Positions 1-60,277 of a stretch of 60,277 nucleotides of DNA are shown one piece after another (positions within the stretch are counted from its first letter, which is position 1; each line of letters opens with the position of its first letter). Made by a program: the position numbers and the translations under genes. Source of the DNA: Vezdaea acicularis (taxonomy: Eukaryota); contig JAPEUI010000100.1 in NCBI GenBank assembly GCA_026025075.1, forward strand, positions 1 to 60,277, given 5' to 3'. Below the pieces are notes generated by a model. It was given only the letters and a program-made list of their open reading frames with translations, had not been told where the DNA came from and searched no databases.

Positions 1-278
1 ATAGAACCCTACGTTGAAAAAACACTCTTAATCAGTGCGAAAAGTATATCTGATCTTGATCCCTTGCACAAAACTACCCGTCCATTCAGGGCAAGCTCAT
101 GCAAAACACATTGTAAATAATTCATATCAATTCATATATCGCGCGCAGTCTCGAAAGAAGCTTTGGCGTCACACGGGGGGTGAAAGCTCGCTTCCTACGC
201 GAAAAAGTCAATTCGACGGTCGATATCAACATCACTTTCAACGCCGCATCCCTCGTGCTGCGTAGCCCATTGACCCCC

Positions 279-1667
279 ATGTACATGATGAAAGTCCCTT
301 TCATCCTTCCTCTCTTTCTCGCGTTCGTTGCAGCACTACAAGAGCCTCTCGAGTATGCCCCCGCAGCATCCCCACAACAGCTTCTTGCCCACGACCCCTC
401 TCTCCCCCCGCACCACCCCCTCACCTCCCCCCCTCCCGGGGCCGACCCCCTCCTAACCCTGCACTACAACCTCGTCTCTATCTCCTCTCTCAGCGGGCAC
501 GAAGGCGCCATAACGGCCTACCTAACCCAGTACCTCCTGCGCCTCAACTACACCGTCTCCACCCAAGTAGTAACCCCCTCCCGCTCCAACATCCACGCCT
601 ACATCGGCCGCCAACGAAAGACCAAAACGCTCTTAACAACCCACCTCGACACCGTACCACCTTTCATCCCCTACTCCCTAACCCACAACTCCACCCTCAT
701 CGCCGGCCGCGGCTCCGTCGACGCAAAGGGCAGTCTTGCGGCACAACTCATCGCCGTCGAGGAGCTCCGCGCCGCTGGCAAACTTGGTGAGGGGGATATC
801 TCCCTCCTTTTCGTGGTCGGCGAGGAAACTGGCGGCGAGGGCATGCGCGCTATCAACGCCCTCGGCCTGGAGTGGGACACCGTCATTTTCGGAGAACCGA
901 CCGAGCTCAAGCTCGCTGCGGGCCATAAGGGTCTTCTAGGCTTTACGCTGCGCGTGAAAGGCAAAGGTGGACATTCGGGCTATCCAGAGCTCGGTATCGA
1001 TGCTAATGCCAAACTCCTCGATATCCTGCAGAACTTGCGGAAGTTGGAGTTGCCGGCTAGTACCCGCTACGGCAAGTCCACCCTTAATATCGGACGCATG
1101 GAAGGCGGGGTTGCGGGGAACGTTGTCGCGGCTGAGGCGCATGCGGAGGTGGTGGTTAGGCTTGCGGCTGGGACGCCGGAGGAGTTCAAGAAACTGGTCC
1201 AAGGCGCGGTCGACGCTGCTCCTGATAATGGCGCTGAGGTCTCGATCGAATGGTCAAGCGAAGGATATGGTCCCGTTCATATAGACAGCGACGTTCCTGG
1301 TACCTCCCCCGTTTCCCAAGCCTCCTGAGTACTCCACCAGCCCCCCCTCCCCCCCCTCTCCAGTAGACTAACTCCTATCTCTCTCTCCCTGTCACAGGTT
1401 TCGAAACAAGCATAGTCAACTACGGCACCGATATTCCCAACCTACAGGGGAGGCATCGGCGCTATCTCTACGGGCCGGGGAGTATTCTCGTCGCGCACTC
1501 GGATCATGAAGAACTGCGCGCTGTGGACTTGGAGAGGGCGGTTGTGGGATATAAGACGCTGGTCCTGTGGGCGTTGGGGAAGGGTGGGGATGCTGGGGAG
1601 GTGGGGGGGGAGGGGGATGCTGGGGAGGATGCTTGTGGGGGTGGGTGAGGGGGAGGAGAGTCGGTGA
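279..1667 (+). CDS. M20 family metallopeptidase / acetylornithine deacetylase (ArgE/DapE)-like, with a predicted signal peptide; 2 exons (intron 1300-1397)
   Basis: Motifs THLDTVPP, GRGSVDAKG, VGEETGG, FGEPTE and GHSGYPE. Intron GTACCT..GACTAAC..CAG restores GFETSIVNYGTDIPNL..YGPGSILVAHSDHE. N-terminus is hydrophobic (VPFILPLFLAFVAA). Confidence 0.88.
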
Positions 1668-2092
1668 GGGGGGGTGGGTGGCGTAGGGTTCTGTTGCACG
1701 GCACTAACAACCCCCACCTCTCCACCCCTATCTCCCACCAGAACCTCTTCTACGTCACTGATATATGCCTCTGACCGCTCGCTAAGGCCGGGCTCATAGA
1801 GAGCTTCATGTAATCAGCTGCTCTGGAAAGTTGTGGTGTGGGGGGCGGTATGCATACTCTTTGGTGTAGTCTGCTGCTTTGGAAGCGTGTATGGGGGGGA
1901 GATAATGCGCTATATAGAAAACCCCTGTTCTTTCCCGGAGACGTGGATACTCCAGTACTCGCCATCCCGCGCCGTGGATGCAGTGAGGATGCGGCCGGTA
2001 TCTATCTACAATTTCGCTTTCCCCTTAGCCATCCCCAACCCCCACCCAGATCTTCCCACCATCCTTCTAACCCCACATTTCCCCTTCCCCCG

Positions 2093-3631
2093 CTAATTCT
2101 CAACCCCAATCACAACATCCTTCTCCCCCGTCGGCACGACCGCATCCTCCTTCTCGCCCGCAAGCGCGGGGAGTTCGCGCAGGGCGCTCTGGATGATGCG
2201 GAGGGCGGAGTGGATCTCCGCCTCGGTGATGACGAGGGGCGGGGCCAACCGGATGATGTTCCGGTGGGTCGGTTTAGCCTGGTTGATTTGTCAGAGTAGG
2301 GTCCGCGAGAGAGCGTCCAATGTGCAGCTAGAAGAAAAGGGGGAAGAGGAAGAAGAACGTACGAGAAGCCCCTTTTCTTTAAGAAGCATGCACAGGTCCC
2401 ACGCGCTGTGTCCGCCCGTCTTATTCTCGTCGATGACGATCGCGTTTAGTAGGCCCTTGCCCCTGACCAGACTGATAATCGGGCTCTCCAGCTCCTCCAG
2501 CCCGCGCCTGAATAGTTCTCCAAGCACCTGCGCGCGCTCGACCAAACGCTCTTCTTTCACGACCTCCAGCGCGCGAATCGCAACCGCACAACCAAGCGGA
2601 TTACCGCCGTACGTTGACCCGTGCGTTCCGGGCTCGATGGTGAGCATGACCTCCTTACGCCCTAAAACGCATGAAACGGGGTACATCCCGCCGGAGATGG
2701 CTTTGCCGAGCAGGACGAGGTCGGGCTTGACATTGCTCCAGTCGCAGCAGAGAAGGCGGCCGGTGCGGGCGATGCCCGTCTGGATCTCGTCACAGATGAG
2801 CAGGACGCGGTGAGCGGCGCAGAGACGGGCGGCTTCGGCGAGGTAGTCGTCGGAGGGGACGAGGATGCCGGCTTCGCCCTGGATGGGCTCGACGAGGAAG
2901 GCGGCGATGCGGGAGGAGTGTGCGGTTAGGGCCGCTTCGAGGGCCGGGATGGAGTTGTAGGGCAGGGTTTTATGCGTGGCGGGACAGGTGCTGCCGATGT
3001 TGGGGAGGTAGGGGCCGTAGTTGTGGCGGCTCTCCGGGTCGGTGCTCATGGATATAGCGGCGAAGGTGCGGCCGTGGAAGTTGTCCGATGCGGAGAGCAC
3101 GATTGCTTCGTTCTCCGGGATGTTCTTGCTCTTGTAGCCCCATTTCCGGGCGATCTTGATGGCGGTCTCGACCGCCTCGGCGCCGGTGTTCATCGGCAGA
3201 ACCATGTCGTAGCCGAAGGTCTGCGTCACAGCTTGGGCGAAGCGCGGGAAGACGTCGTTGTAGAAGGCGCGCGAGGACAGGGTCAGGCGCGAGGCTTGCT
3301 CCGTGAGCGCCTGTACCAGCGCCGGGTGGCAGTGGCCTTGGTTGACGGCGGAGTAGGCGGAGAGGAAGTCCAGGTAGTGCTTGCCCTCGGGGTCCCAGAC
3401 GGAGGTGCCGCGGGCGCGCGCGAAGACGACGGGGAGCGGGTGGTAGTTGTGTGCGGCGTATTTGCTCTCGTCCGAGATGGCTTCGGCGGTGCTGGAGGCG
3501 TGGTATCGGGACGGGGTTGGGGCAGCGGGGGATGTGGGGTGGAATGAGGGCGCTGTCGCCTTGAGGGTCGTGCCATCTGTCGAGGCGCCGTTGGAGGCGC
3601 CGTGTGTATCGGGGACCGCTCCTGGAGCCAT
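2093..3631 (-). CDS. car2: Ornithine aminotransferase (class III PLP enzyme); intron 2279-2362
   Basis: [62 protein letters not shown]. Spliced C-terminus reads [15 protein letters not shown]. Confidence 0.95.
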
Positions 3632-4223
3632 GGTGTTGTTAAAAGTCGAGTATAGAAGATAACCCTTGGACGGTAGGGCTTGCCGTTTTGCAGTTATTCT
3701 TCAAGTGATGGAAGAGGGGTAGACTGAGGAGAATCGTGGCTTCGTGGTGTGCAGCATGTGGAGAGATGAGACGGAACAAAAGAATGAACGGAACCCGGAT
3801 CCCAGGTTACGTTATATACCGGACGCCGAGTTCTCGATTTAAACCCCCAAGTGCAAGTGTATCCCAAGGACGCCCCAACAGCTGACCCACAAGCGCAGAA
3901 AACCGTTCAGACCTGCCTTTAGAGCTTTGCACACGACCAATGAATGACCCCGCGATGTTCAGCGTCGTCAGGAACTGCGCTTAGCGGTCATGACGGATGT
4001 TCCGCAGCTCGGCGCGCTTGGTGGGGTGGTGGTGGGGGGCGCATGCCCGCTGTCGCTGTGGCCAATCGAATGGGCCTGTAGTCTACTAGACGCCGCGCCA
4101 AAACCGGGAAGGACTTGACTTTAGGGGGTTAGCCTCCTGTCCCCCAAGGGCGCGGAGAGCCGACGCTGGCCTCTGCCGAAACGGAAAATAGTTTCGACAC
4201 TTCGTTGGAGAGCTTTGGTCAGT

Positions 4224-6163
4224 ATGTCTTCTTCGCAGAGGAGAAAAAGTCAGCAGGAGAAGGAGAACGAGAGCACTCACTTCTCACAATCTTACGTCTT
4301 TGCCTTTCTCATCGCGTTTCGCATTCTGAACGCCTTGTCTGTCCGCACCTTCTTCCAGCCCGATGAGTACTTTCAGTCGCTGGAGCCCGCGCGGGCCTTG
4401 GCGTTCGGCGAGGACAGTGGAGCGTGGATAACCTGGGTGAGCCCTCTCATAAACCGTCGCCGGTCATCAAACTGACTTATCCTAGGAATGGAGGCATCAA
4501 TTGCGCTCTGCGATCCATCCGGTAATCTTTGCAGCCGTGTATAAAATCGCTTCGTGGCTCGCGGCGATCTTGCAGCTCTCACAGCCGAACCGCGCGGAAC
4601 TGCTCGTTGCTGCGCCGAAAGCATTGCAAGCTCTCATTGCGGCCACGGGTGATTTTTACACGTGGGAGCTTGCAGGCCTGACTTATGGGCAGAATGACAG
4701 GAGGGCGTGGGCTACGGTAAATAATTTGCTCTTCATGTCAGTCAGTTTACGGCCAAGTCTAATTTGTGATATCAGCTCTTTTTAACCGTCTGCAGTCCTT
4801 GGCAATGGTTTTGCTCCACCCGTACGCTGTCAAACTGTCTTGAGACGACCTTGACTGTGATGGCTTTACGATACTGGCCGTGGTTTGCTATCCGCAAAAC
4901 TTCAAAAGCCTCGATCCCTACGGGTTCTAGTCTAAGGTCCGGGAATTGATGTATGATATTTATCAACGATAACGTACTGACGCTCTCAGGTTTTGCCTCT
5001 CCATCTTGCTAGGGACCCTGGCTACTGTTCTTCGCCCGACGAACGTTCTCGTTTGGTTCTTTGTGGCTAGCGTTTCTCTAGTAAGGACAGGCTCATCGGA
5101 TCGGAGGAAACTCCTCAATTTTGCTTTTTCAATTGGGTAATTCCTATGGCGAGCATTTTTACATTGTGTATCAGCTGACCACTCCAGGCCCCTTGTACTT
5201 GGGTTCTCCACACTCGTGGATCGACTCTTCTACGGCTTCTGGACATTTCCGCCCTATCGATTCCTCTACTTTAATCTTTCGCAAAATCTCGCGGTTTTCT
5301 ATGGCTCTAACCCCTGGCATTACTACGTCTCACAAGGGATCCCACTTTTACTTACAACTTACCTACCTTTCTTCTTCGCCGGCGCCTGGGAGATTGTCAT
5401 AGGGTCGCGTGACAGGCACTCATCTTTACATGTACCACCCATCTTATTCCATATGACGGCCTTTGTAGTCTCTGCGCTTTCGCTCGTCTCTCACAAGGAA
5501 GTGCGCTTCATCTATCCTCTCCTTCCGGCCATTCACCTCGTTTCAGCCGGACCTTTCTCAAGATTCTTATTCGGTTCTTCATGTCGTCGCACTGTAGTCA
5601 CCGTCCTTCTCTGTTGCAACATCTGCATTGCAGGTTACGCCACATTTGTCCACCAGTCAGGGGTGATCTCTGTTATGGACTACCTTCGCAACGAGTATGA
5701 ACATCGTCCAGTCGACTCCAGCAATATGACGGTCGGCTTTCTAATGCCTTGCCATTCGACGCCTTGGCGGTCACATCTCGTGCATCCCGGCATTGACGCT
5801 TGGGCGTTGGGGTGTGAACCTCCCGTAGACATGGATGCACATGACCGGGCAAATTACATGGACGAAGCTGATATGTTTTACGAGGATCCAACGGCATACT
5901 TTGGGACCTTACTACCCGCAAACCCTGCCAGAGCGTCCTCCGCCAATTCTACGGGCAAACGGTTTTTACCGGAGTACATTGTCATCTTCTCGCAGCTGGA
6001 GGACGTTCTATCGCAGTATTTCAGAGAAGAGGGGCCAAATGACAATCGTTATCAAGAATGCGCACGCTTTTTCAACAGCCATGCGCACGATGATTGGAGG
6101 CGAAAAGGTGATGTGGTTGTGTACTGTGCTACTCAATATCGGAGAGCGACAGCAGCCTCATAA
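4224..6163 (+). CDS. gpi10: GPI mannosyltransferase 3 (PIG-B/Gpi10, Alg9-like family); multi-exon
   Basis: [19 protein letters not shown] (across an intron), [57 protein letters not shown]. Confidence 0.92.
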
Positions 6164-6612
6164 GATAATGCAAGTCAGCAGGATCGCGTCCCTCCTTAGT
6201 CGCAAAACAGCTGGTCCAAGCTGCTGTCCGAGGTAACGCACGTAGGGGGCCGGCAAAGCTTGAAATTCGCTACGGCTTTACATCTTGCCCTCGGATGAAA
6301 CGCACCTCGCCGCGGGTCTTCGGCTATGGCGAACTTTCGCTCTCGGCAGTAATCCGTATATCCCGGGATCATCGCTGTGGGGAAGCGCAAAGACTACTGC
6401 TAGAACACGCAGCCAAACCCTTTCGGAGGATTGGTTCAGTGTCGATCATGGGGCTAGCGGGGTTAGCGAAAGGATCCTCAGTAATCGTCTGACCTCTTGC
6501 TGACGATGTCCTCATTGTCTTATTAGAAGGCAGGTTCCATCTGAGTTGCGATTGCAATTGAATTTTGTTTCAGTCAGCACGGCGTTACGCTTTTAATTTC
6601 TTCTGCAAAGAT

Positions 6613-8235
6613 ATGGGTCGCGGTTGGTTTTGCAATGCATTGCAGCGGGTCTCAGCTAACGACGAAGCGCAGGACCGAAACAGTCTTCAGAGTCCTCTCC
6701 GGACGGACATCGTCCAATCACGCAGAATGTCTATGATCCGGGCTTCGCAAACGAGAAGGGTGCAGCGGGTTATGACGATGCGCCTATTCAATGCCCGCCG
6801 CATACGACAGAGGCAAAGCTCATGAGGAAAATCGATTTCCGAGTTATCCCGTTTCTTATTGTCATGTACTTCCTGTGCTTCCTGGATCGTATCAACATAG
6901 GCAATGCCGTACTCTATAATATGAGGAAAGACCTCAAACTCGGAACGGGCCCTAAATACAACGATGCGCTGGTCATCTTCTTCGTACCGTACATCCTCTT
7001 CGAGATCCCCTCCAACATTCTCCTGAAGAAGTTCACGCCGAGAATATGGCTTTCGTCTTGTCTGATCCTGGTTGGATTCGTAACGTGCATGCAGGGTCTA
7101 GTACACAACTTTTCTGGCCTCTTGGCAACGAGGTTCTTCTTGGGAGTCTTCGAAACGGGCGTGTTCCCAGGATGTTTCTACCTCATCAGCATGTGGTACA
7201 AGAGCTTTGAGGCGCAGCGGCGGTACACATTCTTTTTCAGCTCGACGACTTTGGCTGGAGCTTTTGGAGGCCTTTTAGCTGCGGCTATTGGCAAGATGCA
7301 AGGCCTTCGTGGGTATAGTGGCTGGCGGTGGATCTTCATACTAGAGGGTTCACTTACATTCGTCGTGGGCATTATATTCCTCTTCACGCTTCCCAACTGT
7401 GAGCACAGCGCCATTCCTTACGCATGGCGCACCTGCTAATCATTGCGTAGTCCCCGAAGACAGTAACTGGCTTACAGAGGACGAGAAAGCGTTCGTCAAA
7501 GCCCGACTCGCCGCCGACCAAGGACCCACCGCCATCGAACGCCCCATCAAGCTCGCAGACGTACTGAGATGCTTCAAAGACTACAAGTTCCTCCTCGGCG
7601 GCTTCATGTACCTAGGCCTCATCGTGACCGCCTACGGCTACGCCTACTTCTCCCCCTCCATCATCCAAACCTTCAAATACACAACCGTCCAAACCCAACT
7701 GCACTCCGTCCCCCCCTGGGCCGCCTCCTTCGTAGCCTCCCTCCTGATCGCCTTCGCCAGCGACAAAGCCCGGCATCGCTTCTCATTCATCCTCTTCTCC
7801 ATGGCCATCGCCGTATCCGGCTACGCCGTCCTCCTCGCCGTCCCCTCCACCACAAACAACCACGTCAACTACGCCGCCCTCTTCCTCCTCGTCATCGGCA
7901 CTTACTCCGCCATGCCCATCATCCTCTGCTGGTTCCAGATGAACCTCGGCGGCCACCACCGCCGCAGCATCGGCAGCGCTTGGCAGATCGCTTTCGGGAA
8001 TATAGGTGGGATCATCGCCGTCTATGCCTTCTTGCACGATGTCCCGCGCTATCGCCCGGGTTATGGCACCGGCTTGGGCTTTGTGGGTATCTCGCTCATC
8101 GCGACGGTGGCGTATTATGTGGCGTGTGTAGCGCAGAATAGGGAGAGGGATCGACGGGCCGTGGATCTGAGTGTGACGCAGTTTGATAAGGCTGAGTTGG
8201 GAGATTTGTCCCCGGATTATCGGTATAAGCTGTGA
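6613..8235 (+). CDS. MFS transporter, anion:cation symporter (Dal5/Tna1-like) family; introns about 6617-6672 (tentative) and 7399-7450
   Basis: KIDFRVIP, FLDRINIGNA, FEIPSN, RFFLGVFETG, GWRWIFILEG, spliced LPNFPE, NLGGHHRR, LGDLSPDYRYKL. The start exon is inferred from an ATG-G micro-exon. Confidence 0.9.
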
Positions 8236-9969
8236 ACGGGAGGCGCCTGTCTTGCGAGGGCCATAGTTGTGGGGATTTAAGGTGTGGGGTTGGCGGCCGC
8301 CCTCTTCCTGCTTTCCAAGGGGGCGCGCATGGAGGTTGTGTATAACACTATCAGAGTGGAATTGCTCAAACTTTGGAAGGTCGCCCATACAATGCCACAT
8401 TCATATAATGCAAAAATATACACATGACCAACCTCCACACTTCCGCACGCAATACATCAATCCTGGATATCGCCAGCCAACCACCAACTCCATTCCCTAC
8501 ACGCCTATCTCCACTTAAACCCCCCAACTTCGACAGAGCCTGTAAATATATCCCATCCCGAACTTCGCATCATCCGATACTATCCCAACCCCGCGTAAAA
8601 GCAACTACCAAGACCTTTCACGAACCCTGCTTACCCCTTTCCGCGAACCATTACACTAGCCCTCTATCTCAACGAGTAGATTAGACGGACGCAGCCTCTT
8701 GCCTTACAAACTCAGGACTTTGCGAAAGATGGGTCTGAGTGGGTGATGATTCGACGCTTCCTCTACGACAGAGACTCGTGGCATGGTGCTATGTGGAAAT
8801 CTGGGATTGGTGGGGTGATTTACCCCCTTTTCAGGTCTGGTTTTATAGATGGCGGCTTTCTTGGCGGATTCACCCTGCTGGGAGCCATCGAATCGTAATG
8901 TTTGCTATGCTAGAGACTGATATGTCAAAGGATAATGAACCCCTGGTAGCGATCAGCAACCTGCAGACCACCAGCTGCAGAGCCCATGGTCCCATAGGGG
9001 GGTTGATGAAGATCGTCCCCTCATGTGCATGTCCAGGTAATCCAGCGACGCTGAACGACGACAAGGGTGAAATTTTCCGTCGTCGTCCTCGCTCGACCTC
9101 GTTCTTACAGTCAAAAAGAGAGAGGGTTGGACTAGACCGCGCATCAAAGCTTTCATAGCGACAGGAGCATTCCAGAGAAACCTTTATATCTTCATACTCG
9201 ACCCCCTAAAAAGGCGTCATCTGTTCCCAACAGCTTCATGGCAACCCCGCACCACCCCACAGCGGCCCAGAATAGCAGTGTTTGACTAAAGCTGCCAGAG
9301 GCAAATAGCGTACCTGAACGGGCACAGCCGGAAAAAGAAGTGGAAATGCGATTGAAATTTGTGGCAAGGCTGGCCATAGTCGCAAAACATGAGTAATCTC
9401 GATTTTAGCTCGCGTCCGGCGGATGGAGTGGAGGTCTTGTTCTTGAGGCGGGGTAAGGGAGTTGGTCTTGATGCTGCCAGCCTTCCGACCTAGCGTCCCC
9501 ATAGAAGTGTATGCGCCTTTGTATATCTTCTCATAATACCCGTCCGGCTCTTTCCAACATCTTTTTTCAATACCAAAAGGGGGGAGGGGTGTTTTCCGCC
9601 TCGGCACTTGAGATATTTCTTTATTAGTTTTGCAACTTACATCAGGATTGCCCACGAGTGGAGTGAGCATTGTTAAAGACTGGTATAACCGATCTTTGTC
9701 ATGCCCAACATTTCAATAAAGTACATCCAGAGAAAGATTGTTGACTGAAGGCGACTTGATGATTGATAAAAAGGTCAAGATGCTAGTTCTCCACGGAGGT
9801 GATTATCAAGCTACCGCTGACAAAAACTGACAAAGTGAGAAGTAATAGGTAAATAAATGAAACGTGCTTAGCTTTTTCCAGAGCGGAAGAGAAATCAGAA
9901 TCGGTTGTAAGACATGTAAGTCTATCGGAGGTGAATAGGGTAGTGTCTTATCTGACGATAAATGAAGAC

Positions 9970-12900
9970 TCATTTCTTCTCCCAGTAGTTTGATTCGAGG
10001 AGTTTCACTACAGCCTCGTGCCTATACTTCCTCGCCCACGACAGCGCCGTATGTCCAGCGGTATCTACGGAGTCCGGCGCGGCGCCCCGCTCAAGGAGGA
10101 GCCGTACCACAGCCTCGTGCCCGTTCTCCGCCGCCCACGACAGCGCCGTCCGCCCTCCCTTGTCTCTGGGGTCTAGCGTAGCGCCCCGCTCGAGGAGGAG
10201 CCGCACCACAGCCTCGTGCCCATTCTCCGCCGCCCACGACAAGACCGTTCGTCCCCTGTCGTCTCTGGGGTCCAACGCAGCGCCCTGGTCAAGGAGGAGT
10301 CGCACTAGAGCTTCGTGCCCATTCCCTGCCGTCCGCCACAGCGCCGTCCGTTCCCATCGGTCCTTAGAGTTCGGCGCCGCGCCCCAGTCAAGGAGGAGCT
10401 GCACCACGGCCTCGTGTCTATTTCCCGCCGCCAATGACAGCGCCGTCCGTCTCCATCCGTCCCTGAAGTCCGGCGCGACGCCGCGCTCAAGGAGGTGTAG
10501 CACGAGAGCCTTATGCCCGTTCTCCGCTGCCCACGATAGTGCCGTCCATCCGTTATTGTCTATGGAGTCCGGTACGGCGCAGCGTTTAAGAAAAAGCCGT
10601 ACCACGGTCTCGTGCCCCTTTCCCGCAGCTCGTGACAGCGCCGTCTGCCCCTCCTTGTCTTTCATGCCTAGCGTGGCGCCCTTGTCGAAGAGGAGCTGTA
10701 CCACGGCCTCATGCCCTCGCCCCGCCGCCCATGACAGCGCCGTCCGCTCCAGGTCATCTATGGAGTCCGGAGCGGCGCCCCGCTCGAGGAGAAGTCGTAC
10801 CACGCTCTCATGACCATTCTCCGCCGCCCATGACAGCGCCGTCCGCTCCAGGTCATCTATGGAGTCCGGAGCGGCGCCCCCCACGAGAAGGAGTCGCACC
10901 ACAGCCTTATGCCCATTCTCCGCCGCCCCTGACAGCGCCGTGCGCCCTTGGTTGTTTTTAGAGTCTAGCGCGACGCTCCGCTCCACGAGGAGCCGCACCA
11001 CAGCTTCGCGCCCATTATTCGCCGCCCCGCATAGTGCCGTCTGCAGATATATGTCCTTGACATCCGGCGCGGCGCCCTGCTCGAGGAGGAGCCGTACCAC
11101 GGTCTCGTGACCATTCTCCGCCGCCTCAAACAGTGCCGTCCGCCCCCGGACATCTTTAGAGTTAAGTGTGGCGCCCCGCTCGAGGAGGTTCTGCACCGTG
11201 ACCTCGAGCCCCTTCTCCGCTGCCCATGACAGCGCCGTCCGGCCCCCATTATCTCTAGAGTCCGGCGCTGCGCCCCGCTCGAGGAGGACCCGCACCACAC
11301 TCTCATGCCCGTTCACCATCGCCCACCATAACGCTGTCCGCCCCTCATTGTCTTTCAAGTCTGACGTGGCGCCCCGCCCAAGGAGGAACCCTACCACATT
11401 CTCGCGCCCTGACCCCGCCGTCCACGACAACGCCGTCCGGCCCCCATTGTCTTTGAAGTCCGGCGCAGCCCCCTGACTGAGGAGGATCTGTGCTACGCGC
11501 ACGTGCCCACTCAATGACGCCCAGAACAGCGCTGTCCATCCAGATGCGTCCTTGGAATCCAGCGCGGCACCCTGCTGAAGGAGAAGCTGCACCACGGCCT
11601 CACGCCCTTCCACCGCCGCCCACGACAGCGCCGTCCGCTTCCCGTTGTCTTGGGAGTCTAGCGTGGCGCCCCGCTGAAGGAGGGACTGCACCACGGCCTC
11701 GTGTCCTTTTCCTGCCGCCAATGACAGCGCCGTCCTTCTCCATTCGTCTCTGAAGTCCGGCGTGACGCCACGCTCAAGGAGGAGTAGCACAAGAGTGTTA
11801 TGCCCGTTCTCCGCCGCCCACGACAGTGCCGTCCATCCGTTATTATCTATGGAGCCCGGCACCGCACAGTGTTTAAGGAAAAGCCGTACCACGGTCTCGT
11901 GCCCCTTTCCGGCAGCTCGTGACAGCGCCGTCTGCCCCTTCTTGTCCTTGGTGTCTAGCATGGCGCGCCGGTCGAGGAGGAGCCGTACCACGGCCTCGTG
12001 CCCATAGTCCGCCGCCCACATCAGCGGCGTCACCCCACAGCCGTCTACGAGGTCCAGCGCGGCACCCCACTCGATGAGGAGCCTCGCCACAGCCTTGTGC
12101 CCGTTTCCGGCCGCCCACGACAGCCCCGTCCGCTCGTCCTTGTCTTTGGAGTCTATCATGGCGTGCCCGTCGAGGAGGAGCTGCACCACAGCCTCATGCC
12201 CGTTCTTCGCCGCTATCATCAGCGCTGTGTTTCCACTGACATCTACTTTGAATTGTGCACCCTTCTGGATTAACAAAGATGTTATTTCTTCATGCCCGTT
12301 AGAAGCAGCAAGCCAAAGCGGCGTGTGGCCGGATTTTGATGCTCTGTCTATCATTGCCCCTTTGGTCTTCAAAAGTAACTTCACGATCTCTAAATGGCCT
12401 TTGCTTGCTGCATGGTGAAGAGCAGTACAGTCCTGTTCATCTAGTTTGTCAACTTCACAAACTAACAATAGACGCCGGACTACATCTTCAAAACCACGTC
12501 TTGACGCCAAATGAAGCGCTGGAAGATCTCCGCCAATCAATGGCAGATTGTAGAAATCCTTCGAGTGACGGCGAGAGTGTGTTTCAAATAGAATCCATAG
12601 AAGAGGCATATGACGTTCCTTTACGGCCCAACCAAAAAGCCCGTACAGGTGTGAAGTTCGCGACCGGCCACCACATATCCAGGGGTGAATTTTCCAAGAC
12701 TCGTTGGGATTCATGGCAAGCTGTTCGAATCTATGCCAAACAGTCGATTGATATTTTATGGATTTGGTCTGAGTGGCCCAGTTTGCAATAGCATAACCAA
12801 GAAATTTATAGTCCTCTGAAGTCGGCGCCGATGTTTGTTTCCCAGGTATTGTTATATGAACTGTGCTGCTGTGTTGTCTTGTTGTTGGAGCAATAAACCT

Positions 12901-15774
12901 GCCAAGCTTAGACGCTATAGCTGTAAAAGGTTCGCCAGCTAGATTGGCCACTATGTTCTGGGGGTTTATAGGAATTTTCCTGTTGGAGCTTTTTTCTATT
13001 TGAAGACCAAAGTTTGAAAATGAAAGGTATGCAACACAAAGCTCACCGCAATCAAGCTCGCCTTGCTTGGAGCTAATAGGATATCCAGGAATTTTTTCTT
13101 TACAGTTCTCCTCAAGGTGTTTCTGGACCGAAGGATGTGCAAAACGAACACATTGATCGGTTGTATCCAAGACGACGAGGTTTGCGCAGCAGCGAAGTAC
13201 GGATGTCGAATCTGGCCTATTGTCAGAATGCCACACTTGATCATTCAAGTCAAAGGCAACTGCTTCTCTTAATTCTTCTATTCGAAGTGGTCGAATTGCA
13301 TAGCTGACCCATCTCAGTACTTTCGGAGCAAAGCGGCTTCGAGATGCGATCCTGCGAAGACATCGATTATATGTCTCTTCCAAATCTTTTGGTAGATTCG
13401 CGAGGGTATGACGTATATCTGAATCTGTTTCACATTCGTCCCACAAAGCTTCTATTTGTAGATATGCCCATAAAAACCTAAAGGCTAAGTCAATCGCGTG
13501 CAAAAGCGAGTAAGGGCCCGTACCGAAACATACATTCCTGAAGCCCCTTCCGTAAGGCTCTGTTTTGTTTTCTCTAGGAGGTCTTCATCATGGGTAAGCT
13601 CGTGCGCATGCATTGTTTTATCTTCGATTACGGTTTCGATATATAACCGGATATCTTTCGCAGTGTGTTCTCTGATGATGGAAATGTGAGCTATGCCTGG
13701 GACTGATCGAGTCACGCTCAAATGCCGCGTGATCTGTTCTCTACTTAAAATAATGATTCGTGATCCAAGTGTTTTACTCTTGCCTGCGAAGAATCGACGA
13801 ACGACGTCCAACACTTTCTCCACTTCTTTCTCATCAAATGCGTCGAGTCCGTCGATGATGTACAGCGTATTCGGTGTATGCTTGAACAGTTCTGAGAAGA
13901 TGTCAGCCAAATCATCAAAGTCAGGCTGAGACCGTTTCGTTCCAAAGAACTTCGTGAGATAGTTATATATCGTCTGAGAGTAAGGTTTGCGGATTTTTTC
14001 GAGGTAGAGCAGTAGTTGTTGTATAAAGCTCGCCATCAAATCTGATCCTTTAAGCATGTCCCGTTGTTCACTCTCGCAGTAGAAGTAGACTGTAGCCGTT
14101 CCGAGCTTCAGAGAAATATCTCTGGCCGCTTCCACGACTGCTGTGCTGCAAGATAGCCAGGTCAGTATAAGATGAGTGGAGTACACATTCGACTTACGCT
14201 ATCATAGTCTTACCAGATCCAACTATATCACAGTCAGTGGACAGCCTCTGTACAGTAGTTTGGGGAAACCTTTACTGGACCCTGAGCACCACAAAGAGCA
14301 CGGCCCTTTGGCGTTAAACCATGCTCTGAAACTTGGGTGTTCCAAGAACCACTGCCCAGTTCCTTTGAGCCTTTTTCGAGAAAGACGTCGATGGACTTTT
14401 TCGTAGTCATAGCTTGAGATAGTCTCAAATAGCTGACGGCTTTCGCGATCCGCTGATTAAGGTTAGGGCTGAATCCCGAAAAGGAGCACATTCAAAATAT
14501 GAAATGCGCGCTTACAATGTCGCTTAATAGCCCGTGTCTCTCTCCAAATAAGTGCAGTACTGAAGTCTGCTCAGTTTAAGATCAGATTGGACCAATTGAT
14601 ATCGTGGTATTTTCATTACTAGAGACTGGGTGACAAAATAGAGCTGTTCAAGCGTAAAAGCACGCACTTTCTCTTTCCGCCAGGTTTGATGCGCATCGCT
14701 TCATTAACTTAAATGTATCTTGAGCCTCCACATAGCGCTGGGTGACAGACATGATAGTGTCTTTCTGGGACGAATCCTCCAAGCCAATCTTTTCTAGGCC
14801 GTTATGAACGTTGAAGCGAAAATAACGGTTCGAGTCGTCTAGAGCAGAATGGGCTCGTTGAAAAGATTCCGCAGTTCTCTCCGTTTCGGTGGACATTCTT
14901 ACAAGCGTATTTCCAATCTCTAAAAGTCCCGTCTTAAAAGGTTCCACAGATGGAACACCTGTCCCGATTGAGACGATACATTTAAGATTGCTCTCCAGCG
15001 GCTCTGGGTCCCACATATCTTTGGCCTCGTTCCATAACTCCTGTATGGGGTTGTTAGCTCCGGTTGCACCATCTACAAATTCCTCTCCGGTCCCGCCAAT
15101 CTCTATACGGATGGGATCAAAAAATGATGATGCTGCTGATGTAGCTCTGGCGGCCTCCCAGATTTTGGTCACCCGAAGTCTATCGCTCCCTCCACGCGCG
15201 CGGCGATAGCTCGTGAGATGCACCGTATCGGATGTTATTTTGCTTGTAGCGCAGACAAAGCTATTGACATACGATCAGTCCACTTATCTGTGTGACATCT
15301 GGGTATATACTTACATCTTACACGGAGCGTCAGGGTGATCTTTGAGTAGGGCGTCCTCATCAAGGCCCTGTCTCTTGATGATCGTTTTAACAGCTTGTTC
15401 TAACTCCGCGGTATCAAACCTCCCTTGAACCTCGCCACTCCTAACGTTGACCCGATGGTGCTTCTTTTGGAAGATACTGTCGGACATTTCCGTATATGCA
15501 TTGATACATGCATCGATATCCATCTTAAGCCGACCTAACATGATAGCTAAGATGCTGCATCTATGAGCTCGGATTGTGTGTTTGAATCATGGTCAGCTCA
15601 CCCTCCTGTGCTTGTGCCTCCGATCATGTCAAAATAATCGCAAGGTTTCGGTGCGTCCTCAAGTCCGGCCTCCAGGGCAATTGCCTCCATCAGCTGCTTT
15701 AAAATCTGCAGCGAGGACAGACCACGAACCCCACCCCCGTCGAGGGATAGCAAACATAAATCTCGACCAGGCAT
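9970..15774 (-). CDS. NLR-like STAND protein: N-terminal patatin-like phospholipase, NACHT NTPase and about 26 ankyrin repeats; multi-exon
   Basis: Patatin motifs LDGGGVRG, GTSTGG and VDGA. Spliced Walker A GSIGSGKT (25-nt micro-exon 14198-14222), Walker B IIDGLD, GMFLWA and LPKDLEETY. C-terminal 33-aa TALxWAAxxGHxxVVRLLL repeats. Reading frame could be followed through canonical introns at the junctions checked. Confidence 0.88.
10010..12540 (-). repeat. Tandem 99-bp ankyrin-coding repeat array (about 26 units)
   Basis: Recurring GACAGCGCCGTCCG every 99 bp. Units 7-9 are duplicated as units 20-22 at an offset of 1287 bp (13x99). Confidence 0.9.
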
Positions 15775-16939
15775 GTTGTGTTACACGATGAATTGATACT
15801 ATAACCCAGATAAAGTCAGGCATCTACCAATATAGATGCGATGATCGAGGGTTAGCTCGTGCATGAGAGGACTCTAAGCGCTTGACACAATCATTCTGGA
15901 AAGTTGGTCGATTGCGATTCAGCCTCACCAGAAGAGCCAATCGCAGTTTTTGAGAGGCAAGGCTACCTCGGGAGTGTAGTCGTTCAACGTTCCAATTACG
16001 CTGCGTAGACGTCTTGACCGCCTGCTCGCTAACCTTACTCACAGACTATTCTGCCGAATGTGGGGTTTCTGGCCCCACAAAAGGGCCCATCGACCACAAA
16101 TAAATCAATGAGCCTGCGGGTGCAGGTGCTCAAATTAAAAAATATAGCTGAGAGTACGTAGATAATTGATATTCCCAGTTTATCCACAGGTTTCAATGCG
16201 ATATAAGTCTCCAATAACTAGAAAGGGCTTAGTTCTCCCCACCAGAGCAAAAAGTCCTCGTACAAATTGCATTGAAGGCTATGTAGTACACTTCTGTTGC
16301 ATTAATTGCTGGTAGAATGCTGATAAGCATGGCAAAGAAGATCCATAGCGCGAGAAATCGGTCCAAAAGACCAGGACTGTTGAATGCAGAAAACCTTTCA
16401 GTGATGTTTGCTTGCCCCCGCTTGTAGCCTGCTTCTCAAGGTCTTCTGTGGGTAATTGATCGAAGCCCACGATGTGCTGATCATTTAGTAACCCCTGCAG
16501 AGAAGGGCCCCCTTTGAAAATGATACTGTTCACCTCTATGGAAGTCGCTAGAAGCAGCGGCGAGGCTTCGACGGTTAGCTCTGCCAATTCGTACTGAAGC
16601 TTGACTAACTTAGGACACCCAAAAAGCACCTGCGCTCTCAAGCCAAGTTCCCACGACCAGAAAATCATACTTATGACAATAGACTCGTAACAATGGATAT
16701 GTTCATGTCGCCTGTAACTCCTTAAAGTCCGCGGATTGGCTGGTGTCTCGGGTACAGCCGTACAACCAATCAATTGACCCCAGCGACATTTATGGCAAAG
16801 AACCCAGCTACTTCAAACTTGTATCTTCAATCCCCGCCCACCCCCAAGTATATTGCTATGTCCGACTCCGAGTGCATCATCACGCGTCCTTTAGGGCCGC
16901 CTCTTCTATCGTGGGTTTGAGGCGTTACTTGCTATCCTC

Positions 16940-17612
16940 ATGTCTGACTCCACTCCAGTCGCTGGCGACACGTCATCGCAGAAGCTTGAGAGTCCATGGC
17001 ACGCCGCCTACCCGGTTCCGAAACATGCTAATCCGCCATCAATCCCTCGAACTGAACTCCTGCAATGGTTCCGCGATGGGCAGAAACCTGGAGTGGACTT
17101 TCTGATTGTCGATCTGCGTAGGATGGATCACGAGGTGAGCATGAGTCGACTTTGTGGACGGATCAACACCGACTGTTTGAATGGTGTCTAGGGGGGGACT
17201 ATTCACGGCTCAATCAATCTACCGGCCCAATCTCTGTACCCAGCTATTCCGACGCTTTATGCTGTACTTGCCGCGGCCAAGATTGCGAGGATAGTGTGGT
17301 ATTGTGGTATGTGATTGCGAGAAACGCCGGAAGCCAGTGCAGACCGTCTTTTGATATTTCGTCGGTCAAATATCGGACGGCTTCTGAGTCCCCATCACTA
17401 CATGAGCTGGTGCTAAAGTATGTTCCCCACCAGGGTCATCTCGCGGACGAGGCAATCGCGCAGCAGGCTGGTTTGGGGATTATATCGAGGATCAAGGCGA
17501 CAAGGTCATGAAGAGCTTCGCCCTCGAGGCGGGCATTAATGGATGGGCGCACGCTGGGGAAGATTATGTGAAGCTTATGGATGGCTATCAGGAGGCTGCG
17601 TGGAAGAAGTGA
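16940..17612 (+). CDS. Cdc25/Acr2-like rhodanese-fold phosphatase or arsenate reductase; 3 exons (16940-17134, 17192-17306, 17434-17612)
   Basis: LIVDLRRMDHE|GGTIHGSINLPAQSLYP. The CX5R-type active site WYCG|SSRGRG is restored by splicing; LEAGINGW follows. Confidence 0.85.
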
Positions 17613-18231
17613 GTGCTCAGGCCGGCTGAGACACGATCGGATGTCAGTCTGTAGCCCCTTATCAGATCCCAGACGCAGCACAAGCCAGCTAAGAGGTTTA
17701 CCCACAGGCCTAAAGGATGCGCAGTTCGGCCATATTTACCATACGAGGGTCGTTGTGCGATCACTTCGTCTTCCGAGACAAGACATTTAACATGAAAACG
17801 CTTAGAGAGTAGTTCTACTTGGGCAAAGTAGAGCTAAAAGTTCATGCCTCAGATATAGGCCTTGCGTCATAAGCCCTAATTTGAGCATCATCATCCAAAA
17901 GCTACGTTGCCTGCCTGTAATTTGGATTGGGGGACCACCTAGGCAATTTTACCCCATCGGCCTACGGGTCGTGACTTCCTCCGCCTTCAATAATCTCATT
18001 ACTGACTTTCCCGATTATAACCCTTGAATACGCTCCGATGCTGTCCCTTTCCATTATCAATCCGTGTGAGACTCATTTGCTCTTGAAGCTTTGCGTCACG
18101 TCCTCTTTTTTCGCATCCATCATACGATGTTCAATACGAGGAATCGCAGCATCTCCCATGCTGGGAGGATATATTCTCTTTCTTTACATGGTAGTCCGTA
18201 ATGACTAAAATCTGCTTTGCTTGCTATTTAG

Positions 18232-18590
18232 TCATGCGGAGTTTACCTCAACGACTAACTGTCGAAAGACCTGTATCCTAATGCCACAACTATCGACTTT
18301 GCCTTCATTGGTGGCTTCAACTTCTTGATGACAATACTCGTCGCCCCGTCTGCGACAATGTTCGCCCGCAAGCGCGGCACTCAGCTCTATATAGCATTCG
18401 GAGCAGCACAACTAGGTGGCTAGCTTCACCTCTGCTTCTTTTTCGTCCCGGGTCTGGCAACTCTTTCTGTCACATGGAGTCCTTTGTTGGCTTCGACGTA
18501 GGGTTCACGTATGTACCCAGTATCTTCTTACTCTCCCAGTTGTTCCACAGAAAAAGAAGCTTAGCCAACAGTGTCAGCGCTGCCGGTTCT
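18232..18590 (+). pseudogene. Degenerate monocarboxylate-permease-type MFS transporter fragment
   Basis: SCGVYLND*LSKDLYPNATTIDFAFIGGFNF..VAP, then ASFSSRVWQLFLSHGV and GFTYVPS..LSQLFHRKRSLANSVSAAGS in different frames. In-frame TAA at 18256, frameshifts, and no 3' half. Confidence 0.75.
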
Positions 18591-19160
18591 ATATCAGTCA
18601 AGGGTGTGCCGGCACGAGCTCGAGTACCTTTCAGCTTCTCGCGGTGGATATACGAATTTTTTGAAAGTGTTCATTTACCCACGGCCAAGTGACTCTTATG
18701 TCTGTCTGTTCCGCCAAGGCATGGCGGGACGATTTTTTTTTGGCGACATCATGGCACCATGACCATAGACGTGAATCGGGGTTTGGGAAACTTGTGAAGA
18801 CTTCTTGGGATATAATAGGATTGTCTTCTGCCATTGATAGAATTGTCTGAAGCGGAAGAATGGACGGTGGAAATTCGCCTCGGCGGAACAGACGTAGGTC
18901 ACGCCGCCCTTTCCTCCCATTGGGCCGCCACCGCATGCTCCCCGTCATCGGAAATCATCGTGTTTTTTCCAGCAAGAGATGTCCTAACCCATTTCTCTTC
19001 GAGTTTTACTCGAGCCCTCGTGGGTTCCTGTCCCTGGATCCAAACCCTCTAATCAATTCCATCCAATTCTCCACACTTCCTTCCTGATTCGAGCAAAACC
19101 CCCCATCACGCCCAATCCCAATCGTAACCCCATACCCATCCCCCACGACCACCACTACCT

Positions 19161-19180
19161 CCATCCATCCATCCATCCAT
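19161..19180 (+). repeat. (CCAT)5 microsatellite
   Basis: Direct reading. Confidence 0.85.
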
Positions 19181-22100
19181 CCTCCGTCGATCACCCCTCT
19201 CTCGCAGCGGACTCAGGTATCAATGACGACTTTGAGGACGCCGATGCATGCCCCGAAGGAAGAATTCAAGACGAGAATAGGCAGCTAGCTGTAAGCTCGA
19301 TCCTGCTCCAAGGCCGATCAAGGCCGATCAAGAGAAACCTTGATGATCCTACCGGCTGCCGGATTGGGCCAAGTGCTCGTTTCTCGGACGTTCTTTTGGG
19401 GCTGGGGGAGGTGCGTGCCAAGGATAAGCTGACTGGGGGGGATCGCCAGGGCTGCCGGAAAGGGGATAGCGTGGGTGGCGAGGACGTGCGGTGATGTGTG
19501 GGATCGCTGCTTTTCGTGAGGATTATCATTCGACTTGACTCTACTCCACTCCGCTCCATGCATGGTCCAGCCTTATTCAAGACCAGAAAGCCAGATCACG
19601 TCGAGAATTACTCAGAGCGCAACAGTCTGCGCGACCGTGAAAAAGGGTAACCACTGCTTTTCCGTCTCATGACTATTGTTGGAGTGTTCGTTCCGACAGC
19701 GAAGATACGGCTACGGCTACGCGGATTGGCATTGAGAAAAACTCCAGCCTCACCCACTTCACGCCCGTGAGACCAGATGAAACCCCACCGCTTCCCCAGC
19801 GTAAAAGACAGCCCCTTCTCCTCCTGACCGGCGTCATGAACGGGACGGTAAATATCCCCCCTCAACCGTCCCCTACACGTGCCAGAAATTCCCAAAAAAA
19901 ATCGGGGAAAAGCACAAGTAATAACAAGCGTACTGTGCTGGACTGGACCGGAACCGAAAAAAAGTGCCATAGAGCCGGACATTATTCTAGACGCGATGCT
20001 GTGGGGTGGGCGGTGTGCCTGCTCTCCTTACCGCACGCAGCAGAGAAAAGGGGGGAGGGACGGCGTTATATTTCAATTGGATGAAGAGATACAGAAAAAG
20101 CCCCGCCCAGCGATAGGTCAAAGCATAGTCGACGATTGAGAAAAAAGTGGCCGTGGCGCGAGAAATCACGGCATTTCCTCCTGCAGGAGAAAAAAGGCCG
20201 CTGCATATTGTAAATTCGCCTCTCAAAAAAATGGGCGAAAGTCGAGAAAATGGCTAAGCGAAAGCTATCGCCTGCCGACGAAGTTTCCGCGTTCTGTCGT
20301 ACCTGCATGAAAGCCCGCATTCGCTCGCTCGTTCCTGCATAAGTTTACGAGAAAATTGTATGTGCCTGGAACCGACTCGGTGCAGGAACGGCGCAAGTGC
20401 ACAAACGCGTGGCCTATCAGGTGATCCCCTCGCTTACGCTTACGCTTTCCCCCACCCCCCGACCGACCCGACCGAGCGGCCGACTGACAGAGCGAATGGC
20501 ATTGGTGTTGGTGTTAGTGGTGGTGGGAATGGTGGCATTGGTGGGGTCATCGCGATGGGGCCTTTCTTATCCACGGATGGGGATCAAGTGCCGTGATGCC
20601 GCAAGCACGCCTCACACTCGACCGTGCAGTCGGCAGGCAGGAAAGCGTGATCAGGATGCGGGAACAAGACGCAACACCAAACGTGACGACCAGCCAGACT
20701 CGCGCGCATCGGTTCGATCCGGCTAATACAAGTACACGTCCATACTACTGCCATTTGTCGCAACTGCCGGTTCTGGGCTTGCATAAGTCGGCAGCGAGGG
20801 GCGCACGACATCGATGAGCCCGAAACCGAGGTGACCGACTGACAAGGGCGAAAAGTGTCCACTTGTTTACGCACGGTGCGGAGGACTCCGCTTCGATGGT
20901 CCTTCCTCACTCCTTCCCCATCCGAGCCTGGGGCTTCATGCAGCCAGATCAGATACGCAAACGCAAAAAACGTCGAGCAACCCACCATCCCGATTTAGCC
21001 AATGAGCCGAAACGGCGATGGGGCACGGTTTATCCCACCGCTTTGTTACTGTCTGTCTGGATGGATGGAATGGATGGATGTGTGGAGTCACTTCCCTCCC
21101 GACTCGTCGGTTAGGACCAGTCTGTCGGGGCATGCTTCTTGTTGTTTGCTTCTGCCACCCGCTATCTGGCATCCGTTTGCTTCTTCCGCGCGCGCCGGAC
21201 CCGAGCGAGGCTCCTCTGTATACGTAAGTCACATCTCCAACTCCATATCCCCCCTCTCCAAAAAAAACATGTGACGACGACAATATCCCACCAAGAAGCG
21301 GATGAGATCCCCATCGCTTCCATCCATCCAGCAGGATCTGCAGCCCATCCACCACCTCGCAGTCCCTCTAAGCCCCCTCAGCGAGGGATCCAGAAAAATT
21401 GTCCACGTCCTTTGCGATCTAATGGACGCGATTGAAGGAAATGCGGCGTCTAACTACTCGTTTTTCGTCATCACGAACGCTCGTCGCGCGAACCCGGCAA
21501 GCACGGATATATGCTGTCGTCGGGGCCGGTGCAGCGGTTTCTCGTATCTGTCTGTATGTGTGTGAGACTAGGATGGAGACGAGGTTGCATTGGGGATGGC
21601 TAAGAATAGGATATAGCAAGGGGGGTTGGGATATGGCATTTCTGGATCCTGGATCGGATGCAACCCGCCGTGACGCAGAGCGACGAAGGATGTTTCGATC
21701 CCCGGATGCCCGAGCAATCATGCCCCCTTACCCTTGCCCGAGTCTCTCTCTCCACGCACCTGGAAAGCCGTGTTCTTTGTGGAAGCTGAAAAGAAGTTCA
21801 GCTCCATAGCAGACAAAACCATTCCCCCTCATCTCCTCGCAACAAAGCATGCTAAGATGAAAGATCAACAACGCTTTCCCCCCCTCTCTCTCTCGCCATC
21901 GCCGTCTTCGTATGCAATGACCTCACTGCCAACCGTGCGGTGTCCGGGCGGGCGATAGATCTGGCGCAATTGTGGAGTCTGGGGGGGGCATCGTGGGTAT
22001 GAGGATGTTATACTAGGACGGTGCTGAGAAGGGGTTGGGCTGGTTTGTGGAGGGCTTATCACGTGGAGTCTGGAGGGCAGCGGGTTAGGTGGTAGTGTGG

Positions 22101-22311
22101 ATAGTGGAGTGGAGTACCGAGGGGCGTAAGGAGGAAGGAGTAACGAAAAAACACAAAAAAAATCTGGACAGGCAAAAATTAATTTTCTCGAGCCTCGCTG
22201 CCTAATGTCGGTTCTTACGAGTAAAAAATGTATTCGCTTGTCATCCACTCATTTCATCGCCTCGGTTCTTGCAAAAAAGGTGCATGTGTAGAAATAATAT
22301 CAGGCAAAAAG

Positions 22312-22331
22312 CACACACACACACACACACA
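22312..22331 (+). repeat. (CA)10 microsatellite
   Basis: Direct reading. Confidence 0.9.
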
Positions 22332-24030
22332 CGTACATGATATCACAAGCCCCCGTTTAAAACCCCAACTGTCCGGTCCTTACGTCGTCGTCGTCAAAAA
22401 AAACACCGCCCCAGACTGCGGGGTTGCTTATCCTACCGATAGGGCGGGACGGCCTGGAGCGGCCGGGGCGCGGCCGCCGGGGGGGGGGCTTTCGACAGAG
22501 ATGGCTAAAAGAAGACTTTTTTCCCAGCGTCCACAGGAATGTTCTTTTTACCCCGCGAACCCGTTTACGATCGGGAATCCTTCTCGCGGGCGGAATAGCG
22601 GGGTTCAGCCCGTTTCGCGGCTGGGTTGGAGGATTAGCCGCGGATGGACGGACGGATTGCGTGCGATGGAGGGATCTCGATGGATCCGGATGGATCTGGA
22701 TGACGCGCATGATCGCAGTTGAGATGGAACCGGATAATCTGATCTGTGGTCTACGGTAGCAGAGAGATGTCGGAGAGAGAGAGTGACGTGACGCATGAGG
22801 AAGCACAGAAGAACTCGCAGACTCGCATCCGTATCCTTCGGACGACTCTAGTCCACCGTCGTTTTGGAAGAACGAGAGAGAGAGGTCGAGCAGCAGCGGC
22901 CGAGAAGGGGAATGCTGCAGGCGGCGCCGAACATGCAAATGCATTCAGGGCACATCTATCGATTGGCCCCATCGCTTGCTGCAGCTGCAGTGACTAGCTA
23001 GCCGCTTCTTCTCGATAGGCAGACAGGAAGCCGGCGATTCCCCACGACAAGATAATCCTTCGAGTCCCCGCCGGCGACAAAACATGTGCCTGGTGGCGCT
23101 TTCTTCCAGAAACTCGCCAACTTGCCATGGCGGGTCAACCTTTTTTCTTGTCTAATCGCCCGCGTACGTAGCGCTATCGATAACGAAACTTTTTTTTTTG
23201 TGGTGGGAGAAGAAGTTGAGGGGGAGGGCGGAAGGGAGGGAGTGATTGGCGTGATGCGGGATCGAGTCCAGCCCGCCGTCGTTTATCGTCACGCTGCATC
23301 TATCCCCACCGATTCAGTTTTCTCGAGTTGGTCTGCGTGGTCTATCGGGCGGCTGGCTGGTTGCTTCGTGCTGCTTGCTGTGTTGAGAAGGTGCGCAAGT
23401 TCGTCGAACGGGCGAATCCGCGCTCTCTGCTGCGATGTGATGAGATGGGGTGGGATGAGAAAGAGCGACCTGACGAGGGCCTTTGCCCCTCCACACCACC
23501 ACCACCCCCTCCATCATCGAATACACATCATGTTCCATACGGTCACACGCGCGCATGGGCTGATGACTGGGCCACAGCGTCTACAGCATCAATACTCTCA
23601 CCCTCTCGAGCTGCGAGACACCTTCCTCGCGCTGGCTGGCTGGATGGACGGATGGATGGAAGGCGCTTGGAAAGATCGATAGAAAAGGTGCGAGTGCGCG
23701 TCCGAGCTCACAGGTGTGGTTCCAGCGGCGGCCCAAAGCGGCAAGGGTGGCCAATTTCCGGCCGCCCCACCACTCGGGACCCCCCTGGTCGGGGCCCGGA
23801 TGTGGTCGCTGACAGGTGCATGGGCGGGGATGGGGATGGACGGGCGCTCCACGAATACGATGCCGTGGAGGATGGAGGGAGGGAGATACCACACCCCGTT
23901 TCTGGCGTTGTCTGAGATCTGGCCTGATCGCGACGGAAGGGAAGGCGAGGGTGTCGGCTGTGGGGTCTCGTCGTCCGTCTCGGAGTCCAGTCTCGGAGTG
24001 CAGGGTAGGGATCGGGGCGGCGACTGTGAT

Positions 24031-24057
24031 GCTGCTGCTGCTGCTGCTGCTGCTGCT
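24031..24057 (+). repeat. (GCT)9 microsatellite
   Basis: Direct reading. Confidence 0.9.
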
Positions 24058-24401
24058 CAGCGCGGCCCTTTGCGTTCGTCGGAGCGTGGACTTCAGAGCG
24101 AGAGAGAGCGTGCGTTGCTCGGCGAGGCCACGACCCAAGACCATGAATGGCGATCAGGTCCCAGCGCCGCTCCGCCCGCGCCCGCACCGCCGGTCGCAAT
24201 CTCCTTTTAGCCGTCCCCTCCGCCGTCTCGGCTGTCGCTTGCCCACCCATCGCCGCTCCCAGCCCTTGCCGCTTTAACGCGCTGCGCCCCACCCCGGTCC
24301 CCGACGACGGCGCTACCGCCACTAGCCCCGGCCTGGACACCCCTGCCACACGAACCTGGACGTGACGGGCGACCAGGGGGGGGAGCCCAGCTGGACAAGT
24401 C

Positions 24402-24425
24402 GCTGCTGCTGCTGCTGCTGCTGCT
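24402..24425 (+). repeat. (GCT)8 microsatellite
   Basis: Direct reading. Confidence 0.9.
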
Positions 24426-25537
24426 GGGGCTGCCTGCGCGACGGGGCCTGTCGGTGTGCTCGCTCTCATTGCTCGCACTGGCGCAGCGCTGTCTCGCCCG
24501 CGGTGCGACGGCTGCGCTGCGCGTCGCCAACCGACCGGCCCTGAGACCGGCGCGCTACACGACCATCGCCGGCCCATGAAACGGCTCCAGTCTCCAGCAC
24601 GGTCCTGATCGGCGCGCGAAGCCGAGTCGCTCGTCGTCATGGCGCTGCTCGCCGCCGTGCCCCCCGAACGCAATCGAGGAGAACGCCCATCGGCGTGGGA
24701 AAGGGTAATGAAGATCGTGCGTCCGGTGGAAAGTGCGAGTGCCGTCTGGTGTTGGGGCGTGGGGCATGTTGGATGAATGTTGAATGGCGAGAGCGAGACC
24801 GCGCGAGGACGATTGGTGAGAATATCGATTTAGCACGAAAGAGGTGGCGGTGACGCCGGACGGTGGTTGGCGGTCCACGGCAAAAGCGACTGCAGCCGGC
24901 GTGCGCACTTCACTTTCACCTGCTCTATCGTTCGACTGCGCCCATCCCATCCCATCCCAGCTCGCGCTCCCGAATCCCCCATTGCCCCCCTCCCCATGCA
25001 ACGCCGGCGAAAGGCGCTATCCTTTCGTTCCTGGTCTTGCCCGTGTTGGTCCTAGGCCCGACAGGCCCCGAATGCGACTGGTGTTGACCCAGCTGCAGCG
25101 TGTGAACGAGGTGTGCATGGTCTTGGATGCCACTGGCCACCGCCAGACCGCGCCAGACCACCCACACTGAATCCATCCGCTGCGCGCTGCCAATATTCTC
25201 ACCGCGGACGACGCTCGAAATCGTCGTGCGAGACTAATGGGAGAAAAAAAGAAGGGCCCGCGACTGGACGGCCTCGTCGACGGCTTCCCCCCCCAGTCCT
25301 GCCCGCCCGCCGGCGATCGCCCACCCATCCCAATCGATACTACTTTATCCGCTGCGCGCCCACTATCGTCCTCGCTCTTTTTTTTTTCCCTCCTCCCCAT
25401 CTATCGAGGCTTCGACCTTCATAACCCTCGCCCTTCTTTTTCATCTTCTTGTGACATTTTTTTGGAAAGATTCTCGAATCGTGCCGGTGCTCCCTCCTCA
25501 GCCCTTTCGACCTTCTTCTCCCGCCCTTCATTTAGTC

Positions 25538-25557
25538 CTCTCTCTCTCTCTCTCTCT
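25538..25557 (+). repeat. (CT)10 tract in the pyrimidine-rich promoter/leader region
   Basis: Direct reading; CT-rich boxes are typical near fungal transcription starts. Confidence 0.85.
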
Positions 25558-26063
25558 TGTGATATTATCTCTCTAGTCCATCGTCCTTTGTCGCAGACCT
25601 CGATACGATATCCGACTATTCACGGATCCAGACAACGACCCATAGCATATAAAACCCCCTTAGTAGGCAGATCCTCGAACCACTTCGAGCCTGTCGTCCA
25701 GTCACTCCCTTGAACCCTCTTTGGATATCTTTTTTCTTATCCGTGCGCTTGCCCTGCCGCAAGAGCCCATTCGATACACGAAACAACCCAATCCGCAACA
25801 AGCCATAAGCCGCCTTGCGACGTCTAATCACGCAGTGCAAAGACCCGGCTTCGTTATTCTCGAACGACGCAGTCCGACATCTTTGGAAGAGCGATCTTTC
25901 GAAACGCTCCTGATCGACCTCTCCGGAACCTTAATTGGTACGTCAGGTCCCCTCCACATTCAGCACTCCGCTTTGCCGCCGTGTTTCGAGATCGAAGTTG
26001 CTGACATCTCTTGGTTTCTAAAGACTCGCCTCTTGAAGAGCGTCGAGATATACCCCGCACATA

Positions 26064-28025
26064 ATGGAAGCTTTACTCCCAAGCCAACAGTCCCAAGCAC
26101 CGTTCTTTTATTATAATCCCGACCCAAACCCTGAGCACAGAGTACACGGCCACTTTTCCCCTCATCCATCCGGTAAACAGTTGAACGAACAGGTCCAGGA
26201 ATATCAGGATACGACCATGGCCATGTATTCCAGGCCATCTTCCTCGGATTCTCAATCGATGGCTCAACCGAAAAGCCTTAGCCATCTGCAGTCATCGATG
26301 ACACCCATGGCATCTCCACGGCCTATTTGCCAGAAGCCGACGATCCTCATTCAAGAACACAACTCTCCTTTCTTGTCTCTCGACACGGACGTTTCCATCA
26401 CTGACGGAATGTTTCTCCCATCGACACCACCTTTGTCGACATCCGGAAGTGCCATCAGCAGTCCTCCAACAACTTGTGGTCTGCTACCGACCCCAGTGAA
26501 TGGTGCTGGTGCATTCTTTGCTCTCGAGTCGTTCGAGGGTGTGAAGGAAGGTTGCGAGGGTGAGGTGCATTCCGAAATCCTTGCTGGCGGGGATTGGTCT
26601 CGCGCTGGATCTCCTCCTATGACACCTGGTAAGCATCTCTCGATACATCTTACCCAATCGATGGCTGTGGCCTGCAGTCAACATAGTCTGCAAACCTTGT
26701 GGGGTGGGGTGCAGTTTGGAAGAAAAGGTTGAATTAGAACTGACGAGAAATTTTCCCGCTTAGTCTTTGTGCACCCTCCCTCGGTTACCGCTAGCCAAGC
26801 ATCGGACCTTCTGTCTGCCACGGCATGCCCCTCGCTGTCACCCTCGCCCTCGCCGATGCACCAGTCGTCATTCTCAGACGTCTTCGATTTCTGCGATCCG
26901 AGAAACCTTACAGTCGGCTCCTCAGACTTCGCAAACACAACTCTGTCCGTCGAGTTCCCACCTCTTCCAACTCTGTGTTCTGGCGACGACGAAGAGCACA
27001 AGCTGATGCTCGGTGGAGAGCCTTTCGCTTCGAAACCCGCAAAAGAGGCTACCAACCCCTTTGATTTTATTGGACAGGCAACACTCCCTGGTCTGACCAC
27101 CTTCGACTCTTTTTCAGACCTCGACTCCGAAGAAGATTTCGTCAACGGCTTTGTAAATTTCAGACCCACCGAGAACGCTCAGTACATTGGCAACAAACGT
27201 CAGCGTACCGACCTCCTTTCTTTTGACAACGACGGTTTTTTCAGCGAAGACGAGTTCGACGACTTTGATCAGGACGACCAGTTCACTGCGGCTGCTCTCC
27301 CGAGCCCGCCTGACTCTAGTGCTTCACGTCGCGGCTCGCAAGATTTGACCCCAACCATGAAGACCAAGAAGCGATCTCACACCAAGAAACCAAAGAAGGA
27401 GGTTACTTCCGATGAAGACTCTGACTTCTCTCAAACCAATTATGTCGAGATGAATACTGCTGCCAGAGGTTCAGCCGCCCAGAGCCAGGAATCTGCCGGA
27501 CAACAGCAATCTTCGGCTGCTCAAAGTCAGTCAGGTTCTGACAGCAACGCGGTCACTTCTGGTTCAGATGGCGCTGCCGCTGCTCCTACTCCAGTGGCTC
27601 GCCGTGGGCGGAAGCAATCTCTCACCGAAGACCCATCCAAGACCTTTGTTTGCCAGATCTGTGGTCGTCGGTTCCGTCGTCAAGAACACCTCAAGCGCCA
27701 CTACCGCTCTCTCCATACCCACGAAAAGCCTTTTGAATGCAACGAATGTGGCAAGAAGTTCTCTCGTAGTGACAACCTTTCCCAACACGCTCGCACGCAT
27801 GGCAGCGGTGCTATTGTTATGGGTGTCCTCGAGGAGGGTGAAATGGCTCCAAGTGACCGTGGGGATGATACCGAGATCTCTACGCTGAGCAACGTCCTCT
27901 TCGAGAGTGCCGCAGCTGTAGCCAATACCAGCAGCTCCAGCAACAGTGGCGAGTCTGTCCGCGAGAGCCTCAGTCCCCCGCCTGCCGACAACAAGCAACG
28001 CAAGAAGAGAAAGAGGGAGGAATAA
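26064..28025 (+). CDS. seb1: C2H2 zinc-finger stress-response transcription factor (Seb1/SebA/MsnA, Msn2-like); intron 26629-26763
   Basis: N-terminal [24 protein letters not shown], and [67 protein letters not shown]. Confidence 0.88.
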
Positions 28026-29196
28026 ACGTCAAATCGCCAACTTGAGTTATTTTGGTGGATCCTGATGACACCTCGAAAGTTTGACCCAACGATAATGGAA
28101 ACCAAACTAATGAAACCTGTACGACATTGCGGTCTCTCTCAACTCATCCATCATCCTCTCACAATATGACGGCATCTGCACCATTTGGTGTCTTCGGAAG
28201 ATCTTAGAGAAGCAGACATATTCGGCGAACGAGAGCAGTGTTTTACCCAAAAAGTCCCTTCGAGCCTTGATAATTCCAATTCTCTGTAACTTTTCACCCA
28301 CGTTCCCTCCCTCGTGCATGGTAGTCTGCGAACTTGCCAACAAGAGGTTGGGGCTTTACCCTTCGACTTTAGCGTGATGTATTAAAGACGGTCTGCTCTG
28401 GCTGGGAGTGTCTTCTGGACGGGCTGGTTAAGGTGGCTTGCGATGCTTCTGACGTTTCTTGCATGTACACCGTATTCTGCTGCGGGCGAATCTTTGGTGA
28501 AAGCTTCTTTCCGGTCTGATGGCCTTGCCTCTTGGGCATTTCACTTCCTGTTTAACTACCCTGTACCACGGCATAGTGCTGGTCGCTAGATGCTCATAGT
28601 CTCAAATCAATATTCTCTCTTGAGCTTTGTCCGAAGTTGCAAAAATGATCAATGCCTTGGGCTAGAAGATTGTTGAGACCAATTAGTTGAAGATAATTGG
28701 GTTTCAGCTGTCAGACCTTGGAAGAACCACTCTGTTAAGCCCCGAACAGTTCTCGCTTATCTTCGTTACACGACAATCCATCCATGCCATCAACCAAAAT
28801 GATCGTGATTCACGGCACGTTGATATCAATAAAAAGTGTCACACCGTGCTTAATGAGGTACCTCACCATCAAGTCTGTATGGGTAAGATACTCCACATAC
28901 TTGGCATGTTCGCCTTTTGCTCGTACTTAGTGTGACTGTTTTCTGTCGCCGGCATGGCAGCAACTTTGGTGACGGCATGTTCACTACAATTGGAGACTCC
29001 CTGGACTATAGAACATGTAGTCACTTGGAGATATCTCTTTCAGCTATTAAACCCAACTTTCCCTTTTAGATCCGGCTTGTCTTGGCTTGACCACGATTTG
29101 TCCATGTTTGACCACGCATGTACGATCACGTTCTTCTACTCTTGTAGAGTAGCTAGCTGAAATTTCCTTTGTGTCTAGTCCTAGCCAGATCTCGCC

Positions 29197-31575
29197 ATGA
29201 GCCAAATTCTCAAAGTCGTTGCCCTTATCTCTGGGGGCAAAGACTCGTTGTTCTCAATTCTACACTGTTTAGCAAATGGACACACGGTCGTGGCAATGGG
29301 TAATCTATACTCGAATGAGGCTGCAGGATTGTCAGACGATATAGACAGCTACATGTACCAGACAGTTGGTCAAGCAATCATTCCTCTATACGAAGAAGCT
29401 TTGGGTATACCTCTGTATCGTCAGGAAATCATTGGTACTACTGTCGATTCAGGCAAGACGTATGGGCTTCCTGGCCAGAATGCAGATGAGGCTACACAAG
29501 CCGATGAAACAGAATCCCTCATCCCCCTCTTGAGAAAAGTGCTAGAAAGTCATCCTCAAGTCAATGCAGTGAGCACAGGCGCTATCCTCTCCGATTACCA
29601 GCGGACTCGAGTTGAATCGGTTGCCATACGGCTGGGGTTGACCCCACTTTCATATCTCTGGCAGTACCCATTCCTCCCTCCAGGAATGCAAGATTCCCTT
29701 CTTAAAGACATGGCGGTTATTGGGCAAGACTCGCGTATCATCAAGGTTGCATCAGGAGGACTGGACGAGTCTTTCCTATGGCAGAATGTTGCGAGTACAC
29801 GTACTAGAGAGCTCCTAGCACGAGCTATGAGACCTTATGGTGGTGATGAAGGTGGCGCTATCTTGGGCGAGGGGGGAGAATTTGAGACGCTCTCAATCAA
29901 CGGGCCTCCCCCGGTGTGGAAAAAGTACATTGATATCGAGGAGCAAGAAAGACAGGTAGTACGACGAGATGGTGGGGTAGTTTCCGTGAAGGTCATGGGG
30001 GGAAGGGCAATTACCAAAACCGATATGCCGCTGGGAGCGCATTCCCTTCGCATACCGGATGAACTCGACGTCGAGTTCTCGAGGATGGCAAACCTACCAG
30101 AGCGCAACTCTAAGGTGCTAAACGATACAACCTCATACTCACTGCAAAGGTTACGTAGACCCTTATCGCCATTACCAAAGTCCACGCACATCCATGGGCC
30201 AGGCCCTTCGCTTTGTCAGAATCTGGTCTGCACTACTCGCTTGGTACCGTATGATCCACATTCAGGGAGCATTGTATCGCCTGGAGGCCAGGTGGTCCCA
30301 ACAGATCACGGAGTCCAGATGGACGCAGTAGCGCGAAACTTCAAAGCACGGCTCGACGAGAACGTCCTCAAAGTCGAGGACGTAGTCTTCGTCACGATTC
30401 TGCTTCGGTCGATGGAGCACTTTAGTGCTATCAATCGAGCATATGGAGAAATCTTCCAAAAGCCTAATCCACCCGCAAGGATTACGGTAGCATGCGGCGA
30501 TGTCATGCCTCCCGATATTCATATAATGATGTCGGCAGTAGTCAGCACCCTACCCCAGCGCGAGTCCTTACATGTTCAGTCGAGGTCTTACTGGGCACCG
30601 GCCAACATCGGCCCATACTCTCAAGCAGCATCCATCCCCTTGTTCGGCCCCGAGAGCGAAGACACGCCTTACGTTGTATATGTCGCGGGCCAGATCCCTC
30701 TCGCACCAGCATCCATGAGACCAATCTCATCCGACTTTTACATGCGCGTCGTACTCTCCCTACAACACCTGTGGCGAATTGGCCAGGCAATGAAAGTCCA
30801 GTGGTGGCTCGAAGGGATCGCCTTCATCACCGGTGAGAACCGAGTGGAAGTAGAAGGCAAGGCGAAGCTAGCATGGCGGCTCTGGAGTTGGAGATGCCGC
30901 TACCCCTACGACGAGGAGGAAGCCGAATCCATCGACCCGTGGGACCGCAAGTACGGCGGCGCCACCCAGAAACCGGCGCACATGCAGGACCGAAGAATTC
31001 CCGATCCAGCCTTGGACAAAGGCGAGGCAGATATCTTTAGACATCTCCCCTTCCTCGCGGTCGAGGTTGAGGCACTTCCGCGTGAGACCGATATCGAGTG
31101 GGCAGCCATCGGAATCAAGAAAATCGCCGACGTCTCCCTATACTCCCTTCCCAACCTCACGGGCAATCACTATCAGGTCCAGACCACCCACCAGCCCAAA
31201 ACAGAAAAGAGCCTCTTCTACAGCTGGGCCGTCATCCCCGACCACGGCGAGTCCGACGAAGTCCTGAGGCAGAAACTCAGAAAGCTGTTAGAGGGACGGG
31301 AGTCAGCTTGGTACAGAGAAGGCGACCACGATGCTCCCGCTGTACTGGAATCGACGCTGTATATCGTTTCTTCATTGGACTACTCGACTGTTTTGCAAGA
31401 CTATCCGGCGAAGGTCGTGCCGTGTAAGTCTATTTGGAGCTCTAAAGGGGAGTCTTGCGTGGCGGGACTTTTCTGGGGTAGTGTGCTTGGGGCTGGGCAG
31501 GTGGTTGACTTGAAGGAGGAGGGTTCGGAGGAGGGGGAGGATGTTGGTGGTGGAGATACAGGGGTCGATATTTGA
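29197..31575 (+). CDS. dph6: Diphthine-ammonia ligase with two C-terminal RidA/YjgF-like domains; intronless
   Basis: ALISGGKDS, SYMYQTVG, GAILSDYQRTRVESV, GEGGEFET, PNPPARITV, LHVQSRSYWAPANIGPYSQA. Confidence 0.93.
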   Translation: MSQILKVVALISGGKDSLFSILHCLANGHTVVAMGNLYSNEAAGLSDDIDSYMYQTVGQAIIPLYEEALGIPLYRQEIIGTTVDSGKTYGLPGQNADEATQADETESLIPLLRKVLESHPQVNAVSTGAILSDYQRTRVESVAIRLGLTPLSYLWQYPFLPPGMQDSLLKDMAVIGQDSRIIKVASGGLDESFLWQNVASTRTRELLARAMRPYGGDEGGAILGEGGEFETLSINGPPPVWKKYIDIEEQERQVVRRDGGVVSVKVMGGRAITKTDMPLGAHSLRIPDELDVEFSRMANLPERNSKVLNDTTSYSLQRLRRPLSPLPKSTHIHGPGPSLCQNLVCTTRLVPYDPHSGSIVSPGGQVVPTDHGVQMDAVARNFKARLDENVLKVEDVVFVTILLRSMEHFSAINRAYGEIFQKPNPPARITVACGDVMPPDIHIMMSAVVSTLPQRESLHVQSRSYWAPANIGPYSQAASIPLFGPESEDTPYVVYVAGQIPLAPASMRPISSDFYMRVVLSLQHLWRIGQAMKVQWWLEGIAFITGENRVEVEGKAKLAWRLWSWRCRYPYDEEEAESIDPWDRKYGGATQKPAHMQDRRIPDPALDKGEADIFRHLPFLAVEVEALPRETDIEWAAIGIKKIADVSLYSLPNLTGNHYQVQTTHQPKTEKSLFYSWAVIPDHGESDEVLRQKLRKLLEGRESAWYREGDHDAPAVLESTLYIVSSLDYSTVLQDYPAKVVPCKSIWSSKGESCVAGLFWGSVLGAGQVVDLKEEGSEEGEDVGGGDTGVDI

Positions 31576-32054
31576 GGTTTAAACGCGGAAGGGGAGTTCA
31601 GCTACAACATCGCGTAGCCGGGTTGGAATTAGCGTCTTCCGCGCGTAACACACTCATGATAGAAGCAAATATAGGATCGATACAGATTTTCTAAACAGCG
31701 TATCCTAGCAAGGGTATCCATCCGTCCCTTCGCGTCAGCAGCCGCCAAATCCACAGCAGATGGGTAGATGAATGGGACGGCCACGCCCAGCATCTAGAGA
31801 GACTCAGACCCAGACCCAAACCCAAATCCACCCTGCAGTATTCAACGAAGAAATATATGTGAAAGAGCTAGAACGCAACACAGACCAAACAGGGTAGAAT
31901 GGGAGTTGTATAATCGAGATCTGTGACAACTCCATGAATTTGCCCGCGCCTTGTAATTGCAGAAAGCGATGGTTGCTCGGGGGTGAGGCGGAAGCAAGAA
32001 GAGGAGAGCTGGAACTCTTAGGGTGAGGTAGCTCGTGCCGAACAGGTGCGAGGT

Positions 32055-33152
32055 TTAGCTGCCGTTGTGCAACTTCTGAGCTGGTCCGTTTCCTTCCTTG
32101 AAGACTCTGGCTAGTATGTTAGCATCCAATTCGATTTGAGATAAAGACTTGACACTTGCAGGTGTGATTCGTAGAACTGGAGCATCTGGATGGGATCTTT
32201 TTAGCAAAGTGTCCAGACTACGAGGGTTCCAAACCACTCACGCGCATAGGGCATTTCTTGTACACCTCTCTAGTCTGATGCCTCGTCTTCCGGCCATTGT
32301 TCCATTGCAGATAGACATATAGATCATTTTTGTCCATCTCGATAGTATCGACACAGTGAATATCATCTTCCCACGAGCCTGCCGGCGGCTTCCAGTTCCC
32401 TTTGGTGTCGGTCTCAGGGGTCGAGCGCGCATCTTCCATGTTGGTGTCGACTTGCTTGATCCTCTTCGAGCCCTTCCCACTGCTCTGCGTTTGTGGCGTA
32501 CCGGTGCTGTCACGCGTTCGCTTGCCTTTAGCCTTTAAGGTCGGCTTGCCCCCAATCGTGGTGTAGTATGCTTCGAGAATCTCTTGGGCGCCATCACTGG
32601 AGGAGGGGAGAAATGAGTTTCTGAAGGATTGATTGGAGAGGTAGGTGGAAGGGATCATGGTGTCATACATCAAGCTTTCCTCCGGCTCCCATGTACGATC
32701 CTTTTCTGCCTCGTAGCCTTTCCATTTTACCTTCAGACGGAGCTCCTATAGGGAGTCAGCGCAATTCCCGAAGCGTACAGATTCAAGAATGGGTTACCTT
32801 TTCGAAGAACTGGTGGTCCTCAATAGCCTCAACAATATATCTGGGATTGGGACCAAAGTAAGTAAATTTGTCCGGTAGTGTAGATACAGCAACTTACTCA
32901 TCTTCTGCTGGCTCATCGTCGTCGCTGTTCTCACTGCCCTCTTGTCCGGCTTCCGCAAAGTCTTCTTTCGTAGGTTTGGAGCGACGCGCAGGTATCTCGT
33001 TCTCGGAGGAGCCATCGGAGGACGACTCATCATCAGTGATGCCTGGATTGAGCATTCAAACGTCAATTATTCTTACGTCCAAGTTGAAAGTGAAACATGA
33101 AACACATGGCAAACAGTATCACACGGAGCCGGAGAGCTAACTTACGTGGCAT
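32055..33152 (-). CDS. hepA: Heterochromatin protein 1 (chromodomain plus chromoshadow domain); multi-exon with a 7-nt first coding exon
   Basis: Spliced EYIVEAIEDH..KVKWKGYEAEKDRTWEPEE, WKPPAGSWED, VYLQWNNG, KCPMRMLQFYESHLVF. Confidence 0.88.
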
Positions 33153-33657
33153 CTTTACAAAAGTCGAGGTAAAGTGACGGTGAGTTTATAAGATCTTGAT
33201 ATTGGCGAATTGAAGGATCTCAGTCCTCAAATCACAGCCACCAATTGGGGCAAGGACCGCTTGTAGATAAGTTCTCAAATGCAACAAAGGAACCTGGAGA
33301 CGTTTCGCAAGCTGTAGGGTCACAAACCGCGACTAAGGTGAAAGAAGTGAAGAGTATATATTATGGAGATATGTAAATTGCGATTCCAGAGTCTTCGCGA
33401 CGAGGCCCGGCGGCGCAAACACGGTGCACACGCGAATTCCAGAAAGCTTGGCGCTCGCTAAACCTTCAGGTATCACGTCTGCTATAAAGTTTTCGAGCTC
33501 AAGATTCGATGCGACAGACGAACCTTTATGTGGTTCTCTCAAGACTTGATCAACAGATCACAACTAGAAATCCTTCGGATGCTGTAGTAGCCAACACAAT
33601 ATATTTGATAATTACTGATTAGTGGTAAGCTCCAACGGAGCTCGTGGAGTTGCAAAT

Positions 33658-35900
33658 ATGGCAATGCGTACGTACCTATACGCAAATATTTACATTGCGC
33701 AGTGGCGTGAACTCTGCTGACTTGATTCGTAGAGCTGGATATGTCACAAGGTAGATTTTGCCTCAAATCCGCATCTAAACCTTGAGAGACCCGGGAATAA
33801 CCAGTAGATCACTAAGCGGCGGTTGTGAAGGACGAGCAAGGGCGGCCATTCATTGTGGTCAGAGAGTATGGACCCCGAAATCATAACGAACGCGGTGCTA
33901 TCCGGACCAACTTGAGCTTCGGCTAATGATTGCCAACAAGTCAAGGCAAGAAAAAGAGGCAGCATGGTACAGACGCTGTAAAGTCACATATCCTCGCTGC
34001 GAGGACAGTCGCGAATATTGTTCGAACATCACTGGTGCGTAACAGTCTCAATATGAGACCTCCGCTTTATGAATCCTTCTGATAAATGTGTCTAGGGCCC
34101 TCGGGGGCTTGATAAGATCCTCATTTCTCCCGATGGAGACATTACAGTTACTAATGATGGAGCCACAATTCTCTCACAGGTTAGATATTTGGGGCTACGC
34201 TAGTATGAGTTTATCTCCTGACAAATCCTATGTAGATGGAGGTATCGAATCACGTCGCCAAACTTCTCGTAGAGCTCTCTAAATCGCAAGACGATGAGAT
34301 CGGAGATGGCACAACCGGTGTGGTAGTACTAGCTGGAGCACTCCTAGAACAGGCTGCAGATCTCATCGACAAAGGCATACATCCCATTCGTATAGCAGAT
34401 GGTTATGACGAGGCATGTGAAGTGGCCGTGGCCCAACTCGACCGAATTAGTGATCGTGTACATTTCACGAAAGAAGACACGGAAAATTTGTTGGAAGTGG
34501 CGAAAACGAGTCTTGGAAGCAAAATGTGACTTCCTAACCCCCTGATGTCTTAACGAGTCGGATTCTAACACTTTTCTCCAGCGTCTCTAAGGCCCACGAC
34601 CAATTTGCCCAAATAGCGGTGGATGCTGTACTTTCTGTGGCCGATCTTGAGCGGAGAGACGTGGACTTCGAACTCATTAAAGTTGATGGTAAAGTTGGTG
34701 GGGCTCTCGAAGACTCACTCCTAGTAAAGGGCGTTATTGTCGATAAGGACTTTTCGCACCCTCAGATGCCGAGCGAAGTCCGCGATGCAAGGCTTGCTAT
34801 TCTAACATGTGCATTCGAACCTCCGAAACCAAAGACAAAGCACAAGCTGGACATTACGACTGTTGAGGAGTTCAAGCGTTTACAGTCCTACGAAAAGAAC
34901 AAATTTGAAGAAATGATTGCACAACTAAAGGCAACGGGAGCGAATCTAGTCATCTGCCAGTGGGGTTTTGACGATGAAGCAAATCACTTGTTGCTCCAAA
35001 ACAAGTTGCCAGCTGTTCGATGGGTGGGCGGACCAGAGATTGAACTTATTGCTATTGCAACAAATGGCCGCATTGTACCTCGCTTCGAAGACCTAAGTAA
35101 AGAAAAGCTTGGCAAGGCAGGGTTGGTCAGAGAAATAAGTTTTGGAACGACTAGAGAGAAGATGCTTATAATCGAGGAGTGTGCAAACACTCGCGCCGTG
35201 ACTGTCTTTGTTAGGGGAAGCAACAAGATGGTAAGTTGCTCTGTCCATTCTATTATGATTGCATTGTCTGATGCTGATGGCTCTCAGATTATTGATGAGG
35301 CAAAGCGATCCTTGCATGATGCTTTATGCGTTGTTCGAAATCTCGTGCGAGACAATCGTATTGTCTACGGCGGAGGCGCGGCCGAAATAGCATGTTCACT
35401 TGCGGTAGAAGAGGCTGCGGTTAAAGTACGGCATTTCAATATCAACGTCACTATGAGTCTGCTAACAATTGCATCTCGCAGAGTCCTGGCTTGGAACAGT
35501 ACGCTATGAGAGCATTTGCGGACGCATTAGATTCTGTTCCCATGGCTCTTGCTGAAAACTCTGGGTTGAGTCCTATCGAAACCCTGGCAGCAATCAAATC
35601 AAGACAAGTTAAGGAGCAAAATTCTAGACTTGGAGTGGATTGTATGCAGACAGGCAGTAATGGTAAGATAAACGCAATCTTTGGAAGGTCTTGTTCTAAC
35701 CCTTGCCGCAGATATGCGCGATCATTTTGTCATTGACCCCCTGATCGGAAAACGCCAGCAGCTACTACTTGCGACCCAACTGTGTCGGATGGTTTTGAAG
35801 GTTTGTTTCTGCGCTTAAGGTGAAACTTGTCTGAGTCGTGCTAAGACGCAACTAGATAAACAACGTTATAGTTGCGGGAAGCGACGAGAACGATTTCTAG
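33658..35900 (+). CDS. cct5: T-complex protein 1 epsilon subunit; multi-exon
   Basis: [74 protein letters not shown]. Confidence 0.96.
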
Positions 35901-36440
35901 ACTTTTACGCTAAGTGAATATAATTCCTCAATGGTCAAGGATTCTGGACCGGCAAAAGTGGGTATTTGTATTAGCATTTGTAGCGAGGCATAGCACTGTA
36001 TGGCCCTTATATAGATCACGATTACAGCGTAAACAAAACACAATTTCATGGACTGGCTGCTCACATGGTCGGTGCGCAATTCGGTGTTTCGGCCTGCTGG
36101 CTATATTCACCGACTAGTTTATCTAGTTCTCATTGAAAATGCGGCATTTTCACGCCAGACATGAAGTTTTGAGCACGGACTGATAAGTATGACAGTAACT
36201 GTTTGGACTGCTACAGGAGTCTTGAAGCTTAGCCAGAGCTATTTCGAATTCTAATTCAAGTCTTAGGCACGGCCCATCAGCTGGTCCATCTCTGAGGGCA
36301 TACGACCATGGCTTACTCTTGCTATCATTCAAAGTAGATAAAGACGCAAGACTAACCACGGGTCTTCTCGAGCTGGCGGTGCTGTTGCATTCGAAGATGG
36401 TTATTCATTCCAGCTTCACTTGAGGCTATTGGCTCTAGTC

Positions 36441-38209
36441 ATGCTATTCTGTGGTTTCATCCTCACGTCGCGCGTCTCCTTTGTCACCGTGCTTTTTTGG
36501 TATGTTCTGCTCCCTTGGCCTGTCAGTGGCGATTCAAGGGGAAGGATAAGATGCGTAAGAATTTTCTCGTCGCCGGTATGGAGTAGGCCACTGATAGTTT
36601 CCTAGATTGGCCCGGTTGCTTCAATAAGGACGACTTTGCCTCCACCGGAGGCACTCTTTGATATGCAGCCCATCAATACCCAGCGTTATTTCCGATCGGC
36701 ATTAGAACTCTGTGCGAAGGCCGAGCACGGTGGAGACTTTACGTGGAATGCTGGTGCTTTTTGCTCATGGACTGCACAGCCGCCGACCGTTGTCTTTGAA
36801 ACAGAAAAGTTCCTAACGCCCAGTGGCATGTCGGATATGGCCTACGAGGCTATTCAGATTTTCTGCGCCTTTCGGTGTAGATGCCTTTCGCCTTATGCGG
36901 ACCCCGATACCGAGAGTTCTGGGGCATCAAGTCAGACAGACTTAGGAGGCTCAGAGCAGGATTTGATAGCTCTCGCAGAACCTTACGACAAGAATCCGCA
37001 ACGGTCGACATTCAGTGACCCTCTGCTGTTGAATGGCTTTTACGACGCGAACTTTGTGACTGCATTTTTCCACGATGAGGTGTCCACAGCGGAAGCTGCA
37101 TTTACAAAATGGCTACAGCCTCCGCCTGGCTTTGGTACTCCAATCTGTGACGGTGATGTGCCAGGCTGGTTGCCTCCTCCTTTCTCTCGTGGGGACTTTT
37201 CGGGCGTTCAACAGCTGTGTGCGGCGCAGTGGTTTGGTGGAAGCGCAGAAGGAAACGCGGGCGGAGTGTGTATATATGGCCACTCTTTCTATTTACTTCC
37301 GTACCTAGCACAGTGAGTCAAGCCCACCTATGTGACTGCGTCTAGCAATCTATTGACAAGCATCTTTATTCTAGCCCTAGCTTCTTAATCACGTACATCC
37401 CACTTGGGTAAGCATGTTCCATGCTCAGTGATCTTACTACACATAAAATACTAACAGACAGAAGCATGGCAATTGATGCTTTCTGCAACTGGCGCTGCAG
37501 ATGTCCGATGGATCTTGGGCCCGCCCCACGAAGGGAGAGGTTCACAGTTCCTTACGTGAAGGCCGAGCTACGTGATTACGAGGTCATGTCTGATTTCCGT
37601 AACGGCGGCGTTATCCTCTGGATGACACCAGCCAGCGGAGGTGGTTGGACTCCAGTGACCTTGGCACCGCCACAGAATGGAGCTCTCCGAGCTACAAGTC
37701 CTCAAGGTACCGTGACTAAACTTGGTGGCGTCACTTGCGGTCTCGTAAAGCAAGATAGTTGTACAGAGCCGTGGCCTGAGCAGTTCAAGCCGATCCTCAA
37801 CAAACTCATTCTTGACGCCTCGTCCGAACATCTTCAAACCCCCTCTGGACGCTATCGTAGGACTCGTAAGGGAGTTCCTAGGCAAAGAGCCTCAATAGTG
37901 CCAAAAAATAACCATGTATGTGGAGTCGGCGGATGCATGGGCAATAGGGATTGCTCCCCAGGCAGGGATGGCTCTAGCTGTAGATGCGTGGACCACCCGA
38001 CACCTCTACAGCTTCTACATATCGGTTTGAATCCGATGTACCCCAATCCGTCTTCAATATGCATGTCAACTGACCAGATATCATTTGTGAATGCAGCCTA
38101 CCAAGCAAGCGGAGGGCTTGGTTTGGGCAAAAGAGGGGTTGAGAATAAGCTGGCCTGCCGATGCAATGAGACGGATGTGAGTGAGAGCTGCTGCGAGAGT
38201 ATACTTTAG
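36441..38209 (+). CDS. Putative secreted cysteine-rich protein with two internal LCA..GG..NAG..C / FC..RCRC repeats; 4 exons (introns 36555-36605, about 37313-37374, about 37408-37461)
   Basis: Signal-like MLFCGFILTSRVSFVTVLFWYVLLPWPVSG. Canonical introns join ORFs 36636 and 37421 in frame. Duplicated Cys motif; C-terminal KR..CRCNETDVSESCC. Confidence 0.65.
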
Positions 38210-38603
38210 ATAGTTTGAATGGTCTTTATAGCTAGTTCGATACCCCATGCAGCGGTTTGAAATTTAATATCCATGACTTTGAAATTAGAGGCGTTTCAGG
38301 ATGACTTGTAGCACGTAGCATATGACTGTCAGGGGTGGTGACATTGGGATGGTTTTTTACGAGCTTTCCCTACCGGCAACTCCCATGAATAGTGTACTAC
38401 AGCTTTCAACATTCGCTATATATGTCTCGCTTCTACTGGTTCTATTTTAGCCAAAAGAATATCACAGAGATGATGTGTTATGCCAACGTCCTCCGAAGCT
38501 CACTACATTGGCTTAATGTAGCAAATGACCTCCGGGCACCCTAGGAGCTTATTCGAATGAGAAGCGTGCTTCAGTCTTTCTATCGTCTGTGCTGACCATC
38601 GCT

Positions 38604-40136
38604 TCATTGCGTGCTTGAAGGTGGAGGTGGTATCGAATCGTTCATAAGACTCGCAGGAAGGAGTTGACTTTCGGTCCATGGTGTTCTTCCAGCAAAGGCA
38701 CCGATTTCGTAGTCCATATCGTTGTTGGCAATCCCCATCTGGCTTGAAGATGGAAGATGTGGAGAATACGAGGGAATGTGACCCTCTATTGTGACGCTTG
38801 AACTTTGCGCTCCGTAGTCTGGAAGTCGTTGCGTCTTGAATTCTTGTCTTGATGTGCGAAATGAACAATCCGTCAACTCTCTATCCACTGTTGACGGTGT
38901 ATGCTTTTCAGTGATCTGAAGTAGGGATGCTCTGAGCTGCGCATGGATCGCTTCGTCATCCGAGAAGCTTAGCACAGGGGGAGAATCAGAATCGGCTTTT
39001 GGGATGCTTGCTCGCAGCTCTTGGCTAAGTGGCTGGCTGTTCGAACCATTCATTGATTTTCTTTGAACTGGCTTGAATTGTTGCTGGTTTGCACTAAATT
39101 GGCTACTTTCCCTTCTTGCTGGAAAATTGTTTGGCCTTTGCTGTGTGTTGACACTTTCGTATACTATTTCGTGATTACCACGACTTATTGTGGGTGAAAG
39201 CTGAATAGCTTTGTCAACTCCTTCTGAGCTCTTTTCAATTTCCCCGCCCTCCTTTCCTTCGGAGATCTCAATGCTTGAGCGAGGGATCTCATAGTCAAGC
39301 CCTAGCTCAAAATCCTCTCCATCATCTTCTGAGTCTGATATCTCAACCTTCATGAATGGCAGAGGTTTTGTGTCCTTTCTCAAAGCACTAGCCACAGGAC
39401 TCAGCGAAAGGCCTATGTTAGCGTGAGATTCTATGAACCTCTCAGCCCCTTCCTCATGGTCCTCTGCTTGTGAAGATAGCCAATGTTCGGTGAGGTTATC
39501 GAAGGACGAATGAGTGGAAAGCTTAGGCCATGACAACACGGGCGTCTCCCAGGGCGTCTGAGTGTCCTCATTCTCAGATGGAACGCTACTCGGCACTCTC
39601 TTCCCTCTGAAAGACTGTTTGGACCTCTGAGTTAATGAAATCGAGACTTGCGCACTCTGGAAGTTGGGATCTTTCTCATTTAGAGGTGAGCGGGAGTCAT
39701 CCAGTCGGTCGGTCTTCGCTTTAGCTATTGAGAGGAGGGTCTCAAAAGACGATCGCGAGGGCGGTTTCTCATATGAATGCAGCAGTGGTGGTGTCTGAGT
39801 TAGTCCCAGTCTTATACGTGAGTCGTTATGACGACCAAACAAGTTCTCTTCTTGAATGTTGTTCGGCGCGGAGTTGGATGTATCTAATTTTGTTCTCTCC
39901 AAATCCTTATTGACAACATTCTTTTGCGTTCCTCCTCCATTAGGCTCCTCTTTCAGTATCCGCGTCCTCTTCCTTGGCCTATAGGGTTCCTCAAACTCAG
40001 GTGTGAGCTCATCATCCTCTTCTTGAGGAATGAGCCTTCTGACAAAGTCAATTTGGGTTAACGTCTGCTGTCGCCGCCTAAATGTATCCCCTGACCCCCT
40101 TCGACATTTGGACCGAGTACCTAGATTCCGAGGCAT
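38604..40136 (-). CDS. Hypothetical, largely disordered protein (510 aa)
   Basis: Long intact ORF with conserved-looking termini RQQTLTQIDFV and TESQLLPASLMNDSIPPPP; head-to-head with rad4. Confidence 0.75.
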   Translation of the reverse strand: MPRNLGTRSKCRRGSGDTFRRRQQTLTQIDFVRRLIPQEEDDELTPEFEEPYRPRKRTRILKEEPNGGGTQKNVVNKDLERTKLDTSNSAPNNIQEENLFGRHNDSRIRLGLTQTPPLLHSYEKPPSRSSFETLLSIAKAKTDRLDDSRSPLNEKDPNFQSAQVSISLTQRSKQSFRGKRVPSSVPSENEDTQTPWETPVLSWPKLSTHSSFDNLTEHWLSSQAEDHEEGAERFIESHANIGLSLSPVASALRKDTKPLPFMKVEISDSEDDGEDFELGLDYEIPRSSIEISEGKEGGEIEKSSEGVDKAIQLSPTISRGNHEIVYESVNTQQRPNNFPARRESSQFSANQQQFKPVQRKSMNGSNSQPLSQELRASIPKADSDSPPVLSFSDDEAIHAQLRASLLQITEKHTPSTVDRELTDCSFRTSRQEFKTQRLPDYGAQSSSVTIEGHIPSYSPHLPSSSQMGIANNDMDYEIGAFAGRTPWTESQLLPASLMNDSIPPPPSSTQ

Positions 40137-40495
40137 GTCGACACCACTTTATGCCATCCAACCGGGCGATATGATGAGCGCCGAAGTGCATCGTGAGTAG
40201 TAAATGTTAGCCTGCTTTTGGCAGACGCGCCTCGCGTCGCTAAAAATCCTGGGACGCGCGCCTAAGTGGGGCTGATGTCATAAGCTACTGCTGATAACTC
40301 TACTTTTTTACACTTCCTCGAGATTGTTGCCTTCGCGGTCTTGTTGTACGGGTCTCTCCATGATATCAAACATAACACTCTCTTTAAGCCTGGAAATGGT
40401 TTGCTCTGCACAGGTTATCACAACGATTCCGACTCAGCGCATGCATCCCTCCATCTAAACTCTTGAAAAGATGATCAAACGACACTGGCGTCAAG

Positions 40496-43400
40496 ATGCC
40501 TCGAAAAAGCCAGCGAACTGCGGCAGGGGCAAGGAAGGCTCGGAATGCTACAACAGGGATCCCGGAAATCTACAATGAGATGCTTGCAGAAGCCGCGAAG
40601 TCTTCCGCAACTAGATTTAACGAAGAAGAAACATCGGTCAAGCGCCGACGGGTACAACAGTTAAGGGCTGATTTATCAAGTGCTAAGCCCGAATACAAGA
40701 CACAGATCGATTTCAAGGATGTAGGACTTACCGAGGAAGTTCAGAGCCACGACGGGCCTCTGACGGGATCGGATGACCTTATGAGCCTCGCTGAGCCGCA
40801 GATTGCTTATGATGATTCCACCAGTTCAGAGGAAAATGATCTCAGTTGGGAAGAAGTAGATCTTGGAACAGACAAAGGCGGTGACGAAGGCGACAAGGAG
40901 CAGTATCTTGATCTTACGCTTAAAAAGGATGAGGGTACGTCTAAGAAGTCAAAATCAAGAGTTCCACGGAGATCTGTCAACAAAGCCGAGCGAGAGCACC
41001 GTCTCGTGGCTCATAAAGTACATCTTCTTTGCCTGCTTGTACATGCGCATATGCGGAACGACTGGTGTAACGACAAAGAGGTCCAGGTATATATCATCCC
41101 CTTCAGGCCGGTACGAGCTTGCTAAGTATACTCTGCTTAGACAAACCTCAAACCGCTCTTGAATCCACGCATTAAATCGCAACTGAACCCTGTTGAAACC
41201 CTCACGCGGTTCCAGAAGAACCAGACATTTCTAGAGGGCTTAAGCCTGCTAATGACGATCTGGAAATCGAAGTTTCGGATTACAGCTAGAGGTATGAGGA
41301 AGCCACTATGGGCAGATGAGGAGAATCGTGCTAGCTCAGTAAGAAGACCAGCGCAGAGCAGATATACTTGTGCCCTTGTGGGCTAAGATCAGGCTGGAAA
41401 ATGCTAATGACACCAGCTCCCGACAGATATGGATGATCCTTTAGATCGACTTGATTTTCAGCAAACTGCACTTGAGCTTCAAGGGTCTCGCGATGTTGGG
41501 GCACAACTATTTTGCGCCCTGCTTCGATCAGCGAATGTTGATGCCCGGGTTGTATGCTCCCTTCAGCCACTCTCTTTTGCAGCCACTCAAGCAAACGGGG
41601 GGACGCCTCAAGAGAGCAAGCATACATTCATATATGAGACAGAACTTGATGAAAAACGCAACTCTCAACAAGTTGCGGCGGATGAGCGCGATAGCTCTGG
41701 ACTAGCGCTTGGTGATATTTCACAAGTGAACCTGACACAAAAGCAGCCTGTAATAGCTCCGCAAGCCCGTGGATTAGGACAGCCTGCATCTGACGTTAGC
41801 GAAGACGCTGAAACTGGTGGACCTGCAAGCCTCAAAGGCATGTTCCACAAGTCCAGAGTTCACTTATGATAAAGCTTTGAAGCTGACTGCGAGACCCAGA
41901 CTTTCGTAAGAAGCTAATTCGGGAATCACGTTTTCCTGTTTACTGGGTAGAAGCGTATAATTCTGCATCTTCGAAGTGGATCCCTGTAGACCCTTTGGTA
42001 ACACATACAATTGGAAAACCGTCGAAACTCGAGCCTCCTTTGAGTGATCCCGAGAATGTGATGTCCTACGTAGTAGCATTTGAAGAGAATGGCGCAGTCA
42101 AAGATGTTACAAGACGCTATGCAAAAGCTTATAATGCCAAGACCAGGAAAATTAGAGTAGAAATGACTAAAGGTGGTGATCTATGGTGGTGGAGAAGTTT
42201 ACGATTTTACAATAGGGGAAAGGGCATAGTAAGCTGTCTAAATTGCTTCTACAAAGTCTTAACTGAACGTTATGTAGGACAAACGCGACGTAGCCGAAAA
42301 CAAAGAGTTGGCAACATTTGAAGCCCGAGAACCATTACCAAGGAACCTTCAGGATTTCAAGAATCATAGCATTTATGCTTTAGAACGGCACATGAGACGT
42401 AATGAGGTCATTCATCCCAAGACTCAGATTGGAAAAGTGGCCGCAGGGAAAGTCAACTCTCCTGCGGGGAAGAAAGCGTTAGAGCCCATCTATCGACGGC
42501 AAGACGTCCACGTTGTTCGAAGTAGTGACGGCTGGTACAGACTGGGGCGTGAAATCAAGGTGACTTAAGATGTTCTCTCCTTTAGAAGCCCCACTAACAT
42601 GCACAGCCTGGTGCCCAGCCCCTGAAACATGTCGCGCCTCGGCGTGGCCAAGTGACGATTGATGATGACGAAGATGACCAGTATACGCCGTTTGGCCAGG
42701 AGGAAAAGGTTGGGATAGGACTGTATGCTGAATTCCAAACGGATATCTACGTGCCTCCCCCAGTAACGCACGGACGTGTGCCGAAGAATTCGTTCGGGAA
42801 CTTAGATATCTATGTCCCAAGTATGGTCCCTAAAGGTGGTGTGCATTTACCTTGTAAGTCCCTCCATTGGCAAACTCCGAGACAATAGACTCATTTAGTT
42901 CTAGATTCTGAAGCGCAAAAAGCAGCCCGCCTAATTGGGATAGACTATGCTGACGCCGTCACGGGCTTTGAATTCAAAGGCCGCCACGGCACAGCCGTTG
43001 TCTCCGGCATTGTCGTCGCCGCAGAGTTCGAAGAGGCGATGTTAGAGACAATCGAGGCCTTTATGTACGAGCGGGAAGAAACTGAAAGGAAGCGACAAAC
43101 TTACGAGGCACTGAGACGGTGGAAGAGGTTCATGGCGGGAGTTCGAATTCGCGAGAGAGTCAAGGGCTATGCCACCGAGGGAGAAGAAAACAGCAGTCCT
43201 ATCGCAGAAGCAGACGATGACGACGACGATGCAGCAGCCACGGTCGAGGACAATGGAGGTGGATTCTTCCCTGATGCCGACCAGGGGCCGATCGCGGAGC
43301 CCACTGCTAGTAGGAGCGTATTTTCCGAGGAGTACGGCAAGGAAGGGGAGGGTGGCTTCCTTGTGGAGAACCAGCCGCACGATGTTGAAGAGAGAATATT

Positions 43401-43740
43401 GAGCACTCAAAAGCACGGAAAGAAGCGCAAGGTCAACATCCCTACGAACGAAATACCTGTTCCGTATGTCAAGCAAACAGCGCCACGAGAGGCCTCTCGA
43501 TCGAACTTCTATTATCTCGAGGTTAGGAAGGCAGACGGTAGAAGTGAGAAACAGGGAGATGGCACTTCAGAGATGCCTTTGCATGAAGCCTCAAGTCCGG
43601 CTGTAGGAAGGCCGACAGTTCCGACTAAGGCTGATAGAGAGAGTCTGACGGACGAAGGTAGTGATAGTCTTTCTAGAGGGTCACTTCTATCACACGACCC
43701 TGACGATGAAGACGCTGAACCCATATGGCGCGACGACTGA
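40496..43740 (+). CDS. rad4: DNA damage recognition protein Rad4/XPC; multi-exon
   Basis: HKVHLLCLL, GSRDVGAQLFCALLR, FPVYWVEA, KDVTRRYAKAYNAKTRK, FKNHSIYALERH, VPKNSFGNLDIY, AVTGFEFKGRHG. Confidence 0.93.
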
Positions 43741-43879
43741 CACAAAGATTTTCGTACCGACAGGAGAGGTGTATTAGATTGGGTGGCCAAAAGTTCTCTA
43801 GGTAATCTCACAGATATCCTACAATATCTACAGACGTACTCGCAACGTCATATGCATACAGGTATATCCAGCGTTGGAA

Positions 43880-46800
43880 TTACGCCTCCATACTAGCAGA
43901 TCGGGTTCCTTTCCCCCTGCCCCTGCCCCTACCCCTACCACGTGCCCTCCCCCGCGTAGCCCCCCTTGCAGCTCTCGCTTCATTCCTCCGAGCCCTCTCT
44001 TCTTCCTCACGTAGCTTCCTAGACTCACCATCCCACCAGGCCTCGAATTCTTGCTCCTGCTGGATGTCCTGCAAGCTTCGCTTCTCGACGGCCTTTCTCA
44101 ATCTCTCTTGCTCAGTCTGCTGTTGGCTTATGATGTCTGATAGCGGGAGGCTGATTGCTGGTTGGAAGGCTTCGTTTGTGGTGGAATGAATTGATTTGAC
44201 CGCACGGGGAGGGAAAGCTGCGAGAGCTTGGTTGGGAGGCTTCGAATCAGATCGCCTCGCTATGTTTGTCATTTGAGGGGCTGAGACTGGGCTCTTCGTG
44301 AGCTGGGACTGACCGCTCATCTGGCTTTGTTGAGCAATATCTTTGGGCCCAACCTTGAGCGGAGCTGCTGGCTTGATCTGGTCCACAGTACGCGAAGAGG
44401 GCGACCGTCTATCGCTGCTGAGAACGTCCTTCATAGAAATCTTAGCCCCCTTACGAGCTGATTGCCATGGTGAGGCCTGTCGCTCTGGAGCTTTCATTCT
44501 CTCCGGCCCGCCATCTTGTCTCTCTTTCGAAGAGATTCTAGCTTGTTCCAGTTGCTGTTTCTTACGCTGTCGTTGTGTAAGTTTGGTCCCAAAGGGCCCG
44601 CTATATTCTTCATCTAGAGATTGTGAACTAAGCCCCAGCGAGAGGCTTGATTGATGTTTTGAAGATGGTTGTGATTTCAATTCCCTTGTCACCAGTTTTT
44701 TATTTGCCATGGCTGGGTTGGGAACGGGTTGTCCTGGCAAAGGATCGAGGCTTCCAAGCGGCTGGCCCAAAGCAGGCGAAGCCGACTTGATAGAGTTGCC
44801 TTCACCCGCGAGATACCCGGGAGAGCGAGGTCTGCGCTCCACTGGCTGCAACAATTTCCCTTGGGAGTTATACCATGTGTCATCCTCGAGAGGGTTAGAT
44901 GGCGGAAGTAAAGGTGGTGCCCCACGAGCAATAGAAAGCTTCTCACTGGATGTAGCAGACAGAGCTCCAGACTCTTTCCCATGGGAGCCTGCATAGACGC
45001 CATCTCCTAGCTCAATGTTGAATATAAAGTCATCTGCTATTTGCGGTTGCACTGCCAGAAGAGGACTACTTGGAACACGAATCTCTTCCCTAGCAACTTT
45101 GTGATGAGCTTTAAGGTGTGACGGTGATGATGACAGAGCACCCCAGCTTCCAACCTTAACCTTGTGTGAGCTTGTCGGCCGCAACTCATCATCATCTTTC
45201 ATCCGAATTCGTATCGCAAGAGATTTGATCTTATCATGTCTCTCCTCATCTACTAATTGGACGAGTTCAGGATGCCGTTCATGAAGTGCTAGCTCAGCAT
45301 GGCCACCCCTTACAAAGGGAAAGCACGCAAGCTGATTTGCGCAAACGACATCATCCAGCTCTAGAAGTAGGTCTTCGCTGAGCTCATCAAGAAGGTGGTT
45401 TTCTAACATCGTCTCCAGGTTCAAGCAGACATATTCGAGGCAGGCATCCTTAAACTCAGTTACCGAGCAAGCGGCCACGGAGTTTAGGAGCTGGCAGGCA
45501 TTACGTGTATTCACTAGATATATCAGCAGCCATTCAGTGAAGCTGTCGAGAAAACGGCTGAACGAGGGCAGGTCGACGCAAAACAAGAGACTTGAGCCGT
45601 AGGCAAGGAATCGGCAATTTCAAATTGTAGAGGGGGAGGACTGAATAAGCCTCAAATATTATGCGACAGACATATATGCAAGACCACGACAAAGTAACAA
45701 AGGACCAGTGAAGTGAGCAAAGGTATCAAAATGTAAAAGTAGACTTACCAAAGCGACCAAGAACGTTCTGACAGGCTTGCGATAATCGATCTAGCATCAG
45801 TTCGTTCGCAACAGACATGACGTCGATGACAATATCCAAGAAATCTTCAGTTTCGGGTACGGTAACGTTGTCAAAAAGTTCTTCGCCGGTGTCTGCATAT
45901 ATGTGGCGAAGTACGAGCTGAAATATAGAAGGGTCGATATGTTTTAGATCAATTTTGATCAAATCGGTATCACTCGCCATGTTTTCCCTGCGACTAGCCA
46001 GCCAAGCGCCAGCAGCTCGACCATGAAATAAGCCTTGGAAGAACGGACATCTCTTACATAACAAGAGGGTATGCACTTTCATTTCAGAGCCTGAAAGTTC
46101 AACAAACGCATCTCCTTTTTGATGAAATGACTGATCCACAAAAGCTCTTTCGAAGTCGGTCGCAAGGCTCTTGGGCGTATTGACCATAGTCCGTACAGAA
46201 GACTCCAAACTTTGCATCTCAAGCTTTAAGGCAACCTTCATCAACTCTGTCCGAATTTGGCGGTAACGAAAGGCATTCTCGGGTGCGTGCCTAATAAAAT
46301 GCCAAACATCCACGACACGATCTTGATAGATATATAAGACCAGATTAAAGATCGTCACAAAGTCTAACCCTTCGAAGATGATCTGAACTCTTCCATTTTC
46401 GCCAAGTTTCAGGGAGAAAAGGTCCTGCATCCCGCCTGCCCCAGAATCCTGAAAATTAGAAAGCTCAGATAAGAAAGGTATGCTTCTCGCAACAAGCATG
46501 AATAGATGAATGGGAATGTAGATATCTGAATAGCTGGTCCCTATCTCAGCGTTATAAGTGGCCTTTTCCTCATCGGCCAGTCTTGAAAAGTTTTTGGCAG
46601 CGAGAGCTTCCAAATCCGACGATAATAAAACAGCTTGGTGAATTGAATCTGTCGAACATGAGTAGGGGTGTCTTGGATTGGCCGCGGCATCCTCAGGTGC
46701 TGCTTCAAGAGCTTTGAAAGGGAGGAGGGAGCTAATGTCTTCCCAAAGACTTTGCGGTTTGACTAGGATCTGCTTCTTGGTGACATCACTATCTTTTCTC

Positions 46801-48878
46801 ACTGCGGCGTATGCTCCGAACGCATTGCTTCTGACGGCAGCAATATGAGTCAAGCCCGGAACACGCGAAAACTTGTACGCCTTTGTTTTGGGTTCGAGAC
46901 TCCCCAACCGCTTCACACCCTTTAATAATGTGCGCTTTCCCCGAATCCATACACTACCAGCCCCCTCGGTGCATATTATTATTGAGCCATCTTGGGCCAC
47001 GCCGACATCGCGTACTGCCATTTCCCGCTTTTTCGCTGACCATATTTTTTGAGGTGTAGATAGTGCATTTCGGATCTTCGTAGGGTTAGTAGTGGAAGAT
47101 GCGGTGAGCCCTGGTTCTAACTTCTGGCTGACTTCTACAGTAAAGACATCCCCCATCCTTGACATCGCGCAGATCGTATCCCCGCCGCAAGTGATCTTCG
47201 AGATGTGGTTAGGAAGATTGTCATATCTAGTGGTGAATACACTGCTTCGTAAAAAGTAATTTGAGAACCCATCGAGAGGAAATGAAATTTTTGCATAGCC
47301 GAAGTTTGAGAAAACCCAGACTTCGTGATTAGCCAAAAGACATACGGTGGCCCTGTTGATAGCCGACACTGCATAAATTGATGTAGAGAAAAGAGAAGCT
47401 CCGACTTTTCGAGGTATGGTCTGAATATCTAATGAACGGGCGTCGGCATCGACCAAGCCGAGCTGACCCTCGTTCTTTCCAAATGTGAAAAGGGAGGTTG
47501 CAGTGTGGACTACCGAATGGATTTGTGAGGCAGCGCAGCCAATGATAAACTCTCTTTTCAGTGGTCCAAATATTTGCCGTGGTAATGTCTGGGTCGGCTC
47601 TTCGTTCTTCGAGCTAACTTTGGGGAGAGCATAGCCTAACTGCCCAAATGAATTAAGACCCCAGCTAAAGATCTCACCGTGCTCCGAAACAGCTAAAGTG
47701 TGGTCTTGGCCAAGCGCAACAGAGATCACTCTCTTACCAGCGAGTCCTCCTCCCTCTACACAGACGTATGAAAATCTGGTTGTCTGATCTCCGGTTCCCA
47801 ACCGGCCACCAGGGCCAAATCCACATATATAAAGATTTGATTCCGGGTCAGTGGTCAAGATGGCAGAATGAAATTTGGACAGCGCAATGTCTTGGACCAA
47901 GAGTGGTCTATGTCGGATCACACTTGGAATGCTGTTTGATCCCGAGACGGTGGTGAAGTTAAGGCCCCCTGCACTATCGTCTCTAGCCATCAGGTGTTTT
48001 GGCCTATCCCGTTGATACTCAAGGTAAAATCTATAGAGAAGGTGATCTGGCCTGTGCAGGACAATCCGCTCGGGATACTGTCGATCATCCTCGTTACCAA
48101 GACCAAGGGTAAGGTTCTTGTTACTTCCCCAGAAGAAAGCCTCGTCGCCCCCAATACTCCGAGAATTGCTCGCAGGGTTGAGATCTTCCGAGCCGGCTTC
48201 GACATCTCCAAGAGCTGAGCCATCTTCGGATTCTCTATCAGTTTGCAATAAACCTATTTGGCCCCGATGACCCAGCGTTCGACTCGCTGTGGTTTCATTG
48301 AGGACATCAAATGCGCTGTTACCGTCCCTATCTTTTACCTTGAACAGACCTCCAAAACCAACAGCTGAGGAACCGCTTCGATGTCCTAGCATATCCCGCA
48401 GATCCCTAGCAAGGATGGCGCGGGCAATGGTCACCTTACCAAAGTAGAGTGATCTATGCAAAGCCGTCCACCCGCTCTCTTGATCTTGTGCATATATGTC
48501 CACAAATGGATGGTTCAAGAGAGCATTTGAGAAAGAGGCCGCAGTCTCTGCTTGCGATGAGGCCGCGTGATGTAGCAATGTTAAGCCATGTCTATCTCTT
48601 GAATTAACGTCGGCGCGGCTCAACGCCTGATGGTGTGCTCTACTGCCATGCGCAGGACCACCTGCAGTGCCTGCCGAGGTCTTCCGGTTTTTAGATGTTA
48701 ATATAGGTGGGGAGCCTAAAGAAACACCAGGACTCCCCAAGACAGCTCCTGTATGAGAGCGGATTCCGCCTCCCTTCTGGGATTGCGGCTTATCGCAAGC
48801 GGCCGTTGCCAATAACTGTCGGAATCGTTCAACGTCATCTTCAAGATAGAACTTCCAAAGAAGTGCAGCGCAACTCAT
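43880..48878 (-). CDS. Ankyrin-RCC1-BTB protein (IBTK/Btb1-like Cul3 adaptor); intron 45514-45748
   Basis: Ankyrin DQESGWTALHRSLYFG; RCC1 repeats WGSNKNLTLG, GFGPGGRLG and WGLNSFGQLG; BTB HTLLLCKRCPFF; C-terminal SLQDIQQEQEFEAWW and RG repeats. Confidence 0.9.
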
Positions 48879-50064
48879 GTGTCAGTCTCAGAGCGACTAG
48901 AAGTACTTCTAATCGCTCTGGATAAGTGCCTCGCTATGACTTCGGTGAGTCACGGCGTATTTAAAGGCGAAGAAAGAAATAGGCGGAGAAACCTCCGAAG
49001 AGGGGAGCGGACCCAATTCGATAGAGAGCGCAGCCAAGACTGAGATTATGTTGCTATGAAGAACTAGACTTTGGAAATGAGAATGGCTAAAGTCTCCCGC
49101 CTGAATGGAGGTCCCTTGTGGTCCTGTATCTCTACCGAGTGATGACGAAACAAGTTGCTTGATCTTAGTATCTGAGGGCTAGCCGCGTATGTTTAGGACA
49201 ATGTATTCTGGTAGTTGGCCTGCCTGGTCTGAGTATTTTCAATCTAAAAGAATCTGGTGTGCTAAGGAGAACGTTTTAAAGGACGGTGAGGCCGGGCAAT
49301 TCGACTTACATGTGTGACTCTTTGCTCACGAACTCGCTTGCGCCAATCATATTTCGTTATCAGCAGCGTGGCCAGCCCCGCAGCAGGAACAAGCTGCCGC
49401 CCAAATTCCGCACAGACACGTCCAATAAGACTATGTCGATGTAGCAGGCGGGTATGTAGGAAGCTAACAAATAGTCTCTTCATGTTGTAGATGGAATTGC
49501 GGGGAAGCGCAAAGAATAGTATCCCTGTATCTGATCGTGTAACTTAGACATATCCGTGGTATACTTGAATATATCTACCATCCCACGATACCTCTTGCTT
49601 CTGCCGTATGTGATGCCTGCGTACATTGATTATCAAGACTATATAACCTGCAGCCTGCTCGTGTACGCGCGTTTTGGATACATCACAGCAAAGACAGTTG
49701 GTCTCGAATGTGGCAAGAATGAGCGCTGCGGGAAACCCTTCTAATTTAAGTGCTTAGGAAGCTTTGCTCGCCATATGCAGCCTTCAGACTCTGAAACGAT
49801 CTTGGCCAAATTGATCATTGTAGAAAGAAAATATTTGGGCTATTGTTTATTTTAGCCAAGGTCAAGTCCAGAAGAGCTAGCTCAATAGACTTCGCTACAA
49901 GTAGTCCCATTTGTGTATCCTAGAGAAATACCCATCTCATTCACTATAAGAAGGCCTGTCCCTCCCAAGCTCCCCGTACCATAACACCTTGAGATCCATG
50001 AGTGAGTCTAATGTGCAGTACTCCCAGCGCGAGATATAGAAAAGGGCGTTTTCCCTGGTCACGG

Positions 50065-53000
50065 CTACCACCGTCTCCCATAAGTAGGATCCTCTTGGCT
50101 TTGCGGCTTTCGTATTGGATTTCGCTGGACGAACCGCTCATACTGAACAGCACTGCTACTGCTGGTGTTGCTAGGCTTTGAGCCTCGACTGCTGAGTATG
50201 TTTGTCTTTGGCATATATGAATCCACTTCCCCCTCATCATCTCGAGGGTCGACTCTGTGGAACAGTGCCATCAGTTCTTGAAGGCCAAGCTTGTTGATGT
50301 TCTTCTTGCCACCCTCAATAGCCGAGTTTGCGAGTTGTCGTTTCTTCTCCTGCAAGTCTAAAATTCGTTCTTCCACCGTATCTTGAATAGTGATCTTATA
50401 GACCACTACATCCACTGTCTGATTAAGTCTATGAACGCGATCGATTGCTTGTTCTTCAACAAACTGATAGTGGTTAGCAAAGAATGATTCAATTGATTGT
50501 AAGATCGCTTACTGGATTCCAGAAGGGTTCTAGAATTATAACCCGACTGGCAGCAGTCAAGTTAAGCCCAAGAGAGCCGCATTTTAAGCTACAAAGGAGA
50601 ATCCTAGTCTTTTGATTGGTTCTCAGCCTTTGAAGACTAGCTTCACGTTCGTCATTCCTCATCTTGCCATCATACCGAGTGTAAAGGAGACCATCGCGCT
50701 TGAGAAAGGGCTCAACCAAGTCCAACATCGATGTGAACTGAGAGAACACAATGAACTTGTTCGTTCCTGACTCTTTGTGAAGAATGCTCAGAAGATGGCG
50801 TATTTTCGTTGAGATGGCCATGCTTGACAGGGTCGTTTCTTCTACATCGTCCAACGACGCTTCAAGCTCCTCTTCAACACCATCATCGCTTTCCGAAGTA
50901 CTCGAAGATTCGTCGTCCGAGCTGCCAACTACAATCACGTCTTTCGCTCTCGCTGTGGAGGATCCTAGAACCTTGACATCGGATTCGTCACTAGTATCAG
51001 TACAGCTGGAAACAATTGAATCGCCTCCACCCTCGGCGTTTTCGTCTTCGCTTCCTCCAGCTCGACCGAGATGGGGTGAGGTGCGATGATTCTCTGGAAC
51101 TATCCACTCGCCATCATCTTCATCCTCACTATCAACAATTAATCGTTTATGCCTTTCCTTCCGGGCCTGCCGCAAGGCTTCTTTATGGCTAGAGCGTTCT
51201 ACCTCATCTTTACGCTTTTGGCTTTTGCCCTGAGTACTTCTCTCGAAATCTGCAAAGTTATCTTCACAAACGGTACATCGGATAGCGCCGTCAGCTATTT
51301 CTTCTCGACTCAGGGTAATCATACACGCCTCGCACTTCTTCGTTTCTACGCTCAATCCACCCAGCATGTCTGCCACATCATCAATATCATCGGTAGTGGC
51401 CTTTGATTTTTTTGGTGTTTGAGTTCCTACGACGGTTGCGAGCGCATCTTGATCGTTCGCTAGTTTTCCAGTAACAAGCTTTGGATGATTGCAGGCTTGT
51501 CGAAGTCGCAACAAGAGCACTAAAGCGCTGGTATAGCTGACCTTCTCCTGGGTCTTGAGCATATCTTCCATACTACGGTCTGCACGCTCCGCGAGACGGT
51601 CATAATATGCACGCTCACTCGGAGAGAATGTAGCGACAACTTTCTCAATCTTACGTTCCGTGATGCGGAAATCAGACTTGCCCGTTCCTTCCTCTACTGA
51701 AGGTTTTCCTCCTGGATTCAGGGCGCCTTCCTTTTTAAGAATCTCTTTTGTTCGTCGCTTCATGCAAGCTTTCAAGAACACCTGCAACCTTGTCATTGCC
51801 GTGTTTCCACGGCCGTTCTTCATAGGAGTGGTAATGCGCTCACGCCATGTTGCGAAATCATCGAATGGCTTTATGCGGAGGAAACGAATCAGACTTTGGA
51901 GCTCATCTAAATTGTTCTGCATTGGTGTGCCTGTTAAACACCAGCGATATTCTGCACGTAAAGCATAGCATGCCTGTGCAGCTTTCGCGTTGCGGTTTTT
52001 GATGGTATGAGCCTCGTCAAGTATAACACGGTACCATTGAAGGCCAAAACAGCCAAACTGCGGTCCAGATGGGTCTTTCGCCGAATTGCCGTGCTCAGAT
52101 ACAAGTACTTGATAGGTAGTTATAACCACATCGTACTTTTTGAGTTCTTGAAATGATTTTGTGCGTTGGGGACCATGGTGTACACACACTTTCAGATGAT
52201 GAGATTCTGCTACTTTGTCTTTGATCTCGGCCTCCCACTGCTTTATGAGTGCAAGAGGCGCAACGACTAGTGTAGACTTCTCGGTTTTAGATGATATCTT
52301 CCTTGTCGTGGCCTCGTTTGAGGATGTTGGAGGGCGGGGATTCTCGAGGAGGACCGCCAGAGATTGGAGAGTCTTGCCGAGACCCATGTCATCTGCAAGA
52401 ATTCCACCTTTAGGTAAGACTCCTCCCTTCTTAGGTCCTCCGACCTCTCGATCTATCATCCAGTCCACACCCTCTACTTGATGTGGAAGAAGCTTCACGC
52501 GTAAACCCTCAACCGTTCCGTCGGAAATCTCCTCCTCTTCTCCCTGCTCCTTCCCATCACCTTTTCCAAGAGCCAAGCCATTGAGTTTGTCGGCGAGCGC
52601 GTCCTGTTTTTTCTTTCGTGAACGGGTCTGCCGATTTCCTTCTTCTCCTTCAAATGCGCCCTCAAGTAGGGCCTTGATATTTGCCGTAGCCTTTGCAGCA
52701 TCAACATACGTCTCTAGATCGCTAGATCCAAAGCGATCATTTCTAGTCAAATCAATGAAGTTGCTTGGCTGGCCTCCCTTATTTACGGATGTAAAATTGC
52801 TGTGGCCTGTACCAGCAAAGGTGGAAAATGTTGGCTGAGAAGCGGGAAAAGATGTATGGTAAATCGGACCTGCTGGCATGGGGATTTCTTGAGGCTCTTC
52901 GCTGTCGTTGTTGGATCTTCCAACCAAGCTCTTCACAAGTTCTTTGGCTTGGTGTAGATGTGGATGACCTGCAAGTCACGTCAATGATTCCGGTTACGTC

Positions 53001-53250
53001 TTTAGCTATGGAGGAGAGGTGACTGACGGGACTGCTGAGCTCCTTGCTGAGGCGGAGGCCTGTGGTGCTCAGGACGATGCTCTTTTGGTTTGATGAAGGG
53101 AAAATCTGATGGCTTGGTAACATTTACAGTGGATAATTTGGATTTTAGAGGACTAGGAGAACCGAATTGGGGCGTCGCAATACCCTTGGTCGATGCGAGT
53201 GGTTGGTTGTGAGCTGGGATTCCTTTTGGAGGCTCGCGTTCTATGGCCAT
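50065..53250 (-). CDS. SNF2-family ATPase (Rad5/16/Uls1-like subgroup) with a reduced RING; start approximate
   Basis: GGILADDMGLGKT, ILDEAH, CLTGTPMQN, RLRQACNHP, FSQFTSML, SLKCGSLGLNLTAASRV, EPFWNP|FVEEQAIDRVHR. Confidence 0.9.
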
Positions 53251-53907
53251 TGTTGGTAGACTGTCCACCGCTAGTGAAGCTCTATAAGGAACCTGAAATT
53301 AGACTATGTTTGTTTGGAACTGAGCTCCTTCACACTCTGCTGAGTGGTTCGAGCTAATTCCAATGCCGGGTGTTGCCACTTGCGATGCTTGGATGGCAGT
53401 GTGGAGCATGTGGAAGCGTTTTTAAAAGAAATAGTAGATCAAATGGGAGCTCAAGACTATACTGTCGCTGGACAATGTTGAGGAGTAAGAGCTAGATCTT
53501 TTGGATATGTGTACAGGCGGATTGTCTTGTTGTAGAGGCAACCGAATTTCTATGGCGAAGGTCAAACCTGAAGCACCGGAACCTTCAATGAATACAGGAG
53601 ACCAAACTTACCTCTATTTTCCCTTTTCCCAAACCAAATACTCAATCTTCCCAATCTTGAATTACAAAGGCTGAATGAATGACTAGACCATCTCTAGTGT
53701 GCACATCAGGTCCTTACCAAAGGAGTCTTGGAAGTCAGGCTACAGCGAAGCGAATGTTTACAACCTTATTTTGGCCAATCGAAATGTAGCACCAACCGAC
53801 ACGCGTGAACATGAGGGGAGCTCTTGAGCATTTCGGCATGGCTTTCAACTTAGCAACACTGTTGTACCTAGTGCACTTATCTTGGCGATTCAATTTCATC
53901 GCTGAAT

Positions 53908-55357
53908 TTATATAGTAGTCTGTGTCAAATGGGTATCTGTATCAACGCCTATTTTCCCTTTCACATTCCCACTTTCTGTAGAAGCCTTCTTCCTCTTGGC
54001 TTGAAACACTTTCTTCAACTTCTTCAGCCGCACCCAACGCTCCTCATCCCGCGCCAAACGAGCATTGGCATCTTCCTCAATGTTCTCGTCCTCAATACTG
54101 TAGGCCTCACTTGCCACATCAGACGTTCTGGGCTCCGATTCTTCTAGTAAGCGCTGCTGGCTCCTTAGCACACGTACTAGAATTTCCCACCCGGGCTGTC
54201 GGACTTGCAATATATCTTTCTTCGGTGTAGAGGATGAGCCCGCCTGCGAATCGGCATTGACCCAAGGACAATAGTCCCGATGCTCAGCGACGACGTCTAG
54301 ACGGTTCATCGAAGCTTCTCCTTCATCTACATCAACCGAAGAAATAAGTGGTCGAGAGAAAAGCCAGAGGCCAAGGCGACGAAAGCACGCGGCACAAGTC
54401 ACAAGGCCAGCGACGTGGCCTTCTTCTGCTTGCCAGCCAAGAAGCGCAAGTATAAGCGCTCCTTGGTTCGGGGCATCGACTTTACCCGTGATATTAGAAA
54501 CTAAGCTATCACAGGATGTAGCGGAATGCTCGCCTAGAGCCGGTGGATTTCGAAGAACAGCGTTGAAATCAGGACTTTCCGGGTGAGAGATATTTGTTGG
54601 AAGTGCGGAAGCTACTGATATTATCGATGCATATCGCGAACGAAGAGCAGCGAGCGATATGGCTGGCTGGTTTAGAGGTAAACGGTAGATGGCATCATCG
54701 CAGCCCCGTCGTTGCCAGAGACAATGCTCGTCATGCTCCGTAACCATCATCTCCACATAGCGATCGACAAGCTGCTCGTCTATGCCCGTATCAGCTGAAG
54801 CAGCAAGGGAAGATTACATAGAAAATCCACTTACAGGCGCTGATCTTCCATTCATCTCCCTCCTCATCTTCTGGCAGCCCCTCTGCCTGCTCAAGACTCA
54901 TTCGTGTCCTATCCTCGAGATTGATATAGACCTCCTTTCCACAACCACTGACGCACCCCACTCTCTCCCTACCAACACAGCTCCATCCTCTTTTTGCCCA
55001 CTGCACTTCGTTAGCCCTTGCGGGTTTCACGCTCCATTTGTCTACATGTCTAAATGTCTTCAACCGTCCTAGAAATTGACCCCTGTCCCACGGCGCGTAA
55101 TTGGGCAAAGACTGTTTTGCTGCAGGCACCTTGATGATTGATGACGCTGCTTGAGTCCCGGGCTCGGGTGTGCTTGCTATGGATTTGGCAGAGGCTATGA
55201 CCTCAGACGCTGGCCTGGCAAGCCGTCGCCTCTTGGTTTGCGACTCTAGGTTCGCCGGTAATGTCGTGCTCGATGCGTTATCCCTTGAATCTGATAGAGG
55301 TCGGTTGGTAGATAGAGATTCTAGGAGTCTTTGAAACTTGCGCTTAGATGCGTACAT
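53908..55357 (-). CDS. rsm1: C3HC zinc-finger mRNA export factor (Rsm1/NIPA/Pml39-like); intron 54780-54834
   Basis: YAPWDRGQFLGRLKTF, WAKRGWSC, HDEHCLWQRRGC, CAACFRRLGLW, EHRDYCPW. Confidence 0.85.
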
Positions 55358-55451
55358 TGCTGAAAAGCGACTCAAAGTTTATTTTCTTAAGAGATGTGTA
55401 GTCTTCGGTGTTGTTCTATACTTCGCGTAGCTTTTGAGCGCCTGTGAGTTT

Positions 55452-55499
55452 GGACCCGGATAGAATGCAGAGAAACTATCGCTTTAGCGCTGCGCCGTC
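55452..55499 (+). repeat. Left terminal inverted repeat of the MULE
   Basis: GGACCCGGATAGAATGCAGAGAAACTATCGCTTTAGCGCTGCGCCGTC. Confidence 0.95.
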
Positions 55500-55553
55500 G
55501 CTTTGACCCTTGCTGTATTTATGCAAATACTGAGCCTCCCCCTTCAAATCGAC

Positions 55554-55647
55554 GGGCGCGTGGCCCAGGGATTAGGGTGAGCGGTTGGCCGCTGCTCCTC
55601 GACCCCCTTGGTTGCGGGTTCAAATCCCGTACGGGTAGTTCTATTTT
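55554..55647 (+). ncRNA. tRNA-like Pol III cassette (A-box, B-box, T4 terminator); not a canonical tRNA
   Basis: TGGCCCAGGGATTAGG A-box/D-arm (GCCC/GGGT stem); AGCGG/CCGCT stem with only a 4-nt loop; T-arm GCGGG-TTCAAAT-CCCGT; TTTT at 55644-55647. No adjacent acceptor stem. Confidence 0.5.
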
Positions 55648-55873
55648 CAGGTCAAGCTGTCTCACCGTTCCGGCTAGGCTGGGTAAGACGGGTGAGTCAC
55701 TGTGGTAAATCAGGGGGGTGGGGTCCGCTATATAAGAAATTTCATTCATTTGAAATTTCTAACAACTGAAATATTTTTCAGTAGAAACTTTCTGGGGGCA
55801 AATAGAACTACCCACACGCCGTCGGTTTTTGAAAAATTTTTATAACCATTGTCAACCTAGCTCACTCAATACA

Positions 55874-57219
55874 ATGAATCTCAACCTGGAAATCGACGCT
55901 CTGCTTGCCACAGGCGCTTTTGACGACGTTCAGAGCAACAGCGGTCAGCGTCAAGAGGTGCGACGCCGTCTAATACGATGGAGACATAACGCAAAAGATA
56001 TAGAAACGATCATCAGCCCTATTACCTATAAAGATTTGAAGAAAACCTGGCGCAAGAAGGAACATTTCGAACTCGATCCCTCCCAATTGCCAAAGTTCAC
56101 GCGCATTACCAGCTCTAATATTCATCACCAAATCATCGACACGCATGGCAATCTTCTTGTCTACCGCTATCAAATACCCATGTCTTTTGTCGATAAGCTC
56201 TTGGAGACAACAAACAGTCTACCACCGGTTAAACCTGTTGAAGGTCCAAGATGTAATGACTGTACTAGCCCCTAGCTCCTATCAAGTCTTTTGGGATGAA
56301 TAAGGGGTAAGGAGGCTAGCTTCGCTTCAGCTTCGCTTCTGCTTCGCCTAGCCCCCTAGCACTTAGCATAAGGCCAGGTGGTCCTTAGATCACCTGACAT
56401 AGACGAGCGTAGCTATCAGAGCTGCCGCTTCCCTTAGGATAGCTCTTCAGCAATCAACTCATCTATTCATCTGAATAACTAGTAGGAAGACATCCTCGCT
56501 TTGCTTCGTCTGACCTTTCTCCTATCTTGCCTTACCTCGTCTTGCCTCGCCCCAGTACTATCACTGCACCTAGTCTTCGTCTGCAAGTTCTTGAGTCCTT
56601 GGGAGTTAGCTCACACGCCTACAGACCCTCGCTCCTTGACGAAGCACTGGCCTGTCCTTACACAAGAGGCAGCTTTATGGTACGCCATTATGCAGCATGG
56701 GCGGACTATATGCCGGAGCCAAAATCGAGCAAGGAATATCGCGATCAGCTACCGTATTCAAAGGAATTTCTCGATAACAATCAATCGTTATTCAATCGGC
56801 TATCAGATGATCTCCGTCTCATCTATCCTACCATGTACACCAAATATAAAAGCGTTCAAAAGTTCTATCCCGAAGGTGTACGCTCTCTTGCTGGAGTATG
56901 GCATGGTATTGCGGTTAATCAAGGACAAGATGATGCTGAAGGTACTGGAACCCATCAAGATTGGCAAGATTATTATTACGGATTTAACACTGTACTACCA
57001 TATGGTACTTACACTGGAGGCGCTCTTATTCTTTGGCAACTTGGTGTTATTTACGAACTTCAGCCAGGTGATGTGATAATGTTCTTTGGAGCTCTTATTG
57101 CGCATAACACAGAAGGGGTAACAGCTGGAGAAAGAAATTCAGTGGACTTGTTTGTGCATAAGAGCACTCTGGATTGGAAAAAGCGTTTGATGACAGGTAA
57201 ACAGGTATTTTCTAAATAG
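55874..57219 (+). pseudogene. TET/JBP-like 2OG-Fe(II) dioxygenase (about 309 aa when reconstructed), disrupted by a solo LTR
   Basis: Removing 56252-56667 fuses ..VEGPR|GSFMVRHY.. in frame. HxD (THQDWQD), GGALILWQLGVIYELQPGDVIMF, distal His (AHN) and RxS (ERNSV). TATATAA at about 55729. Confidence 0.8.
56252..56662. mobile_element. Solo LTR 1 (411 bp)
   Basis: Ends TGTAATGAC...GTCCTTACA (imperfect inverted repeat). 5-bp TSD CAAGA at 56247-56251 and 56663-56667. Confidence 0.9.
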
Positions 57220-57268
57220 ATCAAATAGTTAATCCTGATGTGGAGAAGAATAAAAGTTATTTGATGGT

Positions 57269-59814
57269 TTAATCCTGTTTATCTTCAACTATATCTAAGT
57301 TCATTGACTCCGGCAATAGTTTATCAACATTGACAAAACTTAGGTTTGGCTCCGATGCTATCAAATCTCTCACGCTATGTTGCATAAGAGGACCAGTTAC
57401 TTTGGATAAGCCATCAATCCAAGTGTTCACTACTGTTGCTGCAGTATCAGGTTCTAAGACACTTGCGGCTTCCTCTATTCGGTAATACGCAGAACGAAGA
57501 CTGTCTTGTACCTAAGCCAAATAGATAAGCTATTATGCCAACATGATGAAGAGTAAGATCATACCTCTCGCAACTTTAGTTTTCTCTGTTCGGGTGCTCC
57601 TATTATTCCGTGTACATCCGAATGGATAAAATCTCTTCTTAATAGTTAGCAGAGTTGGTGACAAAGCTATGTACTCACTTTGTCATGCTTTCATAAACTT
57701 CCATGCCGCTGTCCTCAAACATGAAGGTAAATAGTTTCCAATCAGAATCTTTTAAAACTCCATAGAGTAGCTCTTGCTGCCAGATATGCTGACATGGCAG
57801 TTGGTATTGTCTCCAGAACAAACAATCGCAGGTGACTTCCTCTCCAAAAGGCTTCATATCATCCGTATCAGTGGATTCTTTAGCAAGTCGCAACTGTTGT
57901 ACCATTAACAATTGCACAGGGTAAAGTAATTGACGCAGCGCAGGCCATTCAGCTATTTCTGAAACCATTTTGGTCCGAAAATCACGCTTTGCTTGGTCTG
58001 CGCGAGCTGCCCATTGACTGTTGACTTCAACTAAAGTTCTTAAAATTCCGCAAAGAGAAAAGCGAGAACGATTTGAAGCAGTGGCATATGTTTTTAAAGC
58101 ATTATGCCATGATTCTACAGAGTTTGTTGTGGTAACCTAAAGAGTTATGAGTAAAATTTGGACATTGGATGGAAAACATACTTGTAACAACAAGCACGAA
58201 TGAGTTCGGCTGTAATGTGCTCAAATCCGCTTAGTATCTGCCCATTCTTTTTGAATATACGCTTTCTCCTGTCTTGGAGCAGCTTGAATTGCGGCAGCAA
58301 TACTTTGATCGCAACCAAACTCTGTACGACGTGCACATAAGGCCGATAGTAGATGTTTTTGGGCTTCAGAAGAACTCTTTAGCCTACGGTTAAGCGTTCT
58401 CATTGAATGCACTCGACAAAGCAGATGTGTAACCTCTGTTTCACCATCTTCAAGCTTATAAAAAGCTTCTCGGATTGCTCTTTGCTCTACCGCTGAATCA
58501 TCTGTAATGATATAGCGCAGTCTCCAAGACCGACACCATTGTTTAATGGTTCGTAATCCTTGTGCAAGTACAAAAGAATCTTCCTTCCTACTGAAATTAG
58601 CTTTGTTGCAAATGGAAGCTTGAACTTACATTGTCAATAGATGCGCGCATGGCAACCAGGACCCATGCTCTGTGCGTACCATGATTGTGTGCAAAAACCA
58701 TTGTAAAGCATTCGTTTTATGTGTTGAATCCATTAAAGCAAGATGTCTGTCAGGGCACGAGTGTCCTAACACGTCAGGGCACTAGGCGTCCTGATATAGT
58801 ATGTGGATCAAAGAGTTGTATTTCTTCTATCTAGGAGGATACGCTATATATACGAGTCGTCACGTGCCAGTCACGACTGCCCGGTCAAGACAGCGCGGCA
58901 AGCGCTGTCTGTTGTAGAGCAGTCGCATACCGCATAGCGCTGCCCCTATAGGCAGGCGCTATACGAAGGCTGTCCATATTAGTATTGCTGCGTAGTTACC
59001 CCCTACCCCTGTATCCCGTCGCTACCCCCCTGCTCCCATATGCAGGTGTCCCACAACAATGTCCACGATATCGCAACATTTCAATATGAGCGGGCAAAGC
59101 AAAAACTAAACCTGGAGACTCTTCTCCGTCTGGTCGTATGCAATCAATGTTTTCAACAAACCAATCTATTTTTTCCAAATACTCTGCAGCTTCCATACGT
59201 TGTAACTGCCAAGGACTTTCATATCCAGATACTCGAAGGTCTGGTTTAGCTTTTCGAGCTGCTGCACCAGCATTTTTGACGTCGGTACGACTTAAAAATT
59301 CACCACCTGCTTCTTCAAGCTGACAACGTCCATTCGGGTCACGAGATAACCCTGTGATAGCTCTGAATATGGTGGCAGGTTCATATAAACGAGCACCTTC
59401 AATGGCAGCGATCTGCATAACTTTTGATGGTCGTTTGATAGCGTCTGAATGCCTTATATCATGACTGTGTAAGGGCTCGATGGTGTCTGTTTGCCTTGTT
59501 GCAGTATATAAAGAGGTTATTGGATCAAACATTATCTTCATCCGTGCACTGCAAGTTTTTCCTTGACGTCTAGATCGTACACGGATACTTTTACCTGTAC
59601 CTTGTAAGGGACAGGTTTTTCGTTGTAGTCTGCATAACCAATACTCAGTGTGACCGCCATTCTTTGTCTTTTCACATCTATTGCGGACCCAAACATTATC
59701 AACATAAGGCCAGTACTCTTCTTGTTCAGCCTTGCTCATTGTACAAGGGATTGAAAGCTCAAATAAACTCTCTCGCCATCTTGAAAGATCTTTTGGATTG
59801 TTGAGAAGAGTCAT
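57269..59814 (-). pseudogene. MULE transposase (FAR1/WRKY-like N-terminus, DDE domain, SWIM), disrupted by a solo LTR and a premature stop
   Basis: C..C..HSH N-terminal zinc domain; LALMDSTHKTN (after LTR removal); YIITDDSAVEQRA; LLCRVHSMR; VTTTNSVESWH; SWIM CDCLFWRQYQLPCQH. In-frame TGA at 58221-58223; several short introns. Confidence 0.88.
58748..59058. mobile_element. Solo LTR 2 (311 bp), apparently unrelated to LTR 1
   Basis: Ends TGTCAGGGCAC...GTGTCCCACAACA. 5-bp TSD ATGTC at 58743-58747 and 59059-59063. Removal restores RYRGH|LALMDSTH. Confidence 0.9.
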
Positions 59815-60102
59815 TGTTTAAGAACTACCTTGTTATGAGGATTTGGATGTATAAGAATATTGTCTGCAAAGAATCTATTCAGCAAGAGGATGACAGCTGT
59901 GACTACGTTCAATGATGCTGCATCAATGAGGCATCTTACAATCTCATGATGCACGTTAAGGGGTTTAGAAAAATGACGCTAAGCCTGAAGCGCACATCCA
60001 ATCTTAAAATATTCAAATAGGGTTAGACGCTGAGGCTGATGTTCATAATTGTGCTGCACAACTCAATGATTCAAAGCAGTTAGTCTACTGTGACTAACAT
60101 GA

Positions 60103-60150
60103 GACGGCGCAGCGCTAAAGCTTTAGTTTCTCTGCATTCTATCCGGGTCC
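60103..60150 (-). repeat. Right terminal inverted repeat of the MULE
   Basis: Reverse complement reads GGACCCGGATAGAATGCAGAGAAACTAAAGCTTTAGCGCTGCGCCGTC. Confidence 0.95.
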
Positions 60151-60277
60151 GTGAGTTTACGCTTGCATAACCTTAATACTATGCGCAAGGCTTGGACTAA
60201 TTGGGCGTAAGAGATGTCAGCGGCGTTTGCCAGAACTTTGTATCTAAATACATCACTCGGCCGGATCTCGACCACAT

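Follow-up and report, generated by a model that had tools for sequence, protein, structure and literature searches.

The window, a 60,277-nt stretch of DNA from a host that is probably an ascomycete fungus, contains at 55452-60150 a Mutator-like DNA transposon that is delimited and mobile, as seen from its terminal inverted repeats (TIRs), its 8-bp target-site duplication (TSD) and contigs that carry the empty site. Besides a MULE/SWIM transposase it encodes a second protein that profile matches to PDB sequences and comparison of a predicted model place among the dioxygenases of the TET/JBP family. Among candidates for DNA-methylation erasers that transposons themselves encode, transposon-borne TET genes are the clearest, and the available portions of PMC12730594 and PMC13297926 describe none as functionally tested. 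What is new here is the MULE carrier and, apparently, the present TET clade, the latter compared with the published set (Kojima 2025, PMC12730594) by short motif strings. A Mutator-like carrier is an eleventh transposon lineage and supports repeated recruitment of TET genes by unrelated DNA transposons.

Including its long terminal repeats (LTRs), the full element measures 4,699 bp (55452-60150). Taking out the two solo LTRs and one TSD copy each leaves 3,967 bp with two convergent genes, for a 309-aa dioxygenase and a transposase of ~638 aa (predicted splice model). An earlier reading made from the letters alone (the sequence-only reading) had described a delimited element, ~3.97 kb long without its LTRs and holding two convergent genes 49 bp apart, whose TIRs span 48 bp (46/48) and whose TSD has 8 bp, all of which we recovered. 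The features are:

55444-55451, unstranded: left 8-bp TSD copy, GTGAGTTT (sequence reading; the 8 letters common to the empty-site joint)
55452-55499, plus strand: left TIR, 48 bp (inverted-repeat pair, 96% complementary, 46/48)
55555-55638, plus strand: tRNA-like fragment, left subterminal, unlikely to be a working tRNA (ARAGORN, Rfam)
55874-56251, plus strand: putative TET/JBP dioxygenase codons 1-126, upstream of solo LTR 1 (homologues P0003-P0011 match it colinearly over their N-terminal halves)
56252-56662, unstranded: solo LTR 1, 411 bp, TG..CA ends, interrupting the TET gene (TSD CAAGA at 56247-51 and 56663-67)
56668-57219, plus strand: putative TET/JBP dioxygenase codons 127-309 and stop, catalytic core (Pfam Tet_JBP, profile and structure comparisons)
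57220-57268, unstranded: spacer between the convergent stop codons, 49 bp (sequence and ORF reading)
57269-59814, minus strand: MULE/SWIM transposase gene (Pfam matches; ORF and predicted splice model)
58748-59058, unstranded: solo LTR 2, 311 bp, TG..CA ends, interrupting the transposase (TSD ATGTC at 58743-47 and 59059-63)
60103-60150, minus strand: right TIR, 48 bp (paired with the left TIR, 96% complementary)
60151-60158, unstranded: right 8-bp TSD copy, GTGAGTTT (sequence reading and empty-site contigs)

RIP-like composition and CpG depletion are absent from the element (TpA/ApT 0.79, CpG observed/expected 0.82), and its composition gives no pointer to methylation pressure.

The comparison sample consisted of contigs from four moss-metagenome runs (X1-X4), all of one study. 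The exact empty site, 55443 joined to 60151 with a single TSD copy, occurs in contigs of at least two of the four runs (X1, in a 12,480-nt contig, and X4). The 4,707 nt that these contigs omit equal the 4,699 bp of the element plus one TSD copy, the 8 letters fit both sides of the joint, and the X1 flanks have mismatches at 1/444 and 0/127 letters. This shows presence/absence polymorphism of the insertion, far beyond chance, and because exact empty-site contigs exist the whole unit is mobile, dioxygenase included. Such polymorphism in natural populations would make the MULE family recently active. Pieces of other copies are also present: in at least one of the four runs (X2, record 9) the match stops exactly at 55452 and a different flank follows, and in at least one (X3) the TET gene has an LTR-free junction, 56246 to 56663. 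Contigs from at least two runs (X1, 57078-57469; X2, 57078-57489) run from the 3' end of the TET gene across the spacer into that of the transposase with 4/392 and 6/412 mismatches, and X1 has the window's own site empty. A complete second copy was not found among the metagenome matches listed (pieces of 151-412 nt, depth 2-4, one study). The bridging contigs carry G>A at 57145, and because all 12 of the closest relatives keep the Asp that is altered there, this other copy may also be decaying.

Solo LTR 1 has a depth of 150-200 versus ~9 for its flanks (X1), and its ends match loose contig ends at 56251/56252 and 56662/56663. Solo LTR 2, whose borders match loose contig ends at 58747 and 59058, sits just ahead of the transposase's first catalytic Asp, and taking it out opens the transposase frame again. 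Because both genes are interrupted, any movement of the present copy would need transposase and TET from other copies.

The transposase reading frame rests on a predicted splice model, including a 28-nt micro-exon (exons 59814-59059 plus 58742-58630, 58590-58261, 58209-58182, 58136-57679 and 57500-57269), and gives 638 aa after removal of LTR 2 and four GT-AG introns. The exon pieces match Pfam MULE twice, at positions 3-36 (E 2.6e-4, 21.8 bits) and at 43-97 (E 0.032), as well as Pfam Mutator (E 8.8e-4), every match lying below the cut-offs of 26.5-27.6 bits (PF10551 / PF20700). The C-terminal SWIM match (PF04434) is above threshold, at 20.5-21.4 bits versus 19.6. Only MULE, Mutator, ZSWIM1-3 RNaseH-like and SWIM were matched, in the correct order along the gene, and no Pfam match to a hAT dimerisation or BED domain was found in the transposase; this colinear arrangement favours the earlier call of a MULE/SWIM transposase. 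Reading the predicted protein by eye gave D257, D320/321, CxxH 348-351, E417 and SWIM at 512-526. An N-terminal C61..C88..H116-x-H118, a candidate zinc finger of the WRKY/FAR1 type, is kept in all three aligned sequences, with a transposase AF2 pLDDT of only 42.9; no full-length relative was found. The 48-bp TIRs are in place, and with 8 bp the TSD falls inside the 8-11 bp usual for MULEs (PMC6446971, available portion).

Joining 55874-56251 with 56668-57219 gives, in frame, 309 codons and a stop, and hence the intronless ~309-aa 2OG-Fe(II) oxygenase that had been proposed, colinear with intact homologues of 307-350 aa. Pfam Tet_JBP (PF12851) matches the C-terminal piece at E 1.4e-8 and 34.6 bits (cut-off 34.9), and a homologue 46% identical to the dioxygenase (P0001) has a precomputed PF12851 match. 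With a profile of 67 family members, the best PDB sequences are NgTet1 (E 8.1e-8) and CcTet (E 5.3e-6). Foldseek searches with the AF2 model (pLDDT 87.6, pTM 0.83) return only CcTet, NgTet1, CMD1 or TET2 at ranks 1-26 (2e-14 to 3e-8), the first non-TET protein following at 7.9e-7 and AlkB/FTO at ~1e-5. Likewise, VIA-align ranks 1-16 are all TET family (Z 23.1-14.9; CcTet 23.1 with 273 aligned, NgTet1 21.3, TET2 17.9, CMD1 15.3), ahead of other 2OG enzymes (≤14.4) and FTO/AlkB (~13). An AlkB-like or a non-nucleic-acid 2OG oxygenase was ruled out on this ranking, and the earlier preference for TET/JBP agrees with CcTet, NgTet1 and TET2 being closest to the model.

Judged by its residues, the predicted enzyme is a compact conventional TET with 5mC-recognition residues and intact catalytic residues. 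The HxD...H Fe(II) triad (HQD, IAHN), the 2OG-binding Arg (GERNS) and the segment GGALILWQLGVIYELQPG, all named by the sequence-only reading, are found in it (H222-x-D224-x-x-D227, H272 and R282 in joined numbering). Among the 67 relatives, the first His is conserved in 63, the Asp in 64, the second His in 66 and the Arg in 61, and at the third position after the HxD Asp (+3) 59/67 have Asp or Glu (D 43, E 16, G 4). According to the available part of PMC11040006, the +3 residue hydrogen-bonds N4 of 5mC in NgTet1, TET2 and CMD1 and clashes with 6mA. Here it is Asp, like NgTet1 (Asp234) and CMD1 (Asp350) and unlike the Gly of CcTet, and an F-V-H aligns with the Phe and His of the NgTet1 F-x-H (His297). 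The enzyme thus resembles NgTet1 (Naegleria gruberi; PDB 4lt5, 5cg8, 5cg9) in its compact single-domain TET fold (224/265 residues aligned) and in HxD...H...R, HxDxxD and F-x-H, and CcTet (Coprinopsis cinerea; PDB 7vpn, 7w5p, 8jkk) in its compact TET fold and HxD...H...R, although it lacks CcTet's Gly331. It differs from both in that identity is only 12-16% and in being MULE-encoded and predicted from sequence. Small (309 aa), intronless and with conventional 5mC-recognition residues, it would be, along with its intact homologues, an easy target for biochemistry.

We consider it fairly probable that the window holds a copy of a two-gene MULE/MuDR transposon, disabled by two solo LTRs, whose TET counters methylation-based silencing. 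An intact family member would be ~3.97 kb long, with genes reading inward from both ends as mudrA/mudrB do in maize MuDR, and its DDE transposase of ~638 aa would carry a C..C..HxH zinc-finger region at its N terminus and a SWIM finger at its C terminus. The TET enzyme would oxidise 5mC to 5hmC, 5fC and 5caC on methylated transposon DNA; this would weaken methylation-based silencing, possibly also methylation-linked C-to-T mutation, and the element would be transcribed and able to move. The substrate of the dioxygenase, its benefit to the element through anti-silencing and a long-standing association of both genes are what we infer. More tentatively, a conventional 5mC-type TET may have become a stable part of an autonomous ascomycete Mutator-like family, possibly outside Pezizomycetes, in which it takes the position of mudrB as second gene. 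Such a family would have solved independently, by means of an enzyme, the problem for which plant VANDAL MULEs use VANC, and would be a natural system for testing if a demethylase encoded by a transposon protects that transposon's copies.

Classical Pack-MULEs have no transposase and contain fragments of genes, which counts against capture here; a non-autonomous Pack-MULE with host gene fragments was rejected, as this element encodes a transposase and a full-length gene. It is unlikely, but worth weighing, that a host TET/JBP gene was captured in Pack-MULE style, once or recently and in the present lineage only, and rides as a passive passenger. MULEs are known to pick up extra ORFs (PMC6446971, available portion), and the left non-coding part of the element (48.8% GC versus 51.6% in the host) and the upstream tRNA-like fragment could be co-captured host DNA; the fragment, called tRNA-Ala(GGC) of 84 nt by ARAGORN and covered by the Rfam tRNA model in its T-arm only (13.2 bits, E 4.1), could be a trace of such capture. 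The missing full second copy among the listed metagenome matches would fit this too, as would the lack of MuDR in the published tables (below). However, a full-length TET gene is present, which has a start of its own 422 bp from the TIR, ends 49 bp from the stop of the transposase and is flanked by no gene fragments. Its GC3 of 0.41 is under that of 10/10 host ORFs (0.45-0.81) and inside the range of five transposase exon pieces (0.28-0.45; four lower). The TET-transposase and LTR-free TET junctions recur in other contigs, one such run having the window's site empty.

Many ascomycetes are low in 5mC, which favours an enzyme that serves the element on a non-5mC substrate, be it thymine (JBP, phage T-dioxygenases), 6mA (CcTet) or by glyceryl addition (CMD1). 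All these activities occur among TET/JBP members (PMC12730594; PMC11040006, available portions), and the top structural match, CcTet, acts on both 5mC and 6mA. We nevertheless regard this as improbable, given the +3 Asp shared with NgTet1 and CMD1, whose side chain clashes with 6mA (PMC11040006, same portion). The F-V-H aligned with the NgTet1 F-x-H also argues against it. hAT elements, too, typically have an 8-bp TSD, and a transposase from hAT or another such superfamily instead of MULE would find support in the TET-carrying hAT7 elements of rust fungi (PMC12730594) and in the subthreshold MULE matches. This is almost certainly wrong, as the ordered Pfam matches omit any hAT dimerisation or BED domain and the TIRs and TSD fit MULEs (PMC6446971, as above). 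If the transposase were hAT, the element would belong to the published TET-carrying hAT group.

VANC, the factor of Arabidopsis VANDAL21, is no dioxygenase and works by sequence-specific binding. Under the two-gene MULE reading its likeness to the present TET is by functional analogy only, as a MULE-encoded factor proposed to strip its own family's DNA methylation (PMC12730594); kinship in sequence is not expected. A MULE carrier links the TET phenomenon to the superfamily of VANDAL/VANC, the best-studied anti-silencing system, which works by a different route. In layout, the element resembles maize MuDR (mudrA/mudrB) and yeast Mutyl (MutB), in which a second ORF is antisense or convergent to the MULE transposase (PMC6446971, available portion). 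The second gene here encodes an enzyme of known family, to which mudrB and MutB are not known to be related.

TET-carrying fungal DNA transposons were reportedly described earlier by Iyer et al. 2014. Because about ten lineages are published (Kojima 2025, PMC12730594), including Helitron and IS3EU elements in Pezizomycetes, the concept of a TET on a transposon is catalogued, and the view that such genes are mainly passengers of Kyakuja-Dileera-Zisupton and Plavaka elements in basidiomycetes is outdated. In Ascomycota the published carriers are from Pezizomycetes only; a host outside that class would widen the known range. The present element shares with them a TET/JBP gene adjoining a transposase inside a TIR/TSD-bounded DNA transposon, a proposed role in escape from methylation-based silencing and a gene that seemingly moves between transposon superfamilies, but differs in its superfamily, MuDR/MULE, which lies outside the ten listed lineages. 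MuDR occurs 0 times in Table S1 and Data S1 of that paper and is named in its introduction only, in connection with VANDAL elements of plants and SET-carrying ones of oomycetes. The novelty suggested earlier therefore holds for the MULE/TET pairing but not for the concept. The PE type (transposon TETs of Pezizomycetes and Agaricus), with HxE instead of HxD as hallmark (PMC12730594), was rejected on the HQD here and the Asp in 64/67 relatives, and the AG type (Kyakuja/Zisupton, CcTet-like, Gly/Ser at the CcTet Gly331 position) on the Asp here. None of five clade-specific motifs of the dioxygenase was found in the Table S1 sequences (PMC12730594), those of the PU type (transposon TETs of rust fungi) included, and a sixth string, LWQL, occurs there once, in an unrelated PE-type sequence.

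The Mutator-like transposon (MULE) at 55452-60150 combines a plus-strand TET/JBP dioxygenase gene with a minus-strand transposase gene, and its parts are as follows.

55444-55451 and 60151-60158: 8-bp direct repeat GTGAGTTT flanking the element
55452-55499: left terminal inverted repeat (TIR), 48 nt, 46/48 (96%) complementary to the right TIR
60103-60150: right TIR, 48 nt, 46/48 (96%) complementary to the left TIR
55555-55638, + strand: tRNA-like fragment in the left subterminal region, called by ARAGORN as an 84-nt tRNA-Ala(GGC)
55874-56251 and 56668-57219, + strand: dioxygenase coding parts, joined 309 codons and a stop
56252-56662: LTR 1, 411 bp, TG..CA ends, 5-bp target duplication CAAGA
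58748-59058: LTR 2, 311 bp, TG..CA ends, 5-bp target duplication ATGTC

Excising both solo LTRs, each with one copy of its target duplication, leaves an element of 3,967 bp and re-opens two reading frames, those of the dioxygenase and the transposase. Every structural detail of the sequence-only reading was confirmed (48-bp TIRs matching at 46/48, 8-bp target site duplication (TSD), two solo LTRs, 3,967 bp and the 309-codon dioxygenase). MULE TSDs are given as 8-11 bp in the available parts of PMC6446971, and the length of the element's TSD and its TIRs fit. The same parts describe a second antisense ORF, as in mudrB and MutB, as an established MULE layout, and the element shares it. In the 60-kb window blastn matched only the element itself and its own TIRs, with no second copy.

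The assignment of the second gene to the TET/JBP family, proposed from the sequence, held up in structural comparison, in which the best match was a TET enzyme and not a non-nucleic-acid 2OG oxygenase. Pfam Tet_JBP matched with E 1.4e-8 (34.6 bits; cut-off 34.9). When the 183-aa C-terminal piece of the dioxygenase was run with HMMER against 1.84 billion representative proteins, it gave 501 matches at E<=1e-3, 186 at <=1e-10 and 32 at <=1e-30. We aligned 67 of the 150 listed matches (length 250-440 aa), and among PDB sequences the profile of this alignment scored best against NgTet1 (E 8.1e-8) and CcTet (E 5.3e-6). The top match, P0002, is a 367-aa public gene model of the same locus (100% identical); its AF2 model, built with the 67-member alignment, has a pLDDT of 87.6 and a pTM of 0.83, with low confidence (mostly <60) at about residues 125-185 and in the C-terminal tail. 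With this model, Foldseek ranks 1-26 are exclusively CcTet, NgTet1, CMD1 and TET2 (E 2e-14 to 3e-8), the first non-TET protein following at 7.9e-7 and AlkB/FTO at about 1e-5. VIA-align likewise puts the TET family on top, with CcTet at Z 23.1 (273 aligned, rmsd 3.5), NgTet1 at Z 21.3 (224/265 aligned), TET2 at 17.9 and CMD1 at 15.3, against up to 14.4 for other 2OG enzymes and about 13 for FTO/AlkB.

P0002 reads in frame through part of LTR 1 and thereby gains 58 residues, a bridging that is probably an annotation artefact; the LTR-derived insert (about 125-182) falls in the low-confidence stretch and is modelled as a disordered loop. The intact relatives P0003-P0009 (307-350 aa, 48-61% identical) are continuous across the insertion point, and LTR 1 is therefore a disruption of the dioxygenase gene. 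The reading frame of the dioxygenase's catalytic half does, however, extend open through the 3' part of LTR 1. Other searches returned few relatives: one in a word-based protein search with the TET piece, and one confirmed locus among 236 pattern matches in a metagenome locus search, a 1,751-bp contig that encodes P0005 and is too short to include a neighbouring gene. A Pfam scan found a transposase domain in 0/14 long TET relatives (431-1,016 aa). The Atlas cluster nearest to the TET piece is labelled mostly Basidiomycota, a kind of label that is unsafe for taxonomic ranges.

The dioxygenase motifs follow in the order H-Q-D-W-Q-D, IAHN, GERNS and LFVHK, and conservation among the 67 aligned relatives is as follows.

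First His: 63/67
Asp of HxD: 64/67
Second His: 66/67
Arg: 61/67
+3 residue after the HxD Asp: Asp in 43, Glu in 16, Gly in 4 of 67

H-K-D-N-L-D of NgTet1 aligns with the HxDxxD of the dioxygenase, and its F-A-H with F-x-H. According to the available parts of PMC11040006, the +3 residue is Asn1387 in TET2, Asp234 in NgTet1 and Asp350 in CMD1, and its side chain clashes with 6mA and forms a hydrogen bond to N4 of 5mC; in CcTet the position is taken by Gly331, which admits 6mA, and NgTet1 His297 is aligned with a base-contacting residue. Because its +3 residue and F-x-H align with those of 5mC-reading TETs, the element's enzyme looks like a conventional 5mC-type TET, an activity read from the alignment.

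The first transposase exon is, after excision of LTR 2, a 290-aa minus-strand ORF with its ATG at 59814. Pfam matches on the exon pieces are colinear and comprise MULE positions 3-36 (E 2.6e-4) and 43-97 (E 0.032), Mutator (E 8.8e-4) and SWIM, the last above its cut-off (20.5 vs 19.6 bits); the MULE and Mutator matches fall under theirs, which is to be expected for a domain divided over exons but leaves the MULE-type domain a candidate assignment. The predicted splice model has four GT-AG introns of 39, 51, 45 and 178 nt and yields an open 638-aa product with D257, D320/321, E417, CxxH at 348-351 and SWIM at 512-526, a D..D..E plus CxxH pattern that we take to be the MULE signature. The model requires a 28-nt micro-exon to bypass the stop at 58221-58223; all four single-intron routes found past this stop remove the catalytic-Glu motif and were rejected, and alternative reading frames near 58100-58380 gave no Pfam match. 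A PDB sequence search had no match for either of two transposase pieces, nor did a word-based protein search with the E/SWIM exon find relatives. For the N-terminal 190 residues (59059-59814, minus strand) the word-based search found two, P0151 and P0152, whose N-termini are 37-39% identical and share a C..C..HxH pattern, which would fit a WRKY/FAR1-type finger. In both proteins a RibD_C (riboflavin-pathway reductase) domain, not a transposase core, makes up the remainder; either a MULE DNA-binding domain has been domesticated in them or their gene models are chimeric. The AF2 model of the transposase N-terminus (pLDDT 42.9) is too poor for fold comparison.

Contigs of four moss-metagenome runs from one study (X1-X4) were compared with window positions 55000-60277; in each run few of the element's words were present, in short pieces at depth 2-4. 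Among the matches listed, two of the four runs (X1, a 12,480-nt contig; X4, a 1,161-nt contig) have an empty site in which 55443 is joined to 60151. The joint omits 4,707 nt, that is, the element and one TSD copy, with eight letters fitting both sides, and compared with the window the flanks in X1 have 1/444 and 0/127 differing letters. These contigs are independent proof that the whole TIR-bounded unit is mobile. In one run, X2, a listed match to 55452-55598 (record 9, six mismatches) has 186 nt of unrelated sequence to its left, which reveals an insertion at another site with the same TIR end, 55452. In one other, X3, a listed match joins 56246 to 56663, giving the TET gene without LTR 1 (shorter side 27 letters). 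Also among the matches listed are a 392-nt contig of X1 over 57078-57469 (four mismatches) and a 412-nt contig of X2 over 57078-57489 (six mismatches), both reaching from the dioxygenase 3' end across the spacer into the transposase 3' end. The window's own site is empty in X1, so the junction contig of that run probably belongs to a minor strain or to a different copy of the element.

Is the TET gene a resident of the MULE or a recent capture? The LTR-free element has a GC content of 42.4% vs 51.6% in the remaining window, and the GC3 of the TET gene (0.41) is under that of all ten tested host ORFs (0.45-0.81) and inside the range of five transposase exon pieces (0.28-0.45), four of which are lower. 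Within the MULE the TET gene is not bordered by repeats, either inverted or direct, so a nested transposon is ruled out. Taken with the junction contigs, these sequence features point to a two-gene unit rather than a newly captured gene, short of proving it. However, GC reaches 48.8% in the left non-coding part, where the tRNA-like fragment lies, and the junction contigs carry G>A at 57145, altering an Asp that is invariant in the 12 closest relatives; both speak against a long-term two-gene unit.

The window copy cannot be autonomous, given that both genes are split by LTRs: LTR 1 breaks the dioxygenase after codon 126, and LTR 2 breaks the transposase six codons ahead of the first catalytic Asp. 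The near-identical flanks of the empty allele raise the question of when the LTRs inserted. Possibly both insertions and the reduction to solo LTRs happened fast at the window site; another possibility is that the copy was already interrupted when the transposase of another copy moved it there. Genes are dense in the window, and its long ORFs include SNF2, ankyrin, RCC1/BTB, diphthamide synthase and aminotransferase genes. Most of the Atlas clusters nearest to the SNF2 ORF bear the label Ascomycota, a weak indication of the host at the level of phylum. A zf-C3HC/NuBaID-family gene (53908-55375, minus strand) starts about 70-90 bp from the transposon, which sits upstream of it and, because the insertion is polymorphic (empty alleles in metagenome contigs), may influence its promoter.

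The sequence-only reading saw an ascomycete MULE carrying an enzyme against host DNA methylation and knew of no description of the pairing. The identity of the parts was right, and TET/JBP with MULE or MuDR was not found in the literature searched, but novelty was overstated: the concept of transposon-borne TETs is published, ascomycetes included, and the gene is known to hop between superfamilies of transposons. In its available parts, PMC12730594 describes ascomycete transposon-borne TETs solely from Pezizomycetes, as Helitron and IS3EU, divides transposon TET enzymes into PU, AG and PE types, and proposes escape from methylation silencing as their role; 'MuDR' is there confined to the introduction, with no occurrence in the supplement. 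The available text of a 2026 review (PMC13297926) again gives the range as 'Basidiomycota and Pezizomycetes'. The element's enzyme has neither the HxE hallmark of the PE type nor the Gly/Ser at +3 of the AG type, and was compared with the PU type by a search for motif strings in Table S1 of PMC12730594. None of five motifs specific to the element's TET clade is in that table; one further string, LWQL, has a single occurrence there, in a PE-type sequence that is unrelated. Among the extra ORFs of 1,631 surveyed MULEs, the available parts of PMC6446971 report no oxygenase and contain 'dioxygenase', 'oxygenase' and 'TET' 0 times each. What seems new is a MULE as TET carrier, together with, in what is probably an ascomycete, a TET clade of the conventional HxDxxD kind.

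LTR 1 and LTR 2 belong to different families. In X1 the summed depth of LTR 1 is 150-200 vs about 9 for the flanks, with loose ends at both LTR borders, which fits dispersed LTR families. TpA/ApT is high in both (1.76 in LTR 1, 1.45 in LTR 2) and CpG observed/expected is 0.56 in LTR 1, indices that are noisy in such short sequences, and the window and metagenome copies differ mostly by C>T and G>A changes (X1: 29 vs 16 T>C and A>G). Composition and substitution bias thus hint at RIP-like or deamination decay of the LTR elements that is absent from the MULE, whose RIP-type indices (TpA/ApT 0.79, (CpA+TpG)/(ApC+GpT) 1.33) count as negative by the thresholds we assume. Some contigs in all four runs link the LTR 1 end (56663) via about 20 extra letters back to 56446, a sign that elsewhere this LTR family may be arranged in tandem or in a variant form.

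An Rfam search of the element gave no credible match, its tRNA model covering the T-arm alone of the 55555-55638 fragment (13.2 bits, E 4.1), and a bacterial promoter/terminator scan, a type irrelevant for a eukaryote, was not above shuffles. Capture of host DNA could have left the tRNA-like fragment behind, or it could be SINE-like. About 150 bp immediately before the dioxygenase start are enclosed by a 19-nt inverted repeat (55628-55646 and 55800-55818, 89% complementary).

Follow-up and report, generated by a model that had tools for sequence, protein, structure and literature searches.

The 290 nt (55543-55832) between the left end of a Mutator-like transposon of Vezdaea acicularis and its TET/JBP-like cargo gene carry a tRNA likeness that is genuine but degenerate, set within a long DNA palindrome. 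Our preferred reading, to which we give an even chance of being correct, is that a tRNA gene survives here as a relic within the cargo gene's palindromic promoter region and acts, if at all, at the DNA level. We observed a defined anatomy, a non-random tRNA likeness, folding that is symmetric between the two strands, a polymorphic transposon as the setting and one sibling copy. The original prediction had described a tRNA-like Pol III cassette in a multi-hairpin structure and had proposed a chromatin insulator or a structured noncoding RNA. Its placement of the cassette next to the left TIR, on the inner side, and immediately before the TET-like gene agrees with the coordinates, as the stretch starts 44 nt inside the left TIR and stops 42 nt before the TET-like ATG at 55874. 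Positions refer to the window, the whole 60,277-nt (60-kb) stretch of DNA that was analysed, and the features are collected in the table.

Features of the transposon, of the cassette at its left end and of the repeats nested in it, in window coordinates
Feature	Positions	Strand	Basis
Target-site duplication, left copy, GTGAGTTT	55444-55451		identical 8 nt at 60151-60158; empty-site contigs
Left TIR, 48 nt	55452-55499	+	96% complementary to 60103-60150; match to the X2 sibling contig begins exactly at 55452
Spacer between TIR and cassette, with a TA-rich near-palindrome ~25-38 nt before the start of the tRNA-like unit	55500-55542	+	sequence
Outer palindrome arm, left; coincides in part with the tRNA-like unit's leader and 5′ acceptor strand	55543-55563	+	RNAfold pairing with 55812-55832
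Degenerate tRNA-like unit, 84 nt	55555-55638	+	ARAGORN, pair list, shuffling controls; Rfam T-arm only
A-box-like motif TGGCCCAGGGA, imperfect	55561-55571	+	sequence; off TRGCNNAGNGG
B-box GGTTCAAATCC, within the T-arm hairpin 55614-55630	55617-55627	+	sole GGTTCRANNCC match in the window; Rfam T-arm
Inner palindrome arm, left, GGGTAGTTCTATTT; includes the tRNA-like unit's 3′ acceptor strand and trailer	55633-55646	+	perfect complement of 55800-55813
T4 run, beginning 6 nt past the tRNA-like 3′ end	55644-55647	+	sequence; terminator role putative
Palindrome core, 153 nt, with its own hairpins	55647-55799		fold -45.5 kcal/mol, z -3.00, 0/200 shuffles
Consensus TATA box TATATAAG, oriented to the TET gene, 138 nt before the ATG	55729-55736	+	TATAWAWR match; promoter use putative
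Perfect 10-bp hairpin with 6-nt loop; 8-nt palindrome GAAATTTC in each arm	55735-55760		sequence, fold
Perfect 7-bp hairpin with 4-nt loop; holds a T5 run	55765-55782		sequence, fold
Inner palindrome arm, right, AAATAGAACTACCC	55800-55813		perfect complement of 55633-55646
Outer palindrome arm, right; abuts the inner arm, T5 run 55826-55830 at its end	55812-55832		RNAfold, sequence
TET/JBP-like cargo gene	55874-57219	+	Pfam Tet_JBP; annotated protein P0001; tblastn of P0002
Nested high-copy repeat, 411 bp, interrupting the TET gene	56252-56662		depth 412 vs ~9 for single-copy flank
MULE-type transposase gene with SWIM zinc finger	57356-59814	-	SWIM 21.4 bits vs cutoff 19.6; tblastn
Second high-copy segment, depth up to 176	58806-58972		within a ~310-nt gap of the transposase alignment (58743-59055)
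Right TIR	60103-60150	-	inverted-repeat search
Target-site duplication, right copy	60151-60158		8 nt as at 55444-55451; empty-site contigs

The host element is a MULE-type transposon of 4,699 bp (55452-60150), and its species is an ascomycete of the Pezizomycotina, order Vezdaeales; isolates of its genus are reported to have been established (PMC13616976). It combines 48-nt TIRs at 96%, an 8-bp duplication with an empty site, a SWIM finger and colinearity with MULE-domain proteins, the features by which an element is recognised as Mutator-like; target duplications of such elements range from 8 to 11 bp. The TIRs are the only pair of long inverted repeats in the window (55452-55499 / 60103-60150), and by tblastn the transposase gene is colinear with three proteins that have the Pfam MULE domain (P0008, P0092 and P0006). 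Copies of the locus were sought among the contigs of four DNA runs from one moss metagenome study (X1-X4, shares 0.07-0.15), in which contig depths are low and many contigs are only one read in length. Contigs of X1 (12,480 nt) and X4 fuse 55443 to 60151 and share 8 letters at the join. These contigs show the locus free of the element, and the insertion is therefore polymorphic.

The product of the cargo gene is identical to an annotated 367-aa protein (P0001) of a metagenome-assembled genome of V. acicularis. Its Pfam Tet_JBP match (E 2.7e-8) scores 33.6 bits, slightly below the cutoff of 34.9, and tblastn of a relative, P0002, aligned it at 55868-56239 and 56662-57201. The 411-bp repeat that interrupts the gene starts with TGTAA, ends with TTACA and has a 5-nt duplication, CAAGA, on both sides; it looks like a solo LTR on these features, and it is absent from an X3 contig, in which 56246 is fused to 56663. 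Part of the repeat is read through in P0001, giving an insert of ~56 residues that is missing in P0002. The second high-copy segment, in the transposase gene, seems to belong to the same repeat family, since contigs elsewhere join this segment to the interior of the 411-bp repeat.

Searches for relatives of the element beyond this locus gave little. A protein database search with the TET sequence against longer proteins found no relative, and none of 26 pattern matches to the TET alignment in prokaryote genome contigs was confirmed. In viral contigs the transposase pattern had 3 matches with none confirmed, and the TET alignment had a single weak locus (L010; 33% over 52 residues), which is without a tRNA. 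Nine metagenome loci that match the first 18 nt of the TIR were considered as siblings and set aside as chance matches, because the match extends over just 18-21 nt and no TET relative is encoded.

Several observations on the neighbourhood and on the transposase stand apart from the cassette. The transposon lies ~70 nt beyond the 5′ end of the first reading frame of a host gene on the minus strand (53908-55375) that encodes a NuBaID/zf-C3HC protein (Pfam E 5.9e-28 and 6.7e-17). Two of nine proteins scanned, P0036 and P0057, are relatives of 58996-59814 (minus strand) that join the N-terminal region of the transposase to a RibD C-terminal domain without the MULE domain; they may be a domesticated or mis-joined form of the transposase. 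Between 55300-60277 of the window and the metagenome contigs, transitions prevail, with C>T and G>A in excess; for the X1 contig the differences from the window are 29 C>T, 18 G>A, 12 A>G, 9 T>C and 7 transversions. This transition excess would fit repeat-induced point mutation of repeated copies.

Each of the predicted sequence features of the cassette is present, with the letters and positions stated for it. GGGTAGTTCTATTT and AAATAGAACTACCC are exact complements and form the perfect 14-bp inverted repeat; the perfect 10-bp and 7-bp hairpins have the coordinates and letters given for them; and the imperfect outer helix (about 55544-55563 with 55812-55832) is paired in the minimum-energy structure of RNAfold. 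All three of the 14-, 10- and 7-bp helices are perfectly Watson-Crick paired. In 2000 mononucleotide shuffles of the 290 nt a perfect 14-nt inverted repeat never arose, the largest being one of 13, seen once. Taken as composite arms, the outer and inner arms are ~35 nt long, imperfect, and surround the 153-nt core.

The plus strand of the stretch folds at -115 kcal/mol (z -4.84), with 0 of 200 shuffles as good, in the RNAfold check that had been proposed for the region. The minus strand gives -101.1 kcal/mol (z -6.64), again with 0 of 200 shuffles as good, and under DNA folding parameters the two strands reach -54.7 and -49.8 kcal/mol. Because both strands fold equally well, the stretch is a DNA palindrome and not a strand-specific RNA. 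The symmetric folding, the perfect Watson-Crick helices and the unfavourable cloverleaf described below speak against a structured RNA as such. At the other end of the element, the fold of the sequence in front of the transposase gene is unremarkable (z +0.52, 138/200 shuffles as good), and we found no repeats common to the cassette and the right end of the element.

The tRNA-like unit occupies the left part of the palindrome. ARAGORN calls it as a tRNA-Ala(GGC) with a long variable region. The acceptor has 5 of 7 pairs, the D stem 4 bp and the anticodon stem 5 bp with the loop TTGGCCG; the variable region of 17 nt is unpaired, and the T-arm has 5 bp plus TTCAAAT. The acceptor stem, which had been described as missing, is thus present in ARAGORN's pairing, and it falls short of seven pairs by two mismatches, G55555/A55637 and G55558/G55634. 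The T-arm is canonical as predicted, with a full 5-bp stem and a TTCRANN loop (GCGGG TTCAAAT CCCGT, 55614-55630). It is matched by the Rfam tRNA family (RF00005) at 55610-55630 in a relaxed search of 121 nt, a match that is absent from a wider search. The Rfam comparison that had been suggested thus recovers the T-arm, at 13.2 bits, and yields no full cloverleaf, the score being below the gathering score of 29; at the gathering score the whole window has 0 matches to any family.

Two controls show that the likeness is not what random sequence yields. ARAGORN made 1 call among 101 sequences of 60 kb (100 block-shuffled windows and the reversed window), and when the T-arm and the 3′ side were held fixed and the upstream 70 nt were shuffled, the call was kept in 14 of 2000 cases. 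On the strength of these controls we attribute the likeness to tRNA ancestry and not to chance. The four G-U pairs in the cloverleaf make the tRNA-like reading specific to the plus strand. The cloverleaf itself is not favoured: at -21.6 against a minimum of -36.6 kcal/mol it is 15 kcal/mol worse and has an ensemble probability of 5e-12. The best fold of the unit is one long hairpin, and the unit alone folds no better than shuffles (z -1.36, 19/200 as good). Position 37, usually a purine in tRNAs, is C. We read the unit as a tRNA-derived sequence in advanced decay that retains the outline of a Pol III gene.

The B-box that had been placed in the T-arm is there, GGTTCAAATCC matching GGTTCRANNCC, and it is the one such match in the window where 1.06 are expected by chance. 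The D stem of 4 bp and an A-box-like motif are present, the latter with its start 56 nt from the start of the B-box; TGGCCCAGGGA fits TRGCNNAGNGG except at the last consensus position, and the 3 exact matches to this consensus in the window lie elsewhere. Both consensus forms, with the A-box 30-60 nt upstream of the B-box, are those in general use. The predicted TTTT after the tRNA-like cassette was found as the T4 run at 55644-55647, a possible weak Pol III stop, and T5 runs follow further on at 55774, 55826 and 55837. Within the spacer, the TA-rich near-palindrome could act as an upstream Pol III element. TFIIIC binding at the surviving B-box may have persisted or been lost.

The layout of the two arms bears on how the palindrome arose. 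On the left, the outer and inner arms are 69 nt apart (55564-55632), and these 69 nt are the tRNA-like body; on the right, the two arms are contiguous (55800-55832). In the right arm, 14 of 14 positions are complementary, in reverse, to the trailer and 3′ acceptor, and right after them comes a sequence nearly complementary to the leader and 5′ acceptor. Since the leader and trailer pieces are contiguous on the right and 69 nt apart on the left, the right arm resembles an inverted duplicate of what flanks the tRNA-like unit, with the body left out. GG stands on both sides of the break in this layout, which would fit a microhomology-mediated deletion or a template switch.

Three further candidates and searches within the cassette gave nothing of weight. 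The 24 nt at 55531-55554 resemble the beginning of the TET reading frame (75%), a likeness that a rough estimate puts within chance, and a 76-aa minus-strand frame over the cassette has no homologue in the protein database. Of the 29 window matches of the 7-mer CGCCGTC, two fall at the inner ends of the TIRs, one in the cassette's right arm and one in the TET gene, 4 in all; as a subterminal repeat for transposase binding it was rejected as too weak, most of the other window matches being in a tandem array. This array (9898-12276) is GC-rich, has 22 copies with a 99-nt period at 60-76% identity to a reference copy, and contains many of the 29 matches.

The core of the palindrome may provide promoter elements of the cargo gene. 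A consensus TATA box, TATATAAG, is oriented toward the TET gene, and two small AT-rich hairpins come directly after it. TATAWAWR has 14 matches in the window on both strands together, TATATAAG being one of them, and the chance of one plus-strand match in the 375 nt before the ATG is ~0.04, which is only modestly unlikely. A leader folding at -115 kcal/mol would be a poor 5′ UTR, and for this reason we expect the TET transcript to start past the TATA box, inside or after the small hairpins. Right after the TATA box, the two copies of GAAATTTC in the 10-bp hairpin stand 16 nt apart; this palindrome has the form GAAnnTTC, which is reminiscent of heat-shock-type sites.

The cassette is retained in another copy of the element. 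A contig of 335 nt from X2 matches the window over the 147 nt of 55452-55598 with 6 differences, whereas the 186 nt with which it begins are unlike the flank in the window. A second X2 contig, of 151 nt, covers 55547-55697, also with 6 differences. Because the X2 flank does not fit the window and the TIR matches from its first base, there is at least one other copy, either at a different site or with a strongly diverged flank. In this, the only sibling seen, TIR, spacer and tRNA-like part follow one another as in the window, at ~96% identity (55452-55697), and among the contigs of the four runs, of which none lies over 55798-56122, we saw no sibling lacking the cassette or its right arm. Over the cassette the sibling diverges by ~4%, not less than the element's coding parts do (6/412, 9/194 and 5/250 nt). 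An identity of ~96% would be compatible with a relic and with a working Pol III module alike.

The original prediction had also raised the case of an independent SINE or MITE found outside MULEs, and no such copy was seen in the window or in the contigs of the four runs. In the four runs, contig depth over 55466-55797 does not exceed 4.2, similar to other low-copy parts of the element. With this depth against 412 for the nested repeat, the cassette is not an abundant independent repeat in these runs. The 60-kb window has no second copy of the cassette. A 22-mer from the cassette had 0 matches in prokaryote genome contigs and 0 in viral contigs, and a gapped two-arm pattern of the palindrome had 0 in viral contigs.

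We propose that the 290 bp would serve as the upstream control region of the TET/JBP cargo gene in this MULE-type transposon. A tRNA gene or a tRNA-derived fragment would have entered the element along with the promoter of the cargo gene, by capture of the MULE type. We infer this capture step; no parent tRNA gene sharing the leader or trailer was found. A later inverted partial duplication of the leader and trailer would then have given rise to the right arm; capture followed by duplication is the order we take to be probable. The unit would no longer yield a tRNA, any present effect would be at the DNA level, and the core would provide the TATA box (55729-55736) as well as the region where the TET transcript probably starts.

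Other explanations share parts of this evidence. A working Pol III/TFIIIC module carried by the transposon, the idea of the original prediction, would have its A- and B-boxes recruit TFIIIC, and we regard it as unlikely. Such a module might yield a short tRNA-like RNA, either ~90 nt long to the T4 run or 220-280 nt long with read-through to the T5 runs and so including the hairpins, or it might act as a tDNA-type barrier that shields the adjacent TET gene from heterochromatin. tDNAs and B-box sites have barrier activity in budding and fission yeast, and a location between the element's end and an anti-silencing-type gene would suit such a role. In favour of this explanation are a perfect B-box in a canonical T-arm, an A-box-like motif 56 nt upstream, a T run 6 nt past the 3′ end, a TA-rich stretch ~25-38 nt upstream, an upstream half that is non-randomly tRNA-like (14/2000) and retention in a sibling copy with a different flank. 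Selection for TFIIIC/Pol III binding, and not slow decay, could have kept this complete layout. However, one B-box per 60 kb is expected by chance, the A-box is off consensus, a run of four T stops yeast Pol III weakly, the cloverleaf does not form a stable fold, the structure is symmetric between the strands and the sibling divergence of the cassette (~4%) is not below that of the coding parts. None of the findings refutes this idea, and its support goes no further than the motifs and their retention in one close sibling. The bolder form, in which a cut-and-paste transposon has its own tDNA-like TFIIIC/Pol III module beside a TET/JBP gene as a portable barrier or a source of structured Pol III RNA, seems to us decidedly doubtful; if true, it would be a second, independent defence against silencing wherever the element lands.

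The tRNA likeness might instead be a by-product of stacked GC-rich hairpins, the stretch being nothing other than a Pol II promoter and 5′ leader composed of palindromic binding sites for factors. This would account for the TATA box and AT-rich palindromes (GAAATTTC twice) close upstream of the ATG, for the single long hairpin as best fold of the tRNA-like unit and for Rfam detecting the T-arm only. The ARAGORN controls (1/101 and 14/2000), a T-arm with the full tRNA stem and loop and a T run positioned as in a tRNA gene argue against it and make it quite unlikely in our estimate. We also considered a nested non-autonomous foldback or MITE-like element with ~35-nt terminal inverted repeats, lying between the TIR and the TET gene, whose left repeat later gained a tRNA-derived piece. 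The long imperfect terminal inverted arms do delimit the 290 bp exactly, folding is strong and symmetric on both strands, and the same transposon copy took other nested insertions, at 56252-56662 and 58806-58972. However, no target-site duplication surrounds 55543 / 55832 and the flanks differ, which is evidence against a separate nested element; the 60-kb window holds no second copy, contig depth in the four runs is low, and the sibling contig passes unbroken from the TIR into the cassette. Of the explanations set out here it is the one we find least probable.

tRNA-derived SINE families are known in Magnaporthe and Fusarium, and the cassette shares with them a tRNA-related head with A- and B-boxes. 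It was rejected as a SINE of this kind, as it has neither a SINE body nor a tail, is not flanked by a target duplication, occurs once in the window, reaches a depth of at most 4.2 in the four runs and lies inside a DNA transposon. The tRNA-like/miRNA units of gammaherpesviruses, which are transcribed by Pol III, likewise have a tRNA-like head followed by hairpins and T runs on one strand. Here, in contrast, the stems of 7-10 bp are too short for Dicer-type precursors, the larger helices are DNA palindromes, and a T4 run stands between head and hairpins.

Mutator-like elements are known from the plant literature to capture host fragments, as Pack-MULEs do. Like captured tRNA pseudogenes and host fragments in MULEs, the cassette is a host-type piece between the TIR and the genes that is mobile with the element and has no working-gene features. 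It differs from Pack-MULE capture in that here capture is our reconstruction, the piece is a Pol III-type gene and not an mRNA fragment, and it lies within a palindrome that apparently formed after the capture. Barriers built on tDNAs or TFIIIC sites include the tDNA at HMR in budding yeast, the centromere tDNAs and COC sites of fission yeast, mouse B2 and the human MIR and tDNA insulators. Like these, the cassette sets a B-box in a tRNA-like context, with possible flanking chromatin on one side and on the other a gene that would profit from activity; it differs in being known from sequence alone and in being carried by a cut-and-paste DNA transposon of the Pezizomycotina. To our knowledge, such barriers have not been described in that setting, and we know of no earlier case of a DNA transposon that brings its own barrier element. 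At the level of titles and abstracts, a literature search returned neither a case of such a barrier nor a fungal DNA transposon described as containing a tRNA-like unit. Should TFIIIC still bind the B-box, the element would be a DNA transposon with its own barrier and a demethylase-type gene, and would bear on silencing escape in fungi. If the cassette is a relic only, it is a small example of host-type Pol III sequence in a Mutator-like element and of palindrome formation near a transposon end.

The closest known systems to the element as a whole are the fungal DNA transposons that pair a transposase with a TET/JBP dioxygenase, surveyed by Kojima 2025 (PMC12730594), where the pairing is read as escape from methylation-based silencing. 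In its abstract, that survey names ten TET-carrying transposon lineages, none of them Mutator-like, in rusts, mushrooms and Pezizomycetes only and with no Vezdaeales; the word 'tRNA' occurs 0 times in the main text, and a supplementary table may hold more lineages (PMC12730594). The host element is the more solid novelty, a polymorphic Mutator-like carrier of TET/JBP from a lineage absent from the abstract of the 2025 survey. It shares the pairing of transposase and TET/JBP with the transposons named in the abstract of that survey, and differs from them in being Mutator-like, in coming from the Vezdaeales and in having a tRNA-like unit beside its cargo gene.
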